From an uncultured Candidatus Saccharibacteria bacterium (GTDB lineage: Bacteria > Patescibacteriota > Minisyncoccia > Minisyncoccales > PEYH01), in the NCBI GenBank assembly GCA_964616145.1, contig CAZTRD010000001.1, forward strand, positions 4,024-68,023: a DNA stretch of 64,000 nucleotides, read 5' to 3'. How positions within the stretch are numbered: position 1 is the first letter of the stretch; each line of letters starts with the position of its first letter. Shown in pieces: positions 1 through 64,000 of the stretch. The notes below the pieces were generated by a model. The model did not search any database and was not told the origin of the DNA. It saw only the letters and a program-made list of their open reading frames with translations. The position numbers were made by a program, and so were the translations under genes.

Positions 1-420
1 ATCAAAATCCCTATTAATATCATATCCGTCTTTATTACACCTTGCTCCAAGAACAGCTCCCACAGGATTAACAGGTGATATGATTTTTATCTCCCAATCT
101 TTGTAATGCTCTGGGTTTTCATAGATGTCTTTTACTATCTTAGGCACTGCAAAAACTCCGGATATTTCGTTGCCATGCATTCCTGCCGTAAGAAGCATTT
201 TTTTCTTTGCCTGGCTTCCTTTCCAATCAAGCTCTATGGCAAAATACTCTTTGCCCTGATAGCTGGTAGAATAGCTTTTGCTAATCTGGAATTTCCCTTT
301 ATATTGATTGAGCTCTTCAAGATAGGATTCCAGATTGAAATCAAATCCAAAATAATTATAATCTGTTGCTTTTTCCGGCCCTAAAAATGGTCTTTTAGAG
401 AAATAGTATTTCTTTAGCAT
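1..420 (-). CDS. M14-like zinc carboxypeptidase / succinylglutamate desuccinylase-aspartoacylase (AstE/AspA) family protein, N-terminal 140 aa (C-terminus beyond window edge)
   Basis: Own translation from ATG at 418-420, open to position 1: MLKKYYFSKRPFLGPEKATD...KKKMLLTAGMHGNEISGVFAVPK...ISPVNPVGAVLGARCNKDGYDINRDFD. HGNE zinc-ligand motif and DxNRDF motif are typical of the family. Missing from the ORF track because the window truncates it. Confidence 0.6.
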   Translation of the reverse strand, partial: MLKKYYFSKRPFLGPEKATDYNYFGFDFNLESYLEELNQYKGKFQISKSYSTSYQGKEYFAIELDWKGSQAKKKMLLTAGMHGNEISGVFAVPKIVKDIYENPEHYKDWEIKIISPVNPVGAVLGARCNKDGYDINRDFD

Positions 421-421
421 C

Positions 422-1147
422 TTAAGATCGTATATCAACATTTTTATTTTTTTTAATTAAATATGGCCTAGCTCTAAGATACATCAAAGCAGGGATAAAT
501 ACAAAAAATATATCCACCAATGATAGCCTGGGAAGGAAATATAGAATCCTGATTCCTATCAACGCCCCATATATCATAACAGCATAAAATTCATAGAATG
601 ATTCGGGATGATAGAAAGAGAATTTTCCGCTTCTTAAATCTCTTCTGAAGATGACTATTGAGAAAATTAGGGTAAAAGCAATAAAGATAAATATCAGCGT
701 GCCTTCTGGAATAACGGTTGGAAGAACTAAAAATGGCATATCGTCCCTTTGCTGTATTCTTGAACCGACCAATGTAAGTACTACGAAAAATATAGCAATA
801 GAAAAAATAATTGCTAATATTGTTCTTTTAATAATTTTATTATTTGTAGCTATAGAAACGATGTAATAAACAGCTGATATTACCTCTGCTATAATGAACA
901 TCGCCGAAGGGATTGCAAAATTTTCTGCTACTTTGGGGTAGCCGAACAAGAGAGAAATCCAACTAATAGCTGTGATCGTAAAAAAACCATAGCAAATAGT
1001 CCAAAAAGTCATCAATATTCTTTTATTAGGACTTTTTTCTAATGGAACTTTTTTCAGAAAAAATATGGCTGAAGCACAACAAAAAGCCATAAAAAATTGG
1101 GTAATAACTGCTCCTGGTGTTGCTTTTAATATTTCCGTAGCTACCAT
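422..1147 (-). CDS. Polytopic membrane protein, uncharacterised family (downstream copy of a tandem paralogue pair)
   Basis: 241-aa ORF with about 7 hydrophobic segments. Same length as the 1148-1873 ORF and shares blocks with it (QQRDD[MI]PFL, IPEGT, GKFSFYHPESFYEFY, YLRARPY). Its ATG directly abuts the upstream stop. Confidence 0.6.
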   Translation of the reverse strand: MVATEILKATPGAVITQFFMAFCCASAIFFLKKVPLEKSPNKRILMTFWTICYGFFTITAISWISLLFGYPKVAENFAIPSAMFIIAEVISAVYYIVSIATNNKIIKRTILAIIFSIAIFFVVLTLVGSRIQQRDDMPFLVLPTVIPEGTLIFIFIAFTLIFSIVIFRRDLRSGKFSFYHPESFYEFYAVMIYGALIGIRILYFLPRLSLVDIFFVFIPALMYLRARPYLIKKNKNVDIRS

Positions 1148-1873
1148 TTATTTTAAAATCCTTTCATGCGATTTCTTAGCTAGATAAGGCCTAGCTCTGA
1201 GATAAGACATGATAGGGATTAATACAAAAAATATATCTAATAATGACGGCCTGGGAAGGAAATACAAAATTCTGATTCCCACTAGTGATCCGTATATCAT
1301 TACAGTATAGAATTCATAGAATGATTCGGGATGATAAAAAGAGAATTTTCCGTCTCTTAAATCCTTTCTGAATATTATCAATGAGAGTATGACCATCAAA
1401 GAGATGAAGATAAAAATTACTGTTCCTTCTGGAATGGCGGTAGGAAGGGTAAGAAAGGGAATATCGTCTCTTTGTTGGAAGGTAGAACCTGTTACCAGCA
1501 TTACCGTGAAGAACAAGGCAACCAAACCGAACATGGAAAGAACTAATCTTTTCATGAATTTACTTCTTGTTACTAGAGATACGATATAGTAACCAGCTGC
1601 GATTGATTGCATTATCACGCAGGTATATTGGGGAATCGCCATTATCTCTGCCACGGATCCAGCATTGAATAGCATAACAGCGCCCCAAGCTAAAGCTGTA
1701 AAAAGATAGAAGCCATAACCTCCCAACCAGAATATTGTCAGCGCTTTTCTATGCGGGCTATCTTTTGCAGGAATTTTTCTCAAAAAGTATATTACTAGAA
1801 CACAACAAAGAGCGATAAAAAACTGGGCCATTATCGCCTGCGGAGTAGCTTCAAGAATTTCTGTTGATACCAT
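1148..1873 (-). CDS. Polytopic membrane protein, uncharacterised family (upstream copy of the tandem paralogue pair)
   Basis: 241-aa ORF, colinear with 422-1147 over its full length with the same conserved blocks. Confidence 0.6.
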   Translation of the reverse strand: MVSTEILEATPQAIMAQFFIALCCVLVIYFLRKIPAKDSPHRKALTIFWLGGYGFYLFTALAWGAVMLFNAGSVAEIMAIPQYTCVIMQSIAAGYYIVSLVTRSKFMKRLVLSMFGLVALFFTVMLVTGSTFQQRDDIPFLTLPTAIPEGTVIFIFISLMVILSLIIFRKDLRDGKFSFYHPESFYEFYTVMIYGSLVGIRILYFLPRPSLLDIFFVLIPIMSYLRARPYLAKKSHERILK

Positions 1874-1926
1874 TCTTGAATTATATCATCTAAAATCAAT
1901 TTCCGAAATTACAATACATCTATATA

Positions 1927-2580
1927 TTAAGATTTTGTGCAAATAAACGCTGACTCTGTGCCAATATTTGAACGGAATTTAATGAATGATGGAAAGGCAA
2001 TATTTATATACGTCCAATGATCAATCACATTAAATCCTAGTCCTTTTAATAGATCTAATACATTCTTGTGAGAAAAGAGCGAAATATGGTGTTCTTTTTC
2101 ATCGGCGCGAGAAAAAATCTTTTCCCTAAGCCAATTAGCATTGGGGGTATTTATATAAAAAATCCCATTCGTCTTTAAAACCCTCCTTATATTATTCAAG
2201 AGAAGGGTAGGATTTTCTAAATGTTCGATTACATCATTGCATATTACTATATCAAAAAAATCCTTTTCAAAAGGTAGGTCTTTTTCGGCTTCTTGAGCTA
2301 TTAAAGCTGCTCCAGGAATTCTTTGTTTGGCCTTTGATATCGCATAATCTGAAATATCTATCCCGAATTTTTCAAATGACTCAGGAAATTTTTGCAACAT
2401 AAACCCATAGGCGCAACCAATGTCTAAAACCCTTCCGCGTTTAATTTCTTTTAAATATGGCTTTAACGGTTTAAAAAGATTTTTAAAGTAAAATTTCTGG
2501 AATCTTCCGTAGCCAAAAAGATAGAAAAACGAACCTTTTCCCTTGAAATACTTTTCCGTATAGATTTCCTTATAATCCAT
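1927..2580 (-). CDS. Class I SAM-dependent methyltransferase
   Basis: 217 aa. Motif I is VLDIGCAYG, followed by GIDISD and DIVICNDVIEHLENP. Confidence 0.75.
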   Translation of the reverse strand: MDYKEIYTEKYFKGKGSFFYLFGYGRFQKFYFKNLFKPLKPYLKEIKRGRVLDIGCAYGFMLQKFPESFEKFGIDISDYAISKAKQRIPGAALIAQEAEKDLPFEKDFFDIVICNDVIEHLENPTLLLNNIRRVLKTNGIFYINTPNANWLREKIFSRADEKEHHISLFSHKNVLDLLKGLGFNVIDHWTYINIAFPSFIKFRSNIGTESAFICTKS

Positions 2581-2600
2581 AATCAGGATATGGCCAAAAA

Positions 2601-2843
2601 TTATTTCTTTTTTGATTTCAAGATTATATCAACAACTGCTATCAATACCCCAGTTCCCATCAAAGAATATCCTAGAATTCTATTTTCTCCGAAAATAATT
2701 CCTGCAATGATGAACGCAAAAGAAATGCCGGCCAGGAAATAAAGTGTTCCCATTGGTTTTTCTTTCTTTCTGAGAAAAATTGCTAAGATAATCAATATTA
2801 GGGCTGGAACTATTAATGCTAGTAGTATATATGGTATTTGCAT
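2601..2843 (-). CDS. Small membrane protein (2-3 helices), unknown function
   Basis: 80-aa hydrophobic ORF with a K-rich tail. No family recognised. Confidence 0.4.
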   Translation of the reverse strand: MQIPYILLALIVPALILIILAIFLRKKEKPMGTLYFLAGISFAFIIAGIIFGENRILGYSLMGTGVLIAVVDIILKSKKK

Positions 2844-2856
2844 ATTTTTTAATTAG

Positions 2857-2927
2857 TGGACCTGGTGAGAATCGAACCCACATCACTGCAATGCGAATGC
2901 AGCGCTCTACCATTAAGCTACAGGCCC
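2857..2927 (-). tRNA. tRNA-Ala (anticodon CGC), no encoded CCA
   Basis: Reverse complement is GGGCCTGTAGCTTAATGGTAGAGCGCTGCATTCGCATTGCAGTGATGTGGGTTCGATTCTCACCAGGTCCA. It folds as a cloverleaf with anticodon loop TTCGCAT, the G3:U70 alanine identity pair and a TTCGATT T-loop. Confidence 0.9.
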
Positions 2928-2931
2928 TTTA

Positions 2932-3411
2932 TTACGGAAAAACTACTCTTATCCTAATAACTGCATCTCTCTTTGAATGTATGAAATTAGCTTTGCCTTT
3001 ATATACTTTCTTAATCTTTTTGGCAAGCTGATTTATCATCTGATTCTGAGTTACGGTAACCCTTACCATTCCTCTGGCAATTTCATCAATTGTTATTACC
3101 CTGGCCATCGGATCATTCTTAAAAGATATGTTTCCGAAATTAGCAACCAGGTTTTTAATCTCTTCATTTTTCTCTGAAGGGATATTTTCCAGTATCAATT
3201 CTCCCTCGTATTTCCCTTCATCCTGCATTTTGCAGGCAGGGCAGATAACCATTTTAACATTTCTGTCTTCTTCCAGATTAGGATGATCATCCAAAGAATG
3301 ATGCCATGTCTTATACCAATAGGCAGCATTGCATTCTTTGCATAGAAGAATATCGGCTTTAGCGCTTTTCTCTAAATGAAATGGCGTATTTTTATTAAAG
3401 AAATTGGCCAT
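2932..3411 (-). CDS. Zn-ribbon protein, uncharacterised (two CxxC pairs)
   Basis: 159 aa with CKEC...CPAC. An NMD3-like or BCAM0308-like fold is possible but could not be verified without a search. Confidence 0.45.
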   Translation of the reverse strand: MANFFNKNTPFHLEKSAKADILLCKECNAAYWYKTWHHSLDDHPNLEEDRNVKMVICPACKMQDEGKYEGELILENIPSEKNEEIKNLVANFGNISFKNDPMARVITIDEIARGMVRVTVTQNQMINQLAKKIKKVYKGKANFIHSKRDAVIRIRVVFP

Positions 3412-3441
3412 AATTTTTAATCATAGAATATATTCTGTTGC

Positions 3442-3470
3442 TTGTATATATTACATTTTTAGAATATAAT
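3442..3470 (+). promoter_or_regulatory. Putative sigma70-type promoter (TTGTAT-17 nt-TATAAT)
   Basis: -35 TTGTAT at 3442-3447 and -10 TATAAT at 3465-3470, 21 nt upstream of the ATG at 3492. Confidence 0.4.
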
Positions 3471-3491
3471 GCTAGGATAAACATGAATTAA

Positions 3492-4625
3492 ATGACTAAA
3501 AAAATACTATTTTCAATCCTGGCAATTTTTCTTTTTTTAGGATTTTTTAATCAGGCATTTGGTATAGAAAACGTAGAGATTAATTTCTTTGAAAAACCGG
3601 GCTGCCCTCATTGCAAAGACGAACAAGGATTTTTAAAGGATCTGAAAGTAAAATATCCTCAGATACAGATAAATGAATATTCTGTTTTAGTAGAAAACAA
3701 TGTAAAAAAATGGGAGGAACTATGTGTTCAGTATAATGTGGAAAAATGTTTGGGCGTTGTGCCGGTAACTTTCGTAAATGATAAATTCTTCTTGGGATTT
3801 GATAACAAAGATGGCATGGGAAGAGAAATAGAGAATGCAGCAAGAGAGGATCTAGGGCTTCCTTCGCTGGATTCTTCTGGCGGACTATATCTTCCTATCA
3901 TCGGAAGAATTGATTTAAGTAAATTCTCATTGCCAGTATTAGCTGTGGTTTTAGGATTTTTTGACGGATTCAATGTATGCTCTTTAGGGGCGTTGGTTTT
4001 AATTTTAAGCATGATTCTTGCCTTAAAATCAAGAAGGAGAATCTTAATCTTCGGAGGGACCTTTATCATTACCACTGCTGTAATATACGGATTATTGATC
4101 TTTCTGTGGTACAAGGTGTTTTCCGTATTTGAAAACTATCTAGGAGCATTGCAGATATTGATAGGGATAATTTCTTTTGCCGGAGCTATGTATTTCTTTA
4201 GACAATTCCTTAAATTCAGGAAGCAAGGACCTGCTTGCGATATGCAGAATCGAGGAATTTCTGCAAAATTAAGCAAACATGTTTCCAATTCTTTTGAAAA
4301 ATCATTAAATACATTTGCATTAATAGGAATAGTTTTGCTTTTTGCTTTTGTCATCACCATAGTAGAATTTCCATGCTCCGCTGCCATTCCTGTAGTTTTT
4401 GCCGGAACACTAACTAATGCAAGTCTTTCTGCGGGAATGCATTTCCTATACATATTAATATATATTGTTTTCTATCTCTTGGACGAATTATTGGTTTTCC
4501 TTATCGCTGTCTTCACGATGAAGCTTTGGCTAGCTTCAAATAGGTTTGTAATCTGGAGTGCTTTAGCTACTTCAATAGTTCTTCTCTTAATGTCCGGCTA
4601 CTATATCCTCGGATTAATTTCTTAA
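3492..4625 (+). CDS. Thioredoxin/glutaredoxin-fold domain (CPHC) fused to a CcdA/DsbD-like thiol-disulfide transporter membrane domain
   Basis: 377 aa with a signal peptide, then FFEKPGCPHCKDE. A multi-helix membrane domain follows, with Cys in helices (FNVCSLGA, EFPCSAAIP) as in the DsbD/CcdA family. Confidence 0.6.
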   Translation: MTKKILFSILAIFLFLGFFNQAFGIENVEINFFEKPGCPHCKDEQGFLKDLKVKYPQIQINEYSVLVENNVKKWEELCVQYNVEKCLGVVPVTFVNDKFFLGFDNKDGMGREIENAAREDLGLPSLDSSGGLYLPIIGRIDLSKFSLPVLAVVLGFFDGFNVCSLGALVLILSMILALKSRRRILIFGGTFIITTAVIYGLLIFLWYKVFSVFENYLGALQILIGIISFAGAMYFFRQFLKFRKQGPACDMQNRGISAKLSKHVSNSFEKSLNTFALIGIVLLFAFVITIVEFPCSAAIPVVFAGTLTNASLSAGMHFLYILIYIVFYLLDELLVFLIAVFTMKLWLASNRFVIWSALATSIVLLLMSGYYILGLIS

Positions 4626-4662
4626 AAGAAAAAGGGGGCTCGTGCACAAATGCCGAGACCCC
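4624..4662 (-). terminator. Intrinsic terminator (minus strand)
   Basis: Minus strand reads GGGGTCTCGGCATTTGTGCACGAGCCCC followed by CTTTTTCTTTT. The stem is 8 bp plus 3 bp, GC-rich, with one bulge. Confidence 0.7.
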
Positions 4663-4865
4663 GTTGCCATGGGGGGGGCAGAGTTCTCTCTCTTGTCGTG
4701 CTCTTCTCTCCGCCGCGAAGGTTTGACGTGACAAGGAGAAGGCGGTCTCAGCCCCCCGAATAACGCGTGGGTCGTGGATTCCACCGACGCGTTGGTCCCT
4801 TCTTGGCCGGGACCCACCAATGTGCTCGTCCCCGGACGAGCGGTTGTCGTTCTCGTCGTCTAAGG
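4624..4865 (-). ncRNA. GC-rich structured RNA of unknown class (about 240 nt)
   Basis: About 60% GC (by eye) against an AT-rich background. Helices seen: 4635-4642/4654-4662, 4673-4683/4747-4757, 4763-4768/4787-4792, 4794-4799/4809-4814, 4824-4830/4835-4841. The strand is inferred from the hairpin plus T-run that reads as a terminator only on the minus strand. No credible ORF. The 5' end is uncertain. Confidence 0.55.
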
Positions 4866-4920
4866 TATATCAATATGGTAATAAAAAGAAGGGACCTTGT
4901 AAAGACCCTTTTTGATTTTG

Positions 4921-4991
4921 TCGGGGTGCAGAGATTTGAACTCTGACTAAATCCTCCCGAAGGACTCGTGCTACCGTTACACTACACCCCG
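4921..4991 (-). tRNA. tRNA-Pro (anticodon CGG), no encoded CCA
   Basis: Reverse complement is CGGGGTGTAGTGTAACGGTAGCACGAGTCCTTCGGGAGGATTTAGTCAGAGTTCAAATCTCTGCACCCCGA. Anticodon loop TTCGGGA with G37; the acceptor stem pairs fully. Confidence 0.9.
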
Positions 4992-4996
4992 GAAAA

Positions 4997-6457
4997 TTAA
5001 GAGACCCAATATTTCTGCTTGGTCATTTCATCTCTTTTTCCAACTACCTGTCCGATTTTATCTTTAGCAATTTTTGAAAGTTTTCCTAATCTCTGCTCAT
5101 CTATCTGTCCTAATTCTTTTATTTTAGATTCTAAGTATTTCTTATCATTATTCTTCGGATCATTTAAAACTTCGGATAATAGAATGCTTAAAATCCAACC
5201 TATTCTCGGACCAGGAGATGTTTTTAATATCTCCATTATATCTTTTCCATCTATTTTCAATTTTGAAGCATCTATTGGATCTTGAGAAACTTTTTCAACT
5301 ATATACATGAAATGCCTTAATTTGTATGGCATTGCTTTCGGACAGCCAGAACCAATCCTATCACAAGTTCTTAATTGAACAAGTTCGTCCAGATTTTCTT
5401 TTCCTACATTTAACAACAGGCGCCTGACAGATGATTCTGTCACTTCTTGAGCATCATAGTAGAAAAGATGATAGCGGACAAGCTTTACAATCTTTTCTAT
5501 TTCTTTATTGGAAAATCTTAAACGGATAAGAATTTGCTTGGTCATTTTGGCTCCCATTGTTTCATGGCCGTAGAAAGTGGAATCCTTCCCTTTCCCTGCT
5601 TTAGTTCTTGGCTTGGCAACATCATGCAATAAAGCTGAAATCCTTACATACTTGTTATATTCTTTCTGAGCTGCGTAATCTAAAGACCTTAAAGAATGAT
5701 CATATACATCATATAAATGATGCTTATTCTGTCCTACCTTATATCCTTCCAACAATTCAGGAATAACATGCTTTAATAATTCTGTTTCTCTCAATAATTC
5801 TATTCCTGAAGATGGATTCTTTGACATTATTAATTTTACGAATTCATCCCTTATTCTTTCTTGAGAAACGTGTTTCAAAAGAGATGAGTTGTCTTTGATT
5901 GCTTTATAGGTTTTAGTTTCTATCTTAAAATCCAAAGCGGCTGCTAATCTTACAGCTCTCATCAAGCGCAAAGCATCTTCTTTAAATCTATGATCAGGGT
6001 TTCCAACTGCTTTGATTATTTTGGCTTTTAAATCCTTCTGGCCCGAGAAAGGATCTATTATCTCCCATTTATTATCCTTGAGTTTTAAAGCGATGGCGTT
6101 GATCGTGAAATCTCTTCTGGATAGATCCGCTTCTATTGTTTCTGCCCAAGACACCTTATCAGGATGTCTTTTGTCTGTATATTTCTCTTCTGTCCTGAAA
6201 GTGGTAATTTCTATCTCTTTTAAGTTTTCTTCTTTGCTTTTGGTAAAAACCCTGACTGTGCCAAAAGTGTTGTCTGTGTAATTTTTAGGGAATATTTTAG
6301 AAATCTCTTCGGGAGTGGCTGATGTTGTAATATCCCAGTCATTAGGAGTGACATTTTGTAAATAGTCCCTTACGCATCCGCCAACGATAAAGGCCTGGAA
6401 TTTTTTCTTTTCCAATTTCCCTATTATTTCTATTATTTCCTTCGGAACTTTCATCAT
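4997..6457 (-). CDS. cca: CCA-adding tRNA nucleotidyltransferase (PolyA_pol head plus HD domain)
   Basis: 486 aa. The N-terminus has FIVGGCVRDYLQNVTPNDWDITT; also RRDFTINA and an HD region (LLHDVAKP). Confidence 0.85.
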   Translation of the reverse strand: MMKVPKEIIEIIGKLEKKKFQAFIVGGCVRDYLQNVTPNDWDITTSATPEEISKIFPKNYTDNTFGTVRVFTKSKEENLKEIEITTFRTEEKYTDKRHPDKVSWAETIEADLSRRDFTINAIALKLKDNKWEIIDPFSGQKDLKAKIIKAVGNPDHRFKEDALRLMRAVRLAAALDFKIETKTYKAIKDNSSLLKHVSQERIRDEFVKLIMSKNPSSGIELLRETELLKHVIPELLEGYKVGQNKHHLYDVYDHSLRSLDYAAQKEYNKYVRISALLHDVAKPRTKAGKGKDSTFYGHETMGAKMTKQILIRLRFSNKEIEKIVKLVRYHLFYYDAQEVTESSVRRLLLNVGKENLDELVQLRTCDRIGSGCPKAMPYKLRHFMYIVEKVSQDPIDASKLKIDGKDIMEILKTSPGPRIGWILSILLSEVLNDPKNNDKKYLESKIKELGQIDEQRLGKLSKIAKDKIGQVVGKRDEMTKQKYWVS

Positions 6458-6517
6458 GTTGAATTTTAGAATAAAATTTGCGATTTATCAATGAATTTGC
6501 TAATATTATTGTAATAT

Positions 6518-6591
6518 GCCCCCGTAGCTCAACTGGATAGAGCGTGTGGCTTCGGACCATAAGGTTGAGGGTTCGAGCCCTTCCGGGGGCA
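6518..6591 (+). tRNA. tRNA-Arg (anticodon TCG), no encoded CCA
   Basis: GCCCCCGTAGCTCAACTGGATAGAGCGTGTGGCTTCGGACCATAAGGTTGAGGGTTCGAGCCCTTCCGGGGGCA, with anticodon loop CTTCGGA. Confidence 0.9.
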
Positions 6592-6601
6592 CAATAAAAT
6601 C

Positions 6602-7429
6602 ATGAAAAAAATACTTATTGCATTATTCATAACTATTATTCTTGGTTCTGTTTTATTGCCGGTTTTTAATATAAATGCGGCAGACGATCCTTGTGCATAT
6701 AGTGGAAAGGATCAATTGTCTTGCTCTTACGTAGATGGAGATGGGGTAACTCGCACGGCGACATACAAGCCAGGGGGAAGGTGTAGCTTATGTTGCAAAA
6801 AAGCTGGTTTAATGGTGTGTGGCTGGCCAGGATGTGAATGTCGTCTTTGCGACTTTTTTATACTGATAGACCATTTAATTGATTTTGCAATCTTAAAAAT
6901 TGCTCCCATTGCTGCTGTACTTTTGATAATAATAGGCGGAGTCATGTTTATGATAAGCAGTGGAGATCCAGGGAAGGTGACAAGGGCTAAAAACATAATT
7001 ATTTCTGTGGTTATGGGACTTGCCATTATATATAGTTCGTATATGATTGTGGGATTAATCCTAAAAAGCGTGGGCTTGGCAGGATGGACATCGGAAATGT
7101 ACGGTTCTTGGATAAACAATGGAGTATTTGAGATTGATTGTGGTGATGATAGCGGTTCTTCTGGATCAGGCAGTGGTTCTGGATCGGGAACGGGTAGTGG
7201 TGCCTCTGGGTCTGGATCAGGCAGTGGTTCTGGAGCAGGAAGCGGAGCTGACGATATTACTACTTTTTGCAATAGTTTTACCGCAGAAGAGAAAAAATCT
7301 TGCAATATTTATACTCGTAACAAAATGAGCGAATGCGCCAATAATCCTTGCCATGCTAATAGCGATTCTACCGGAAGGTGTTATCCAGAAAGAAATGGTT
7401 CTCTCTGGAGGTGTATTGATGTTAATTAG
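6602..7429 (+). CDS. Secreted Cys-rich protein with a VirB2/TrbC-like (CPR 'T4SS pilin') two-helix module, a (GS)n linker and a Cys-rich C-terminal knob
   Basis: 275 aa with a signal peptide and 10 Cys before the module. The module is IAPIAAVLLIIIGGVMFMISSGDPGKVTRAKNIIISVVMGLAIIYSSYMIVG, the same as in the 23135 and 26332 ORFs. A GSGSGSGTGSGASGSGSGSGSGAGSG linker follows. Confidence 0.6.
   Translation: MKKILIALFITIILGSVLLPVFNINAADDPCAYSGKDQLSCSYVDGDGVTRTATYKPGGRCSLCCKKAGLMVCGWPGCECRLCDFFILIDHLIDFAILKIAPIAAVLLIIIGGVMFMISSGDPGKVTRAKNIIISVVMGLAIIYSSYMIVGLILKSVGLAGWTSEMYGSWINNGVFEIDCGDDSGSSGSGSGSGSGTGSGASGSGSGSGSGAGSGADDITTFCNSFTAEEKKSCNIYTRNKMSECANNPCHANSDSTGRCYPERNGSLWRCIDVN
7150..7255 (+). 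repeat. Coding low-complexity (Gly-Ser) repeat with a 24-nt direct repeat
   Basis: tctggatcaggcagtggttctgga occurs at 7160-7183 and again at 7211-7234, inside the 6602-7429 CDS. Confidence 0.8.
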
Positions 7430-7456
7430 GGAAATGATATAATCATTTCTTGATAA

Positions 7457-7529
7457 GCCCCCATAGCTTAATCGGTAAAGCAGCTCCCTCTTAAGGAGAC
7501 GACTCCAGGTTCGAGTCCCGGTGGGGGCA
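7457..7529 (+). tRNA. tRNA-Lys (anticodon CTT), no encoded CCA
   Basis: GCCCCCATAGCTTAATCGGTAAAGCAGCTCCCTCTTAAGGAGACGACTCCAGGTTCGAGTCCCGGTGGGGGCA, with anticodon loop CTCTTAA. There is one A-C mismatch in the T stem and one G-A at 27:43. Confidence 0.8.
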
Positions 7530-7570
7530 CAGATGTATTTTCTCTCTTCTTTTTAAACCACTATTTAGGT

Positions 7571-8554
7571 GTGGTTAAATTTTTACACATGGATTCAAAA
7601 AGAAAAAAGGTAATTGTAATGGGCGGAGGAACAGGAACTTTTACTGTTCTTTCCGGATTGAAAAGATACCCTTTAGACCTTTCTGCTGTAGTAGCTATGG
7701 CAGATGATGGAGGATCTACCGGTGTTTTAAGAGATGAATTAGGAGTACTTCCTCCTGGAGATGTAAGACAATGCTTAGTAGCGCTATCTTCTTCTGATAA
7801 GCTGATGAGGGATTTGATAAACTACAGATTCGCTAATGGACATTTTCAGGGTCATAGTTTTGGAAATCTTTTGCTCTCTGCTTTAGAAAAAGTGACTGGA
7901 AGCTTTGATCAGGCAGTAGAAAAGGCCTCTGATATTTTAAGAATCCATGGAAAAGTAATTCCGGCTACATTAGATAAGGTAAGATTGGTAGCTGATTTAA
8001 AAGATAGAAAGATTGTAGGAGAAGGAAATATCAGCCAATCTGATTTAAACGGATTGAGAAAAATATATCTTTCTCCGAAAGCCAAGGCGAATAAAAAGGC
8101 GATTGAAGCGATTAACAGTGCTGATGCGATAATAATAGGACCTGGGAATTTCTATTCCAGCTTAATCCCTAATATGCTGGTTTCTGGAATCCCTCAAGCG
8201 ATTAAGAAAAGTAAAGCGGCCAAAATATATATTTGCAACTTAATGACTAAAAGCGGTCAAACTTCTGATTTTACTGTTAAGATTTTCTCTGAAAAGATAG
8301 AAAAATACCTTGGTTGCAAGCTCAATTATGTCATTTTTAATACAAAAATCCCTGATTCTGGCTTGTTAAAAAAATATTCTTTGGAAGGGGAAAAGATTAC
8401 TATTGTAGATAAAGAACTGGATGGAAAAAAGTTCATTGGAGCTGATTTGATCAGCAGGAAATTACCAGATCTTTCCAAGCAAGACCTGCTTAAGCGCACC
8501 CTTATCCGCCATAACCCTGATAAACTAGCTAAAATCATATTAAAACTGATATAG
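7571..8554 (+). CDS. yvcK: YvcK/CofD-like gluconeogenesis-factor family protein (UPF0052)
   Basis: VIVMGGGTGTFTVLSGLKRYPLDLSAVVAMADDGGSTGVLRDELGVLPPGDVRQCLVAL. The track start is a GTG at 7571; an ATG at 7589 is an alternative. Confidence 0.8.
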   Translation: MVKFLHMDSKRKKVIVMGGGTGTFTVLSGLKRYPLDLSAVVAMADDGGSTGVLRDELGVLPPGDVRQCLVALSSSDKLMRDLINYRFANGHFQGHSFGNLLLSALEKVTGSFDQAVEKASDILRIHGKVIPATLDKVRLVADLKDRKIVGEGNISQSDLNGLRKIYLSPKAKANKKAIEAINSADAIIIGPGNFYSSLIPNMLVSGIPQAIKKSKAAKIYICNLMTKSGQTSDFTVKIFSEKIEKYLGCKLNYVIFNTKIPDSGLLKKYSLEGEKITIVDKELDGKKFIGADLISRKLPDLSKQDLLKRTLIRHNPDKLAKIILKLI

Positions 8555-8602
8555 CTTGCTTTTTTTACAATATTTTGTATACTATAGAAAACAATTAAAA
8601 AT

Positions 8603-8869
8603 ATGCTTACACCAGAAGAGAAGGGAAAAATCATAGAGAAATTCAAATCTCACGATTCCGACACCGGATCCACAGAAATCCAGGTTGCTCTTTTAACCGA
8701 AGAGATAAAAAGGCTTCTTTTGCATTTAAAAAAGAATCCTAAAGATATCTTTTCTAAAAGAGGACTTTTGAAGATGGTCACTCAGAGAAGAAGACTTTTG
8801 AAATATCTGAAAACCCAGAGTACTAGAAGCTATAATTCTTTGATAAAGAAATTAGGCATAAAAAAATAA
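8603..8869 (+). CDS. rpsO: 30S ribosomal protein S15
   Basis: 88 aa: ...HDSDTGSTEIQVALLTEEIKRLLLHLKKNPKD..SKRGLLKMVTQRRRLLKYL. Confidence 0.95.
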   Translation: MLTPEEKGKIIEKFKSHDSDTGSTEIQVALLTEEIKRLLLHLKKNPKDIFSKRGLLKMVTQRRRLLKYLKTQSTRSYNSLIKKLGIKK

Positions 8870-8870
8870 A

Positions 8871-9377
8871 ATGGTCTCTTTAAAGCATAAAGACCAAAGG
8901 GTAGCAGTTTTAATTGATACCCAGAATCTTTACTACTCAGCTAAAAATCTTTTCGACGCTAAAGTTAACTTCAAGTCAGTACTGGAAACAGCTCTTGCAT
9001 CCAGAAAGCTTATCCGGGCTTTTGCCTATGTTGTTCAGACGAAAACAAGGGAAGAACAACCGTTTTTTGATGCTTTGGCCAATCTCGGGATAGAAACCAG
9101 GGTAAGGCCTTTGCAGGAATTCTACGGAGGATTAAAGAAAGCTGACTGGGATGTCGGCATAGTAATAGATGCGATAAGGGTGGCCAATAGCGTAGATGTG
9201 ATAGTTTTGGCTTCCGGAGATGGGGATTTCATACCTCTTTTGGAATATCTCAGAAATCAAGGGAAAAGAGTAGAAGTAATAGCATTCGGGAAATCCACTT
9301 CTTCTCTCATCAAGGAAGCGGCAGATGAATTCATTAACATAGAAGACAATCCAAAACAATATTTGATAAATAAATAA
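8871..9377 (+). CDS. NYN-domain (LabA-like) putative RNase
   Basis: 168 aa: RVAVLIDTQNLYYS...DWDVGIVIDAI...VIVLASGDGDFIPLLEYLRNQGKRVEVIAF. Confidence 0.75.
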   Translation: MVSLKHKDQRVAVLIDTQNLYYSAKNLFDAKVNFKSVLETALASRKLIRAFAYVVQTKTREEQPFFDALANLGIETRVRPLQEFYGGLKKADWDVGIVIDAIRVANSVDVIVLASGDGDFIPLLEYLRNQGKRVEVIAFGKSTSSLIKEAADEFINIEDNPKQYLINK

Positions 9378-9381
9378 ACAT

Positions 9382-11556
9382 ATGGAACATAAATTAGAAA
9401 TTGCAGGAAAAACTTTTTTTATTAATTTAGAAAACCTAGCAGAACAAGCCAATGGCGCTGTTTTTGTAAGGCACAATGATACTTTGGTAATGGCCACTGC
9501 AACAATGGCTCCAAAAGATATTGAGGGTCAGGATTTTTTTCCTTTGACTGTTGATTTTGAAGAGAAATTCTATGCTGCCGGGAAAATTCTTGGTTCAAGA
9601 TTTGTAAGAAGAGAAGGAAAGCCGTCTGATGAAGCTATTCTCACTGGCAGATTTATTGATAGAGCGATAAGGCCGTTGTTTCCAAAAAACCTTAAAAGAG
9701 AAGTACAGGTAATTGTTGGCTGCTATTCTTTTGATGAGGAAAATGATCCAGACATGGCAGGAATGATTGCTGCTTCTCTGGCCCTGGGAATTTCAGATAT
9801 TCCATGGGACGGACCAATTGCTCCGATAAGGATAAGCAAAGTGAACGGAAATTTAATCACCAATCCAACATACAAAGAAAGAGAGGAGGCATCATATGAT
9901 TTGGCTTTCAGCGCAGTAGAGGAAAATGGAGAGATCGGATTTAATATGATTGAAGGCCAGGGAAATGAAATCCAGGAACAAGATGTTTTGGAGGCCTTAG
10001 AGATTTCAAAAAATGATTTACGAAAGATTCTAGATTTCCAAAAAGAAATAGTTCAGAAATATGGAAAAGCAAAAACAATAATCCCTGAGAAAAATATTTC
10101 TGAAGAATTAAAGAAGACTGTTAAGAAATACAGATCTGAAATGGAGGATGCAATGTTTAAAGCTCCAAGCGTGGAGAATAAATCTGAGATGCAGGAATTG
10201 CAGGATAGAATAATATTAGATGTTAAAGATAATTTCGGAGCAGAAAATATTGGAATTGCCAAAGATTTAATTGAAGAAGAATTAGAAGATCTTTTTAATA
10301 TTAATGTAATTGAAAAAGAAAAGAGGCCCGATGGAAGAAAGTTTGATCAGATAAGGCCTTTGGAAATGAGGGTTGAGATTCTTCCAAGAACTCATGGCTC
10401 TGGGCTTTTTATCAGAGGAAAAACCAAGGCTTTATCCAATGTAACTCTTGGTTCTCCCAGCGATCAGAAATTAGTGGAAGGAATGGAAATCAGGGGGAAA
10501 AAGAGATTTATGCATCATTACAATTTCCCTCCGTTCTGTTCAGGAGAAGTAAAACCATTGAGAGGCCCTGGCAGAAGGGAGATAGGCCATGGCATGTTAG
10601 CGGAGAAAGCGCTTTTTCCACTTGTTCCAAATTTTGAGAATTTCCCTTATACTATAAGAATAGTAACAGAAATTCTTTCTTCTAATGGTTCGACCTCAAT
10701 GGCGTCTGTTTCAGCTTCAACATTGGCCTTGATGGATGCCGGGGTTCCTATATTAAAACCAGCTGCAGGAATTTCTGTAGGACTGGCAAAAGTCAAAGAT
10801 AAATACAAATTGCTTTGCGATATTCAGGGGCCAGAAGATCATTACGGAGATATGGATTTTAAGGTGGCTGGCACGAGAGATGGAATCACTGCCATCCAGA
10901 TGGATATTAAAACAAGAAGCATAAGTACGGAAATCGCCAAAGAAGCTTTGGAGATTGCTAAGACTGCCCGATACCAAATTCTTGATCTGACGGAAAAAAC
11001 AATAGCTGCCCCCAGGACTAATGTATCCCAATATGCTCCCAAGATCTTCAGAATTAGTATAAATCCTGATAAAATAGGAAGTGTGATCGGCCCGGGAGGA
11101 AGAATCATAAATGAGATTATTGATAAATGCGAAGTAGCCATAGATATAGAGGAAGACGGAAATGTGTTCGTATCGTCTGCTTCTGACGATTCGGCTCAAA
11201 AAGCTATTGAATGGATTAAAAATATTACAAGAGAGATAAAGGTAGGAGAAGTGTTCCAGGGAAAAGTTGCCAGAATTCTTGATTTCGGAGCGATAGTCCA
11301 AATACTTCCAGACAAAGATGGAATGGTCCACATATCTCAACTTGCCCCATACAGGGTGAATAGGGTTGAGGATATCGTAAAAGTCGGGCAAATGATTCCT
11401 GTCAAAGTGATAAGCGTGGATGAATCGGGAAAGATAGGGCTGTCTTTAAAAGAACTCTCCCATCCCGGAAGTAATGATGTTTCAGGACCAACTTCTCCTA
11501 AAAAAGATTTTCCCGAGCACAGACAAAAACCAGGTTTCTTTAGAAAAAGACAATAA
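9382..11556 (+). CDS. pnp: Polyribonucleotide nucleotidyltransferase (PNPase)
   Basis: 724 aa with two RNase PH domains (RPDGR, GHGMLAEKAL), a KH domain (IGPGGRIINEI) and an S1 domain (GKVARILDFGAIV). Confidence 0.95.
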   Translation: MEHKLEIAGKTFFINLENLAEQANGAVFVRHNDTLVMATATMAPKDIEGQDFFPLTVDFEEKFYAAGKILGSRFVRREGKPSDEAILTGRFIDRAIRPLFPKNLKREVQVIVGCYSFDEENDPDMAGMIAASLALGISDIPWDGPIAPIRISKVNGNLITNPTYKEREEASYDLAFSAVEENGEIGFNMIEGQGNEIQEQDVLEALEISKNDLRKILDFQKEIVQKYGKAKTIIPEKNISEELKKTVKKYRSEMEDAMFKAPSVENKSEMQELQDRIILDVKDNFGAENIGIAKDLIEEELEDLFNINVIEKEKRPDGRKFDQIRPLEMRVEILPRTHGSGLFIRGKTKALSNVTLGSPSDQKLVEGMEIRGKKRFMHHYNFPPFCSGEVKPLRGPGRREIGHGMLAEKALFPLVPNFENFPYTIRIVTEILSSNGSTSMASVSASTLALMDAGVPILKPAAGISVGLAKVKDKYKLLCDIQGPEDHYGDMDFKVAGTRDGITAIQMDIKTRSISTEIAKEALEIAKTARYQILDLTEKTIAAPRTNVSQYAPKIFRISINPDKIGSVIGPGGRIINEIIDKCEVAIDIEEDGNVFVSSASDDSAQKAIEWIKNITREIKVGEVFQGKVARILDFGAIVQILPDKDGMVHISQLAPYRVNRVEDIVKVGQMIPVKVISVDESGKIGLSLKELSHPGSNDVSGPTSPKKDFPEHRQKPGFFRKRQ

Positions 11557-11558
11557 AT

Positions 11559-13964
11559 ATGAAAAACAATTCTTCAGAAATACTTATTCCTAAAGCAGCC
11601 ATACGCACCATGGAAAAGGATTTGGGCGGAATTGTATTTGAAGAATGGGAAGAAACTTTAGCAGAATCAGAGATAATGGATCTTTTAAAGAATCTTAAAA
11701 GAGAAGAAAAACCGATTGTTGTTCCAACTGCAATAGAGATGGAGGAACAGAAAAAGATTGGGCAGGAAAAACAAGCTGCTCTGGAATTAGAGAAAAGAAG
11801 AGAACAAGAAAAAAGAGAGGCGGAACAAAGAGAAACAGAGAAAATTAGGATGCAAAGATTAGCGGAACAGCAAAAAGAGCAAGAAGTTGTTTCTAAAATC
11901 AGAAGGCAAGCCGTAGAAATGGAGGAGATTGTCCAAAGCAAGATGAGGCAGGAAGATGAAAAATATCAGGAGCAAGAAGAGTTAAAAAGGCATGCTGTCC
12001 AGGAAGGCCAGCAGGAAGAAACATTGAAGTTGAAGAAAAAAGAAATTGAAGAATCCCTGTCTAAAATTCCTGAATTTAAAAAACCATTAGACGAAACCAA
12101 GTCATACCTGTTCAAAGAAAGGGATAGGGTACAGCAATCAATTGATCCTATCGCTGAAAGCGAAAGGAAAATAGAAGAAAATATCAAATTAGTCAGCAAG
12201 ATTGAGGACGGATCAGCTATTCCTTTGGAAAAAAGAAGGGCTGAAAAGGATAGGCAAATGCTTGAGCTGGAAAGAAACAAAGTTGAAGAAAGCAGATGGG
12301 CTTACGAAAAAGAACTATTCGCCGTAGAGGAACAGTTAAAAGAACTTGAAATTAAGTATCAGGATTTAGCTGGCAGGGAAGCTAAACTTTTGCAACAGCA
12401 AAAAGAGATTAATGGAGAATTATCTAAGATAGACAAAAAGAAGGAAAGAAAACAAAAGGAAAATTTGATAGATAAATTGGTGGAGGAGAAAAATTCCCTT
12501 TCAACGGAAAGAGACGGAGTATCTGTCAGAAGGAAAGAATTGGAAGAAAAACTAGCCGAGGTCTCTGCTGATGAGAAAAAGGTAGAAAAAGAGGAAGAAT
12601 ACTTGAAACATGAAGAGGAGGTTGCCAAGGGACCGGAAAGACAAAAGATAGAAATGGAAAGACAACGCTTGGAAGGACAGAGGATAGAACTGGAAAAGAA
12701 GCGCTGGAGATTAGAAGATGATAAAAGAAAAGTAGCTTTGGAAGAAAGCAGATTAAATCTTAAATATAAAAATCTTTTAGAGAAAGAAAATCTTTTACGC
12801 GAACAGATAGATGAGATTAATAAGGATTTGGGGATTGTTCCCAAGGATCAGCCAAAACCAATAGTACCTTCCAGTAGAGAAGCCTTGACCCAGATAAAAG
12901 AAAGGGAGGGGGAATATGTTAAGAAATACGGTCCAACAGATGAAATGCAAATATCTCAAACAGGACTGGAAGATGAAGAAACCAAATTAGCGAAAGAGGC
13001 CTTGAAGAGGTTGGAAGAAAAAAGAGAAAAAGAAGCCCTTTTAAAGAAACTGGATGAACAGAATAAGACCAAGGAGATGAAAAGAGATGAACTGATAATG
13101 GATAGATTAAGAGCTGGCCAAGCGCCATCACCTTTCCCTGGAGAGGGTCAGGTTCCTCCAGAAGAACAAGGACAGCCTTCAATAATATATCAGGGGCAAC
13201 CTACTAATAAATGGATAAAGATTGCCATCTTTGTATTAATTGCTGCTATTCTATTGGGATTGATAATTTTTGCCATTATTAAGATAAGGAAGCCTGCACC
13301 AGAGCCGGAGATTCCTCCTGGAGGAGATATTATAGTTCCCGTCACACCTCCTTATTCAACAAGCACAGCTACAACAACTCCGGTTAATTTAACTATCTGG
13401 GATTCTTTAATTCCTAATATTCTAAGGACAGATACCAATATTATTACTCAGAATAAAGATCTTCCATCGCGATTGGGCCTCATATACCAGGAACCCATAA
13501 CTGAAAATCAATTCATTAGGATAGCATTTGAGAATAGGTCCTTGGCTAAATATATCACTCTTGATGATTTTGCCGATGGTTTATCTATCCCTACTCCGAA
13601 TCGATTAACTGATGCCGTGGATAAACAATTCACCATGTACCTATATAGCTCTAGCGGGAAAAAGAGTTTGGGATGGATAGCAAAAAGAAAATTGGAGAAT
13701 AATTTGGATCTTTCCCAGATTATGACTTCTTGGGAAAAATCTTTGGCTGCTAATGCTGAGGATCTTGGTAACATTCTTGGTTACAAGATAAAGGGAAAAT
13801 GTAACTTTAAATCACAGACATATAAGACGAAGACATTAAGGTATTGTGATTTAATCTCCTCTCCTGGCTGCTACGGGGCCTGCTATGCCGTAACTGATAA
13901 TTACCTAATATACGGAACTTGCTGTTCTACTGTAACGACTTTGATCACTATTCTTAATCAATAA
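11559..13964 (+). CDS. Large E/K-rich coiled-coil protein with one transmembrane helix and a Cys-containing C-terminal ectodomain, unknown function
   Basis: 801 aa. About 550 aa are E/K/R/Q-rich heptad-like sequence, then the TM helix WIKIAIFVLIAAILLGLIIFAII, then a ~200-aa domain ending CDLISSPGCYGACYAV..GTCC. Confidence 0.6.
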   Translation: MKNNSSEILIPKAAIRTMEKDLGGIVFEEWEETLAESEIMDLLKNLKREEKPIVVPTAIEMEEQKKIGQEKQAALELEKRREQEKREAEQRETEKIRMQRLAEQQKEQEVVSKIRRQAVEMEEIVQSKMRQEDEKYQEQEELKRHAVQEGQQEETLKLKKKEIEESLSKIPEFKKPLDETKSYLFKERDRVQQSIDPIAESERKIEENIKLVSKIEDGSAIPLEKRRAEKDRQMLELERNKVEESRWAYEKELFAVEEQLKELEIKYQDLAGREAKLLQQQKEINGELSKIDKKKERKQKENLIDKLVEEKNSLSTERDGVSVRRKELEEKLAEVSADEKKVEKEEEYLKHEEEVAKGPERQKIEMERQRLEGQRIELEKKRWRLEDDKRKVALEESRLNLKYKNLLEKENLLREQIDEINKDLGIVPKDQPKPIVPSSREALTQIKEREGEYVKKYGPTDEMQISQTGLEDEETKLAKEALKRLEEKREKEALLKKLDEQNKTKEMKRDELIMDRLRAGQAPSPFPGEGQVPPEEQGQPSIIYQGQPTNKWIKIAIFVLIAAILLGLIIFAIIKIRKPAPEPEIPPGGDIIVPVTPPYSTSTATTTPVNLTIWDSLIPNILRTDTNIITQNKDLPSRLGLIYQEPITENQFIRIAFENRSLAKYITLDDFADGLSIPTPNRLTDAVDKQFTMYLYSSSGKKSLGWIAKRKLENNLDLSQIMTSWEKSLAANAEDLGNILGYKIKGKCNFKSQTYKTKTLRYCDLISSPGCYGACYAVTDNYLIYGTCCSTVTTLITILNQ

Positions 13965-13965
13965 T

Positions 13966-14340
13966 ATGAACAAGGGTTTTATTAAAAATCAAGAAGAAAT
14001 ATTATTAGACATGAAGAACAAGCTGGAAACCCAGCTTGAATCTTTTGCTAAGAAAGATGAGAATCTTGACCATAACTGGAAATCAGATTTTCCAAAGCTT
14101 GATAAGTCGGCAATAGGAGATGCAAATCTGGAAACAGCCCAAGATGAAGTGGAAGAATATATGAATAGATTATCCATAGAGCATGCTTTGGAAATCAAAT
14201 TAAAAAATATTGCTCATGCCTTGGAAAGGATAAAAAATGGCAAGTATGGAAAATGCGAGAAATGTAATAAAAAGATACCTTTAGATAGATTAAAGGTTTG
14301 TCCCGAAGCCAGATTGTGCCTTGATTGCGAAAAGAAATAA
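13966..14340 (+). CDS. DksA/TraR-family C4 zinc-finger protein
   Basis: 124 aa. The C-terminus is YGKCEKCNKKIPLDRLKVCPEARLCLDCEKK. Confidence 0.75.
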   Translation: MNKGFIKNQEEILLDMKNKLETQLESFAKKDENLDHNWKSDFPKLDKSAIGDANLETAQDEVEEYMNRLSIEHALEIKLKNIAHALERIKNGKYGKCEKCNKKIPLDRLKVCPEARLCLDCEKK

Positions 14341-14353
14341 TATCAATTACGAG

Positions 14354-14377
14354 AGCTCAGATTTTACTGAGCTTTTG
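14354..14377 (+). terminator. Intrinsic terminator
   Basis: AGCTCAG-ATTTTA-CTGAGCT stem-loop (7 bp) followed by TTTT. Confidence 0.6.
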
Positions 14378-14379
14378 TA

Positions 14380-15309
14380 TTATCTAAATGGATTTTTTGC
14401 CCCCCTGACATCAAAGTGGAGATGACATCCTAATACTCCGCTAGGTATAGTATATCCGGTATGTCCAATGTATCCTATAATTTCCCCCTGAGAAACTATT
14501 TGGTTGGCACTAACAGCAATACTTTGCAAGTGTCCGTAAAAAGTAACTACTCCGTTTGGATGAAGAATTCTTACATAGTTTCCAGCAGTAGTTTGTCTGC
14601 CAGTCCTTTGCACGGTTCCCCCGGCTGCGGCAAATACAGGAGATCCGCATTGACCAGTAGTGAAATCAATTGCGTTATACCAATGCAATCCTTGACTTAT
14701 CTTGCAAGGAGATGGAATCGGGCAGATGAAGTATGAATTAGGCAGGGCAACACTAGCAACTGCTGTCTGCTTTGCTGGTTTTACTCCATTGGGGATAATA
14801 ATGATATCTCCAATGTATACTCTCCCATCAGAGGAAAGCTCATTAAAAGCTATTACTTCAGTTAAGTTTCCTTTATATATCTTAGTAATACTGCTTAAGG
14901 TTTCCCCGCTTCCAACAAGATGCATTGTTCCGGTTACGGGCAATATCGCTAAAACCTGACCAACTTTTAATTTCGTAGTTGTTGATATGCTATTTGCCCA
15001 AGCAATGGTATTGCTGCTTATCCCAAAATCCTGAGCTATGCTTTTTACCGTATCTCCTTCCTGAACAACATAGTCAAGTATCTTGTTTTCGGAATCAGCT
15101 CCTAAGTCCTGTCCGGTGATTGTGGCTAGGGCTTTAGTACTTAAATTTTCCGGAGCGCAAGCGGCTTTAATACAATTCCCATCTACCGTAATTTCATCTG
15201 GCAACCCCTTTTTCCCTTCTCCTTGGCTCAAGAATAGATTGGTATCGTTTGTTGCTATCGGCTCAAAATAGTTAACATACGTATGGCTTCTTACAATTAC
15301 TACCACCAA
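14380..15309 (-). CDS. LysM-domain M23 peptidoglycan endopeptidase (N-terminus probably extends upstream)
   Basis: Two LysM repeats (YVVQEGDTVKSIAQDFGISSNTIAWAN; HLVGSGETLSSITKIY). The M23 core has HWYNAIDF...YGHL...GHTGYT...HLHFDV. The frame stays open upstream to 15423 and encodes a signal anchor there, but has no canonical start codon. Confidence 0.85.
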   Translation of the reverse strand: MVVVIVRSHTYVNYFEPIATNDTNLFLSQGEGKKGLPDEITVDGNCIKAACAPENLSTKALATITGQDLGADSENKILDYVVQEGDTVKSIAQDFGISSNTIAWANSISTTTKLKVGQVLAILPVTGTMHLVGSGETLSSITKIYKGNLTEVIAFNELSSDGRVYIGDIIIIPNGVKPAKQTAVASVALPNSYFICPIPSPCKISQGLHWYNAIDFTTGQCGSPVFAAAGGTVQRTGRQTTAGNYVRILHPNGVVTFYGHLQSIAVSANQIVSQGEIIGYIGHTGYTIPSGVLGCHLHFDVRGAKNPFR

Positions 15310-15460
15310 AAGAAAGATTAAAAAGGCACAGAAAAAAATAGCCCGAAACCTTTTTCTGAGCCAATCAAGGATGATAAATTTGTCTTTTAGGGGTAAAATA
15401 TATTTAATATTAATGGACCCTATCTAATAATCAGGATATCAATAATATGGGGTTAAGTCA

Positions 15461-16297
15461 ATGAACTTAAGTGATAAAAAAGAGATTGTGGGGATATTAA
15501 AAAAACACGGAATCCGGCTTACAAAAGGGCTTGGACAGAATTTTTTAATTAACAAAAATATTATTTTGAAGCTTATCAGGGTTTTCGGAATCAATAAATC
15601 TGATGTTATTCTTGAGATCGGACCGGGAATAGGTGTTTTAACCCAGGAACTTGCCAAGAATTCTAAAATGGTTGTTGCTATTGAAAAAGATCGGATTTTA
15701 TCTGAAATCTGCAAAGATAATTTAAAAGATTTAAAAAATGTATTTGTAATAAATCAGGATGCTTTAAAGTCAGATGTTAAAAAACTATTTTCTGACTTAA
15801 AGATTAAAGAAAAAACATACAGAGTGGTGGCGAATCTTCCATATAATATATCTTTGAGAATAATCAGAAGGTTTTTAGAGGATGAATTCCCTCCAAAAGA
15901 TATTGTTGTGATTATTCAGAAAGAAGTTGGGCAAAAGATTTGCGATAAAAAATCTAATCTTCCTAAAATTGCTTTTAATTTCTATGGGAAACCTAAAAAT
16001 CTCTTTTATCTCTCCAGAGAATTATTCTGGCCTAAGCCAAAAGTGGACGGAGTGGCCTTACAGATAGCTAATATACAAAAGAATTTACCGGATGTAGATG
16101 ATAAATTATTCTTCAAGATATTAAAAGCCGGGTTTTCGCATCCAAGAAAGACAATTGTTAATAATTTATCTTCTTTAAACATTGAAAAAGAGAGAATAGT
16201 TGTTTGGTTGAATAGATCGAATATAGATATTAAGGCGAGGCCGGAGAATATAAAGATGGAGGAGTGGATAAATCTTACTTTGAATTTTAAATTATGA
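15461..16297 (+). CDS. rsmA: 16S rRNA (adenine1518/1519-N6)-dimethyltransferase
   Basis: GQNFLINKNI, ILEIGPGIGVLTQELA, VVANLPYNIS. Confidence 0.9.
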   Translation: MNLSDKKEIVGILKKHGIRLTKGLGQNFLINKNIILKLIRVFGINKSDVILEIGPGIGVLTQELAKNSKMVVAIEKDRILSEICKDNLKDLKNVFVINQDALKSDVKKLFSDLKIKEKTYRVVANLPYNISLRIIRRFLEDEFPPKDIVVIIQKEVGQKICDKKSNLPKIAFNFYGKPKNLFYLSRELFWPKPKVDGVALQIANIQKNLPDVDDKLFFKILKAGFSHPRKTIVNNLSSLNIEKERIVVWLNRSNIDIKARPENIKMEEWINLTLNFKL

Positions 16298-16309
16298 TAT
16301 TATTAAGAA

Positions 16310-19252
16310 ATGATAAAATTTCTTAAAACTAAAATCCTTTTAGTTTTGTCCTCTGCAATGATTTGGTTTTTTGGTAGCCCAGGGATAACCCATGCCCTTC
16401 TAGGACTATTAACAAAGCCCTTTGAGGTGATAATAGAAATATTGATGTTCCTGATTTTAGGAGGGGGCATGTCCTATGTCGCGCTTGTCGCCACACAGGG
16501 AATTTTGAATTGGGTCGCCAGCCCGAATTTTATCAAGGTAAGTTTTACCGGAGCTGATAATGTAATGGTAACTGCTGGCTGGACTGTAGTAAGGGACTTT
16601 ACCAATCTTTTATTTATCCTTGTATTGATAGTAATAGGACTGATGACTGCTTTAAGAACCTCCAAAGAGTATCAGGTACAGAAAACACTGCCTATTCTTA
16701 TAGGAATAGCATTACTGATAAATTTCACCCCTGTAATCTGCGGGGTGATTATTGACGCGTCAAATATTATAATGAATTTCTTCTTGTCTGCCGGGACAGA
16801 GGGATATGGAGCTTTCGTTAATTTCACTGATACGGCAAAGGGAATATTAACAGGCGCTTTCAAGGGCTTGATAAGTAGGTGGCGAAACCTTATTGATGGA
16901 ACTTTTCTATTTCAGGTTTTATTCTTTATCATTTTCAATATAGTTTGTTCATTTATTTTCTTGATAATGGCGGGGCTTTTACTAATCCGGCATATTGCTC
17001 TATGGATTCTCGTGATTTTTGCGCCTTTGGCATTTTTCTCTTACATTCTGCCTGCGACAAGAAAAATCTGGCATCAATGGTGGCATAATTTTATTCAATG
17101 GTGTTTTGTTGGAGTTGGTGGAGCATTTTTCCTCTATTTAACTCAAGTTATGTTGGGAGAAATAGAAAATCTGGCGGGCCCAGCGAGAATGGGGGCTGAT
17201 GAGAATTTTACATTATTAGGCAACTTATTATTAAGAATGGTCCCAATGATTCTATTGGGTGCTGGCGTATTTGTAACAATGTCTACTTCTGCCATGGGAG
17301 CCAATGTTATCACTGGAGCCGCAAGGAAATTACAAGGAAAGGCCTTGGGCGGAATGAAAAGATATGGAGGCAAGTGGGCCGGAAGAAAGATAAAAGATGG
17401 AGCGAGATGGGCTGGAAATAAGGTTCCACGCGGAATAGATAGGGGCATGGGGAAACTCTCTGCGTATAGATCTAATTGGGGAAGGGATGCCGAAGGGAAA
17501 GAGCTTACTGGGATTGGAAACTGGGCAAGAAGAACAGTAGCTGGCGCCGTTTCCGGTAGCGTGCAAGGATTAGGACGTTCTGGACAAGTGGTCACCAGTA
17601 GATTAGGAACTGCTCAGAATATAAAAGCCCGAGATGAGTATAAGAAAGTAGCAGCAGGGAAAACATATGAACAAAATCTTGCTACTACCAGAAAAACAAA
17701 TAATCCGGCTGAGCTTCTGGCACAAGTAATGCATTTTATAGAGAGTAAACAAATAAAAGATGCAATAAAATCTGGCGCGATTACTCCGGACAAATTACAA
17801 GCAGTTTATGAAACGGCGGTTCAGGGAGGGCCAGATATGAAGAAAGACAAGGAAGCAATAGAAAGAAGCTTTGGCGGAAATGATAAATATGCTCCTGTTA
17901 TAGCGAAAGTGCTTAGCGAACAAGATCCTTATAGGCCAGTGCGCGATGAGAGAGGTCAAGTCGTAAGGAATGCCGATGGTATTGCTAAATACGAAGGTCA
18001 TGATCGTAGCGGGTTGACAGATGAAGATAAAAAAGAAGGATATAAAACATTGCAGGAAAAGATTGTAGCAGAAGCCAGAAGTAAGGATGACTTTGATGCT
18101 ATCGTTATGGATAAAAAAGAACTGGCTAGGATTGTAGGAAAACACGGAACCCGTCAACAGGTTGGTTGGGCTTCTGATAAACATGGACCAGAATTCAGAG
18201 AAGCGTTACAAGAATACATGACGGAATCTTACAAAAAGGCTGTTAGCGCAGGAGATCCAAAGAAGATTTTCGACGATGTAAGCGAAGATGTTATGAGATA
18301 TGCTGCATCTAATACAGGGGATATTAATCCTGTATCGAAAGAGTTCGACAGAGATAACAAAATTACTAAAGCCTATAGAGAATATAGACACCCAGGGCCA
18401 ACACCTCTCAATATTGGATCGATTGATGCTGCTCTTGCTCCAACAGATGAGGTAAGAATGAGAATTAAGTCAGAGGAAGCTGAAATTGCAGCCGGAAAGG
18501 AGACTGTGGAACGCCGCAACCGCAATGTTATGAAAGCTAGAGAAATACTAGCCAGAAACGTCACAATACGAGATGCTGCTGTTCACAACGCCGATGAAGC
18601 TGCTAACGAATTGCAGGATCTTAGGAATGCTCCTACTCCCACGCTCCAACAGAATTTAGCAGACAGAAACGTTGAAATTGGAAGGGCGGAGGCAAAAGTT
18701 GCAAGAGCTAACGAAGAGGTAGAAGAAGCTCAAGAAAGATTTAATGACGCTCTAAGAAATGCTACGGAGGCAGAAGAAGAATACAGAACAGGAATTCGTG
18801 TCGCCTTACAAAAATGGGGTGACGAGCAAGTAGCAAAAACTGGACTGAGAGTATCTGCCAATCCAAATGAACGTGATTCTATAGATCCATCAGAATTTTA
18901 TAGATCAGTTGGAGCATCTCAACAAGATATCATTCAACTTGCCGCTGATCCAGGTAGCGGATTTAATTTTACGGAACTTACTATGGCTATCCAAAACCTT
19001 GGAACAGAGTTTGGAGAAACCTTCCGCACATATATACAAGATCAATATAATCAAAATCAGGCCCAGAACAGAGAAATATGGCGAATGTTTGGAACAATGA
19101 ACAAAGAAACTATGTTGAAATTCTTCACAACTGAAGGACGACGATTAAATGGGTTAGACGCTATTATTGATCAACAAACTCAAACAGCAATCAATCTCTC
19201 GGAGGATGAAATAGATGCATATGAGAGAATATATAAGCAGAATAATCCCTAA
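16310..19252 (+). CDS. VirB6/TrbL-like polytopic membrane protein with a ~640-aa cytoplasmic extension (TcpH/PrgH-type architecture)
   Basis: 980 aa. About 8 hydrophobic helices occupy the first ~330 aa. An R/G/K/W-rich segment (GGKWAGRKIKDGARWAGNKVPRG...) and coiled-coil regions follow. The family call rests on architecture and gene context only. Confidence 0.5.
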   Translation: MIKFLKTKILLVLSSAMIWFFGSPGITHALLGLLTKPFEVIIEILMFLILGGGMSYVALVATQGILNWVASPNFIKVSFTGADNVMVTAGWTVVRDFTNLLFILVLIVIGLMTALRTSKEYQVQKTLPILIGIALLINFTPVICGVIIDASNIIMNFFLSAGTEGYGAFVNFTDTAKGILTGAFKGLISRWRNLIDGTFLFQVLFFIIFNIVCSFIFLIMAGLLLIRHIALWILVIFAPLAFFSYILPATRKIWHQWWHNFIQWCFVGVGGAFFLYLTQVMLGEIENLAGPARMGADENFTLLGNLLLRMVPMILLGAGVFVTMSTSAMGANVITGAARKLQGKALGGMKRYGGKWAGRKIKDGARWAGNKVPRGIDRGMGKLSAYRSNWGRDAEGKELTGIGNWARRTVAGAVSGSVQGLGRSGQVVTSRLGTAQNIKARDEYKKVAAGKTYEQNLATTRKTNNPAELLAQVMHFIESKQIKDAIKSGAITPDKLQAVYETAVQGGPDMKKDKEAIERSFGGNDKYAPVIAKVLSEQDPYRPVRDERGQVVRNADGIAKYEGHDRSGLTDEDKKEGYKTLQEKIVAEARSKDDFDAIVMDKKELARIVGKHGTRQQVGWASDKHGPEFREALQEYMTESYKKAVSAGDPKKIFDDVSEDVMRYAASNTGDINPVSKEFDRDNKITKAYREYRHPGPTPLNIGSIDAALAPTDEVRMRIKSEEAEIAAGKETVERRNRNVMKAREILARNVTIRDAAVHNADEAANELQDLRNAPTPTLQQNLADRNVEIGRAEAKVARANEEVEEAQERFNDALRNATEAEEEYRTGIRVALQKWGDEQVAKTGLRVSANPNERDSIDPSEFYRSVGASQQDIIQLAADPGSGFNFTELTMAIQNLGTEFGETFRTYIQDQYNQNQAQNREIWRMFGTMNKETMLKFFTTEGRRLNGLDAIIDQQTQTAINLSEDEIDAYERIYKQNNP

Positions 19253-19297
19253 AAATCATTGATTTTTAGACAGCGTTCTCCAACTACAATATTATTG

Positions 19298-19327
19298 TTA
19301 GCAAACTTTCTCTAAATGTGATAAAAT
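19298..19327 (+). promoter_or_regulatory. Putative internal promoter with an extended -10 (TTAGCA-18 nt-TAAAAT, TG at -15/-14)
   Basis: TTAGCA at 19298-19303 and TGATAAAAT at 19319-19327. It sits in the only sizeable gap (84 nt) of the locus. Confidence 0.35.
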
Positions 19328-19336
19328 TTAGATTGT

Positions 19337-19750
19337 ATGAGCTTTGAATTAACCAAAGAACAACGTTGGGAAATTTTAAATAGCTTACCTGAAAGTCTAA
19401 GGGATACTATTTTTTCTGGAGATACGTCTGAAGCTATTACCAGTATTTGCCAATTGCACGATATTGACGATACCTCCATTATCGCAAAATTAGTAGGCCA
19501 GGTTTTGATGGGTCTTCTTCCTCCAGAAAAGATTGCAGAAACTATTAAAAAAAGAATCTCTATCATTGAAGAATCTTTATGCAACACTTTGGCAATAGAA
19601 ATACAGCATTATATTCTTGATCCAGTTATGGATGATTTAATGATCTTGTATGCATCAGAAAAGATAGAAGAATCGAGCATTAAAAATGATATTCCCGCTG
19701 AAAAGAAATCCGAACCAAGAGATACTTACAGGGAAAAAATAACAGAATAA
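19337..19750 (+). CDS. Hypothetical soluble protein of the T4SS-like locus
   Basis: 137-aa acidic ORF with no hydrophobic segment and no recognised motif. The next gene follows after 3 nt. Confidence 0.5.
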   Translation: MSFELTKEQRWEILNSLPESLRDTIFSGDTSEAITSICQLHDIDDTSIIAKLVGQVLMGLLPPEKIAETIKKRISIIEESLCNTLAIEIQHYILDPVMDDLMILYASEKIEESSIKNDIPAEKKSEPRDTYREKITE

Positions 19751-19753
19751 ACT

Positions 19754-20161
19754 ATGGAACAACCTCTCCCACAATTTCTGGATTTACAACCTAAGGTTGC
19801 TGGCCCATTCACATTCAAGCAATTGATTTTTGTTGCAGGTATAGGAGTGATAATTCTGATTCTTTTTACAATGATGCCGATGGGAACCTTTCTGCTATTA
19901 GCCATCCCTTTGGCAGGATTAGCTGCATTCTTGGCATTCGGGAAAATTAGAGGATTTCCCGCTCCCACAGTGTTAGCAAGGTCATTCGGATTTCTTTTTG
20001 CAGGCAAAGTATATGTCTGGAAGAAAAAAGGTACTCAAGCAGAACTACCAATAACTAAAAAAGCTGAGAAGATTGAGGTGTTGAAACCAACAGCTTCCAT
20101 GAAAGTGGGCGGGGGAAGTAGATTAGAGAATTTGAAAAAAATAATTGAGATAAACGGATAA
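19754..20161 (+). CDS. PrgI/VirB3-like small membrane protein
   Basis: 135 aa. The N-terminus LDLQPKVAGPFTFKQLIFVAGIGVI is followed by two helices and GKIRGFP, the pattern of PrgI-family proteins encoded just before VirB4 genes. Confidence 0.55.
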   Translation: MEQPLPQFLDLQPKVAGPFTFKQLIFVAGIGVIILILFTMMPMGTFLLLAIPLAGLAAFLAFGKIRGFPAPTVLARSFGFLFAGKVYVWKKKGTQAELPITKKAEKIEVLKPTASMKVGGGSRLENLKKIIEING

Positions 20162-20162
20162 A

Positions 20163-20819
20163 ATGTTAAGTAATATTTTTGGAGCTACAACACAAAATTT
20201 CCTTGATGTAGAAAGAATCAAAGAAGGAACAATAATCCTTAAAGATCATAGTCTTAGAGGAGTAATGTTGGTTTCTTCTTTAAATTTTGCTCTCAAGGCA
20301 TATGATGAGCAGCAAGCTACTATTTTTCAATTTCAGAACTTCTTGAATTCATTGGACTTCTCCTGCCAGATCCTTATCCAATCAAGAAAATTAAATATGA
20401 TCGGATATATAGATTTCTTAAAGCAATTAGAGGAAAATCAAACCAATGAATTGCTTCAGGCTCAAACCAGAGATTACAGGCAGTTTATAGAAAAGATGAT
20501 TGAGGGAAGCTCTATCATGACTAAGACATTCTTTGTAATCGTCCCTTTCTATCTTTCAGAAAGTGAAGGAACTACTGCTGCTGGAGGAGCTTTGTTTAAA
20601 TTTAAAACTGTTCCCAATTTAACAGAGGAATTATTCCAAATGGCCAAAGGTCAGCTATATCAAAGGATGGAATTTTTGTCATTAGGATTGAGAAGATGTG
20701 GGATTTATGCGACATCCCTAAAAACAGAGGATATAGCGGAACTTTTATGGAGACTATACCATCCAGCAGAAGCGCAAGTCGGGTATAATCCGGAAATTCC
20801 TCCAGAATTTTTAAGATAA
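20163..20819 (+). CDS. VirB4-type ATPase, N-terminal domain (separate ORF; in frame with 20823-22613 across one TAA)
   Basis: 218 aa. TQNFLDVERIKEGTIILKDHSLRGVMLVSSLNFALKAYDEQQATIFQFQNFLNSLDFSCQILIQSRKLNM resembles Gram-positive VirB4 (PrgJ/TcpF-type) N-termini. Confidence 0.6.
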   Translation: MLSNIFGATTQNFLDVERIKEGTIILKDHSLRGVMLVSSLNFALKAYDEQQATIFQFQNFLNSLDFSCQILIQSRKLNMIGYIDFLKQLEENQTNELLQAQTRDYRQFIEKMIEGSSIMTKTFFVIVPFYLSESEGTTAAGGALFKFKTVPNLTEELFQMAKGQLYQRMEFLSLGLRRCGIYATSLKTEDIAELLWRLYHPAEAQVGYNPEIPPEFLR

Positions 20820-20822
20820 TAT

Positions 20823-22613
20823 ATGGATTTTTCATTTTTAAACTTAAAAAAGAAAGATGATATAAAAATGCCGGAAACCCAGGCAATGGGACTTTTGGAT
20901 ATCCTTGCTCCTCCGGCAATCAAGTTCAGGCCGGATACCGTAGAAATAGGGAAAACTTTAGCCAGAACATATTTCGTATTTTCTTTCCCAAGATATTTGA
21001 ATACCGGCTGGCTCTCTCCAATTATCAATCTTGATACTCCTATGGATCTTTCCATATTTATGCATCCGGTAAATACCGGCATGGTATTGAAGAAATTAAG
21101 AAAGAAAGTAACAGAAGTCCAGTCAGAAATAATGGAAAAGGAGCAAAAGGGACTTATCAGGGATCCTATTCTAGAAAATGCCTATAGAGATATAGAAGTA
21201 TTGAGAGATAAGCTACAAACAGCAGAAGAAAGGATGTTCCAAGTGGGCATATATATAACTGTATATGCCCAGTCAAAGGAAGAATTGGATAAAATAGAGG
21301 GAGTATTAAGATCCTTGATGGAGTCAAAGTTGGTATATATAAAACCATCCCTATATCAGCAAGATAAAGGGTTCGCTTCTACTTCTCCATATGGAACAGA
21401 TAGGCTTTTGGTCCATACATCAATGAACACAAGCCCATTTTCTACAACATTTCCTTTTATCTCTTTTGATTTAAGCTGCAACGAAGGAATACTATATGGA
21501 ATCAATCAGCATAATAATTCTTTAGTGCTATTTGATAGGTTTGAAAGCGTAGAAAACGCCAATATGGTTGTATTCGGTAAATCTGGAGGAGGAAAAAGCT
21601 ATGCGGTTAAACTGGAAATTTTAAGATCATTAATGCTTGGCGTTGATGTAATCATTATTGATCCGGAGAATGAATACAAGTATTTGGCAGAGGCTGTTGG
21701 CGGATCTTTCTATAATATTTCTTTAAAATCAGAAAATCATGTTAACCCTTTTGATTTGCCATTGCCCCTTGAGGATGAAAATGCTGAAGATGTTATCAGA
21801 TCTAATATAATTAACTTGGTCGGATTAATGAGAGTAATGCTTGGAACTCTTAGCTCAGAAGAAGATTCATTGATAGATCAAGCTATTAATGAAACTTACG
21901 CAGCAAGAGATATTAATAAAAATACGGATCCGACATTATGGGGCAATCGTACGCCTTTACTATCTGACCTGGAATCAGTCCTGGAAACAATGGAGGGGGC
22001 TGAAAGTTTGGTCAAAAAATTAAGAAAATTCACAAAGGGAGTATATTCCGGATTTTTTAATTTTCCAACCAACGTCACAATGAAAAGCAACGTAGTGGTA
22101 TTCGGAATTAAGAATCTTGAGCCGGAATTAAAACCAATGGCGATGTTTATCGTAATGAGATATATCTGGAATACCGTAAAAGAACAGCTGAAAAAAAGGA
22201 TACTGGTTATTGATGAGGCCTGGTGGTTAATGCAGAGCCCGGACAGCGCATCATTCTTGTATGGAATCGTAAAAAGAGGAAGAAAATATTGGTTAGGAAC
22301 TACAACTATCACCCAGGATGTTAATGATTTCATGAAATCAGAATATGGACAGCCGATTATTAGCAACTCTTCTTTACAGCTGTTGATGAAACAATCTTCC
22401 GCAACGATAGATGTTGTACAAAAAACCTTTAATCTTACTGATGAAGAAAAATATCTATTATTGGAATCTCCTATCGGGGAAGGGATATTCTTTGCCGGAG
22501 ACAAACATGTAGCAATGAGAGTAATAGCTTCTTACACAGAAAACCAAATAATTACCACTTCTCCTGAGGAATTATTAAAGATCCAGGAATTAAGGAAATT
22601 AAAAAACCAATGA
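20823..22613 (+). CDS. VirB4-type ATPase, central and C-terminal ATPase domains
   Basis: 596 aa with Walker A VVFGKSGGGKSYAVK, Walker B RILVIDEAWWLM, and TTTITQDVNDF. Confidence 0.85.
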   Translation: MDFSFLNLKKKDDIKMPETQAMGLLDILAPPAIKFRPDTVEIGKTLARTYFVFSFPRYLNTGWLSPIINLDTPMDLSIFMHPVNTGMVLKKLRKKVTEVQSEIMEKEQKGLIRDPILENAYRDIEVLRDKLQTAEERMFQVGIYITVYAQSKEELDKIEGVLRSLMESKLVYIKPSLYQQDKGFASTSPYGTDRLLVHTSMNTSPFSTTFPFISFDLSCNEGILYGINQHNNSLVLFDRFESVENANMVVFGKSGGGKSYAVKLEILRSLMLGVDVIIIDPENEYKYLAEAVGGSFYNISLKSENHVNPFDLPLPLEDENAEDVIRSNIINLVGLMRVMLGTLSSEEDSLIDQAINETYAARDINKNTDPTLWGNRTPLLSDLESVLETMEGAESLVKKLRKFTKGVYSGFFNFPTNVTMKSNVVVFGIKNLEPELKPMAMFIVMRYIWNTVKEQLKKRILVIDEAWWLMQSPDSASFLYGIVKRGRKYWLGTTTITQDVNDFMKSEYGQPIISNSSLQLLMKQSSATIDVVQKTFNLTDEEKYLLLESPIGEGIFFAGDKHVAMRVIASYTENQIITTSPEELLKIQELRKLKNQ

Positions 22614-23116
22614 TAAATACTGGGCTAATAGCAATCGGGTTAGCTGCTTCTATTCTGGTAGATGCATATGGATTAATCTGCGGTGTGATAACTTTTTTTT
22701 TGAATGGCCAGATAGGAGCGATGTTGGGATTAATAGGGACTGGTTTTGGAGCAATATTCCTTGCTTATTGGACTTCAAAGGTAGCAGGAGGAGGATTTTT
22801 TAAAAATAAAAGGTTGCTAAAGAAGTTTGCCTGGACAACTACGGGGGAAACAATACTTGGGGGAATTCCTTTCTGGACTCCTTATGTGATAACCACTTGT
22901 ATTAAAAACTGGAACAGTGATTCAACAGCGATTATTAAAGGTGACGGGAAAGAAGAGGTTGAAGAGGATTTCACTAGTTTCATCAACTCCACTGAAGAAG
23001 ATTTTGACGAACCTCATGCAGAAATGGATTTAGAAGAAAATACGGAAGAGGAGGAGGTAGAAGAAGAGGAGATAGATGATGAAACAGAAGAAGAATCCAG
23101 TTCAGAAGAAGAATAA
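22610..23116 (+). CDS. Small membrane protein with a poly-acidic C-terminal tail (T4SS-like locus)
   Basis: 168 aa. An ATGA start/stop overlap links it to the VirB4 gene. It has 3-4 helices and the tail EEEVEEEEIDDETEEESSSEEE. Confidence 0.55.
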   Translation: MINTGLIAIGLAASILVDAYGLICGVITFFLNGQIGAMLGLIGTGFGAIFLAYWTSKVAGGGFFKNKRLLKKFAWTTTGETILGGIPFWTPYVITTCIKNWNSDSTAIIKGDGKEEVEEDFTSFINSTEEDFDEPHAEMDLEENTEEEEVEEEEIDDETEEESSSEEE

Positions 23117-23134
23117 AATGCTTTTTGGCGATCT

Positions 23135-26100
23135 ATGAATAAAAAATCTCTATTAATTCTATTGTTTGTTTTACTTCTTCTTTCAAAACCGCTTTTAACA
23201 AGCGCAAGGGATTTAGAAACACCATATCCATCTTTGCCTGGAGTTATTACTCCGACAACTACTGAAGAACCTATTATTCTTTACTTATTATATATCTATC
23301 AACTATCAATAGCTGCTTCTGGTTTTATAATCTTTATAATGTTTATAATCGGAGGATGGAAATATCTTTTTTCGGTAGGCAATCCGTCTAAAATGCTGGA
23401 TGGGAGGAAAAGAATGCAAAGCGCTTTATTGGGCTTTGTAATTGTCCTGGGTTCATACATGATTCTAAACACTATTAGTTCTGGATTCATTGTTTTTCCA
23501 GATCTTATACTTGAAGATGTAGATCTGGGCGATGTGCAGCAAAGCGTTCTTGAGAATTTCCTGGCTGAACAATATTTGAAGGAATTACCACTAGGAGCTT
23601 TGATTACCTCAGAATATACCGCTTCTGTGTTTTTGGAAGATGCTACGCCTACTGATCCAAAAATAGACATTGATGATCCTGAATCATACAAATCATATGT
23701 GGCTGCTTTCCCTAAAATGAAAGAATATAATAGTGATTTCCAAGGAGCACTACACGGAAGAAGGTTAAAAAGAATCCTAGAAGTAGCAAGCTCTACCAAC
23801 TCAATGGCTACAGTGATGGAAAGCATTGCACAGGATATAGGTAAATCTGTTTCTTATGCAGAAAACAGATTAAATCTTCTGGCTACCTTAGCCGCTACCT
23901 GCAGTTGCTCCAAGTGCAGAAACCTATTATGCACAGATCCCATAGCTCTCATTTGCCCCTGTTTTCTATGTAATAATGGGCTATATCCTTGCGGTGTTGT
24001 TGAGAGAAAAATAATGAAACACATACAAGATGAAGTTCCTAAATTATATGAAGGATATGAATCTGAAAGCCCAACATCTATAATCCCCTGTAAAACGCTA
24101 GAGCTAGAATATGCTTCGAAAATTCTTCTCAATTTTGCTGTAGATGATAAATATATAAATAGCGACAAAGATACCTCTGACAATTCATTTGTTGGGTCTC
24201 AGGAAGAGGAAGACATGAAAAAAGCCCTTGAACAATGCCATGGACAAGATTGGAACCAAAATTTTGGAATATCTGATACAAAAATCCAAGAAAAATTGTC
24301 TAGCATATTGAACCAAATTACTTCGGCTATTTCTAATGCCTTAAGCAACATACTTGATACCAAAGATACCTCAACAAGAGATAGTTTGTATAATAATCTC
24401 AATAACAAATACTCCGATGATATAAATAATTTCTTGAAGGAAAAGGATAAGGATGCATCTATTTCAACAAGCACTACGGAAATAGAAAAACGTAGAGATA
24501 TATTAGCCGTTACAGAGAATAGCGGTAATTGGGATCCTACCAGCACAATTCCGGAAAGAGATGTGGTTACAAATCTTAATGACTTACAGGTTATTTATAA
24601 TTCCTTACTTGACGTTAAAAAAATCATGAATCCGTATGACATTGAATTCCAATCTACGGAATTAATGACGTATATGCAATTAGAAGCAACCAAAGCTAGT
24701 ATCCAAGTTTTTGATCCGGACCAGATGCCAACCTCTATCAAGGATGAGGGCAAGATAATAGTTTTTCCATATAAAGTATTATTCGCTAATTCTCTTTCTT
24801 CTATAAGCGAGAAGGAGATTATGAAATATTCTGAGGATCCAGCAACATTCTATTACGAAAATCCTGATTATCTGCAAAGCGAGGTTAAGAAGAATAGTCC
24901 TCTTATTAATCTTTTCTCGCAATTATTTAATTTCAAAGTAAATATAGCTAACGCCGAGGAGGATGAAGTCTCAAATGACACAGGGGGCCTTACCGAGGGT
25001 TTATCTGACGAGGAAAAGACCCAATGCGCTCCATTGGTTGAAATACCGATAGGAGATGCTACAGATGAAGCGTTGAATCTTACTAAAGATATATTGGATC
25101 AACTAAAAACAATGAAGGATAACATCGTATCAATGCCACAGAAGATAAAGAGTCTTAAGCAAAACCAGAAAGACTTCTATGAAGCAGCAGATAACCTTAT
25201 AGAAAAAACTGAGGAATGCAAAAATAGTTGTTTAGGCAGCTGTTCGTGCACTTGTGGGGTTCCGGTAATGATTCCTTGTCCAACTACCGGTTTATGTTGT
25301 GGTTCTTGTAACTGCACATGTATGAGTATTGTCGGTGAAATTTGTCCAGGATTGAAATCTGCAATAGTAGAATTTGAAAAAGCGGCGATGATTATGAATA
25401 TAACATTCAATGATATCTCTGATGATATTGAGGAAATAATTGTGGCCTTCAAAAGATTAAATTCTGAAGACATTAAAGAAGATAAGGATAAAAATGTCGA
25501 AGGGACAAAAGACCATGAGTATCTTGGAACTAATATATGTTGTATAGATAAAGAGGGCGATGGTAATTGTAGAAACGAAAAAAATGATGGGTATGTGAAT
25601 ACAGAAGAGAGAAAATATACTCTAAAAGAACAATTAGTAAGGGTTCAATTATTGTTAAATAGATCCAGGGAAATAGGATACTCCTCATCCGAGTCGGATG
25701 ATAATAAAAGCGATTACGCAATACTTTTAAAGGGTTTAGATGATTTAAAAGATGATCGATATTCTAACATGGCCTACAGAACAAACGATTTTTTAATTAG
25801 TGGCGGGACCACGCCTACAACAGATCCGTCTTTGGCTCCAATATATGGTTATTCATATGAGACATACGAAACAACCGAGAGTGGGGAAATAATCAATACC
25901 ACAGAAGTCCCATTGGAAAATCGCTACTTATCAGATCTTTCTGATTGTGGGTATATCTACGAAGACGTAGAGCAACTTGAGGAAGATCAACGGAAACACA
26001 GCTTAGCTCTTTTATTAGACAGCGAACTAGCTAAGGGGGAGTTTCTAGATGATTTCACCAAACTTCTTGACCCTAATATTTCAGAGTCCTGCACCCCGGA

Positions 26101-26323
26101 TCCTCTTCTTGATTGTTATTATTATGTTAAATACATGAAAAAGGACGCTATTGAAGATGTAAAAACGCCGAAACGAGATAGAATTCCTTTCCATTGTTAT
26201 TTTTATATTAAAGATTTAAAGTATCTTAATCTTCCAACGGGCACTCGAACTCCAGAGGGAGGAAATTTAGCCAACAATATGTATTGCTGTATTGTTCCAT
26301 ATCAACCAGAAAAAGAGTTATAA
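23135..26323 (+). CDS. Giant secreted Cys-rich protein with an N-terminal VirB2-like pilin module
   Basis: 1062 aa with a signal peptide. The module is IYQLSIAASGFIIFIMFIIGGWKYLFSVGNPSKMLDGRKRMQSALLGFVIVLGSYMILNTI. Cys clusters: CSCSKCRNLLCTDPIALICPCFLCNNGLYPCG and CKNSCLGSCSCTCGVPVMIPCPTTGLCCGSCNCTCMSIVGEICPG. Confidence 0.65.
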   Translation: MNKKSLLILLFVLLLLSKPLLTSARDLETPYPSLPGVITPTTTEEPIILYLLYIYQLSIAASGFIIFIMFIIGGWKYLFSVGNPSKMLDGRKRMQSALLGFVIVLGSYMILNTISSGFIVFPDLILEDVDLGDVQQSVLENFLAEQYLKELPLGALITSEYTASVFLEDATPTDPKIDIDDPESYKSYVAAFPKMKEYNSDFQGALHGRRLKRILEVASSTNSMATVMESIAQDIGKSVSYAENRLNLLATLAATCSCSKCRNLLCTDPIALICPCFLCNNGLYPCGVVERKIMKHIQDEVPKLYEGYESESPTSIIPCKTLELEYASKILLNFAVDDKYINSDKDTSDNSFVGSQEEEDMKKALEQCHGQDWNQNFGISDTKIQEKLSSILNQITSAISNALSNILDTKDTSTRDSLYNNLNNKYSDDINNFLKEKDKDASISTSTTEIEKRRDILAVTENSGNWDPTSTIPERDVVTNLNDLQVIYNSLLDVKKIMNPYDIEFQSTELMTYMQLEATKASIQVFDPDQMPTSIKDEGKIIVFPYKVLFANSLSSISEKEIMKYSEDPATFYYENPDYLQSEVKKNSPLINLFSQLFNFKVNIANAEEDEVSNDTGGLTEGLSDEEKTQCAPLVEIPIGDATDEALNLTKDILDQLKTMKDNIVSMPQKIKSLKQNQKDFYEAADNLIEKTEECKNSCLGSCSCTCGVPVMIPCPTTGLCCGSCNCTCMSIVGEICPGLKSAIVEFEKAAMIMNITFNDISDDIEEIIVAFKRLNSEDIKEDKDKNVEGTKDHEYLGTNICCIDKEGDGNCRNEKNDGYVNTEERKYTLKEQLVRVQLLLNRSREIGYSSSESDDNKSDYAILLKGLDDLKDDRYSNMAYRTNDFLISGGTTPTTDPSLAPIYGYSYETYETTESGEIINTTEVPLENRYLSDLSDCGYIYEDVEQLEEDQRKHSLALLLDSELAKGEFLDDFTKLLDPNISESCTPDPLLDCYYYVKYMKKDAIEDVKTPKRDRIPFHCYFYIKDLKYLNLPTGTRTPEGGNLANNMYCCIVPYQPEKEL

Positions 26324-26331
26324 TATAGAAT

Positions 26332-28080
26332 ATGAGAAAATTTAGCAAATTTGTATTAATTATTGTCGCGGCATTTTATTTATTAAATACCTTTTCATTT
26401 TTTGTCTTTGCACAAGATGAATTTGATGATCTCGAAATAACTTATCCAAATTTAACAGTATACGTTAATGCTCCGGAGAGCACAAGAACTTACCTACCAA
26501 ACTATATTAGATATATTTACGTATTCGCGGTTTTTGCTAGTGGGTTTGTAGCTTTTGCCTGTATTTTAATAGGTGGCTTGAGATTTTTGACTTCCGTTGG
26601 TAATCCCGGAGTAATGCAAGATGCTAGGGATCAAATGTTTTCTGGTATTATTGGAATGCTTGTAATATTTGGTTCGTATTTAATCCTAAAAGAATTGAAT
26701 CCCGATTTGACTTCGTTCTCTTTGCCAGAAATAAGGACTCTCACGAAAGGAATTATTTTATATAGTGATAGTAATTGCGGAGAAGGAAAAGGTAATGGAG
26801 AACCTTATAAAGCAGCTATTCTCGCTGAAAAGAATATACAGTATAAAAGAATAGGCGATACCAAAACCAATTTATCTCCTGAGGAAGATAAGGATTTATG
26901 GACTATAAATTCATTTTGGAGTTATCATAATAGAAAAGATCTCGATGTTACCTTTTATAAGAATAAAGATTGTTCTTCGGGAGGAGAAATAGAGAGTCCA
27001 GTTAATAAAAACGACTATCAACTTAATACCGGATGTTGCGATAGTAATGGCTGTGGCTCGGGAGGAGGATCACCTCTTGGGCTAGAAAAAGTACAGTGTA
27101 TTAAATTAGTTTGGCGAAGTCCTGGAGTATGGCTTTTTAATTACCCTGATGGAAATCCTTTGAATCCAAAAGGGGCGGAGGGTGTTGAGTATGTAAATTA
27201 CAAAACAAGTCAAGATAGCATAAAGGACAAAATTTCAGACAAAATACAATCTATAGCTCTTGCTAAGTCGAGTTCTGAAACAAGTGAAAGTGAAGAATAT
27301 TATGGTGCAGTAATACACAATACACCGGTTGGAGGGGGAGATGGAGGCAGTAGAGGATGGGCAGAAATTCTATTGCCAGTCAAAGGATTTGATATCACTG
27401 TTTATAATTTAAGCTCGAGGAAGCATGCCCCTAATTTGGAATCTGGCGTACAATCAATAACTATATTTAGAATACCAAAAAATGGCGGGGCTGATGAATC
27501 TGATGAAATTACTCTCTTTAGAGAAACAGCTAGAAAATTAAGTGGTACAGAAAACGGAACGGTTGTCCCTCAGCTGAATATTAAGTGGCAACCTGCCAAC
27601 GTTCTTAAAGGAACTGCTCCAACACCCCCTACAGATTTATATCTCGAGGATTTAACACAAAACTTATGTAAAGACGCGAAAGTAAGAAATATCAACGAAG
27701 CAATGAATGATGCTGATTCTTCTAATTGGGACTCTCCAAAAGACGGTTGTGGAGAGGCAAAAGAATATATAAATGTGGTGGGCGGAGTCAAAATATTAGG
27801 CGCAACGTGGAAAGATGAATTAGATCGAGAAATTAAATATAAAGGGAATCCGTCACTCAAAGTAGAAACAGAGATAGGCGTATCAGGAATATTTATGCCT
27901 TCAGACGAGAAATATATGGCCTTACTGTATGAAAAGTCTAGAGAACCAGGAAACCTAGCTAGGAACGGATACGACGAGTGGGTCAATGCTTGTATTATCT
28001 ATGGCAGTTATTCGGATCTTAAAACTACAAGCTGGGAGAATAAACTTAGAACCTTAGTGGTAATAAGGGAAAAATATTAA
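26332..28080 (+). CDS. Large secreted protein with an N-terminal VirB2-like pilin module
   Basis: 582 aa with a signal peptide. The module is IYVFAVFASGFVAFACILIGGLRFLTSVGNPGVMQDARDQMFSGIIGMLVIFGSYLILKEL. The ectodomain is unrecognised. Confidence 0.65.
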   Translation: MRKFSKFVLIIVAAFYLLNTFSFFVFAQDEFDDLEITYPNLTVYVNAPESTRTYLPNYIRYIYVFAVFASGFVAFACILIGGLRFLTSVGNPGVMQDARDQMFSGIIGMLVIFGSYLILKELNPDLTSFSLPEIRTLTKGIILYSDSNCGEGKGNGEPYKAAILAEKNIQYKRIGDTKTNLSPEEDKDLWTINSFWSYHNRKDLDVTFYKNKDCSSGGEIESPVNKNDYQLNTGCCDSNGCGSGGGSPLGLEKVQCIKLVWRSPGVWLFNYPDGNPLNPKGAEGVEYVNYKTSQDSIKDKISDKIQSIALAKSSSETSESEEYYGAVIHNTPVGGGDGGSRGWAEILLPVKGFDITVYNLSSRKHAPNLESGVQSITIFRIPKNGGADESDEITLFRETARKLSGTENGTVVPQLNIKWQPANVLKGTAPTPPTDLYLEDLTQNLCKDAKVRNINEAMNDADSSNWDSPKDGCGEAKEYINVVGGVKILGATWKDELDREIKYKGNPSLKVETEIGVSGIFMPSDEKYMALLYEKSREPGNLARNGYDEWVNACIIYGSYSDLKTTSWENKLRTLVVIREKY

Positions 28081-28082
28081 AA

Positions 28083-28547
28083 CTATTCATTAGGCCTGAT
28101 AACAATTCTTCTATTTTCGCCTTCCCCTACGCTCTCTGTAGAAACATCTTTTCTTTCCTTTAAAAGCATGTGAATAATCCTTCTTTCATATGAAGGCATA
28201 GGTTCTAATTCTTTATCTCTTTTATTCAAAGAAACTTCATCTGCTGTGACTTGAGCTAATTCTTTTAAGAAAACTGTTTTCCTCTTCTTATAGTCATTTA
28301 TATCCAAGCTAAGCTTAATCTCATCTCCGGCAATCTTTTTAGCAATCTTAGTTAAAATATGCTGAAGCATGCCTAGTGTTTCTCCTTTTTTGCCAATTAA
28401 AACCTGGGGGTCTTCCAATTTGATAGACAGAAGTATTGTTTCTTGATCATCATCTAATTCTACTCTTGTATCTCCGGGAAATCCTGTTTTATCAAAGAAA
28501 ATATCAGCTTGCTTTTGGATTTTTCTCAATAGTTCCTTTTTGTCCAT
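28083..28547 (-). CDS. jag: Jag/KhpB-like RNA-binding protein (KH plus R3H)
   Basis: 154 aa with LIGKKGETLGMLQHIL (KH) and EPMPSYERRIIHMLL...NRRIVIRP (R3H). Located downstream of yidC. Confidence 0.8.
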   Translation of the reverse strand: MDKKELLRKIQKQADIFFDKTGFPGDTRVELDDDQETILLSIKLEDPQVLIGKKGETLGMLQHILTKIAKKIAGDEIKLSLDINDYKKRKTVFLKELAQVTADEVSLNKRDKELEPMPSYERRIIHMLLKERKDVSTESVGEGENRRIVIRPNE

Positions 28548-29235
28548 GTTTTTCTATATTTTTATACAATAATTTTTGTTGGAGAATTCCGAATACTGTA
28601 AATACGCAATAGTATAGGGCCAAAGCTGATGGCCATCTGAAAAGAAGGAATACAATCAATGCGGATAACCCGTAACTTATGAATTTCTGTGAATTGTTGG
28701 TCTGCGGGGTTTTCTTCATCATCATTCTAATCTGAACTATCTGCAAAAGTCCAGCCAGAATAGCCAAAAACGGATTGGGCTTGCTTAAGTCTATTATTCC
28801 CAGAAATGTTGTTGTGATTATCTCTGGTTTTGGAATGAATCCATACAGCAAAGACATGTTGGATGCGTTGAAAACATCATTAAACATTCTATACATTGCT
28901 ATCAGAATAGGCCATTGCAAAAACATCATCAGGATCCCAGCAAAAGGATTTATTTCCTGGCTTTTATACAACTTCATCATCTCTTCTGCCTGCTTTTGCT
29001 TGTCGTTTTTATACTGTTTCTCTATTTCTTTAATCTTTGGTTGAAGAACCTGTAATACTGATTGCGCTCTTATCGCTTTTCTCTGTAAAGGCCACAAAAG
29101 AAGCATGATAAGGATAGTGAGTAAGATGATTGCAAAACCTAGATCATGACCAGTAACATAGACATAAAAAAAGACCAGTAAATTAAATAGTGGCTGCTTG
29201 ATAATTATTCTGAATAAATCACTTAAAAAGGACAT
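28504..29235 (-). CDS. yidC: Membrane protein insertase YidC/Oxa1 family (short form)
   Basis: 243 aa with LLWPLQRKAIRAQSVLQVLQPKIKEIEKQYKNDKQKQAEEMMKLYKSQEINPFAG and conserved rnpA-yidC-jag synteny. Confidence 0.85.
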   Translation of the reverse strand: MSFLSDLFRIIIKQPLFNLLVFFYVYVTGHDLGFAIILLTILIMLLLWPLQRKAIRAQSVLQVLQPKIKEIEKQYKNDKQKQAEEMMKLYKSQEINPFAGILMMFLQWPILIAMYRMFNDVFNASNMSLLYGFIPKPEIITTTFLGIIDLSKPNPFLAILAGLLQIVQIRMMMKKTPQTNNSQKFISYGLSALIVFLLFRWPSALALYYCVFTVFGILQQKLLYKNIEKHGQKGTIEKNPKAS

Positions 29236-29236
29236 A

Positions 29237-29560
29237 TTATTTTGATAAGATTTCTTCTAGTTTATCTTTTAATTGATTGTAAGAATATTTTTCAACACCT
29301 TTTAAAGCAAACACTACAATATCTTTGCCAGAAAGGGATTTAATGGATTGCCTTGCGGCATTCCTTAATCTCCTCTTTAAAAGGTTTCTTTTATTGGCCT
29401 TTGGTTCTATTTTTTTAGAAACAACGAATGCCATTCTGGCAATGGGAAGACTATTTCCTTTGTATTTCATTAATAGGCATCCTTTTCTAACACTTCTTCC
29501 TTTTTTACAAACATCTTCTAAGCCATCCTTTTTTGTAAGGCGGTTTATCTTAGAAAGCAT
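29237..29560 (-). CDS. rnpA: Ribonuclease P protein component
   Basis: 107 aa: RLTKKDGLEDVCKKGRSV...RMAFVVSKKIEPKANKRNLLKRRLRNA. Located downstream of rpmH. Confidence 0.85.
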   Translation of the reverse strand: MLSKINRLTKKDGLEDVCKKGRSVRKGCLLMKYKGNSLPIARMAFVVSKKIEPKANKRNLLKRRLRNAARQSIKSLSGKDIVVFALKGVEKYSYNQLKDKLEEILSK

Positions 29561-29561
29561 T

Positions 29562-29696
29562 TTACTTTGATAATTTTTTTCTGCCTTTTGATCTTCTGCT
29601 TTTTAGAACACTTCTACCATTCTTTGTAGACATACGTTTTCTGAACCCATGGGTTTTCTTGCCTTTGCGGATTTTCTTTTTAGCTAAAGTGACCAT
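29562..29696 (-). CDS. rpmH: 50S ribosomal protein L34
   Basis: Own translation (44 aa, below the ORF-track cutoff): [44 protein letters not shown]. Confidence 0.9.
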
Positions 29697-29794
29697 ATTT
29701 ATTTCTGTGTTTAATTATAGATTAGTATACACTTCAAAAATTCTTTGGTCAAACATTGCAAAAATAGTAATAAGGAGTATAAAGAATTAACATT

Positions 29795-29814
29795 TTATCC
29801 ACAGTTTATGCACA
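29795..29814 (+). promoter_or_regulatory. Two adjacent DnaA boxes upstream of dnaA
   Basis: TTATCCACA at 29795-29803 (perfect consensus) and TTATGCACA at 29806-29814 (one mismatch). Confidence 0.75.
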
Positions 29815-29835
29815 TAGGGTCCATTCCATGCTAGT

Positions 29836-29864
29836 TTGTATTGTATTTTTACCTTAACTATAAT
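29836..29864 (+). promoter_or_regulatory. Putative dnaA promoter (TTGTAT-17 nt-TATAAT)
   Basis: -35 at 29836-29841 and -10 at 29859-29864. The first ATG (29870) lies only 6 nt after the -10 element, so either the mRNA is leaderless or the real start is the ATG at 29882. Confidence 0.35.
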
Positions 29865-29869
29865 GAAAG

Positions 29870-31228
29870 ATGCTAAATACTATGAATAAAGAAGAGCTCT
29901 GGCAATTCGTTTTAACACAAATCCAACTGGCTATCTCTCCTGCTAATTTTGCGACGTGGTTTAAAAATACTGAAGTTGTTGATATCGAAAAGGATTTAGC
30001 CATTATTTCTGTTCCAAGCAATTTTTCGAAGGAATGGCTTGAAAAGAAATACGGCAAATTAATCTTGAAGATTTTAAGAGAGTTAAACGATTCTATCAAA
30101 AAAATAGAATTCAAAGTAAATCCCGCTGGGCAGCAAAAATCCTCTCATCAAAAATCTGTCTTGATCTCTCCGGATCAATTGAAGTTTGAAGATTTTTGTT
30201 TAGATAAGGAAAGCAATTTAAATCCGAAATATACTTTTTCCAATTTTATCGTTGGCCCATTCAATGAATTGGCTCAAGCTGCTGCTTGGGCTATCAGTGA
30301 AAACCCTGGAACAATGTATAATCCGTTTTTCATATACGGAGGTGTAGGGTTAGGTAAAACTCATTTAATTCAAGCGGTGGGGAATAAGATAATGTCTACC
30401 TATCCAGAAAAGAAAGTGAGATACACGACAACTGAAAGATTTACTACTGAAGTAATCAATTCGATTAGAAATCAAAGCATTGAAAAATTAAAGGAAACTT
30501 ATAGAAGATTTGATATTTTAATCGTTGACGATATACAGTTTCTATCCGGGAAAGAAAAAACCCAGGAAGAATTCTTTCATCTATTCAACGCCTTGTATGA
30601 AAGCAATAAGCAGATAATTATTTCTTCAGACAGACCGCCTCAAGCGATTTCCGCCCTAGAAGAAAGATTGAGATCAAGATTTGAGGGAGGAATGATTGCA
30701 GACGTAGGTTCTCCAGATCTAGAAAGCAGAATTGCCATTTTAAAACAGAAGGTCCAGGAAAAGAATTTGAATATAGATAACGAGATTCTGGAATACATAG
30801 CTCAAAACATACAAAACAATATCAGGCAACTGGAAGGTACTTTAAATCGCTTAGCCGCATTTCAAAAATTAGGTACTCAATCATTAAATTCTGAAATGGC
30901 TAAGAAATTATTGAGAAAGATAATACAGCCAGAACAAAAAAGAGCCAGCTATCAGAAAATAATTCAATCTGTAGCAGATTTTTATAGTATGAATCCTAAG
31001 GACTTATTCCAAAATTCCCGCAAGAAAGAAATTGTCAGACCAAGGCAAATAGCTATGTATTTCTTGAGAAAGGAGGTTAGCTATTCATTCCCATATATCG
31101 GCAAGAAATTCGGAGGTAAGGACCACACAACAGCCATTTACGCATTTGAGAAAGTGTCGCATGAGATAGAGCAAAATGAAATTCTGGCTCAAGAGATAAG
31201 TTCAATCAGAGAGAAATTATATAATTAA
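29870..31228 (+). CDS. dnaA: Chromosomal replication initiator protein DnaA
   Basis: 452 aa with Walker A GGVGLGKTHL, ILIVDDIQFL, and the domain IV motif RPRQIAMYFLR...GGKDHTT. An ATG at 29882 is an alternative start. Confidence 0.95.
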   Translation: MLNTMNKEELWQFVLTQIQLAISPANFATWFKNTEVVDIEKDLAIISVPSNFSKEWLEKKYGKLILKILRELNDSIKKIEFKVNPAGQQKSSHQKSVLISPDQLKFEDFCLDKESNLNPKYTFSNFIVGPFNELAQAAAWAISENPGTMYNPFFIYGGVGLGKTHLIQAVGNKIMSTYPEKKVRYTTTERFTTEVINSIRNQSIEKLKETYRRFDILIVDDIQFLSGKEKTQEEFFHLFNALYESNKQIIISSDRPPQAISALEERLRSRFEGGMIADVGSPDLESRIAILKQKVQEKNLNIDNEILEYIAQNIQNNIRQLEGTLNRLAAFQKLGTQSLNSEMAKKLLRKIIQPEQKRASYQKIIQSVADFYSMNPKDLFQNSRKKEIVRPRQIAMYFLRKEVSYSFPYIGKKFGGKDHTTAIYAFEKVSHEIEQNEILAQEISSIREKLYN

Positions 31229-31439
31229 AAAATGTTAATATCCTGTGTATTTCTTGTTAATTGGATAGAGGATAATTGTGGATAAGAAATGCGATATCTT
31301 TGAAAGATACTTATCCACTAATTTATTCAAAAGTTGTTCACAACTTATCCAAGAAAATTTCCAGACCATTACTACATTTCCACAGAAACAATACTACTTA
31401 ATAACAATAATTAAATATATTAAAAAATAAATTAAAAAT
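31229..31439 (+). promoter_or_regulatory. oriC candidate: DnaA-box cluster plus AT-rich unwinding region (dnaA-dnaN spacer)
   Basis: TGTGGATAA at 31277-31285 (perfect box, reverse orientation), TTATCCACT at 31311-31319, TTGTTCACA at 31334-31342 and TTATCCAAG at 31345-31353. An almost pure A/T stretch follows at 31385-31439. Confidence 0.7.
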
Positions 31440-32573
31440 ATGCAATTCACTATTTTAAAAGAGAACTTATCAAGAGGATTAAATTATGTAGAAAAAATTA
31501 CTGGAAAAAATTTAGTCCTTCCTATTTTAAATAATGTTTTATTAAGTGCAGAAAAGAACATTTTAAAACTGATCACTACTGATTTGGAAGTTGCCATTAT
31601 CCACCGTTGCATGGCGAAAATCGAGACAGAAGGGGAAATTACTATCCCCGTAAGAGTGTTAAGCACTTTTATCAATCTTTTGGATGATCAGAAAATTGAC
31701 TTTGAGCTTAAAACCAAAACATTATTCGTTTCAGGGAAGAATAATAAAACACAAATAAAAGGGCTTGATTCTAAAGATTTTCCCATTATTCCCAAGATAG
31801 AAGAGAATGAATGGATAGAAATCAATTCTGCCGCTCTCTGCGAAGGGGTTTCTCAAGTAATAGATTTCTCCAGCATTACCCAAGCCAGGCCAGAATTAAC
31901 CGGAGTGTATTTCTTAATCTCCGGAAACCAGATAAAGATTGTTGCTACAGACAGTTTCCGCTTAGCAGAAAAAACCATCAATTTCACTCAGGCAAGCGAT
32001 AAAAAACCTTTTGAGAAATCATTTATCATTCCAAGGAATGCTACCAGAGAAATCGTAAACCTGTTTGGAGGATTGGGGGGCAACATCAAAATATATTTTT
32101 CCTCCAATCAGGTAATGTTTGAATCAAGATTCTCAGAGATAGATAGCCCTCAATCCCAATTGATTTCCAGATTGATTGAAGGAGAATTTCCTAACTACCA
32201 GGAGATAGTTCCAAAGGAGTTTAAAACACAAGTTAATATTTCTCAAGAACAACTGCAAAAAAGCATTAAGGCAGCAGGAATTTTTGGGGGAAGGGGGAAC
32301 GAATTAATATTGGTGGCTGATTCTAAAAAGGGGCAGGTAGATATTTCTGCCCAGGATTCGGAAATCGGAGAAACCAGCGTCTCCGTTGTATCAAAAGTGG
32401 TCGGGGATAAAACAAGCGTGTGCTTTAATCATAAATTCCTGCTTGATGGAGTTATGAAAACCAGAGGAAAAGAAATCTTTATGGGTTTAAATGGAGAAGG
32501 AGGGCCGGGAGTGATTAAGTCAGGCAACACGGACGATTTCCTCTATATCCTCATGCCGATCAAATCAACATAA
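31440..32573 (+). CDS. dnaN: DNA polymerase III beta sliding clamp
   Basis: 377 aa. N-terminus MQFTILKENLSRGLNYVEKITGKNLVLPILNNVLL, then TDSFRLAEK. Synteny with dnaA. Confidence 0.9.
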   Translation: MQFTILKENLSRGLNYVEKITGKNLVLPILNNVLLSAEKNILKLITTDLEVAIIHRCMAKIETEGEITIPVRVLSTFINLLDDQKIDFELKTKTLFVSGKNNKTQIKGLDSKDFPIIPKIEENEWIEINSAALCEGVSQVIDFSSITQARPELTGVYFLISGNQIKIVATDSFRLAEKTINFTQASDKKPFEKSFIIPRNATREIVNLFGGLGGNIKIYFSSNQVMFESRFSEIDSPQSQLISRLIEGEFPNYQEIVPKEFKTQVNISQEQLQKSIKAAGIFGGRGNELILVADSKKGQVDISAQDSEIGETSVSVVSKVVGDKTSVCFNHKFLLDGVMKTRGKEIFMGLNGEGGPGVIKSGNTDDFLYILMPIKST

Positions 32574-32869
32574 TGTTTGAACAGTTATCAAAAGCAATTG
32601 GGAGGAGAAAAACTCTCTGGTCAAAAGAGAACATAGATTCCACTCAGAGAGTTTTTAACGAATGGGAGAGAGTAATATTGGACGAATATGGCCCGGAAAT
32701 GATTACTTTAGTCAGGCCATATTCTTTTAAGAATAATAAGTTGACAGTTTTTGCTAGAAACTCAACTGTTGCTTGCGAGATTCAAGTGAAGAAAGATAAA
32801 ATAAAAAACAGTATTAATAAAAATACAGAAGGGATAAGGATAAAAGAGATTATTCTGAAAGTAAGGTAA
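32573..32869 (+). CDS. DUF721/DciA-like protein
   Basis: 98 aa. Pattern W..IV...G......P......L.V......A.EL is seen as FNEWERVILDEYGPEMITLVRPYSFKNNKLTVFARNSTVACEIQ. Position after dnaN, with an ATG overlapping the dnaN stop. Confidence 0.55.
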   Translation: MFEQLSKAIGRRKTLWSKENIDSTQRVFNEWERVILDEYGPEMITLVRPYSFKNNKLTVFARNSTVACEIQVKKDKIKNSINKNTEGIRIKEIILKVR

Positions 32870-34760
32870 GGTACTTATCAGAAGCCAAATCCATTATCTT
32901 GTGCCAAATAGGGCCGGCAACTGCAACTGCGGCCTTTTTTGCCATAGGTTCATTATTATTATTCCCAACCCATATCCCAACAACTACAGAATCTGTATAC
33001 CCGATAACCCAATCATCTTTGAAATTATCCGTAGTCCCTGTTTTCACAGATACCTTCTTGTCAGCAAAATACAAAGATGAATTTCTTCCAAAAATTGGAG
33101 CTCTTGCTTCATTATCAGATAAGACATCATTTAGCATCTGACAGGTCTCTTTTGTTGCCACTCTTTTAGCTGTATTCTGTTTTTGGCTTACAATATTACC
33201 ACGATAATCTTCTATTCTTAATATGCTTCTAGGCGCATATTTCAGCCCTTCCGAGGCGAATACGCCGTATGCTGAGGTCATGTCTAAAAGCTTGACTTCT
33301 CCGCCTCCAAGGACCAGAGAAGGCCCGTATTCTGATGATGGTTTGGTCAGTGTAGTTATCCCGCAATCCCTAGCTGTCTCTATCGTATTTTTCATTCCAG
33401 CCATATACATAAAGACCTTAATAGAAGGAACATTTAAGGACTGAGCCAACGCTTGCCTTAGGGTTATTTCTCCTCTGAATAATCCGTCGTAGTTTCTTGG
33501 GATATAGTCATTGCCGCCCCAATTGCCAAAATTAGTTTGTGTGTCCAATACCTTCGTATCCGGGGTGTACCCCATTTCAAAAGCAGTTAGATAGGCAAAA
33601 GGCTTTAAAGCAGATCCTGGCTGTTGGCCTAAACCATATATGGCTACATTTACATCCGGCTCAAAAAGACAATCTAATCCAGGAGTGCATTCTTCAGGAT
33701 ACGGATCAGCGAAATAGTCTCTGCTGCCGATCATTGAAAGGATGTCTCCGTTATTTGGATCAATAGCGACAGAAGCAATGTTATTTGCATTATAGTTTTT
33801 AATCGTCTCGCCGCTGTCTTTTATTATCTTCTCTGCTTTTTCTTGGATATCCCAATCAAGAGTAGTGATAACTTTCAATCCATTTTCTTTTAAGTACTGC
33901 TCTCCATACTGTTCTAGAAGATAATCTCTAACATATAGGACAAAATGGGGCGCTTTGATAGAAGTTTTTTGTTTTTCAAAAACCAATTCTTGTTTTTTCG
34001 CTTCATCGTATTGTTCCTGAGTAATATATTTTTCTGTTAACATTCTGGAAAGAACATAATCCTTTCTTCCGAGCAATGCATCTACATGTTTGCCGTAAGG
34101 GGAATAATAGCTGGGTGCTTTGATAGCGGCAATAATTGATGCTGATTCAGCTAAAGTTAAATCCTTAAGGTCTTTGTTGAAAAAATGCCTTGATGCTTCC
34201 TGGGCCCCGTATACGTTTGTTCCTATAGGTATCTGATTTAAATACCATTCAAGGATCTGTCTTTTCTCATAATTTCTTTCTAATTCTATTGTTAAAACCA
34301 ATTCCTTGATTTTTCTTCCGATACTTTTTTCTTGAGTTAAAAATGTTGAGCGGATTAGTTGCTGAGAAAGAGTTGAAGCCCCATACGTTGCTTTTCTTAT
34401 CCTGAGGTTTATCAAAACAGATCTAAATATCCCCTTGATATCTACTCCATGGTGAGTATAGAAATTCTTATCCTCTGCAGATATAAGCGCATTGATTATA
34501 TTCTGAGGGATATCTTCTAATTTAACATATTCTCTTTTTTCTTCCCCGTAGATTGTATATAGCAAAACCTTTCCTGTTCTGTCATATATCTTTGTTGGTT
34601 GAGCTAATTGTCTTTCTTCAAAAACCTCTGGCCTTGGAAGATCTTTGGAATAATACACGAATAATACTAGGGTAAAGAAAATGCAGAATAAAAAACCAAC
34701 CCCAAGGAGTTTTATAATTTTTGAAAAAATGTTTTTGCTTAATTTTCTTTTAAAACTCAT
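32850..34760 (-). CDS. Class A penicillin-binding protein (glycosyltransferase GT51 plus transpeptidase)
   Basis: 636 aa with an N-terminal anchor. GT51 motifs: EDKNFYTHHGVD, GASTLSQQL, RKIKE. Transpeptidase motifs: SALKPF, KTGTT. Confidence 0.9.
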   Translation of the reverse strand: MSFKRKLSKNIFSKIIKLLGVGFLFCIFFTLVLFVYYSKDLPRPEVFEERQLAQPTKIYDRTGKVLLYTIYGEEKREYVKLEDIPQNIINALISAEDKNFYTHHGVDIKGIFRSVLINLRIRKATYGASTLSQQLIRSTFLTQEKSIGRKIKELVLTIELERNYEKRQILEWYLNQIPIGTNVYGAQEASRHFFNKDLKDLTLAESASIIAAIKAPSYYSPYGKHVDALLGRKDYVLSRMLTEKYITQEQYDEAKKQELVFEKQKTSIKAPHFVLYVRDYLLEQYGEQYLKENGLKVITTLDWDIQEKAEKIIKDSGETIKNYNANNIASVAIDPNNGDILSMIGSRDYFADPYPEECTPGLDCLFEPDVNVAIYGLGQQPGSALKPFAYLTAFEMGYTPDTKVLDTQTNFGNWGGNDYIPRNYDGLFRGEITLRQALAQSLNVPSIKVFMYMAGMKNTIETARDCGITTLTKPSSEYGPSLVLGGGEVKLLDMTSAYGVFASEGLKYAPRSILRIEDYRGNIVSQKQNTAKRVATKETCQMLNDVLSDNEARAPIFGRNSSLYFADKKVSVKTGTTDNFKDDWVIGYTDSVVVGIWVGNNNNEPMAKKAAVAVAGPIWHKIMDLASDKYLTLLSE

Positions 34761-34776
34761 ATAATACTATTGTAGA

Positions 34777-34807
34777 AAATCCCCCCTATTTTTGATAGGG
34801 GGGATTT
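34777..34807 (-). terminator. GC-stem hairpin flanked by A/T runs (terminator-like, readable on either strand)
   Basis: AAATCCCCCCTA-TTTTTGA-TAGGGGGGATTT. It lies between the small acidic ORF and the PBP gene. Confidence 0.5.
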
Positions 34808-34811
34808 GTTT

Positions 34812-34952
34812 TTATACGCCTTCATCTTCGCTAGCCCAGTCGTCTTCTAATTCTTCTGCTGGAGTTTCCGTTTCTTCCCCGCCCGTTGGCTCTTCTTCCG
34901 ACCAATCATCTCCTTCCTCGGCCTCGTTTAAAATATCTTCGTTATAATCCAT
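34812..34952 (-). CDS. Small highly acidic protein (46 aa), hypothetical
   Basis: Own translation: MDYNEDILNEAEEGDDWSEEEPTGGEETETPAEELEDDWASEDEGV. Below the ORF-track cutoff. Coding status is unproven. Confidence 0.3.
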   Translation of the reverse strand: MDYNEDILNEAEEGDDWSEEEPTGGEETETPAEELEDDWASEDEGV

Positions 34953-35031
34953 AAAAATTTTTTAATTTTATAATTGGCACGACCTTTGGCCTATATGAAT
35001 TATTATATTTTTATCAGTATCATTGTCAAGA

Positions 35032-35520
35032 TTACTTTCTGCACTTTAGTCCCTGGCTGCAACAAATTGCTACTCCCAGAGCATCTGCGGCATCGTCCGG
35101 CTTAGGCAAATTCTCAAGATCTAAAAGTGATTGAATTAATTTTTGTATTTGTTTCTTTTCCGCTCTTCCATATCCAGAAACCGCCATTTTAACTTCTACG
35201 GGAGAATACTCTACAACTGGTATCTTTTTCTTGGTAGCGGTTAAAATAATTACTCCCTTGGCCTGCGATACGGTGATAATGGTCTTTTGGTTTTTAAAAA
35301 AGAATATTCTTTCAACTGCCAGAATATCCGGCTTGTATTTGTTTATTATCTTTGCCAACTCTCTTTCTATTTCTTTTAATCTTTGTCCGTCAGATTTTTC
35401 TGGCAGGGTAGTGATACAACCATATGCCAAACATCGCAAACTCTTTTTGTTTTTTAAATCGATCTCTATTAAACCGTATCCAGTTGTTGCTGTTCCAGGA
35501 TCTATTCCCAGAATTATCAT
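35032..35520 (-). CDS. ruvC: Crossover junction endodeoxyribonuclease RuvC
   Basis: MIILGIDPGTATTGYGLIE...LAVERIFF...DAADALGVAIC. Confidence 0.9.
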   Translation of the reverse strand: MIILGIDPGTATTGYGLIEIDLKNKKSLRCLAYGCITTLPEKSDGQRLKEIERELAKIINKYKPDILAVERIFFFKNQKTIITVSQAKGVIILTATKKKIPVVEYSPVEVKMAVSGYGRAEKKQIQKLIQSLLDLENLPKPDDAADALGVAICCSQGLKCRK

Positions 35521-35522
35521 AT

Positions 35523-36248
35523 TTATTCTTTAAGATTAGAATAGAAATTTTGAACATCTTCGCTGTCGTCTAACGCCTCGAATAATTTCTCGGCAGCTGC
35601 CTTGTCATTATCATCAATAGATATCTCTTCGTTTGGAATCCATTCTAAACCAGAAGAAATAATCTTTACACCCTTTTTCTCGAAAGAATTTTTTATCCCT
35701 TCCGTATCGTTTGGTTTAGCTTGGATTTCTAAAATATCATCTCTCCAGATAACATTCTCTGCCCCGAACTCTATTGCTTCAAGTTCTAGATTATCTTTAT
35801 TCGCTTCAGGATTGTCTTCCAAAGAAATTCTTACAACTCCTTTTTGCTGAAATTGCCATCTTAGAGATCCTTCTTGAGCGAATTTTCCGTTTCTCTGGTT
35901 CAATATTTGTTTTATCTCAAGCATTGACCTATTCTTGTTATCTGTAATGCCTTCGATAATAATAGCGATTTTCCCTGGACCGATGGCTTCGTACAGAAAT
36001 TCTTCCAATTTTGATTCATCCTGCCCTCCAGCCGCTTTCTTAACGGCTCTTTCTATCGTATCGCTAGGCATATTAAACGATTTTGCCTGTTCTATGGCTA
36101 CCTTCAGTTTTGAATTTATCTCAGGATCCGTCCCTGTTTTTGCGGCAATAGAAATCATACGATTAAGCTTAGAAAATATCTTTGATCGTTTTTTATCCTC
36201 CAATCCCTTTTTGTGCTTTATCCCTGACCAATGGCTATGTCCAGACAT
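35523..36248 (-). CDS. yebC: YebC/PmpR-family transcriptional regulator
   Basis: MSGHSHWSGIKHKKGLEDKKRSKIFSKL... Confidence 0.9.
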   Translation of the reverse strand: MSGHSHWSGIKHKKGLEDKKRSKIFSKLNRMISIAAKTGTDPEINSKLKVAIEQAKSFNMPSDTIERAVKKAAGGQDESKLEEFLYEAIGPGKIAIIIEGITDNKNRSMLEIKQILNQRNGKFAQEGSLRWQFQQKGVVRISLEDNPEANKDNLELEAIEFGAENVIWRDDILEIQAKPNDTEGIKNSFEKKGVKIISSGLEWIPNEEISIDDNDKAAAEKLFEALDDSEDVQNFYSNLKE

Positions 36249-36257
36249 ATGTTTATT

Positions 36258-36869
36258 TTAATTCTTGATACTATATTTTTTTGACTTCAAATTCAAGTAT
36301 AAACTAAATACGCTGATAAAAGAAGATGTTGCAATTCCCCAAAGAAATATCCTCAAGAAATTTGATGGATTCCTTTCCTTGCTTTCCTGTATTTCTACAT
36401 CAGACAATACAACCTCTCTTTTTTCCAACAAAGAATTTTTCTTGCCAGGGGTTCCGTTGATCCCAGAACTTGTTTGCCAGCCATCATCGTTCCTTTCCAT
36501 TGTTCTTTTAGTTTCATTATCTCCAGCCGGCCACCCCGAAGAAAAATCCTGCTCGTCAACGATGTTATTAGAAGAATCTAAAAGAGTCAAGTGATTTCCT
36601 GTGTTTCTTAAATTTCCCTTCAATATATTGTTATATTCCATTTCTCTATTCTTTGAAATTACAAAAGAAGAATCAGGATCAATAATTCCTGATAAAATAG
36701 TTTTTGTATCATCTATCATTAAAACCCAATTATTCAGGTTAACAGGGGATTGGCCCTGGTTGTATAATTCGATCCATTCATTTCTCCAGTTGTTTGAATC
36801 TCCCATCCAAGCAACTTCATTTATCAAAACAGAAGGTTCCATTGCTAGAACAAAAATCAGAGAGAGCAT
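36258..36869 (-). CDS. Lamin-tail-domain (LTD) protein with a C-terminal membrane anchor
   Basis: 203 aa. VLINEVAWMGDSNNWRNEWIELYNQGQSPVNLNNW is typical of LTD domains. The C-terminal helix is IFLWGIATSSFISVFSLYL. Confidence 0.6.
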   Translation of the reverse strand: MLSLIFVLAMEPSVLINEVAWMGDSNNWRNEWIELYNQGQSPVNLNNWVLMIDDTKTILSGIIDPDSSFVISKNREMEYNNILKGNLRNTGNHLTLLDSSNNIVDEQDFSSGWPAGDNETKRTMERNDDGWQTSSGINGTPGKKNSLLEKREVVLSDVEIQESKERNPSNFLRIFLWGIATSSFISVFSLYLNLKSKKYSIKN

Positions 36870-37858
36870 TATAATAATTTAGGTTTTTTCTTTAAATAAT
36901 GATAGGCAGTTTCGCTGACAACCCTGCCCCTGGGAGTTCTTTTCAAAAAGCCAAGCTTTAGAAGATACGGTTCGTATATTTCCAAAAGATTAGCTTCCTC
37001 TTCAAATGCAGTAGCTGCCAGAGCTTGCAGCCCTACTGGTCCACCATTGAATTTTTGTATTATTGTTTCAAGTATTTGACGATCAGCCTGCTCTAATCCG
37101 AATTCGTCAATGCCTAAGGACTCTAATGTTTCCAGGGCAGTATTTTTATCTATCTTCTTTTTATTCTCCATTTGGGCAAAATCCCTGGATCTTTTTAATA
37201 ACCTATTGGCAATTCTTGGAGTAAATCTGGAACGGCTGGAAATTGTTTTTACAGCGTCATCTTCAATATCAATTCCCAGAACAGAAGCAGAGTTTTTAAT
37301 TATCTTTCCTATTTCCTCTTCATTGTAGAAATTCAATTGGAAAATTGCTCCAAACCTGCTGCGCAAAGGAGAGCTTAGCCCTGCTATTCTTGTTGTTGCT
37401 CCTATTAAAGTGAACTTAGGCAGCTTCAAATTAAGAGTTCTGGCCATAGGGCCTTTACCTATTATCAGATTAAGATGGAAATCTTCAAGAGATGGATATA
37501 GTATCTCTTCGCATATCCTGTTTAACCTATGGATTTCGTCAATGAATAGAACATCTCCCTGCTCAAGATTTGTAAGAATAGCTGCCAGATCTCCCGGCCT
37601 TTCTATGGCCGGTCCGGAAGTTACTTTAATATCCTTATCTATCTCCTGGGATATTAGATAAGCTAAGGTTGTTTTACCCAAACCAGCGCTTCCATAGAAT
37701 AATAAATGCTCTGGGGGCTCATTTCTTTTCTTAGCAGCTCCTAAAATGATTTTTAGATTGGATTTTATCCTTTCTTGGCCGATATAATCATCCCAGGCCT
37801 TTGGGCGTAGGGTATTGTCTAAAAAATCATCTCTTGTCTGCAACTGCTTGACATGCAT
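36869..37858 (-). CDS. ruvB: Holliday junction branch migration helicase RuvB
   Basis: LRPKAWDDYIGQERIK, Walker A GSAGLGKTTLA, Walker B VLFIDEIHRL. The start is set at the ATG at 37856-37858 (330 aa). The track ORF extends to a GTG at 37936, but that stretch is non-homologous and overlaps a structured element. Confidence 0.9.
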   Translation of the reverse strand: MHVKQLQTRDDFLDNTLRPKAWDDYIGQERIKSNLKIILGAAKKRNEPPEHLLFYGSAGLGKTTLAYLISQEIDKDIKVTSGPAIERPGDLAAILTNLEQGDVLFIDEIHRLNRICEEILYPSLEDFHLNLIIGKGPMARTLNLKLPKFTLIGATTRIAGLSSPLRSRFGAIFQLNFYNEEEIGKIIKNSASVLGIDIEDDAVKTISSRSRFTPRIANRLLKRSRDFAQMENKKKIDKNTALETLESLGIDEFGLEQADRQILETIIQKFNGGPVGLQALAATAFEEEANLLEIYEPYLLKLGFLKRTPRGRVVSETAYHYLKKKPKLL

Positions 37859-37883
37859 AGTAATATCTGTTATTATATAGGAA

Positions 37884-37996
37884 GTCCCTGATTGTAAAGG
37901 GATTTTCCTTAGAAAAGGATGGTTGAGTTTCGGCACGACCTCTCCTCAGGAAAATCCTGGTCTAGCGCTCAGCGCACAGAAATTCCAATCAGGGAT
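37884..37996 (-). other. Nested inverted-repeat element / structured leader between the pilB-like gene and ruvB
   Basis: Outer pair 37886-37894 CCCTGATTG with 37986-37994 CAATCAGGG. Inner pair 37900-37908 GGATTTTCC with 37949-37957 GGAAAATCC. Small hairpin GCGC-TCA-GCGC at 37965-37975. Confidence 0.5.
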
Positions 37997-38005
37997 CTTA
38001 AATTT

Positions 38006-39313
38006 TTACTCCATTGCTACTCTTTCCACCTCTTCTATTGTTGTTAAGCCGTCCAATACTTTAATAATTCCGTCCTGATACATAGAAACGAACCCCTTTC
38101 CTTTAGCCATTTTGGTGATTTCTGGAACTGAGGGGTTTTTTAATACTAAATCTTTCAAATCATTGTCCATACGTATTGCTTCAAATAGAGCGACTCTTCC
38201 TTTATAGCCGGTAAAATTGCAGGATTTGCATTTTTTTGGCTTCTTTACCATTATTTTCTTCTTTTCCACGGTTTTCCTCAATGGTTCGGGCAAGTTCTTA
38301 ATAGCTTCCTTTATCTTTTCCAGTTCTTCCTCGGTTGGTTTTTCTTCCATGCCGCAGAATGGACAAACTCTTCTCACTAATCTTTGAGCTACAGCTATAT
38401 TAATGGCCGGGGCTATGTTTATCACTCTAGCCCCCAGAGAAGTCAATCTTGGGATGGCGCCTGCAGCGTCATTGGTATGCAGAGTAGATAGAACTAGGTG
38501 TCCGGTAAGAGCGGATTGTATTGCTATTTCCGCTGTTTCCAGATCTCTGATTTCACCAACCAGGATTACATCGGGATCTTGTCTGACAATAGCTCTCAAG
38601 CCACTGGCAAAAGTATATCCTCTCTGGGTGTGAACTTCTGTTTGAGAAATACCATCAAGTCGGTATTCGATAGGATCTTCTATTGTTACTATCTTAATCT
38701 CCGGTTTTCTAATATAGCTTAAGAAAGCATAAAGGGTTGTAGTTTTACCAGAACCAGTGGGTCCTGTAACGATTATCATTCCATTTGGTTTTTTAATCTC
38801 ATTCTGGAAAACTTCTAGAAGATCCTGTCTTAATCCTAAATCAGTTATACTTTTCAAGCTTTCAGGATTTAAGATTCTCATTACTACTGTTTCTCCATAG
38901 TCAGCAGGCAGGGAAGACGTTCTTATCTCAATTTCCTTTATTCCTCTGCTGGTGGAAATGACTATTGAAAAACTTCCATCTTGTGGTTTGTCATATATAT
39001 TCAACTTTAATCCGGCCAAAAGCTTAAGTCTTGATAGGATCATTTGATATACATCCAAAGGAATATTTAAAGTATCCTGGAGCATTCCATCTAACCTGAT
39101 CCTCATTTTCACATCATTTTCTGTCGGCTCCAGATGGATATCGGAAGCATTAAGATTTATTGATCCAGCCAATATTATATTAATTAAAATGCTTACGTCT
39201 TGTTGAAAGTATTCTGCAGAAACTTTCTCGAAGGCCTCAACATTGATGATTTTCTCCTTAGCAATATTAGCTATATCCTCGGGAATTTCCACTAGATCAG
39301 TAATTTTTGTCAT
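38006..39313 (-). CDS. pilB: GspE/PilB-family secretion/pilus ATPase (short form)
   Basis: 435 aa with Walker A GPTGSGKTTTLYA, GEIRD, and the tetracysteine motif CPFCG...CKSCNFTGYKGR. Confidence 0.85.
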   Translation of the reverse strand: MTKITDLVEIPEDIANIAKEKIINVEAFEKVSAEYFQQDVSILINIILAGSINLNASDIHLEPTENDVKMRIRLDGMLQDTLNIPLDVYQMILSRLKLLAGLKLNIYDKPQDGSFSIVISTSRGIKEIEIRTSSLPADYGETVVMRILNPESLKSITDLGLRQDLLEVFQNEIKKPNGMIIVTGPTGSGKTTTLYAFLSYIRKPEIKIVTIEDPIEYRLDGISQTEVHTQRGYTFASGLRAIVRQDPDVILVGEIRDLETAEIAIQSALTGHLVLSTLHTNDAAGAIPRLTSLGARVINIAPAINIAVAQRLVRRVCPFCGMEEKPTEEELEKIKEAIKNLPEPLRKTVEKKKIMVKKPKKCKSCNFTGYKGRVALFEAIRMDNDLKDLVLKNPSVPEITKMAKGKGFVSMYQDGIIKVLDGLTTIEEVERVAME

Positions 39314-39314
39314 G

Positions 39315-40394
39315 TTATCTTAAAGCTTTTAATAATTGATTCTGAGCTGTTTGCAGATCAACAAACGGAACGGAAAAGATGACTCTGTCTTGTTTCACGC
39401 CTCCATTAAAGTATTCAGCCACCCTTTTTGTTTTTGAATTGTCTGCTGAATACATTATACCGCCAACAGCATTTTCTGTCTTCCATAACAGGACAAAAGA
39501 GGGAAGAAAGAATTCTTCCGTGCGTAAAAAATTGACAGCAGATAATACATCAGATTTTTCCCTTATCTTATTCTTTGGAATTACAATAATGGGCATGCCT
39601 AATGTTTTATTCAGATTGATGTTGGATAAAACCAGTTCTATTATCTCTTTCTCCTTTTGATCAAAATTGGCATTTAAAAGAGAAGGGATTTTTCTAACCT
39701 CAGCTCCTTTATTCTTCAGATAGATCAAAGACCTTAAAGAATCCACAGTAATGCCCCTTCCTTTATGATAATTCAATATCCCCCAAAAAAGATTAGTTGC
39801 CATGTCCTGGTCAATGATGCTTTGGTTGATCGATTTGATCAGTTTTATCACCAATCCGGAGAAAGAAGAATTTTCTTCAACAATATTGATTTTTCCATAT
39901 TCCTGATTTTTCGGATGGTTATCCAGATTTAAAATCGGCTTCTGGGAAAAGAATTTAAAATTTGTTTCATAAAAATCATCTAAGGATTCCAATGATTTTA
40001 TCCCGAGAGTTATTACCAAATCTGGTTCAAACTCATGATCCTCGTCCAGATGAGAAAAATGTATATCATCAGTTTTAATATCTCCATCAGTAATAGTCAA
40101 AAAGAGTTTCAACTCCCTGGGGCTTTTTTGATAATATATATCAGAAATGATCCCCGCATCATTATTAATAGTGAGGATAAAGTTCTTTAAGTCCTTGACA
40201 GGAGAAGCTAAGATTGGAAAATGAGCAGCTATCTCTTGAGGATGGCAATTTACAATCTTCCCGATTTTCTTTAGAGTATAAAAAAGGGAAGCAGTGGCAA
40301 CCAGGAAATCAAAACTATTCTTGGTCTTATCACAGACCAAGAGTATGCGAGAGCTGTTATCCAATATATGTTTAATTTCTGGTATTTCTGCCAT
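39315..40394 (-). CDS. Degenerate DHH/DHHA1 (NrnA-like) family protein, catalytic motifs not conserved
   Basis: 359 aa. LNLDNHPKNQEYG stands in place of the DHH motif, ATNLFWGILNYHKG in place of GIxTDTG, and FNGGVKQDRV in place of GGGH. The assignment is by weak pattern similarity only. Confidence 0.4.
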   Translation of the reverse strand: MAEIPEIKHILDNSSRILLVCDKTKNSFDFLVATASLFYTLKKIGKIVNCHPQEIAAHFPILASPVKDLKNFILTINNDAGIISDIYYQKSPRELKLFLTITDGDIKTDDIHFSHLDEDHEFEPDLVITLGIKSLESLDDFYETNFKFFSQKPILNLDNHPKNQEYGKINIVEENSSFSGLVIKLIKSINQSIIDQDMATNLFWGILNYHKGRGITVDSLRSLIYLKNKGAEVRKIPSLLNANFDQKEKEIIELVLSNINLNKTLGMPIIVIPKNKIREKSDVLSAVNFLRTEEFFLPSFVLLWKTENAVGGIMYSADNSKTKRVAEYFNGGVKQDRVIFSVPFVDLQTAQNQLLKALR

Positions 40395-40446
40395 ACGCCT
40401 ATTGTTAAACTACATGTTTATCATCAAAAAGTCAACCCGCCAGATT

Positions 40447-40959
40447 ATGTCAAAAAAAATTAAAATTATATCCAAATCATCTTTACAAACTCAAGAAATC
40501 GGTAAGATAATTGCCAGAGCTTTGTCTAAAAAGTCCTTTTTTAAAAAAGCATTAGTGGTAGGACTGAAAGGAGAGCTGGGGGGCGGGAAGACTACTTTCA
40601 TCCAAGGATTTGCCAAGGGATTAGATGTTAAAGAAAAGATTTTAAGCCCTACTTTTGTAATAATGAAGAATTTTTCCATTCAAACAGGGAAATTCAGAAA
40701 ACTATATCATTTTGATGTATATCGCATTAGCAAGATTTCGGAATTAAAACTTCTTGAATTCAAAAATGTGCTGTCTAATCCTAAAAATATAGTTTTAATT
40801 GAATGGGTTGATTTGATTAAAAAGGCTGTTCCTAAAAGATCCATTACATTTACCTTTTCATTTATAGATGAGAATACGAGAAAAATAGTGATAGAAATAC
40901 CCAATGATATTTTTAATCAATTAAAAATGTTAAAATTAGATACATATGGAAGAGAATAA
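40447..40959 (+). CDS. tsaE: tRNA t6A37 biosynthesis ATPase TsaE
   Basis: VVGLKGELGGGKTTFIQGFAKGL...SPTFVIMKNF...LYHFDVYRI. The start is set at the ATG at 40447. The track ORF's 5' extension overlaps the divergent gene. Confidence 0.8.
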   Translation: MSKKIKIISKSSLQTQEIGKIIARALSKKSFFKKALVVGLKGELGGGKTTFIQGFAKGLDVKEKILSPTFVIMKNFSIQTGKFRKLYHFDVYRISKISELKLLEFKNVLSNPKNIVLIEWVDLIKKAVPKRSITFTFSFIDENTRKIVIEIPNDIFNQLKMLKLDTYGRE

Positions 40960-41860
40960 AAGATTGATGGTGATAGATGGGAACGCTCTTGTTCATAGGG
41001 CATATCACGCCTTACCACCCTTGACTACTAAAAGTGGGAAATTAGTGAATGCCGTATACGGTTTTCTATTGGTGTTTTTTAGAGCGATAAAGGATTTTAA
41101 ACCAGCATATATTGCCGCTACATTTGATTTGCCTGCTCCGACATTCAGGGATGGAATATATGATGGGTATAAGGCAAAAAGACCAAAAGCTCCAGATGAA
41201 CTATATAATCAGCTGCCTGAGGTTAAAAAGATTCTAAAGGCCATGGGGATTAAAATATATGAGGTGGCTGGTTTTGAAGCAGACGATACGATAGGAACCA
41301 TTGCCACAATGGCTCAGAAGCAACAGATATTTCCTCCCATAGAGACCATTATCGTTACAGGCGACTTAGACACCCTTCAGTTGATAGATGATAACACCAA
41401 AGTGTTTACTTTGAGAAAGGGAGTTAAAGATGCCATTTTGTATGATAGAAATTCTGTTATGGAAAGATACGGTTTAGGTCCGGAAAGGATTGTTGATTTT
41501 AAGGCCTTAAGAGGAGATCCGTCAGATAATATTCCGGGAGTAGCTGGTATAGGAGAAAAGACGGCCGCTAGTTTGATAAAAGAATTTTTGACCATAGAAA
41601 ATATATATCAGGCAATAGAAAATAATACGGAAAGCTCTAAAAATATTTCTGACAAGATAAAAGAAAAATTAAGGGTCTGTAAAGAAGAAGCGTTCTTCTC
41701 AAAAGCATTAGCCGAAATTAGAAAAGACGCGCCGATAGATTTTGTTCTAGAGGATTGCCATCTAGACCATTTTGACAGGGGGAAAACAGAAGAAGTCTTG
41801 AAAGAGTTTGAATTTTTCACACTCATTAATAGATTGCCAGACATTTTCCCCAGCAATTAG
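40946..41860 (+). CDS. 5'-3' exonuclease (Pol I N-terminal/FEN-like, stand-alone)
   Basis: LMVIDGNALVHRAYHALPPL...GFEADDTIGT...LRGDPSDNIPGVAGIGEKTA. Confidence 0.85.
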   Translation: MEENKRLMVIDGNALVHRAYHALPPLTTKSGKLVNAVYGFLLVFFRAIKDFKPAYIAATFDLPAPTFRDGIYDGYKAKRPKAPDELYNQLPEVKKILKAMGIKIYEVAGFEADDTIGTIATMAQKQQIFPPIETIIVTGDLDTLQLIDDNTKVFTLRKGVKDAILYDRNSVMERYGLGPERIVDFKALRGDPSDNIPGVAGIGEKTAASLIKEFLTIENIYQAIENNTESSKNISDKIKEKLRVCKEEAFFSKALAEIRKDAPIDFVLEDCHLDHFDRGKTEEVLKEFEFFTLINRLPDIFPSN

Positions 41861-41898
41861 TTAAAAAGAAAGTTACTTTTGTGATATGATAGTAAAAT

Positions 41899-42546
41899 AT
41901 GGCTAAAGTTAATTCTAAGAAGACAAGCATCTTTTGGAAAGTTTTTTGGGGTGTTTTGTTAATAGCCATTTTTTCTAATATTGTTTTCGCTTACATCATA
42001 TACAATGCCTATGAAGGCATAATGGTTCAGATAAGACCGTTTCTTTCTCCGGAATTCTTTTCAAGCATAGAGGTCAGCATTAATTCAACATGGCTCATTG
42101 CCGCATCCTCGTTTCTTTTTGTAATAGTAATGGCCATTTTGTTTACAGTGCTATTCACTGGAAGAATTTTGAAACCTTTAAAACAATTATTAGATGTCGT
42201 TCAGGAAGTAGGAAAGGGAAATCTGGATGTTAAGGCGATAATTAAAGCAAGAGATGAAATAGGAGATTTGGCTGACGAGTTCAATCTCATGATTGATAAA
42301 TTAAGGACTGCCAGAGAAGCCATTCAAGAAGAGAAGAATATCCTTGAGATCAAGGTTAGGGCCAGAACAAATGAGTTGCAGGAGTTAGCTCAGTCATTGG
42401 ATGAAAAGGTCAAGGAAAGAACTAAAGAATTACAGGAAAGAATAGAAGAACTTGAGAGATTCCATCGTCTGACAGTAGGCAGAGAATTGAAGATGCTGGA
42501 ACTTAAGAAAGAAAACGAAAAATTAAGAGACAAGGATAAACAATAA
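41899..42546 (+). CDS. Membrane-anchored HAMP-domain protein with coiled coil (sensor half of a split kinase?)
   Basis: 215 aa with two helices and a HAMP domain (ILKPLKQLLDVVQEVGKGNLDV...DEIGDLADEFNLMIDKL). A TAATG overlap links it to the kinase gene. Confidence 0.7.
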   Translation: MAKVNSKKTSIFWKVFWGVLLIAIFSNIVFAYIIYNAYEGIMVQIRPFLSPEFFSSIEVSINSTWLIAASSFLFVIVMAILFTVLFTGRILKPLKQLLDVVQEVGKGNLDVKAIIKARDEIGDLADEFNLMIDKLRTAREAIQEEKNILEIKVRARTNELQELAQSLDEKVKERTKELQERIEELERFHRLTVGRELKMLELKKENEKLRDKDKQ

Positions 42547-44105
42547 TGGCATTCTTTAAAAAAATATTTGCCAACACAGAAGGATTAGAAACAGAAGTAC
42601 ATAACAAACAACAAGAGTTATTGTTTTTACAGTCAAAAATAGAAAAACTATGGGGATTCTTGCCGATAGCTGTTTGTGAGATTAATGCAGAAGGAATAAT
42701 CAAAGAAGGGAATGACGAATTCTTTAAACTTTTTAATATATATAAAGAAGGGAATTATCATAAATCCCTTAGCGATTTGCTTATAGAAAAAGGATCTTTC
42801 GAGGAATTCTTAAAGAACCAGAATATTGATAATAAAGAGTTTGCATTTTACAATGCTGAGAATAAAAGAATATATGTGCAGATATATAAGACAAATATAG
42901 ATAGCAGCGCTAATACATTTATCTGTTTCTACAACATATCTGATGTGAGAAATCTCAAATCAGATATGGAAGAAAAAATCAGGGTTAGAACAAAAGACAT
43001 AGAGGACTCCAGAGTAGCTCTTCTTAATATGCTTGAAGATACGGAAGAAGCTAGGGCAAGAGTAGAAGAGGAAAAGGTAAAAACAGAAACTATCTTTACA
43101 AATTTCGTTGATGGCCTTTTGGTGTTCAATTTGAATCAAGAGTTGAATCTGATTAACTCCGAAGCCGAGAAGTTCTTGGATATTAAGGGAGAGAAATTCA
43201 TCGGCAAGAATTTTCCTGAATTAAAAAAAGAGAAAAATCTAAAATCTCTTTTTGCGATTCTTGGCAGTGAAATGAAAGAAATGTTTCGCCAGGAGTTGAT
43301 CATTTCTCCAGATTTGATTTTAGAAGTAACCTCTGTATTCATTACCGCAGGGAAGAAAAAGATATCTTTTCTCGTCATTCTACATGACGTAACCAGAGAA
43401 AGATTTATCGAGGACCTTAAAAGTCAATTTGTGACGGTGGCTGCTCATCAGCTCCGCACCCCATTGTCAATAATCAAATGGGGATTGGGTATGCTTTTGG
43501 GCGGAGACGTGGGGAAAATTTCTAAGGATCAAAAGGACCTTTTAGGCAAAACATTTCAAACAAACGAAAGAATGATTAAACTCGTTAATGATCTGTTGAA
43601 TGTTTCCAAGATTGAAGAAGGGAAATATCTCTATCAACCAAAAACAGTAGATATGGAAGATTTGGTCAGACAAATCTGTGCGTCTTCTCAAGATATAGTT
43701 GAGAAGAGGAAAATCAATCTTACTATTGAGATAGAGGATAGCGGTCTTAAAAAAACCATTAAAGCGGATGAGGAAAAAATGGCTTTGGCGATAAAGAACC
43801 TGCTAGATAACGCTATCAATTACACAGAGGCCAAAGGGAAGATCACTATTAAAATGACTAAAGAAAAGGATAAAATTAATTTGTCCATTTCAGATACGGG
43901 AGTCGGTATCCCGGAAAAACAACAAGATAGAGTATTCTCCAAATTCTTCAGAGGGTCTAACGTGGTAAAAATGGAAACAGACGGTACTGGTTTAGGCCTT
44001 TTCATCGCTAAAAATATCATTGAGGCGCATAATGGAAAAATATCCTTTAAGTCAAAGGAAGGAGAAGGAACAACATTTTTCATTGTCTTGCCTGCTGCTG
44101 ACTGA
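42546..44105 (+). CDS. Cytoplasmic PAS-HisKA-HATPase sensor histidine kinase
   Basis: H-box VAAHQLRTPLS, N-box LLDNAINYT, G-boxes DTGVGIP and GTGLGLFIAKNIIEAHNG. No TM segment of its own. Confidence 0.85.
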   Translation: MAFFKKIFANTEGLETEVHNKQQELLFLQSKIEKLWGFLPIAVCEINAEGIIKEGNDEFFKLFNIYKEGNYHKSLSDLLIEKGSFEEFLKNQNIDNKEFAFYNAENKRIYVQIYKTNIDSSANTFICFYNISDVRNLKSDMEEKIRVRTKDIEDSRVALLNMLEDTEEARARVEEEKVKTETIFTNFVDGLLVFNLNQELNLINSEAEKFLDIKGEKFIGKNFPELKKEKNLKSLFAILGSEMKEMFRQELIISPDLILEVTSVFITAGKKKISFLVILHDVTRERFIEDLKSQFVTVAAHQLRTPLSIIKWGLGMLLGGDVGKISKDQKDLLGKTFQTNERMIKLVNDLLNVSKIEEGKYLYQPKTVDMEDLVRQICASSQDIVEKRKINLTIEIEDSGLKKTIKADEEKMALAIKNLLDNAINYTEAKGKITIKMTKEKDKINLSISDTGVGIPEKQQDRVFSKFFRGSNVVKMETDGTGLGLFIAKNIIEAHNGKISFKSKEGEGTTFFIVLPAAD

Positions 44106-44121
44106 GTGATATAATAAATAT

Positions 44122-44499
44122 ATGGCAAAGAAGATACTAATAATAGAAGACGAAGAACTATTATCAGAATTATTAAGGAAAAAATTCTTAGGTTTGGGAT
44201 TTGATGTTTTTATCGCCGAAGATGGAGAAAAAGGAGTTCAATCAATAAGAGAAGTAAATCCAGATTTGGTTCTATTAGACATCATCATGCCAAAAATGAG
44301 TGGGTTTGAAGTTCTCAAAATTGTAAGACAGGATCCAGTGATTGCTAATACTAAAATCATGGTAATTTCTAATTCTGGCCAACCGGTAGAATTGGATAAA
44401 GCCAAGGCGCTAGGGGCCGTAGATTGGCTAATCAAAACAGAATTTGACCCTAATGAAGTAGTGCAAAAGGCTATGAATCTAATCGGTCCAGCTAATTAA
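44122..44499 (+). CDS. Single-domain response regulator (receiver only)
   Basis: 125 aa: KILIIEDEE...DLVLLDIIMPKMSG...ISN...K. Confidence 0.85.
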   Translation: MAKKILIIEDEELLSELLRKKFLGLGFDVFIAEDGEKGVQSIREVNPDLVLLDIIMPKMSGFEVLKIVRQDPVIANTKIMVISNSGQPVELDKAKALGAVDWLIKTEFDPNEVVQKAMNLIGPAN

Positions 44500-44517
44500 T
44501 CTAATTTAAATAAAAAT

Positions 44518-44892
44518 ATGGCTTCAAAAATACTTATCGTAGAAGATGACAAATTCCTTAGAGAACTAATCTCCCGAAAATTAGTAAAAGAAGGATATGA
44601 TATTGCCGAGGCAATAGATGGAGAGGAGGGCATTAAGAAATCAGAGGAATTCATGCCGGAACTGATCTTACTTGATCTAATCCTTCCTGGTATTGATGGT
44701 TTTGGAACTCTAGAGAAGGTCAAAGAGAATCCTAAAACAATGAATATCCCTGTTGTCATCCTTTCTAACCTTGGACAGAAAGATGAAGTGGAAAGAGGCC
44801 TAAAGCTGGGAGCCATTGATTTCTTGATTAAGGCCCATTTCACACCAGAAGAGATAGTAGAAAAAATCAGATTAGTATTGGCTAAAAAATAA
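44518..44892 (+). CDS. Single-domain response regulator (receiver only)
   Basis: 124 aa: KILIVEDD...ELILLDLILPGIDG...LSN...K. Confidence 0.85.
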   Translation: MASKILIVEDDKFLRELISRKLVKEGYDIAEAIDGEEGIKKSEEFMPELILLDLILPGIDGFGTLEKVKENPKTMNIPVVILSNLGQKDEVERGLKLGAIDFLIKAHFTPEEIVEKIRLVLAKK

Positions 44893-44905
44893 TCTGGGCA
44901 AAAAT

Positions 44906-45778
44906 ATGCCCGAATTACCAGAAGTAGAAACTATTGTCAGAGAATTAAAGGAAAAAGTCCTTAAAAGGACTTTTCTTGATGTTTGGATAGATGCTCCGAA
45001 ATTGATTAAAAAACCGAAGAGGTCGGCTCAGTTTAAAAAACTGCTCATCGGGAGAAAGATCACAGGCATATCCAGAATGGGAAAGATAATAGTTTTTCAT
45101 CTTTCGGGGAGTAAAATAATGTTTGTACATCAAAAAATGACCGGTCATTTTCTTCTAGGAAAATGGTCTAAGAATGACAAAGAGATTATTTCTAAAGAGA
45201 AAGGATTTTTGCAAGATTCGGCAAATAAATATATCCACATCATTTTCTACCTAGACGGCAAAAAGGAATTGGCCTTTTCTGATTTAAGAAAGTTTGCAAG
45301 GATAGAACTCTTAGATGACAAAGATTTTGAAAAATTCAAAAAAGAATTGAATCTTGGCCCTGACCCTTTGGAAAAAGGATTCTCCTTGTCCCAATTTTCT
45401 AGAATCATTACCGGTCAAAAAGGGAAGATAAAACAGGCGTTGATGAATCAGGAGATAATTTCCGGGATAGGGAACATATATTCTGATGAGATTTTGTTTG
45501 AATCTAAAGTCAATCCTTTCAGGTCCGCTGATAGTTTAAGCAAGCAAGAATTGCAAAAACTCTATCTTGCTATTAAAATGATTCTGAAAAGATCAATTGA
45601 AGTTGGCGGAGATAGCGTCTCTGATTACAGAAGGACAGACGGTTCTTTGGGAGGATTTGATAAATTAAGCAAGGTCTATGGCAGAGAGGGAGAAAAATGC
45701 TCTCGTTGCAAGTCAGCCATACAAAGAAAAAAAATAGGAGGCAGATCCGCTCATTTTTGCCCTAAATGCCAAATTTAA
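44906..45778 (+). CDS. mutM: Formamidopyrimidine-DNA glycosylase
   Basis: MPELPEVETIVREL at the N-terminus and the C-terminal zinc finger CSRCKSAIQRKKIGGRSAHFCPKCQ. Confidence 0.9.
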   Translation: MPELPEVETIVRELKEKVLKRTFLDVWIDAPKLIKKPKRSAQFKKLLIGRKITGISRMGKIIVFHLSGSKIMFVHQKMTGHFLLGKWSKNDKEIISKEKGFLQDSANKYIHIIFYLDGKKELAFSDLRKFARIELLDDKDFEKFKKELNLGPDPLEKGFSLSQFSRIITGQKGKIKQALMNQEIISGIGNIYSDEILFESKVNPFRSADSLSKQELQKLYLAIKMILKRSIEVGGDSVSDYRRTDGSLGGFDKLSKVYGREGEKCSRCKSAIQRKKIGGRSAHFCPKCQI

Positions 45779-45782
45779 GAAA

Positions 45783-46736
45783 ATGATGAACATTATCCTA
45801 ATCCATGGTAAGAATAATATTTTCTCCAAAGAAAAGTTGGAGGAAATATTAAAAGAAAGAAAACAATTCTTTTCTGAAGATTTCGTTGTTTTTGATTTTT
45901 CAGAGGAGAATTGCGATTTCTATTCTGTTAAATCAGAGATTTCCAACGAATCAATGTTTTTTAAAAAAAGAGTCGTAGTCCTTAAATCCGCTTTTTCAGA
46001 TAAATCATTTAAAGAAACATTTTTAGAGAAAAAGGATTTTCTAGAGAAAAACAATGGTTTGATTATATTTTTTGAAGAAGATAGTATTTCTAAGATTGAT
46101 ACATTATATAAATTGATTAAGAAACAAGGGCATATATATGAGTTTGACGAGATGGATGCAGTTAAAATCAAATCATTTGTTAACAGGAAATTAAAAGATA
46201 ATGGTTTTAAGATAGAACCAACGGCGCTTACGCTTTTAAACAATTCCGTTAACAAGGATCTTTGGAGATTAAGACATGAGTTAGAAAAATTGATGGCTTT
46301 TAAGGTAAAGGAAAAATTCATTAGCAAGAAAGACGTAGAAGATTTGATTAAGCCGGAGATAGAAAACGATATTTTCAAAACAATTGACGCAATTGCCAAG
46401 AAGGACAAGAAAGGGGCTTTAAGAATGATACACTCTCACCTTGAGAAAGGAGATTCTGCCCCCTATGTTTTTTCAATGATAGCTTTTCAATTCAGAAATA
46501 TGCTTATCATTAAGAATACCTTAGAAAAACACCCGGATTTTAATCAGTTTCAATTAAAAAAAGAGTTAAAGGGAATTAATCCTTTTGTAATTCAAAAGAG
46601 TCTTTGGCTAATAAAGAATTTCAGTCTGTCTCAATTAGAGAAAATATATAAAAAGATATTCCAAATGGATATCTCTGTTAAATCTGGAAAATTAGATCAA
46701 GAAGAAGCAATAGAAATGCTACTTCTTGATATTTGA
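45783..46736 (+). CDS. holA: DNA polymerase III delta subunit-like protein
   Basis: 317 aa. Length, the N-terminal IILIHG pattern and helical C-terminal domains fit HolA. No strict motif confirms it. Confidence 0.5.
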   Translation: MMNIILIHGKNNIFSKEKLEEILKERKQFFSEDFVVFDFSEENCDFYSVKSEISNESMFFKKRVVVLKSAFSDKSFKETFLEKKDFLEKNNGLIIFFEEDSISKIDTLYKLIKKQGHIYEFDEMDAVKIKSFVNRKLKDNGFKIEPTALTLLNNSVNKDLWRLRHELEKLMAFKVKEKFISKKDVEDLIKPEIENDIFKTIDAIAKKDKKGALRMIHSHLEKGDSAPYVFSMIAFQFRNMLIIKNTLEKHPDFNQFQLKKELKGINPFVIQKSLWLIKNFSLSQLEKIYKKIFQMDISVKSGKLDQEEAIEMLLLDI

Positions 46737-46982
46737 GAGTTTTGTTCTGCGAGATTTTATTCTTGCGGCTCTATTTCTCTTTATCACGCCTGCCTTAGCA
46801 GCCTTATCAGCTGCTTTATATAATTTTGGATAAAGTTTTTTAGCCTCGTCTGTTTTGCCGGCAATGATAAGTTTCTTAATCTCTTTATCAACTGATTTGA
46901 GATTGTTCTTATACTTTAAATTATTCTTTTTTCTTCTATCATTCTGGCGCAAGGCCTTTTTTGCTGCGTGGGTTATTGCCAT
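46719..46982 (-). CDS. rpsT: 30S ribosomal protein S20
   Basis: MAITHAAKKALRQNDRRKKNNLKYKNNLKS... Confidence 0.9.
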   Translation of the reverse strand: MAITHAAKKALRQNDRRKKNNLKYKNNLKSVDKEIKKLIIAGKTDEAKKLYPKLYKAADKAAKAGVIKRNRAARIKSRRTKLSNIKK

Positions 46983-47087
46983 ATTCTTGTTTATTACGAA
47001 TGTTTGAATTTAACACGAACAGAGATTTTTTGCAAGTTTTTTATGTTATTGAACAATCCCAAATTTAAGATTAGAATGAGAAAAAAC

Positions 47088-47639
47088 ATGATAAACTACA
47101 TTTCAGGTAATATTTTGGAAAAAACAGATACCTGGGCAACAATAGAAAACCAGGGAGTCGGTTTTAAAATATTCCTATCCCTAAAGGATTTAAATAGCAT
47201 CAAAATTGGGGATAATGTAAAACTTTTCTGCAAGTTTTTTTTGAGAAACGAAAACCCGGAGTTATACGGATTTCTAGATAAAGAACAATTGAAAGTATTT
47301 GAGATGTTAGAAAAAATATCAGGGATTGGACCAAAAGCAGCAATGCTGATTGCTCCTCTTGGGAGCTTTGAGCAATTGAAGAAGGCTGTAGAATCCCAGG
47401 ATTACGGATATTTTAAAAATATTAAAGGGATTGGAACCAAAAAAATACAAAAGATTATCCTAGAAATCAGCGGAGAAATCAGGAAGATTAATACTGATGA
47501 TAGCATTGATGAAGCTGCTAGTGCTTTAATGAATCTTGGTTTTTCATCTGTTAATGCCAAACAAGCATTAAAAGGAGTAGACAGCAATCTTGGTTTGGAG
47601 GAAAGAATTAAACAGGCATTAAGGATATTAGGGAAATGA
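47088..47639 (+). CDS. ruvA: Holliday junction DNA helicase RuvA
   Basis: MINYISGNILEKTDTWATIENQGVGFKIFLS...ISGIGPKAA...IKGIGTKKIQKIILE. Start chosen at the ATG at 47088. Confidence 0.85.
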   Translation: MINYISGNILEKTDTWATIENQGVGFKIFLSLKDLNSIKIGDNVKLFCKFFLRNENPELYGFLDKEQLKVFEMLEKISGIGPKAAMLIAPLGSFEQLKKAVESQDYGYFKNIKGIGTKKIQKIILEISGEIRKINTDDSIDEAASALMNLGFSSVNAKQALKGVDSNLGLEERIKQALRILGK

Positions 47640-48940
47640 TAAAGGCAATAGTTAAAAAAATTACCCCTAGGTTTGTTTTAAAAACCTATCACTACTGCTG
47701 GGCGTTTTTTTCCGCTCTTTTCTATCTTTTTCCTTCCAGAAAGATGATAATCATAGGGATAACCGGAACTAATGGTAAGTCTACCACGGTAGACATGGTT
47801 TCTAAGATTTTGATAGCTGCAGGATACAAAACAGCATCTTTATCATCCTTAAGATTCCAGATAAATGATAGAATCTGGCAGAATAGGCTAAAAATGACAA
47901 TGCCCGGGCGTTTTGCCATACAGAAATTCTTGCATCAGGCAAAAAAGAATCGATGTAAGTATGTTGTTTTGGAAACAACATCAGAGGGGATAAAGCAACA
48001 TAGGCATAAATTCATTGATTATGATGTGGCAGTTATCACTAACTTAAAACCGGAACACATAGAATCACACGGATCTTTTGAGAATTACAAAACAGCAAAA
48101 GGAAAGCTTTTTCAATCGCTTTCTAAAACTAAAAAGAAAAAAGGAGTTGATAAGATATCAGTTGTTAATCTTGACGATGAAAATGCAAAATACTTTTTGC
48201 ACTTTAAAGCTGATAAAAAATGGGGCTATGGATTGAAGGATTCTTTAATAGAAGCAGATGAGAAATTGATTGCCAAGAATATCAATACTATTTACCCCCA
48301 GACCAAATTCTTTTTAAATAACAAAGAAATTGTAATAAATTTCCTTGGAGAATTTAACGTCTTAAACACGTTAGCCGCTATTTCCGTCTGCCTGTCCCAG
48401 GGAATTGATTTAGATCTAATCATCAAGGTCTTAAAAAACATCGAGGGAGTATCTGGAAGGATGGAAGCAGTTTCTAAAGAACCCCTTGTATTTGTTGATT
48501 TCGCTCATACCCCAGACGCTCTGGAAGCGATTCATAGGGCAATTAAGCCGTTGAAAAGAGGTAACGTAATATGCGTTCTAGGGTCTTGCGGAGGAGGAAG
48601 AGATAAATGGAAAAGGCCGGAAATGGGAAGAATCTCAAATCAGAATTGTGATAGGATAATTCTTACAAACGAAGATCCGTATGATGAAAATCCCGAATCA
48701 ATTCTAGATCAAATAGAAAAAGGGATTGATTCAAAAGAAAAACTGGAGAGGATTTTAGACAGGAAAGAAGCTATTAAAAGGGCCTTGCAAATAGCTAAAA
48801 ATGAGGATATAGTTTTGATTACAGGGAAAGGTAGCGAGCCATTAATGTGTCTGGCTAACGGTCAGAAGATTCCCTGGGATGATAGGGAAATAGTCAGGCA
48901 AGAATTAAATAAAATACATGAAAACAAAAGAAATATTTGA
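47636..48940 (+). CDS. Mur ligase family protein (MurE-like UDP-MurNAc-tripeptide synthetase)
   Basis: IIGITGTNGKSTT and the central and C-terminal Mur ligase domains (DFAHTPDALE). Confidence 0.7.
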   Translation: MIKAIVKKITPRFVLKTYHYCWAFFSALFYLFPSRKMIIIGITGTNGKSTTVDMVSKILIAAGYKTASLSSLRFQINDRIWQNRLKMTMPGRFAIQKFLHQAKKNRCKYVVLETTSEGIKQHRHKFIDYDVAVITNLKPEHIESHGSFENYKTAKGKLFQSLSKTKKKKGVDKISVVNLDDENAKYFLHFKADKKWGYGLKDSLIEADEKLIAKNINTIYPQTKFFLNNKEIVINFLGEFNVLNTLAAISVCLSQGIDLDLIIKVLKNIEGVSGRMEAVSKEPLVFVDFAHTPDALEAIHRAIKPLKRGNVICVLGSCGGGRDKWKRPEMGRISNQNCDRIILTNEDPYDENPESILDQIEKGIDSKEKLERILDRKEAIKRALQIAKNEDIVLITGKGSEPLMCLANGQKIPWDDREIVRQELNKIHENKRNI

Positions 48941-49862
48941 TTTAGCCATCAAAATGGGCAGGGAAGCAGATTTAAGAGGGCAAGAGGAGATTAAAAAGGA
49001 TCTGGTTTTTAAGCAAAAGAAATTTGATGAGTTAAAGGAAAAAGACAAGGAGATTTTTGATAAAGAATCTCTGACTAATCCGTATTCAGACAGCAGGATT
49101 TTAAATATCAGTGATGATAGAGAAATCAAAAGGATTTTAATAGGGATAGATATCGAGCCCTGCGAGTTAGTTATGGCTCAACAAATGGGTAATATTGACT
49201 TAGTCATTTCCCATCACCCCTTAGGAATGGCTTTAGTTAATCTTCATGAAGTTATGGATATGCAATGCGATATTCTGCATCAGTTCGGAGTGCCGATAAA
49301 CATAGCAGAGAAATTGACTAGAACAAAAATATCAGAAGTGGCCAGGGGTTTGAATAAAGTGAATTATTCCAGGACCGTTGATGCGGCGAAGATATTGAAT
49401 TTAAACCTGATTTGCATTCATACTCCCTGCGATAATTTGGCAGCAGATTTTCTAACCCAAAAAATTAATTCGGTCAAACCAGAAAGAATCTCTGATTTAT
49501 TAGACTTGTTAATGGATCTGCCTGAATACAAAGAAGCGGCTAAAAATGGAGCAGGCCCTAAGATCTTTGTAGGCAATCCGGAAAATAGATGTGGCAAGAT
49601 AGTATTATCAGAGATTACTGGAGGGACAGAGGGCTCCCCAAAAATATATGAAAAAATGTCTCAGGTAGGCATAGGGACGGTAGTGGGAATGCATATTTCT
49701 GAGGAAAACAAACAGGAAGCAGAAAATGCCTTGATTAATGTGATAATAGCAGGGCACATGTCCTCCGACTCTTTAGGCATTAATCTGTTTTTGGATCAGT
49801 TGGATAAAAAAGGAATAGATATAATTCCATGTTCTGGATTAACCAGATTTTCCAGGAATTAA
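48918..49862 (+). CDS. NIF3/YbgI-like dinuclear-metal-centre family protein
   Basis: 314 aa with IDLVISHHPLG and a later CIHTPCDN. Assigned from these motifs only. Confidence 0.55.
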   Translation: MKTKEIFDLAIKMGREADLRGQEEIKKDLVFKQKKFDELKEKDKEIFDKESLTNPYSDSRILNISDDREIKRILIGIDIEPCELVMAQQMGNIDLVISHHPLGMALVNLHEVMDMQCDILHQFGVPINIAEKLTRTKISEVARGLNKVNYSRTVDAAKILNLNLICIHTPCDNLAADFLTQKINSVKPERISDLLDLLMDLPEYKEAAKNGAGPKIFVGNPENRCGKIVLSEITGGTEGSPKIYEKMSQVGIGTVVGMHISEENKQEAENALINVIIAGHMSSDSLGINLFLDQLDKKGIDIIPCSGLTRFSRN

Positions 49863-49865
49863 TTT

Positions 49866-50747
49866 ATGGAACAAAGGCCAGATAGCAAAAAAACAACATT
49901 TCTTTTTTGGGAAGTAATTTTTTCTATTCTAATATTTGCTTTAGGCATTTTTGCCTCGTATCGGTTTTATATATTTTTAGGAGATAACAAAGAAATTCTG
50001 CCAGAATCAACTTTTATTGAATTCTTATCGCTGTTCGCATTAGGAACAATAGCAGTTATTATTTTGAATTTTTTCTTAAGAAAGAAAAAAAACCTAAGAA
50101 AGAATTTTTATAAAATTGTATTTTTTGTAGCCAATATATATGGAGCTCTTACAATATTACCGGTTATCTTTACTTTATTTTTTATCCCTCCGTTATGGGG
50201 GAATATAATAACTATTATTTTAGTCATAGTATTATTCTTTAAATGGCACAGAAAACCACTCATATGGAACCATGATCTTTTGATGATTTTGGGATTAGCA
50301 GGAACAGGGGGAATGATTGGATTGGAATTGCGAAGGCCGGAGTTGGTAGCAGCCCTATTAGCAATCCTAACCATTTACGATTTTATTGCCGTGTATATGA
50401 CAAGGCATATGGTTAAAATGACAGAAGCGATGATTGAAACTCAGACAATAATCGGTTTAGTTATTCCCTCCAAAACAAAAGAATTCAAAGAAATGGTTCC
50501 CAATAGCGAAACAAGAAAAAGATTTGTTATCTTGGGAGGAGGGGATTTGGCAATTCCTTTGATGCTGGCCACTTCTTTCATTCCATTTGGGATACAAAAG
50601 AGCATCATTGTAGCTATTTTTGCTTTAATAGGGATGGCTTTGAGTGTTTGGTTGTTTTATTCCCAAAAAGAAAAACAGGCCATTCCTGCTTTGCCCGCAA
50701 TATCCTTTTTGTCTCTGATTGGTTGCGTAATAGCTATAATCTCTTAA
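49866..50747 (+). CDS. Presenilin/signal-peptide-peptidase-like intramembrane aspartyl protease (GxGD type)
   Basis: 293 aa with about 9 helices. All three family signatures appear in order: LTIYDFIAVY (YD), VILGGGDLAIPL (GxGD), AIPALPAIS (PAL). Confidence 0.65.
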   Translation: MEQRPDSKKTTFLFWEVIFSILIFALGIFASYRFYIFLGDNKEILPESTFIEFLSLFALGTIAVIILNFFLRKKKNLRKNFYKIVFFVANIYGALTILPVIFTLFFIPPLWGNIITIILVIVLFFKWHRKPLIWNHDLLMILGLAGTGGMIGLELRRPELVAALLAILTIYDFIAVYMTRHMVKMTEAMIETQTIIGLVIPSKTKEFKEMVPNSETRKRFVILGGGDLAIPLMLATSFIPFGIQKSIIVAIFALIGMALSVWLFYSQKEKQAIPALPAISFLSLIGCVIAIIS

Positions 50748-52326
50748 CCATATAGGTATCTTTTAAGCTATATCCTTGTTTTCTGTAATAATCTCTGACC
50801 CCTATCCCGGAAATTACGGAAATATGCTTTAAGCCAAAATTCTCCTTGGCTATTTTTTCTGCAATAGAGATTAATTGTTTCCCAAGTCCTTTGTGTTGGA
50901 CCGATATCCCTTTATCTCCTATGGCCGTGAGTTGTCCATAGGTGTGAACCTCTCTGATAATAGCCGATTTTTTATCAGAATTAATTCTTAATCTTAATAA
51001 GCTGAAAAGTTTTGTTCTATCTTTATTTTCAAAACTTAGAAATATCTCTTTGCCTTCAGAGGCAGGATATACTTCTTTAAAGAGTATTGGTTTTCCCTTG
51101 ATTATTCCGGATTTAATTTCTCTGCATCTTATACATTTGCATTTCCAACCCTCTTGTTTTTGGATTGCAGAAAGATTCTGCCTGATACTGGATATTTTAG
51201 CTCCACCTTCGATAACATAATTGGAAGGGATATCCCTGATTATCCTTTGAATACGGCAATAATATGGAACAATCTTTTTAATTTCTGATAAAACATGAAG
51301 CAATTGTTTTAATGTATAGGGCTTATATACCCCCTTTTGATAATATTTAAAAAGCTTGGCTTCTTTTAAGAGGGCGCAAGGATATATTTTTAAATAATCA
51401 GGTTGGAAATCTTCATTTTTAAATATTTCTTTAAACATTTCTATATCCTTTTTAGGAGAAGATCCTAAAAGATTCGGCATCATTTGGTAGCAGATTTTAA
51501 GTCCAGCGTCCTTCAACAATTTAGTTGCTTTTATGATATCTTTTACTTCATGGCCTCTGTTGTTTGCTTTTAAAACATCGTTATATGTGTTTTGAATTCC
51601 AAGCTCCACCATAGTTATCCCAAAACTTCTCAATCTTCTTATTTCTTCTTTGTTGATATAGTCAGGCCTGGTTTCTATCATTATCCCTATTATTCTATGT
51701 TTGGCTTTCTCATTTTCTTTTTGTAAAGATTCCAAGGTTGTAGATTTAGATTTTCTGCTCTTATATTCATTTGCTGCTTTGAAACATTGCCTGATAAACC
51801 AAGATTGATAATTTTTGGGATAATATGACCAAGTAGCTCCGATTATTCTTAAATCTATTTTATCCGTAGGGTGACCGTTTTGCTCTAAAACATCAATTCT
51901 TGCCTGTACCTGTTTGTATGGGTGGTAATCTAAGGAAATGGCCCTGCTTACAGCTGGTTCTTCTCTTATATAGCTCTTGGGGACATTTTTCTGTGTCGGG
52001 CAGAAAATGCACCTTCCAGGGCAAGGATAGGGCTTGGTTAAAACAGAAACAACAACTATCCCGGATAACGATCTGACCTCTTTTACTCTCAAAATCTTTT
52101 CTATTTCCTCGGATTTTCTCATCCTTCCAGAAGAAACAAGTTCGTGATAAGCTTTGAGTAGCAGATTATTAGACGGGATGAAGACTTTCGTTCCCTTGGT
52201 TGATTGTCTTTTCAGGCTGTCTAATATAAAACGAGATTTCTTTTTAGAATCTAAAAGGTTTGAAATAATTTGTTTTTCTCTTTCTAAAGACATGGATTCA
52301 TCATACGCTACCTTCTTATTAAACAA
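50734..52326 (-). CDS. elp3: Elp3-type radical-SAM/GNAT tRNA U34 modification enzyme
   Basis: 530 aa. Radical-SAM cluster motif PYPCPGRCIFCP and a C-terminal GNAT domain (VQHKGLGKQLISIAEKIA). An alternative start is Met12. Confidence 0.85.
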   Translation of the reverse strand: MFNKKVAYDESMSLEREKQIISNLLDSKKKSRFILDSLKRQSTKGTKVFIPSNNLLLKAYHELVSSGRMRKSEEIEKILRVKEVRSLSGIVVVSVLTKPYPCPGRCIFCPTQKNVPKSYIREEPAVSRAISLDYHPYKQVQARIDVLEQNGHPTDKIDLRIIGATWSYYPKNYQSWFIRQCFKAANEYKSRKSKSTTLESLQKENEKAKHRIIGIMIETRPDYINKEEIRRLRSFGITMVELGIQNTYNDVLKANNRGHEVKDIIKATKLLKDAGLKICYQMMPNLLGSSPKKDIEMFKEIFKNEDFQPDYLKIYPCALLKEAKLFKYYQKGVYKPYTLKQLLHVLSEIKKIVPYYCRIQRIIRDIPSNYVIEGGAKISSIRQNLSAIQKQEGWKCKCIRCREIKSGIIKGKPILFKEVYPASEGKEIFLSFENKDRTKLFSLLRLRINSDKKSAIIREVHTYGQLTAIGDKGISVQHKGLGKQLISIAEKIAKENFGLKHISVISGIGVRDYYRKQGYSLKDTYMVKRL

Positions 52327-52999
52327 AAACAGGGATGATTACAATAGGATAGCTACTTCTTTTGATGGAAAAAGAAACTATATCCCCTTAGATTTCAAAT
52401 ATTTGAAACAATATATTAAAGAAAATGAAAAGATTTTAGATCTAGGCTGTGGGAATGGAAGATTCAGCGAATTGGTTTCTGATTCCTCATATATTGGAGC
52501 AGATATTTCAAAAGGAGAATTAAAAATTGCCAAGGATAGATATCCGTATAAATCATTTATTTTGATTGAAAACCAATTGTCTTTTCCTTTCTTGGATGAT
52601 TCTTTTGATAAGGTTTTCTGCCTTTCTGTCTTGCATCATATTCCGTCATTGAAATTCCGCCAGGATTTTATCAAAGAAATCAAAAGAATTCTTAAGCCGG
52701 GAGGAACCCTGATTTTGACGGTCTGGAATTTAAAAAACGCCAAAAAGGTAAACAAACTATTATTTAAATATTTTTTCCTCAAACTAATCGGGAAATCTAA
52801 ATTGGGCTTCAAAGACATTTTCTATCCGTGGAAGGATTCTAATGGAAATATTTTAGCTCAAAGATACATTCACACCTTTTCATTAAAAGAATTAAGAAAA
52901 CTTGTTAATTTTTCAGGATTAGAGATATTAGAATCAAAAATATTAGACAGATCCAAGAAAGGAAGTAATATATTAATAGTTTGTAAGAAGTGCTCGTAG
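52292..52999 (+). CDS. Class I SAM-dependent methyltransferase
   Basis: ILDLGCGNGRFSE, DKVFCLSVLHHIP, LKPGGTLILTVW. Start set at the ATG at 52292. The 3' end overlaps tRNA-Arg by 10 nt. Confidence 0.8.
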   Translation: MDSSYATFLLNKNRDDYNRIATSFDGKRNYIPLDFKYLKQYIKENEKILDLGCGNGRFSELVSDSSYIGADISKGELKIAKDRYPYKSFILIENQLSFPFLDDSFDKVFCLSVLHHIPSLKFRQDFIKEIKRILKPGGTLILTVWNLKNAKKVNKLLFKYFFLKLIGKSKLGFKDIFYPWKDSNGNILAQRYIHTFSLKELRKLVNFSGLEILESKILDRSKKGSNILIVCKKCS

Positions 53000-53062
53000 T
53001 TTAATGGATAAAACACTGGCCTCCGGAGCCGGGGACTGCTGGTTCGACTCCAGCCGAGCACA
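52990..53062 (+). tRNA. tRNA-Arg (anticodon CCG), no encoded CCA
   Basis: GTGCTCGTAGTTTAATGGATAAAACACTGGCCTCCGGAGCCGGGGACTGCTGGTTCGACTCCAGCCGAGCACA, with anticodon loop CTCCGGA and G37. Confidence 0.85.
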
Positions 53063-53093
53063 CAAAAAACCACCGCCTCGCAGCGATTTTTGG

Positions 53094-53121
53094 TTGATAT
53101 TTTTATTGCTCGTGTTATATT
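53094..53121 (+). promoter_or_regulatory. Putative promoter (TTGATA-16 nt-TATATT) for the RHH gene
   Basis: -35 at 53094-53099 and -10 at 53116-53121, in the AT-rich spacer before the GC-rich islet. Confidence 0.35.
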
Positions 53122-53173
53122 AAAACTAGTACAAAAAACTTCTCCCTAACCAGGGAAAGGGGGTGATTCAGAA

Positions 53174-53386
53174 TTGGTGAGAGCAAGAACGGGAAAAAGG
53201 TGTTGGTGGTTGAGGCGGCAGCGAAGAAGATATATCACCTATCTCTTCCCTTGCCACCTCTCGGCTCTTGAGCAGATCGCCAGATTACAGGGAACTACGG
53301 TCGCTGATCTACTGGCCCGATCCCTCGACGAGTATCTGGTTGAGACAGGAGTACACGATGGACCCAACAGGGGCAAGGAGAAGTAG
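53174..53386 (+). CDS. Ribbon-helix-helix (CopG/Arc/MetJ-like) DNA-binding protein with an Arg-rich N-terminal tail; GC-rich foreign-looking gene
   Basis: 70 aa. RRYITYLFPCHLSALEQIARLQGTTVADLLARSLDEYL fits the strand-helix-helix pattern. A strong SD (AAAGGGGGTGA) sits 6 nt before the TTG/GTG start. Codon third positions are GC-rich, unlike the neighbouring genes. Confidence 0.6.
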   Translation: MVRARTGKRCWWLRRQRRRYITYLFPCHLSALEQIARLQGTTVADLLARSLDEYLVETGVHDGPNRGKEK

Positions 53387-53397
53387 AGTAGACACAG

Positions 53398-53434
53398 GGG
53401 GTGGTGACGTTAAAGACTGATCCACCCCATTTTC
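53398..53434 (+). terminator. Hairpin plus T-run after the RHH gene
   Basis: GGGGTGG (53398-53404) pairs with CCACCCC (53422-53428) around a 17-nt loop, followed by ATTTTC. Confidence 0.4.
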
Positions 53435-53479
53435 ACCTCCCCATTTTATCCTAATAGTAATCGGTATTTCGCTTATAGC

Positions 53480-54457
53480 ATGATCAGTTTAGAAAAACTG
53501 CAACAAGAGTTATCTGATCAGAAACCCTACAGATTAAAACAGGCATATAAAGCTGTTTTCAAGGATTTAATTTCTGATTGGCAAGAAGCTACTGTTTTTC
53601 CCATAGAATTAAGGGAAGAATTAAATAAAGAATGTCCTTTGACTATCAGATCAGGGGAAGTTTTAAAAGATAAAGATACGATAAAGGCAAAAATTATCCT
53701 TTATGATGATTTAGCCATAGAAACAGTATTAATGGAAAATACGAGAGGAAGGAATACTATTTGTGTATCTTCCCAGGTAGGTTGCCCAATGGGTTGCCTT
53801 TTCTGCGCTACCGGGACAATGGGACTTAAAAGAAACCTTTCTTTTTCTGAAATAGTCAATCAGATAATATTTTTTGCCAGAATGGGAAAGAATATAGATA
53901 ATATAGTATTTATGGGAATGGGAGAACCATTCCTTAACTACGATGAAGTTATAAAGGCAATTAAAATATTAAATGATAAAGATGGATTCAATATAGGAAT
54001 CAGGCATATTTCTGTATCTACCATAGGCATACCAGAAATGATCGAAAGGTTTAGTGATGAGAATATGCAAATCAACTTGGCGATTTCTTTACATGCCCCA
54101 AATGATAAGCTGAGATCATATTTAATGCCGGCTAATATCGGGTTAGAAAAACTATTTAAATCTGTTGATTCATATATCCAAAAAACCAATAGAAAGGTAA
54201 TGTTTGAATATCTTTTAATAGATGGGATTAACGATACCAAAGAATGCGCCCAAGAATTGGCAGATTTGATGAAAAAACCATTATATTTCCTTAATTTAAT
54301 AGAATATAATCCTACAGGTACCGAATTTAAACCATCTTCAGAAAAAAACAAAAAGATTTTTAAGGATATTTTAATCAAAAACAAAATACAATTTACCGAG
54401 AGATATAGGTTTGGACAGGATATAAAAGCTGCTTGTGGACAACTAGTAGCAAAATAG
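53480..54457 (+). CDS. rlmN: 23S rRNA/tRNA (adenine-C2)-methyltransferase RlmN (radical SAM)
   Basis: ICVSSQVGCPMGCLFCATG, MGMGEPFLN, and the C-terminal AACGQL. Confidence 0.9.
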   Translation: MISLEKLQQELSDQKPYRLKQAYKAVFKDLISDWQEATVFPIELREELNKECPLTIRSGEVLKDKDTIKAKIILYDDLAIETVLMENTRGRNTICVSSQVGCPMGCLFCATGTMGLKRNLSFSEIVNQIIFFARMGKNIDNIVFMGMGEPFLNYDEVIKAIKILNDKDGFNIGIRHISVSTIGIPEMIERFSDENMQINLAISLHAPNDKLRSYLMPANIGLEKLFKSVDSYIQKTNRKVMFEYLLIDGINDTKECAQELADLMKKPLYFLNLIEYNPTGTEFKPSSEKNKKIFKDILIKNKIQFTERYRFGQDIKAACGQLVAK

Positions 54458-54511
54458 CATTGGTTTTGTGATAAAATGATCTAAAGGTCATAAATAACTT
54501 TTGTTATCTCT

Positions 54512-54919
54512 ATGGTTACAAAAAAGAAGAAAAAAACCAAAAAAGTAGCTAAAAAACCTGCTAAGAAAAAAGTTGCCAAGAAAAAGATTGCAAAAAAGAG
54601 AATTATCAAGAAGAAGATTAAGAAAGCAACTCGCCAGAAGAAAATCGTAAAATCCATAAAGATTAAAGAATCGGAAGGGAAATTAATAGGGAGAGTGGTC
54701 CATTTCTTTGATCATATTGGGGTTGCCGTAATAAAGCTTAATTCTGGATTATCTGCAAAGGATAAAATACAGATAGTCGGGGGAGATATTGATTTTAAGC
54801 AAGAAGTTAAATCAATGCAGATAGAGCATAGGGGCATAAAGAAAGCTAAGGCGAAAGACGAAATCGGTTTAAAAGTCAGCAAAAAAGTCAGACCGGGCTA
54901 CAGGGTTTTTAAAATTTAG
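54512..54919 (+). CDS. Lys-rich (histone-H1-like tail) protein with a small beta-barrel C-terminal domain resembling EF-Tu domain 2
   Basis: 135 aa. The N-terminal ~45 aa are KKKKTKKVAKKPAKKKVAKKKIAKKRIIKKKIKKA. The C-terminus is GRVVHFFDHIGVAVIKLNSGLSAKDKIQIVG. The fold call is tentative. Confidence 0.45.
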   Translation: MVTKKKKKTKKVAKKPAKKKVAKKKIAKKRIIKKKIKKATRQKKIVKSIKIKESEGKLIGRVVHFFDHIGVAVIKLNSGLSAKDKIQIVGGDIDFKQEVKSMQIEHRGIKKAKAKDEIGLKVSKKVRPGYRVFKI

Positions 54920-54928
54920 CGATACAAA

Positions 54929-55360
54929 ATGCACATAATATTAGAATATCTTCACATAGAAGCTATTTTGCAAATTATATTAGCTGCTCTTTTAGGAGCG
55001 GTAATTGGATTAGAAAGAGAAAGGTGGAAAAAAGACGCTGGCTTTAGGACCTATACCCTTATCTGCATAGGATCTGCGTTGTTTGCCATGATTTGTGTTT
55101 ATAGCATTGATTTGTTCCCCGCAATGTCTTTTCAGCCGATCAATGCGGTTGCAATAGGAATAGGGTTTTTGGGAAGCGGATTGATATTGACAAAAAAGGG
55201 TCACATAGAAGGATTAACAACAGCAGTAAGCGCTTGGACTGCTTCAGCAATAGGAGTAGCTGTTGGGTTTAGATTATATGCCATGGCCTTTTTCGCAACG
55301 TTAGCTTGTTTTGTAGTTTTAAGGGTCTTGAGAAACATTGAAGAAAAATATTTAGATTAA
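54929..55360 (+). CDS. mgtC: MgtC/SapB-family membrane protein
   Basis: LGAVIGLERERWKKDAGFRTYTLICIGSALF. Confidence 0.8.
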   Translation: MHIILEYLHIEAILQIILAALLGAVIGLERERWKKDAGFRTYTLICIGSALFAMICVYSIDLFPAMSFQPINAVAIGIGFLGSGLILTKKGHIEGLTTAVSAWTASAIGVAVGFRLYAMAFFATLACFVVLRVLRNIEEKYLD

Positions 55361-55367
55361 TTCTTAA

Positions 55368-56486
55368 ATGACACCGTTTTTGAAAGCTTTGGCGATTTTA
55401 ATTGCTACTATTATCGGAGTAGGAATTTTTGGTTTACCTTTCGTGGCATCCAGGGCTGGTTTTATTCTTTTTGCAATATACATGCTGGTTATCTTGGGAA
55501 TAGCTATTATTTCCCATTTAATGTATGCCAAGGTTTGTCTTAATACGCCAGGAAAAAAACGCTTTCCCGGGTATGTTAAACAATATATTGGTCCTAGGGC
55601 GGCAAAATTCTCAATGGTTTCAATGTGTATTGGAATGTATGGAGCTCAATTGGCTTATCTTATTGTCGGAGGACAATTCTTTTATAATCTTTTATCCCCC
55701 TATTTTGGAGGAAACATCCTGCTCTATACATTTATATATTTCATTCTTGCCTCAGCATTGATTTATACAGGGATAAAAGGAATATCAGTCGTAGAATTTT
55801 TTGTTGTTATCTTATTTGCCATAATCATTATTGCTTTTGCGGTGAGGTTGTTGCCATTGGTTGAAGTCAATAATCTATCCCTTATCAACACTAAAGCCGT
55901 ATTTCTGCCATATGGAATAGTTTTGTTTGCCTTATGGGGTTCTTCTATTATTCCGGAGATGAAGGAACTATTGGAAAAGAAAAAAAAGTCATTGAATAAG
56001 GCAATAGTCATTGGATTGATATGGGCTGCCGCATTATATCTTATATTCTCTGGTGCGGTTGTGGGTTTTTGCGGGAACGATACAGGCAGCGAAGCATTTT
56101 CTTGCTTAAACACCAAATTGGGAGGAGGGATAGCTCAGATCGGATATCTTTTAGGAGCTATTACTTGCTTTAGCTCCTTTATCCTTTTAGGCCTTACTGT
56201 TAAAAAGAGCTTTCACTATGATTACAAATGGCCTAAGCATATTGCCTGGGCCATTGCCTCAATTGTTCCATTCTTGCTATACTTTGCTGGGTTAAAAAAC
56301 TACATTAATATTATTGGAATGACCGGAGCTGTAACTATCGGGATAGAAGGCGTTCTCTCCTTTTTTCTTTTCAAGAAATTGCAAGAAAAACTTTCCCAAA
56401 AAGTTATGTTCTGGCATTACATTCCTTTGATAGTTTTGATAGCCGGTCTATTTTTGGAAATTTCTAATTTCTTTTTCAGAAAATGA
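55368..56486 (+). CDS. Amino-acid permease-like transporter (about 11 helices)
   Basis: 372 aa. The N-terminal ATIIGVGIFGLPFVASRAGF resembles Aa_trans/aromatic amino-acid permease families. Confidence 0.5.
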   Translation: MTPFLKALAILIATIIGVGIFGLPFVASRAGFILFAIYMLVILGIAIISHLMYAKVCLNTPGKKRFPGYVKQYIGPRAAKFSMVSMCIGMYGAQLAYLIVGGQFFYNLLSPYFGGNILLYTFIYFILASALIYTGIKGISVVEFFVVILFAIIIIAFAVRLLPLVEVNNLSLINTKAVFLPYGIVLFALWGSSIIPEMKELLEKKKKSLNKAIVIGLIWAAALYLIFSGAVVGFCGNDTGSEAFSCLNTKLGGGIAQIGYLLGAITCFSSFILLGLTVKKSFHYDYKWPKHIAWAIASIVPFLLYFAGLKNYINIIGMTGAVTIGIEGVLSFFLFKKLQEKLSQKVMFWHYIPLIVLIAGLFLEISNFFFRK

Positions 56487-57292
56487 AAAAATATCTAATA
56501 ATAATTCCAATATCAATTATTCTGTTGGTGTTTTTCTCATGGGCTCTGTTAGAACCGTATTCCATCCAGACAGAATCCATAGAGATTGAGTTAAACAATC
56601 TTTCTTTGGAAGCCAGTCAGTTAAAGATAGTTCAGGTCTCAGATATTCATTTCAAAGGTTTTACAACCATACCAAGAAAGATTTCCGAAGAATTGATCAG
56701 ATTAAAACCAGATTATCTGTTTATCACAGGAGATATAGTAAACTGGGATTTAAAGAAGTTAGATGATTTAAAAGAATTCCTTGTGAAAATATCGGCAATC
56801 AAAGACATGGAAATATTCGGAGTTTTTGGAAATCATGAGTATTTAAGCAAGAAATTCCCGTCCATTGAAAAAATATTAAATGAATCGGAAATATACTTCT
56901 TGCACAACGAATCAGTTCTCTTAAAAGAAGGGATAAATCTTGTTGGGGTAGATGACCCGCATCTTGATCTTGATAATCTTTCAGAAGCTTCCAAAAACAT
57001 TGATCTAAACCTTCCGACAATCATTCTTGCGCATTCTCCGGAAATATTTGGAGAAGTTTTGATTGAAAACAGTTTGACGTTAGTGGGCCACACCCACGGA
57101 GGACAATTAAATATTCCTTTTGTTAGGAATATTTTGTTTTTAAAGAAAGGAAATAGGACATACAAAAGCGGACTATTTAAAGAGGACCGAAGGTATTTGT
57201 ATATAAATAGAGGGGTTGGAACAACCTTTCTTCCGATGCGCCTTAATGCTCCTCCGGAAATTACAATTATTTCTCTGATCGGGGCAAAGTGA
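56483..57292 (+). CDS. Membrane-anchored metallophosphoesterase
   Basis: VQVSDIHF, TGDIVNW, GNHE, GHTHGG. Confidence 0.85.
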   Translation: MKKYLIIIPISIILLVFFSWALLEPYSIQTESIEIELNNLSLEASQLKIVQVSDIHFKGFTTIPRKISEELIRLKPDYLFITGDIVNWDLKKLDDLKEFLVKISAIKDMEIFGVFGNHEYLSKKFPSIEKILNESEIYFLHNESVLLKEGINLVGVDDPHLDLDNLSEASKNIDLNLPTIILAHSPEIFGEVLIENSLTLVGHTHGGQLNIPFVRNILFLKKGNRTYKSGLFKEDRRYLYINRGVGTTFLPMRLNAPPEITIISLIGAK

Positions 57293-57332
57293 GGCCTTGA
57301 CACCATGTTTTAAGGGGGTAAACTGAGAAATT

Positions 57333-57800
57333 ATGGATCAAGGCAAGGTATATCTTACAAAAGAAGGGCATGAAAAATTTGAACACGAATTGGAAAATTT
57401 AAGGAAAGAATTGGAAGAAAAAATCAGAGAAGAAATGCCCTCTACCGCATCTAGCGAGCCTGATGAAGAATACATTTCTTTTCAGGAGAGTTTGGGTCAA
57501 TTAAGATCTAGAGTAAAGGAATTAGAAACCGTTTTGAGCAATTGCGAGATAATGGATTACAACCCGAAAGATCATTGCCAGATAGTCAGGGTTGGATGCA
57601 GGGTAGAAATGGAACACAATGGACAAAGAGAGGAGGTGATAATAGTAGGATCATTGGAGGCAAATCCTGATTTAAAAAAGATCAGCAATGAATCTCCTAT
57701 TGGCCGTGCCCTTATCGGCCACAGATCAGGAGATGAGATTCAGATAAAGGCCAGGACAATACAAACATTCAGAATCAGAAGAATAACTTACGGAGTTTAA
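57333..57800 (+). CDS. greA: Transcription elongation factor GreA
   Basis: YLTKEGHEKFEHELENLRK...ISNESPIGRALIGHRSGDEIQIKA. Confidence 0.85.
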   Translation: MDQGKVYLTKEGHEKFEHELENLRKELEEKIREEMPSTASSEPDEEYISFQESLGQLRSRVKELETVLSNCEIMDYNPKDHCQIVRVGCRVEMEHNGQREEVIIVGSLEANPDLKKISNESPIGRALIGHRSGDEIQIKARTIQTFRIRRITYGV

Positions 57801-57802
57801 TT

Positions 57803-57825
57803 AAAAGGGGCCATTGGCCCCTTTT
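57803..57825 (+). terminator. Bidirectional-type intrinsic terminator
   Basis: AAAA-GGGGCC-ATT-GGCCCC-TTTT. Confidence 0.75.
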
Positions 57826-57854
57826 AAGTTTGATACTATACTGAAAAGAATAAT

Positions 57855-59594
57855 ATGTATAACCAAGACCTAGCTAATATCTTTTACGAGATAGCTTTCC
57901 TTTTAGAAATGGATGGCGTTCCTTTTAAACCTGCTGCCTATGAAAAAGCCGCTATCGTTTTAGAGACGCTGGAGGAGGATATAGAAAAGATATATCAAGA
58001 TAAAGGAATAAAAGGATTTGAAGCAATGCCTGGAATTGGAAGAGGCATAGCTCAAAGGATGGAAGAATATATCAAGACAGGAAAAATTTCTTTTTACCAA
58101 TATCTCAAGAAAAAAATGCCGATAGATATAGGAGTTTTAGATTCTATTGAAGGCATGGGTCCAAGAAAGATAAAGGTGTTGTATGACAAATTAGGGATTA
58201 AAAATGTTAAAGATTTAGAGAAAGCTGCCAAGAATCATGAAATAGCTAAACTATTCGGTTTTGGCCATAAAACAGAAGGAAATATCCTTCAAGGGATTGA
58301 ATTCTTAAAGAGAAACAAAGGAAGATTTCTCTTTTCCGATGCCATTGCTATAGCTGAGAATGTAAAACAAGCTCTTGCTAAGTTAAAATTAGTTAAGAAG
58401 ATAGAAATAGCAGGATCATTAAGAAGAGGAAAAGAAACTATTGGAGATATAGATTTTCTGGCTATCGGCAATAACCATGAAAAGATAATGGATGCTTTTG
58501 TTAATCTTTCCGGAGTTGCAAAAGTTTGGGCTAAAGGAAGCACAAAATCATCAGTCAGATTTAAGAACGGAATTGATGCTGATTTAAGAATAGTTCCGGA
58601 AAAATCTTTTGGATCTGCTTTGCAATATTTTACCGGCTCAAAAGAACATAATATTGCTTTGAGAAAAATAGCGATAGATAAAAAGATGAAATTAAATGAA
58701 TACGGACTATTTAAAGGTTCAAAAATGATTGGCGGGTCAAATGAGGAAAAGATATATGAAATTCTTGGATTGGATTGGGTTAGTCCGGAATTAAGGGAAG
58801 ACAAGGAAGAAATAGAAGCAGGATTGAAACATAGGCTTCCAAAATTAATACAAGAAAAAGACATTAAAGGGGATTTACATTGTCATTCTGCCTGGAATGG
58901 AGGTAAAAATTCTTTGGAAGAATTAGCCAAAGAAGGAATTAAAAGAGGATATCAGTATTTAGGAATATCAGACCACACCAGATCTTTGAGGATAGAGAAC
59001 GGCCTGGAAGAAAAAGACATACTTTTGCAGATTAGGGAGATAGATAGAATTAACAAATCATTGGTTAAGAAAAGAATCAAATTCAGACTGCTTAAAGGAG
59101 CAGAAGTGAATATATTAAAAGATGGAACATTGGATATATCAGACAAGGTATTGTCTAAACTAGATTATGCCATTGGAGGAATTCATTCCGGCTTTAAGAT
59201 GAAAGAGTCGGAGAATACCCAGAGATTAATTAAAGCAATGCAGAATCCATATATCAGCATCATCTCTCATCCTACGGGAAGGATTATCAAAAGAAGAGAT
59301 GAGTATAGTATAGATTTGAATAAGGTTCTGGCCACAGCTAAAGAAACTAAAACCATTCTGGAAATCAATTCCTGCCCAGATAGGTTGGATTTAAAAGATG
59401 TTAATATTAGAAAAGCAAAAGATCTGGGGATTGGCATGATAATCAACTCTGATGCCCATGAAATGGAGCAATTGGATAATATAGGATTTGGAGTAACTCA
59501 AGCTAGGAGAGGATGGGCCGAGAAGAAAGATATAGTTAACTGCTTGAATATTGAGAAATTATTGGTAAGATTAAAAGAAAAAACAAAATCATGA
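57855..59594 (+). CDS. polX: Family X DNA polymerase with a C-terminal PHP phosphoesterase domain
   Basis: N-terminal HhH (IFYEIAFLLEMDGVPFKPAAYEKAA), GSLRRGKETIGDIDFL, and PHP motifs GDLHCHS and NSDAH. Confidence 0.9.
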   Translation: MYNQDLANIFYEIAFLLEMDGVPFKPAAYEKAAIVLETLEEDIEKIYQDKGIKGFEAMPGIGRGIAQRMEEYIKTGKISFYQYLKKKMPIDIGVLDSIEGMGPRKIKVLYDKLGIKNVKDLEKAAKNHEIAKLFGFGHKTEGNILQGIEFLKRNKGRFLFSDAIAIAENVKQALAKLKLVKKIEIAGSLRRGKETIGDIDFLAIGNNHEKIMDAFVNLSGVAKVWAKGSTKSSVRFKNGIDADLRIVPEKSFGSALQYFTGSKEHNIALRKIAIDKKMKLNEYGLFKGSKMIGGSNEEKIYEILGLDWVSPELREDKEEIEAGLKHRLPKLIQEKDIKGDLHCHSAWNGGKNSLEELAKEGIKRGYQYLGISDHTRSLRIENGLEEKDILLQIREIDRINKSLVKKRIKFRLLKGAEVNILKDGTLDISDKVLSKLDYAIGGIHSGFKMKESENTQRLIKAMQNPYISIISHPTGRIIKRRDEYSIDLNKVLATAKETKTILEINSCPDRLDLKDVNIRKAKDLGIGMIINSDAHEMEQLDNIGFGVTQARRGWAEKKDIVNCLNIEKLLVRLKEKTKS

Positions 59595-59788
59595 AGATTA
59601 AAGAGATAAAAGTGGATCAGGATCTGTGTATTGGCTGCGGCAGTTGCGAAGCATTTGCTCCGAAAGCCTTTGAGTTAAGGAATGGTAAGTCTTTTGTGAA
59701 AGAAGGATGGGAAAAAGAAAATGAGGAGAATGTAAAAACAGCTCAAAGTTCTTGTCCTGTGTCAGCCATTATCATTATTGAAGAATAA
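59591..59788 (+). CDS. Small ferredoxin (single Fe-S cluster type)
   Basis: 65 aa: CIGCGSCEAFAP ... SCPVSAI. Confidence 0.8.
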   Translation: MKIKEIKVDQDLCIGCGSCEAFAPKAFELRNGKSFVKEGWEKENEENVKTAQSSCPVSAIIIIEE

Positions 59789-59790
59789 TC

Positions 59791-60231
59791 ATGCCTAGAG
59801 AAAAATCAGCAGGAGCAGTAGTAATTCATAAAGGAAAGCAGATCGAATATCTGCTTCTTTTGTATCCTGGTCTAGCTAGCAAGCATAAGAGCTATTGGGA
59901 TTTTCCCAAAGGGCACATTGAGAAAGGGGAATCAGAACAGGATACTATCATTAGAGAGATAAAAGAAGAAACAGGACTAGTTGGTTTAAAAATATTTCCC
60001 GAATTCAGGAAATCAATTAAATACTATTTTCAAAAAGAAGGTAAAACTATTTTTAAAACAGTTGCGTTCTATCTTGCAGAATCTAAAACTAAAAACGTAA
60101 CTATTTCTCCGGAACATCTTGATTACATCTGGCTCTCTTACAGACAGGCCTTAGATGCAATGAAGCATATAAATGCCAAGAGGGTTTTAAAAAGAGCTAA
60201 TGGGTATATTTCTATGATAAATTTAAAATAG
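59791..60231 (+). CDS. NUDIX hydrolase
   Basis: Nudix box GHIEKGESEQDTIIREIKEETGL. Confidence 0.85.
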   Translation: MPREKSAGAVVIHKGKQIEYLLLLYPGLASKHKSYWDFPKGHIEKGESEQDTIIREIKEETGLVGLKIFPEFRKSIKYYFQKEGKTIFKTVAFYLAESKTKNVTISPEHLDYIWLSYRQALDAMKHINAKRVLKRANGYISMINLK

Positions 60232-60287
60232 TGCCTTGTGTAAAGACAAAAAGGGTGATAAAATTAAAAATTATTTACGATAAACTT

Positions 60288-61250
60288 ATGCCCAAATTAC
60301 TTATGCCGAAACTTAAAAATAGATTAATGTTTCTTGGTATATGCGTTATCGTGTTAGCAATATGCTTATTTTTTATTTTCACGAGTATATGTAAAGATGG
60401 GAAGTGTAGTCTAGGAAATGCTACTATTGTTCCAACATTCCAGATATCTGTAATGAAGGATGGTTCTGGGAATGGAACTTTTTACGGTATTGTCAAAGGA
60501 AAAAAAGTATTTACTTGCGATGAAAATTGTTTCAGTATTCAGTATTATTCTGCTCCAAAGGGAACAGTGATAACTATTTATGCAATTCCAGACAAAGAAT
60601 CGGCCTTCGTTGGATGGACGGGCAGAGGATGCTCTGGAAAAAAATCTCCATGTTCTCTTAAAGTTGATAGCGCTAAAGGTGTTCGTTCGAGGTTCGATAT
60701 CGTACAAGAAGTTACCCTTAGTGTTTTGAAGGATGGGTTAGGTAACGGTTCTTTTTATGGAATTGTTGGTACTAAAAAAGTATTTACTTGCGATGAAAAT
60801 TGTGCTGATGCGTGGTATGACGCTCCTCAGGGAACTATTGTAAAGATCTATGCTAAACCAGACAAAGAATCGGTATTCACTGGATGGACAGGGAGGGGAT
60901 GCTCTGGCAAGAAAACTCCCTGTGTGCTTACCATGGATTATGACAAAGGTGTTCGTCCGAGGTTCGATATCGTACAAGAAGTTACCCTTAGTGTTTTGAA
61001 GGATGGGTTAGGTAACGGTTCTTTTTATGGAATTGTTGGTACTAAAAAAGTATTTACTTGCGATGAAAATTGTGCTGATGCGTGGTATGACGCTCCTCAG
61101 GGAACTATTGTAAAGATCTATGCTAAACCAGACAAAGAATCGGTATTCACTGGATGGACAGGGAGGGGATGCTCTGGCAAGAAAACTCCCTGTGTGCTTA
61201 CCATGGATTATGACAAAGGTGTTCGTCCGAGGTTCGATTTGAAGAATTAA
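60288..61250 (+). CDS. Membrane-anchored protein with three ~90-aa repeats of a divergent InlB B-repeat-like domain
   Basis: Signal anchor LMFLGICVIVLAICLFF. Three repeats each end [FV]xGWTGRGCSGKK[ST]PC..[KM]D..KGVR[SP]RFD. The track ORF starts at a GTG at 60231; the ATG at 60288 is preferred. Confidence 0.65.
   Translation: MPKLLMPKLKNRLMFLGICVIVLAICLFFIFTSICKDGKCSLGNATIVPTFQISVMKDGSGNGTFYGIVKGKKVFTCDENCFSIQYYSAPKGTVITIYAIPDKESAFVGWTGRGCSGKKSPCSLKVDSAKGVRSRFDIVQEVTLSVLKDGLGNGSFYGIVGTKKVFTCDENCADAWYDAPQGTIVKIYAKPDKESVFTGWTGRGCSGKKTPCVLTMDYDKGVRPRFDIVQEVTLSVLKDGLGNGSFYGIVGTKKVFTCDENCADAWYDAPQGTIVKIYAKPDKESVFTGWTGRGCSGKKTPCVLTMDYDKGVRPRFDLKN
60688..61238 (+). repeat. Perfect 270-nt tandem duplication (2 copies plus 11 nt) inside the repeat-protein gene
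   Basis: 60688-60968 is identical base for base to 60958-61238 (281 nt at a 270-nt offset). The first divergent base is T at 60687 versus C at 60957. Confidence 0.95.
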
Positions 61251-61272
61251 AACTTAGTCAATAAAAAGACTT

Positions 61273-61298
61273 AAAAACAACCCACTATGGTTGTTTTT
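61273..61298. terminator. Bidirectional terminator between convergent genes
   Basis: AAAAACAACC-CACTAT-GGTTGTTTTT. Confidence 0.7.
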
Positions 61299-61314
61299 AA
61301 ATTAAAACTAACAT

Positions 61315-61665
61315 CTACTTCATCCCTACAGTTTTTAATATCTCTTGAAACGCTTCTGGCTTTTCATTGATTACTTGGGCTAATATCTTTCTATCTATCG
61401 CCACCTTACTTTTGGTAAGAGCATTGATGAATTTGCTGTAAGTGGTTCCATTTAATCTGCAAGCAGCATTGATTTGAATTTGCCAAAGATTTCTCCTTAC
61501 TCTTTTTTTAGCTCTTCTATCTCTGTAAGCATATGTCTTAGCTTTCATATATGCTTCTTTGGCGGCTGCAAATTTATTATTTCTTCCCCATTTGTAGCCC
61601 TTTGTTTGAGATAGGAGACTCCTTCTCTTTTTATTAGCGTTTACGCCTCTTTTTACTCTTGTCAT
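61315..61665 (-). CDS. rplT: 50S ribosomal protein L20
   Basis: MTRVKRGVNANKKRRSLLSQTKGYKWGRNNKFAAAKEAYMKA. Confidence 0.95.
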   Translation of the reverse strand: MTRVKRGVNANKKRRSLLSQTKGYKWGRNNKFAAAKEAYMKAKTYAYRDRRAKKRVRRNLWQIQINAACRLNGTTYSKFINALTKSKVAIDRKILAQVINEKPEAFQEILKTVGMK

Positions 61666-61666
61666 G

Positions 61667-61879
61667 CTATTTGGTCTGTTTAATTGGTAAAAATCTTAAG
61701 GATTTCCTCACTACTTTTGCTTCCGAAGGATTTAACTCGACCCATTTTCTCTTCTTTCTGATTTGGTCCCCTGTTTTTTTTGCTCTGAAATGATCCTGAC
61801 CGGTAGCCCTGCGAAGAATCTTTCCATTCTTAGTCATTTTGAACCTTTTGGTCAGGGAGTGTCTCGTTTTTGATTTCAT
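61667..61879 (-). CDS. rpmI: 50S ribosomal protein L35
   Basis: MKSKTRHSLTKRFKMTKNGKILRRATGQDH. Overlaps the infC 3' end by 50 nt in another frame. Confidence 0.85.
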   Translation of the reverse strand: MKSKTRHSLTKRFKMTKNGKILRRATGQDHFRAKKTGDQIRKKRKWVELNPSEAKVVRKSLRFLPIKQTK

Positions 61880-62336
61880 TTTTGCCTTTTTTAATAATTA
61901 ATGATAGTCCTCTCGGATCTTTTTTCAATCCTTGATCTGTTTCTATTGAAGTGTAGGAAGATAGTATTTCAACAAACTTATTTACTTTCTCTGTCGCTAA
62001 CTCATTGAAGGCTTTCTGCCTTCCCCTCAAAATCATCTCTACCCTCACCCTGTCTCCATCATCCAAGAATTTCTTGGATTGTTTTGCTTTCGTTTCCATA
62101 TCGTGCAGAGAGATATTGAAGTTTAACCTAATTCCTTTGACTTGGCTAGTTTTTGTTTTCTTTTCGCCTTTCTTCAACTGATACAAGTATTTTCCGTAAT
62201 CAATTAGCTTGCAAATCACTGGAGTCGTTTTTTCGGTAATCAAGATTAGATCTAAGTCCCTTTCTTCGGCCATTCGCAGAGCTTCTTCTTTAGAAAAAAC
62301 TCCCAATTGCTGGCCTTGTTCGTCTACTAGTCTCAT
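61830..62336 (-). CDS. infC: Translation initiation factor IF-3 (ATG-anchored minimum; true start probably a non-canonical ATA/ATC codon at 62361-62393)
   Basis: RLVDEQGQQLGVFSKEEALRMAEERDLDLILI. The frame is open upstream and encodes KRVIINNQIRADQ, homologous to the conserved IF-3 N-terminus, with no ATG/GTG/TTG. Confidence 0.9.
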   Translation of the reverse strand: MRLVDEQGQQLGVFSKEEALRMAEERDLDLILITEKTTPVICKLIDYGKYLYQLKKGEKKTKTSQVKGIRLNFNISLHDMETKAKQSKKFLDDGDRVRVEMILRGRQKAFNELATEKVNKFVEILSSYTSIETDQGLKKDPRGLSLIIKKGKNEIKNETLPDQKVQND

Positions 62337-62404
62337 CTGGTCAGCCCTTATTTGATTGTTGATTATTACTCTTTTAAAAATATTATTCTATTTAATTATC
62401 TTAA

Positions 62405-62773
62405 GTGGAGGTGCCGGGAATTGAACCCGGATCCAACGTATTTACCAAAATACATCTACAGAAATATCCAGTTTGTATAGAAACATAGCTTTAAAGCTGG
62501 CAAAAAGCCATATTTCTTCCCTTGAATTTTCAATAGCGTCTGCTAGGGGAGCAGAAGCTATCTATCCTGAAGTATGGCACCCGTATCTACCTATCAGGAA
62601 TCAGTAGGCGGATGGTCTAATTAGACAAAGCTAATCAGACACGCTTACGCCAAAGCGTAAGCGGGGGTTGCAAAAAAGTTGGCACTTAGTTGCGTTTCTG
62701 ATTGTTTAGCCAGCACCCAGAAAGCTGGTTCTGCATATTTTGACAAGGTACGCTGTCGAAACCGATCACCCCC
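62405..62773 (-). ncRNA. ssrA: tmRNA (SsrA), no encoded CCA
   Basis: 5' GGGGGTGATCGGTTTCGACAGCG... and 3' ...GGATCCGGGTTCAATTCCCGGCACCTCCA. The acceptor stem has the G3:U pair. The tag frame ...GCC AAC TTT TTT GCA ACC CCC GCT TAC GCT TTG GCG TAA (ANFFATPAYALA*) ends with its stop inside the hairpin CGCTTACGC-TTTG-GCGTAAGCG. Adjacent to smpB. Confidence 0.9.
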
Positions 62774-63215
62774 TTCGTTTGATAGCCCTGGCTATCTCTC
62801 TTTTCGTATCCTTCTTCTTTATACTTTCTCTTTTATCAAATTTCTTTTTCCCTTTGGCCAAAGCTACTTCTACCTTTATTTTATCCCCCTTAGTATACAA
62901 CCTCAAGGGTATTAGTGTCAATCCTTTCTCCTGGGTTGCATTATATAATTGGAGGATTTCTTTCTTATTCAAAAGAATCTTTCTTAATCTGGCCGGATCA
63001 TAGCTTTTGGGAGTATTCAACGCCTGATAATTGGGGATATTCGCATTATTAAGATACGGTTCGCCCTGTTTAAATGAGATAAAGGAAGAGCGCAAGCTGG
63101 CTCTGCCTAATTTAATTGACTTTACTTCAAAGCCGTACAACATTAAGCCGGCCTCGAATTTTTCCAGGATTTCGTAATCAAAAAAAGCCTGTTTGTTGTC
63201 TGATAATGTTGCCAT
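62766..63215 (-). CDS. smpB: SsrA-binding protein SmpB
   Basis: NKQAFFDYEILEKFEAGLMLYGFEVKSIK...KKILLNKKEI...LTLIPLRLY. Confidence 0.9.
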   Translation of the reverse strand: MATLSDNKQAFFDYEILEKFEAGLMLYGFEVKSIKLGRASLRSSFISFKQGEPYLNNANIPNYQALNTPKSYDPARLRKILLNKKEILQLYNATQEKGLTLIPLRLYTKGDKIKVEVALAKGKKKFDKRESIKKKDTKREIARAIKRRG

Positions 63216-63277
63216 AGCTTAATATTAGCATACAAAATAGACAAAAACAGCCAAAGCAATTAAAATGAATAACGACT

Positions 63278-64000
63278 ATGATAAAAGAAAAAGTCTATCA
63301 ATTTGTGGTAGGAGCTTTGAGAAAAGGCCAAAAAGACGGCATTTTTCCAGATTTTGATTATACAAAGATAATAATTGTAAGGCCGGAGATAAAAGAACAC
63401 GGGGATTTTTCTACCAATCTGGCTTTTTTGCTTTCTTCTCAATTCAAGATAAATCCAGTTGCCTTGTCCAATACTTTGGTTGAAACATTCTTGCAGTTTA
63501 ACCAGAGCCAGAAATTATTTGAAAAAATAGAATCAGTCAATGGTTTTATCAACCTCTATCTTTTAAAAGAAACATATTTTGAAGAGTTGAAAGAGATTTT
63601 AACAGAGAAGGATAAATACGGAGATTCTTCTTTCGGCAAAGGGGAAAAGATTCAAGTAGAGTTCATTTCCGCCAATCCTACGGGACCGTTAACAGTAGGT
63701 AATGCCAGAGGAGGCCCTTTTGGCGATTGTTTGGCTAACATTTTAAAGAAAGCAGGATTTTTTGTTAAAAAGGAATACTATGTCAATAATTGCGGAAATC
63801 AGATAATAGCCCTGGGACATTCTGTTTTAAAGAATGAATTGGCAGAATACAAAGGAGAATATATTAATGAATTGAGCAAAAAGAATAGAGAGAAAGATCC
63901 GGAAAAAGCCGGGAAGAATGCAGCCAAGATAATTATTGACCAATACATTAAAAAAACTACAGATAGGATAGGAATCAAATATGATAAATGGTTTTTTGAA
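63278..64000 (+). CDS. argS: Arginine--tRNA ligase, N-terminal 241 aa (continues beyond window)
   Basis: Own translation: MIKEKVYQFVVGALRK...EHGDFSTNLAF...IQVEFISANPTGPLTVGNARGGPFGDCLANILKKAGFFVKKEYYVNNCGNQI. Open to position 64000. Confidence 0.85.
   Translation, partial: MIKEKVYQFVVGALRKGQKDGIFPDFDYTKIIIVRPEIKEHGDFSTNLAFLLSSQFKINPVALSNTLVETFLQFNQSQKLFEKIESVNGFINLYLLKETYFEELKEILTEKDKYGDSSFGKGEKIQVEFISANPTGPLTVGNARGGPFGDCLANILKKAGFFVKKEYYVNNCGNQIIALGHSVLKNELAEYKGEYINELSKKNREKDPEKAGKNAAKIIIDQYIKKTTDRIGIKYDKWFFE

Follow-up and report, generated by a model that had tools for sequence, protein, structure and literature searches.

Our analysis of a 64-kb window (the whole stretch of DNA studied here) points to a small RNA (sRNA) gene on the minus strand, predicted from promoter and terminator signals to run from ~4868 to ~4626 (~245 nt). 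It is very probably a real, independently transcribed gene, belonging to a new and narrow family. As the best explanation as a whole, to which we assign a probability of roughly 0.45, we propose a stand-alone sRNA gene whose product acts as a cis-antisense RNA on the convergent membrane-protein gene. The cis-antisense mechanism itself, with the 3' UTR of the convergent gene as partner, is the most likely role of the RNA and is put forward tentatively. The preliminary description of this DNA had called the element a stand-alone structured noncoding RNA of an unrecognized class; conserved predicted promoter and terminator signals, compensatory changes in the 5' hairpin H1 and the lack of a matching Rfam family agree with that view. 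The locus is arranged as follows.

3492–4625, plus strand: convergent membrane-protein gene, 377 aa, with an N-terminal glutaredoxin/thioredoxin-like domain
4624–4634, minus strand: U-tract CUUUUUCUUUU, the predicted 3' end, which abuts or overlaps by 0–2 nt the stop codon of the convergent gene (4623–4625)
4635–4662, minus strand: terminator stem-loop GGGGUCUCG-GCAUUUGUGCA-CGAGCCCC, from fold prediction
4875–4880, minus strand: predicted −10 box TACCAT (TATTAT or TATCAT in relatives; consensus TAYYAT)
4898–4903, minus strand: −35 box TTTACA from a promoter scan, identical in the related lineages L001, L082 and L085
4891–4908, minus strand: hairpin GGGTCTTTACAAGGTCCC and, after it, a T-run reaching about 4881, flagged as terminator-like by a terminator scan
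4920–4991, minus strand: tRNA-Pro(cgg) (ARAGORN; Rfam tRNA, 61 bits), 55 nt upstream of the element and in the orientation of cca, as the preliminary description had placed it
4997–6457, minus strand: cca, with PolyA_pol, HD and tRNA_NucTran2_2 domains; tRNA-Pro sits downstream of it

The GC island at 4624–4868 is the longest and strongest across the window, whose overall GC content is 0.361. Measured in 100-nt windows, 4650–4849 reaches 0.61–0.66 GC against 0.26–0.45 in the flanks; four-fold sites in the window stand at 0.31 and other intergenic stretches at 0.24–0.43. Only short ORFs occur in the element, mostly with TTG or GTG starts and none exceeding 68 aa, and the compositional spike without a credible ORF that had been noted by eye is upheld. 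We reject a small-protein reading, since no ORF is conserved in frame or strand between the homologues and an ATG ORF of L082/L091 is missing in the other lineages. An intergenic position, a predicted promoter and terminator of its own and no coding potential, the generic marks of a stand-alone bacterial sRNA gene, are all found in the sequence.

The best-conserved block of the locus is the promoter, CTTTACAA.G.C..TT.TTT.TA.TA..ATAT. The tRNA-Pro transcript appears to end at the hairpin at 4891–4908, which also has the −35 box of the sRNA promoter in its loop; this loop, CTTTACAA, is invariant in four lineages, and the stems vary. The spacer between the −35 and −10 boxes is always 17 nt, in keeping with a sigma-70-type promoter conserved in four lineages, and the promoter geometry predicts a transcription start near 4868. 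At the opposite end, the hairpin at 4635–4662 is followed by CTTTTTCTTTT on the minus strand only, the one strand on which, as previously stated, it reads as a terminator. The terminator slot holds a GC-rich hairpin of differing sequence in every one of the five lineages, at a conserved position. No gene lies downstream of the element on the minus strand, the next gene (3492–4625, plus strand) being convergent, and the earlier judgment that a riboswitch was unlikely for want of a following gene is borne out. A riboswitch or leader, which would precede its gene on one strand and include a highly conserved aptamer, is rejected on this convergent arrangement, the lack of a conserved block of at least 6 nt and the lack of an Rfam match.

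Homologues, in the same place and on the same strand, were found in only four other lineages (L001/L081/L095, L082/L091, L085 and L084; five lineages in total), all from one Paceibacteria clade, in all collections searched, with RNA lengths of 196–247 nt. A second, independent assembly of the same strain carries an identical element. In a synteny search through cca across 80 species genomes, the element appeared only in the closest relative (90% cca identity); in most of the other genomes cca, tRNA-Pro and tRNA-Ala lie close together, with a Pro–Ala spacer that is short or filled by unrelated inserts, and no analogous RNA was seen in the 240–390-nt tRNA-Pro/tRNA-Ala spacers of other lineages, none of which is GC-rich or similar. 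Scanning metagenomes for the 23-base promoter pattern yielded two true matches, L091 and L095; the other 12 represent an unrelated terminator-promoter of an AT-rich organism, several of them from human-gut assemblies. Searches of viral contigs with the H1 and H3 patterns returned chance matches in GC-rich phages, none fitting the family profile, and blastn against phage and plasmid collections returned nothing meaningful. With the nhmmer profile, the syntenic copy was the only match in the window, and 857 kb of related loci (108 loci) gave no other. Two more distant relatives lack the element: in L083 the convergent genes lie 35 nt apart, and in L086 the membrane gene has a same-strand downstream neighbor across an AT-rich 500-nt gap. 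The search of relatives suggested in the preliminary description yielded homologues and compensatory changes in H1, in five lineages of one clade that keep only some of the helices. A family this tiny, evolving at a synonymous rate, is not a widely conserved class.

Despite 31% GC at four-fold sites, the element has kept a GC content of 53–60% in the five lineages. Its identity between lineages is 0.45–0.54, compared with 0.40–0.72 at the four-fold sites of neighboring genes (72% for the closest pair, 40–58% for the others); identity is no higher than at four-fold sites, and the sequence changes at roughly the rate of synonymous sites. No sequence block or k-mer of at least 6 nt is common to all lineages. 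Eleven pentamers are: ACGAG, CCCCC, CCTTC, CTCCT, GAGAG, GGACG, TCCTT, TCGCG, TCTGC and two terminator words. L001 and L081, with ~98% overall identity, show 2–3 differences in 208 nt of the element, no fewer than in the flanks; set against about 2% overall, this led us to reject unusual variability of the element in near-identical L001-group strains. A supported interpretation of these comparisons is that the element is under selection for GC-rich pairing and transcription signals, and not for the sequence itself.

All the helices named in the preliminary description are present in the sequence. From 5' to 3', and ahead of the terminator, the predicted RNA contains the following parts.

4847–4868, minus strand: purine-rich 5' leader GACGACGAG (GGRGACRAA in relatives)
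4818–4846, minus strand: H1, the 5' hairpin, with core GCUCGUC-CGGG-GACGAGC (4824–4841), from a hand-made pair table
4794–4814, minus strand: H2, GGUCCC-GGCCAAGAA-GGGACC, a structure that is not conserved
4763–4792, minus strand: H3, ACGCGU..GGUGG-AAU-CCAC..ACGCGU, from fold and sequence
4673–4757, minus strand: H4, a long irregular helix GGGGGGCTGAG/CTCTGCCCCCC, closed by GGGGGGCUGAG/CUCUGCCCCCC

Minimum free energy (MFE) and centroid predictions fold each of the five sequences into a series of local hairpins. H1, the terminator and the outer part of H4 are kept, H3 occurs in two lineages only and H2 is not conserved. H3 is found in the window and in the L001 group, where its outer stem reads UGUGC/GCACA, and is absent in L082/L091 and L085; in the H2 region of L001, the homologous GAAGGA pairs with another partner. 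The outer helix of H4 is kept with changed sequence (GGGGUGCCGAGC/GCUCGGCCCCC in L001, GGGGCUAAG/CUUAGCCCC in L082), around an interior of about 63 nt in the window, about 35 in L001 and 33–45 in L082/L091. Within H4, the inner partners CCGCC/GGCGG, CTTCTC/GAGAAG and CTTGTC/GACAAG share one 5'-to-3' order, which keeps the three pairs from all nesting and makes them mutually exclusive, as had been proposed. Full-RNA MAFFT alignments were unreliable in the 3' half and in H1 of L085, and H1 was therefore tabulated by hand. In this table, which rests on four independent sequences, 10 of the 14 pairs vary and 5 have changed on both sides (compensatory); some of the lower stem is disrupted in the window copy. 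The leader partly duplicates the 3' arm of H1, a GGACGA-like motif being repeated in the two, and can form an alternative helix with the H1 5' arm (RNAalifold). In this helix 88% of cells are paired, versus 27–47% when it is slid, four pairs have changed on both sides, and the nascent RNA is predicted to form it in all four lineages.

The window copy has a modest folding excess (z = −2.2 for the transcript, −3.8 with flanks), the weakest of the family; the homologues reach z = −5.1 to −7.2. The plus strand folds too (z = −2.0 to −5.9), and in the window copy it is slightly the more stable (−100.7 versus −95.8 kcal/mol). One could argue that there is no separate sRNA, and that the element is a plus-strand 3' UTR or terminator of the membrane-protein gene, or a passive hairpin buffer between convergent units; its place in every lineage is right behind that gene, and on the plus strand the complement of H1, with a U-rich tract after it, resembles a terminator. 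We consider this improbable, as the −35/17/−10 promoter with its invariant hairpin loop faces the opposite way, and U-tract terminators are found on the minus strand only in every lineage. The relatives' H1 includes six G–U pairs, which equal A–C mismatches on the plus strand and fit the minus strand only, and z-scores favor the minus strand in 5 of 5 sequences, absolute energies in 4 of 5. This reading also sits poorly with the 35-nt gap between the convergent genes of element-free relatives, and no other copy of the hairpins exists in the window or the 108 loci. REP/BIME sequences are similar to the element in placing GC-rich hairpins in the gap of two convergent transcription units, but REPs are short and occur in many copies per genome, the element carries its own predicted promoter, and a REP/BIME-like repeat is rejected given a single syntenic copy in the window and none elsewhere in the 108 related loci.

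Alternatively, the element may be decaying foreign GC-rich DNA or another non-functional remnant. Evolution at about the neutral rate or faster, differences between L001 and L081 no less frequent in the element than in the flanks, a very narrow distribution and a window copy with weakened H1 and low z-score would all fit this account. We judge it quite improbable because 53–60% GC persists against an equilibrium near 31% GC, with four-fold identity at 40–58% (72% for the closest pair), and folding z-scores of −5 to −7 persist together with compensatory changes in H1 and a conserved promoter and terminator. A second GC island in the same window, at 53130–53440, shows no excess folding (z = 0.07); high GC by itself thus does not yield the folding signal of the element, and foreign GC alone gives z near 0. 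Lacking excess structure and having a weak RHH ORF match, this island is rejected as a paralogue of the element.

What could be the function of such an RNA? In the cis-antisense model that we favor, transcription would begin at the RNA's own sigma-70-type promoter, whose −35 box lies within the loop of the tRNA-Pro terminator hairpin, and would stop at the intrinsic terminator, where the U-tract touches the stop codon of the convergent membrane-protein gene. The resulting RNA would consist of the purine-rich leader, H1, variable middle hairpins, H4 and the terminator. The membrane-protein mRNA would read into the sRNA gene, encountering no canonical terminator until well inside or beyond it: past the stop codon, the only terminator-like sites on the plus strand are a weak one at 4664–4681 and the complement of H1 at 4823–4842, which would give an sRNA–mRNA overlap of no less than 60 nt and perhaps ~220 nt. 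The sRNA and the 3' UTR of this mRNA would be perfect antisense partners, the two polymerases would converge, and the sRNA may thereby set the 3' end, stability or level of the mRNA, with duplex processing and transcriptional interference as possible routes. Cis action appears most likely since no conserved block offers a seed or protein site and the plus strand has no canonical terminator short of the interior of the sRNA gene. It would also account for the free drift of the sequence, because a cis-antisense pair stays complementary whatever mutates.

The element lies tail-to-tail with the same glutaredoxin/DsbD-like membrane-protein gene in 5 of 5 lineages, including L085, which has no upstream tRNA-Pro within the 240 nt that its contig covers, and this constancy speaks for cis-antisense action. 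So does an identity no higher than that of four-fold sites, as expected if shared DNA guarantees complementarity. The protein's Pfam Glutaredoxin match is weak; source names of its homologues include 'thiol-disulfide isomerase/thioredoxin' and 'glutaredoxin-related protein/cytochrome c biogenesis protein CcdA'. Several observations speak against a cis-antisense role. The five lineages are closely related, and the constant synteny may be simple inheritance; plain antisense needs neither GC-rich hairpins nor compensatory changes, and the conserved alternative pairing of leader and H1 is left unexplained; strong intramolecular folding would slow formation of the sRNA–mRNA duplex; and read-through from the membrane gene is deduced only from a missing good U-tract. 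Against the explanation as a whole, L083 and L086 manage without the RNA, and in the window copy folding is weakest and the H1 stem partly disrupted.

The geometry has precedents. GadY of Escherichia coli is a cis-encoded sRNA opposite the 3' UTR of gadX. As predicted for the element, it has a separate promoter, a tail-to-tail arrangement with a protein gene, complementarity to a 3' UTR, an intrinsic terminator and freedom to drift, but it is much shorter, Hfq-dependent and not a GC-rich multi-hairpin RNA, and the two share no sequence or structure homology; transcript overlap at the element is predicted only. In Bacillus subtilis, the type I antitoxin RNAs RatA (txpA) and SR4 (bsrG) overlap their partner mRNAs at the 3' end, base-pair with that part and trigger mRNA processing. 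They are likewise structured (~180–220 nt), convergent, lineage-restricted and fast-evolving. The partner of RatA or SR4 is a toxic peptide of fewer than 60 aa, whereas that of the element is a 377-aa glutaredoxin/DsbD-like membrane protein. A type I toxin–antitoxin system is rejected since the partner protein has widespread homologues and no small ORF is conserved. The GadY- or RatA-like layout, convergent and with the U-tract (4624–4634) touching the stop codon (4623–4625), is found in the window and equally in L081, L082, L084 and L085.

The main rival, doubtful in our view yet ahead of the others, is a trans-acting protein-binding scaffold, sponge or decoy, in which shape, stability and perhaps the GGAC/GGACGAR repeats matter. 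Such an RNA would explain why GC-rich pairing and excess folding are kept against an AT-biased background, why H1 changes are compensatory and two mutually exclusive 5' helices are conserved, and why a GGACGA-like motif recurs in the leader and the 3' arm of H1; it would also be expected to have the predicted promoter and terminator of its own, and a GC-rich RNA of L102/L083, described below, occupies the equivalent slot after tRNA-Phe, as stable RNAs often do. Yet no loop or single-stranded motif of at least 6 nt is conserved, H2 and H3 come and go among close relatives, divergence equal to or above that of synonymous sites is unusual for an RNA docking on a conserved protein, and the neighboring genes suggest no partner protein.

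A trans base-pairing sRNA, binding the Shine-Dalgarno (SD) sequences of target mRNAs through a CU-rich motif (CUCCUU or CCUUC), has little to recommend it. C-rich sRNAs of Firmicutes bind Shine-Dalgarno regions, CTCCT, TCCTT and CCTTC are among the 11 pentamers common to all five sequences, and one copy of the motif is predicted to be largely unpaired in L082/L091 (P = 0.6–1.0). Among the 58 ORFs of at least 120 aa in the window, however, just one has a GGAG/GAGG-type motif ahead of the first start codon, and AT-rich sequence prevails upstream; because the genes of the window are essentially without SD sequences, an anti-SD seed is rejected as unlikely. In the copies of the window and L001, moreover, the motif is paired (P unpaired 0.0–0.2); it lies at non-homologous positions between lineages, and its partial complement GAGAG, also common to all, suggests an internal helix. 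When targets were predicted with duplexfold in the 58 start regions, the duplexes were unrealistic, containing very large loops, and the result was discarded.

Could the element be a universal RNA (6S, RNase P or SRP RNA) so divergent that covariance models miss it? It is about 200–250 nt long and GC-rich in an AT-rich genome, with its own predicted promoter, and an Rfam scan of the 64-kb window found none of the three. We regard this as highly improbable. The covariance-model scan that had been suggested was run with Rfam 15 (4227 models) on both strands and gave no match in 4624–4868, at gathering thresholds or at E ≤ 10, nor did the relatives L085, L082, L091 and L084 at E ≤ 10, and Rfam models found the tmRNA and tRNAs of the window normally. 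The fold is a string of hairpins, with no rod and central bubble, and none of the shared pentamers is known to belong to the P4 or helix-8 motifs. Universal RNAs, moreover, are not known to lose whole helices or diverge at synonymous speed between relatives with 90% cca identity. Two further features of the window bear on these families.

29237–29560: 107-aa ORF, candidate rnpA, between rpmH-like and yidC-like ORFs and beside a dnaA-like ORF
62403–62773: tmRNA, 114.9 bits

The names rnpA, rpmH, yidC and dnaA were read from translations and gene order, and on that basis the earlier mention of rnpA in the window fits. The exclusion of RNase P, SRP and tmRNA signatures by eye agrees with the scan. 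RNase P RNA, which has a conserved P4 core with the motifs CR-I, CR-IV and CR-V, is rejected, there being no model match and 196–247 nt against at least about 270 nt expected; SRP RNA, marked by a helix 8 with GNRA-type tetraloop and conserved symmetric and asymmetric loops, as neither the small nor the large bacterial model matches and the GGAA...AGCA helix-8 motif is absent; and tmRNA, with its tRNA-like domain and tag reading frame, because that of the window lies elsewhere. 6S RNA (RF00013 and related models), an RNA that binds the sigma-70 holoenzyme and templates pRNA synthesis, resembles the element as predicted in length (~200 nt), own promoter, poorly conserved sequence and GC-rich pairing; it too is rejected, with no model match and a hairpin chain, not a closed rod with central bubble.

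Candidate Phyla Radiation bacteria are, as far as is known, uncultivated and have tiny genomes, and a full-text literature search found no paper on small RNAs in them. If the cis-antisense proposal is correct, the element would exemplify antisense control at the 3' end in these bacteria; if not, the RNA would be a candidate new structured family. With 58 ORFs of the window without SD sites, the classic mechanism of sRNAs that block the ribosome-binding site may not apply here. Hairpins that are kept while the sequence drifts at a synonymous rate would make a clean case of selection on RNA structure alone, and the element offers a concrete target for metatranscriptome mapping, although a family found in only a few close relatives promises a modest practical return.

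A further RNA lies in a comparable position in a sister lineage. Positions 1838–2040 of L102, identical in L083, hold a GC-rich structured RNA of ~190 nt (z = −4.95) that ends in a terminator, downstream of cca and tRNA-Pro and directly after tRNA-Phe and its promoter. Like the element, it is GC-rich, strongly folded, without an Rfam match (only hits far below threshold) and in the same neighborhood near the same membrane-protein gene, from which a PIG-L gene separates it; nhmmer detected no homology between the two. As it directly follows tRNA-Phe without a promoter of its own, it is probably co-transcribed with it. One may speculate, as a long shot, that the element represents a new RNA class under shape-only selection, with a conserved two-state 5' domain (leader paired to the H1 5' arm, or H1) and a fast-changing H4 tip, that serves in conflict or recognition (decoy, immunity or guide-like) in episymbiotic Patescibacteria, with analogous, non-homologous RNAs such as that of L102 in the same tRNA-linked slot of sister lineages. 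Between L082 and L091, change is concentrated at the tip of H4: of their 19 differences in 1.8 kb, 18 lie within 20 nt of it.

Composition, transcription signals and comparison with relatives suggest, with a probability we place near 0.8, that the GC-rich element at 4624–4868 is a single-copy, lineage-restricted small RNA (sRNA) gene on the minus strand, with its own promoter and terminator and a hairpin-rich product. The GC spike claimed in the preliminary description is present: the element has 60% GC and the whole window 36%, and in 100-nt windows the fraction is 0.61–0.66 over 4650–4849 versus 0.26–0.45 on both sides, making this the longest and strongest GC island within the 64 kb. Four-fold degenerate sites of the window's genes have 31% GC, and other intergenic stretches 24–43%. 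That no credible ORF is present also holds, the element's ORFs all being short, with unconvincing starts, and none conserved. Its neighbours are:

2856–2927, minus strand, tRNA-Ala(cgc)
2932–3411, minus strand, NMD3-like ORF of 159 aa with CxxC pairs and a Pfam match
3492–4625, plus strand, membrane-protein ORF of 377 aa, convergent with the element, with a weak glutaredoxin match
4920–4991, minus strand, tRNA-Pro(cgg), between cca and the element
4997–6457, minus strand, cca, with PolyA_pol, HD and tRNA_NucTran2_2 domains

Homologues of the 377-aa ORF are named thiol-disulfide isomerase or CcdA-like in their sources. The NMD3 match lies just above the Pfam cut-off (E = 5e-6); NMD3 is a eukaryotic and archaeal ribosome-export adaptor, and in several Patescibacteria loci (L081, L083, L103–L107) the ORF is conserved as a neighbour of the membrane gene or of cca/tRNA-Pro.

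Upstream of the element is a hairpin with a variable stem and an invariant loop, CUUUACAA, followed by a T-run. TTTACA lies inside the loop with TAYYAT exactly 17 nt on, and a promoter scan flagged the window copy (TTTACA, 17 nt, TACCAT; 4903–4875). Nothing else at the locus is as well conserved as this promoter block, CTTTACAA.G.C..TT.TTT.TA.TA..ATAT. The hairpin and T-run appear to double as the terminator of tRNA-Pro; in the relative L085 the promoter hairpin follows a different upstream sequence, and the 240 nt that the contig holds upstream contain no tRNA. The predicted RNAs, 196–247 nt long with 53–60% GC, begin with a purine-rich leader (GGRGACRAA in relatives, GACGACGAG in the window) and end, in each lineage, with a GC-rich hairpin of differing sequence and a U-tract, which in the window runs up to the convergent gene's stop codon (4623–4625). 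The terminator that the preliminary description assigned to the minus strand, a hairpin followed by CTTTTTCTTTT, is correct on that strand alone.

Does the element belong to a known family? Rfam 15, which detected five tRNAs and tmRNA (62403–62773) within the window, gave zero matches to the element on either strand, both at gathering thresholds and at E ≤ 10, and likewise none to its homologues; blastn against phage and plasmid collections returned chance matches only. RNase P, SRP and tmRNA had been ruled out by eye and a riboswitch deemed unlikely, and the element indeed fails every testable defining feature of these, as it does for 6S RNA and REP elements; a very divergent 6S, RNase P or SRP RNA is a minor alternative. 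At the sequence level the element has what defines a stand-alone sRNA gene. The general kind is thus known, and what is new is a narrow family within it; nothing shown calls for a system of a categorically different type. The finding is genuine, and the preliminary reading, a stand-alone structured ncRNA of unrecognised class, was essentially right.

Relatives were sought through the cca protein, giving 80 genomic loci, mostly from Paceibacterota, Nealsonbacteria and Staskawiczbacteria MAGs. In most, cca is followed by tRNA-Pro(cgg), in many tRNA-Ala(cgc) lies within 0.1–1.4 kb, and the sequence separating these tRNAs varies, with unrelated inserts. The cluster of cca and tRNA-Pro(cgg), in many loci with tRNA-Ala(cgc), is widely conserved in Patescibacteria (loci L001–L067); the variable Pro–Ala spacer spans 0 to about 2 kb, with HAD-type hydrolase-like ORFs (by eye) in L011 and L013 and, in L034, a small ORF together with a pseudo-tRNA-like stretch. 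Among the 80 loci a homologue of the element was found only in the closest relative, L001 (cca 90% identical; nhmmer E = 8e-11 for the element). A membrane-protein search followed by examination of the contigs added L081, about 98% identical to L001 and with a nearly identical element; L082 and L085, which carry the element and whose membrane proteins are 85% and 67% identical; and L084 (67%), whose contig ends after the 3' part of the element. Scanning metagenomes with the conserved promoter pattern added a strain of L082 (L091) and one of L001 (L095); the other 12 matches represent an unrelated locus in an AT-rich organism, several coming from human-gut assemblies. The window's own strain has also been assembled independently in Logan, and that assembly matches the whole element without a difference, so the sequence is not an assembly artefact. 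When a profile of five full-length element sequences was searched against the window and 857 kb of related loci, it recovered known members only and no second copy in the window; none was found in viral contigs. The element is absent from L083 and L102 (membrane protein 63%, cca 79% identical), where a PIG-L gene is convergent with the membrane gene at a distance of just 35 nt, and from L086 (membrane protein 52%), where an AT-rich gap follows the membrane gene and the gene called next shares that gene's strand. Homologues thus exist in related Patescibacteria, and, given these absences and the narrow profile matches, the family is confined to five lineages of one narrow clade.

The element diverges about as fast as synonymous positions (identity over aligned positions of the element, then at four-fold sites of neighbouring genes):

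Window versus L001 group: 0.53; 0.51–0.58
L001 group versus L082: 0.54; 0.72
Any lineage versus L085: 0.45–0.49; 0.40–0.44

Indels are frequent, and no k-mer of at least 6 nt is common to all five element sequences. Given this identity and lack of shared words, the primary sequence is under essentially no constraint, yet the element keeps its GC content, hairpins, promoter and terminator. Neutral drift should have dropped the element toward the 31% GC of four-fold sites, which counts against one of the smaller rivals, a decaying foreign fragment. The pentamers common to all five are ACGAG and GGACG (words of hairpin H1), the CU-rich CTCCT, TCCTT and CCTTC, GAGAG (a partial complement of the CU-rich words), CCCCC, TCGCG, TCTGC and two terminator words. 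That CUCCUU and CCUUC are shared could suggest a trans-acting anti-Shine–Dalgarno (SD) seed, but this is unlikely because the window's ORFs are essentially without SD sequences (a GGAG/GAGG-type motif precedes the first start codon in 1 of 58 ORFs of at least 120 aa, and upstream regions are AT-rich) and because base pairing is predicted to occupy the motif in the L001 and window copies. From these upstream regions, the organism appears to initiate translation independently of SD sequences.

Every hairpin listed in the preliminary description is found in the sequence. In a hand-made table of the 14 pairs of H1 (4818–4846) across four lineages, 10 vary and five have changed on both sides, as in U-A to A-U (L082 versus L001) and C-G/G-C/U-A to G-C/U-A/G-C in L085; relatives have six G-U pairs, which on the opposite strand would turn into A-C mismatches. 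The lower stem of the window's H1 is interrupted by three mismatches. The middle hairpins are not conserved between lineages: the partners of H2 (4794–4814) differ between the window and L001, and H3 (4763–4792; GGUGG-AAU-CCAC) is limited to the window and the L001 group, its outer stems covarying (ACGCGU/ACGCGU and UGUGC/GCACA). H4 (4673–4757) is closed by G-run/C-run pairs, has an interior of about 33 to about 63 nt, and its inner closing stem differs in sequence and still pairs (GGGGGGCUGAG/CUCUGCCCCCC in the window, GGGGUGCCGAGC/GCUCGGCCCCC in L001, GGGGCUAAG/CUUAGCCCC in L082). Covariation in relatives, the lack of which was named as refuting the preliminary reading, is seen in H1; with only four independent sequences, all covariation evidence, here and for the leader helix below, is suggestive rather than statistical. 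Between L082 and L091, near-identical 1.8-kb contigs, 18 of 19 differences (6 substitutions and a 12-nt indel) fall within 20 nt at the tip of H4 (L082 1583–1603), which suggests either one complex event at the end of the hairpin or a site of locally frequent change; no such clustering was seen in the element within the L001 group.

Folding z-scores against dinucleotide shuffles (RNA strand, then opposite strand) were:

Window: −2.2; −2.0
L001: −6.6; −4.6
L082: −6.5; −5.9
L091: −7.2; −4.1
L085: −5.1; −4.3

The opposite strand is weaker in all five, and absolute folding energy favours the RNA strand in all except the window; a structured 3' UTR or buffer of the plus-strand gene, whose structure would lie on that opposite strand, is a smaller rival. 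The window's other GC island, 53130–53440, has z = 0.07, so GC content alone is not the source of the folding signal. This plus-strand island (0.55–0.59 GC) is intergenic, follows tRNA-Arg(ccg), has promoter-like and terminator-like flanks and no Rfam match; it includes a 70-aa TTG-start ORF (53174–53386) with a weak antitoxin-like ribbon-helix-helix match (E = 0.0011, below the curated cut-off) and probably represents a small protein gene of foreign origin, not an RNA.

RNAalifold on a MAFFT alignment, unreliable for the 3' half, returned an unexpected helix between the leader (4847–4868) and the 5' arm and loop of H1. The leader is a partial copy of the H1 3' arm and can pair with 4824–4846. 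In this helix 88% of cells are paired, versus 27–47% with the partner slid; four pairs have changed on both sides, all from L085, and the observed values were reached by only 1–6 of 500 shuffles. RNA transcribed as far as the H1 loop is predicted to form the leader:5'-arm hairpin in all four lineages (−8.2 to −18.7 kcal/mol), which the more stable complete H1 (−11.8 to −28.3) must displace, so that the modelled 5' domain has two mutually exclusive conserved helices.

What might such an RNA do? The best explanation, held tentatively, is that it pairs in cis with the mRNA of the convergent membrane gene, to which it lies tail-to-tail in an unchanging arrangement. Past the stop codon the only plus-strand terminator-like sites are 4664–4681 (weak) and the H1 complement at 4823–4842, so the mRNA should run antisense through 60–220 nt of the sRNA gene. 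A cis-antisense pair would stay complementary despite any mutation, and this guarantee fits the absence of conserved sequence alongside retained transcription signals; the hairpins would supply RNA stability and termination. In arrangement the element resembles 3'-overlapping cis-antisense sRNAs, among them GadY/gadX of E. coli and the RatA and SR4 antitoxin RNAs of B. subtilis. A type I toxin–antitoxin pair fails, since the partner is a conserved 377-aa membrane protein and a small ORF is absent. Counting against cis-antisense pairing, compensatory changes would not be needed, the two-state 5' domain is left unexplained, and synteny says little when the relatives are so close. The main rival, which we rate somewhat lower, is a stable protein-binding or scaffold RNA. 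The element merits a record as a candidate sRNA family in Paceibacteria, with a very narrow distribution and fast evolution.

In a sister lineage (cca 79% identical), L102 has a GC-rich RNA-like element of ~190 nt (1838–2040, plus strand), identical in L083 (about 4945–5150, minus strand). In both, cca and tRNA-Pro are followed by a strong TTGACA-N16-TATAAT promoter and then tRNA-Phe(gaa), directly 3' of which the element lies, ending in a terminator. It has z = −4.95, no Rfam match and no detectable homology to the window element; the words CUCGUC and GACGAG occur in both. Where its convergent membrane-protein and PIG-L genes meet, L083 has a direct repeat of about 38 nt in two tandem copies, ATAAGGCCTAACGTGGAGTAAACAAACCAAGGGGTAAG (4130–4215).

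Elsewhere in the window, 28504–31228 looks like a replication-origin neighbourhood, judged from translations and gene order:

28504–29235, minus strand, yidC-like ORF
29237–29560, minus strand, rnpA-like ORF
29562–29696, minus strand, rpmH-like ORF
29870–31228, plus strand, dnaA-like ORF, divergent

The GC-rich stretch at 7136–7270 is the long Gly-Ser repeat of a T4SS-pilin-like ORF (6602–7429, plus strand), and ORFs that resemble PrgI and other conjugation or type IV secretion proteins are located around 19.7–20.2 kb.
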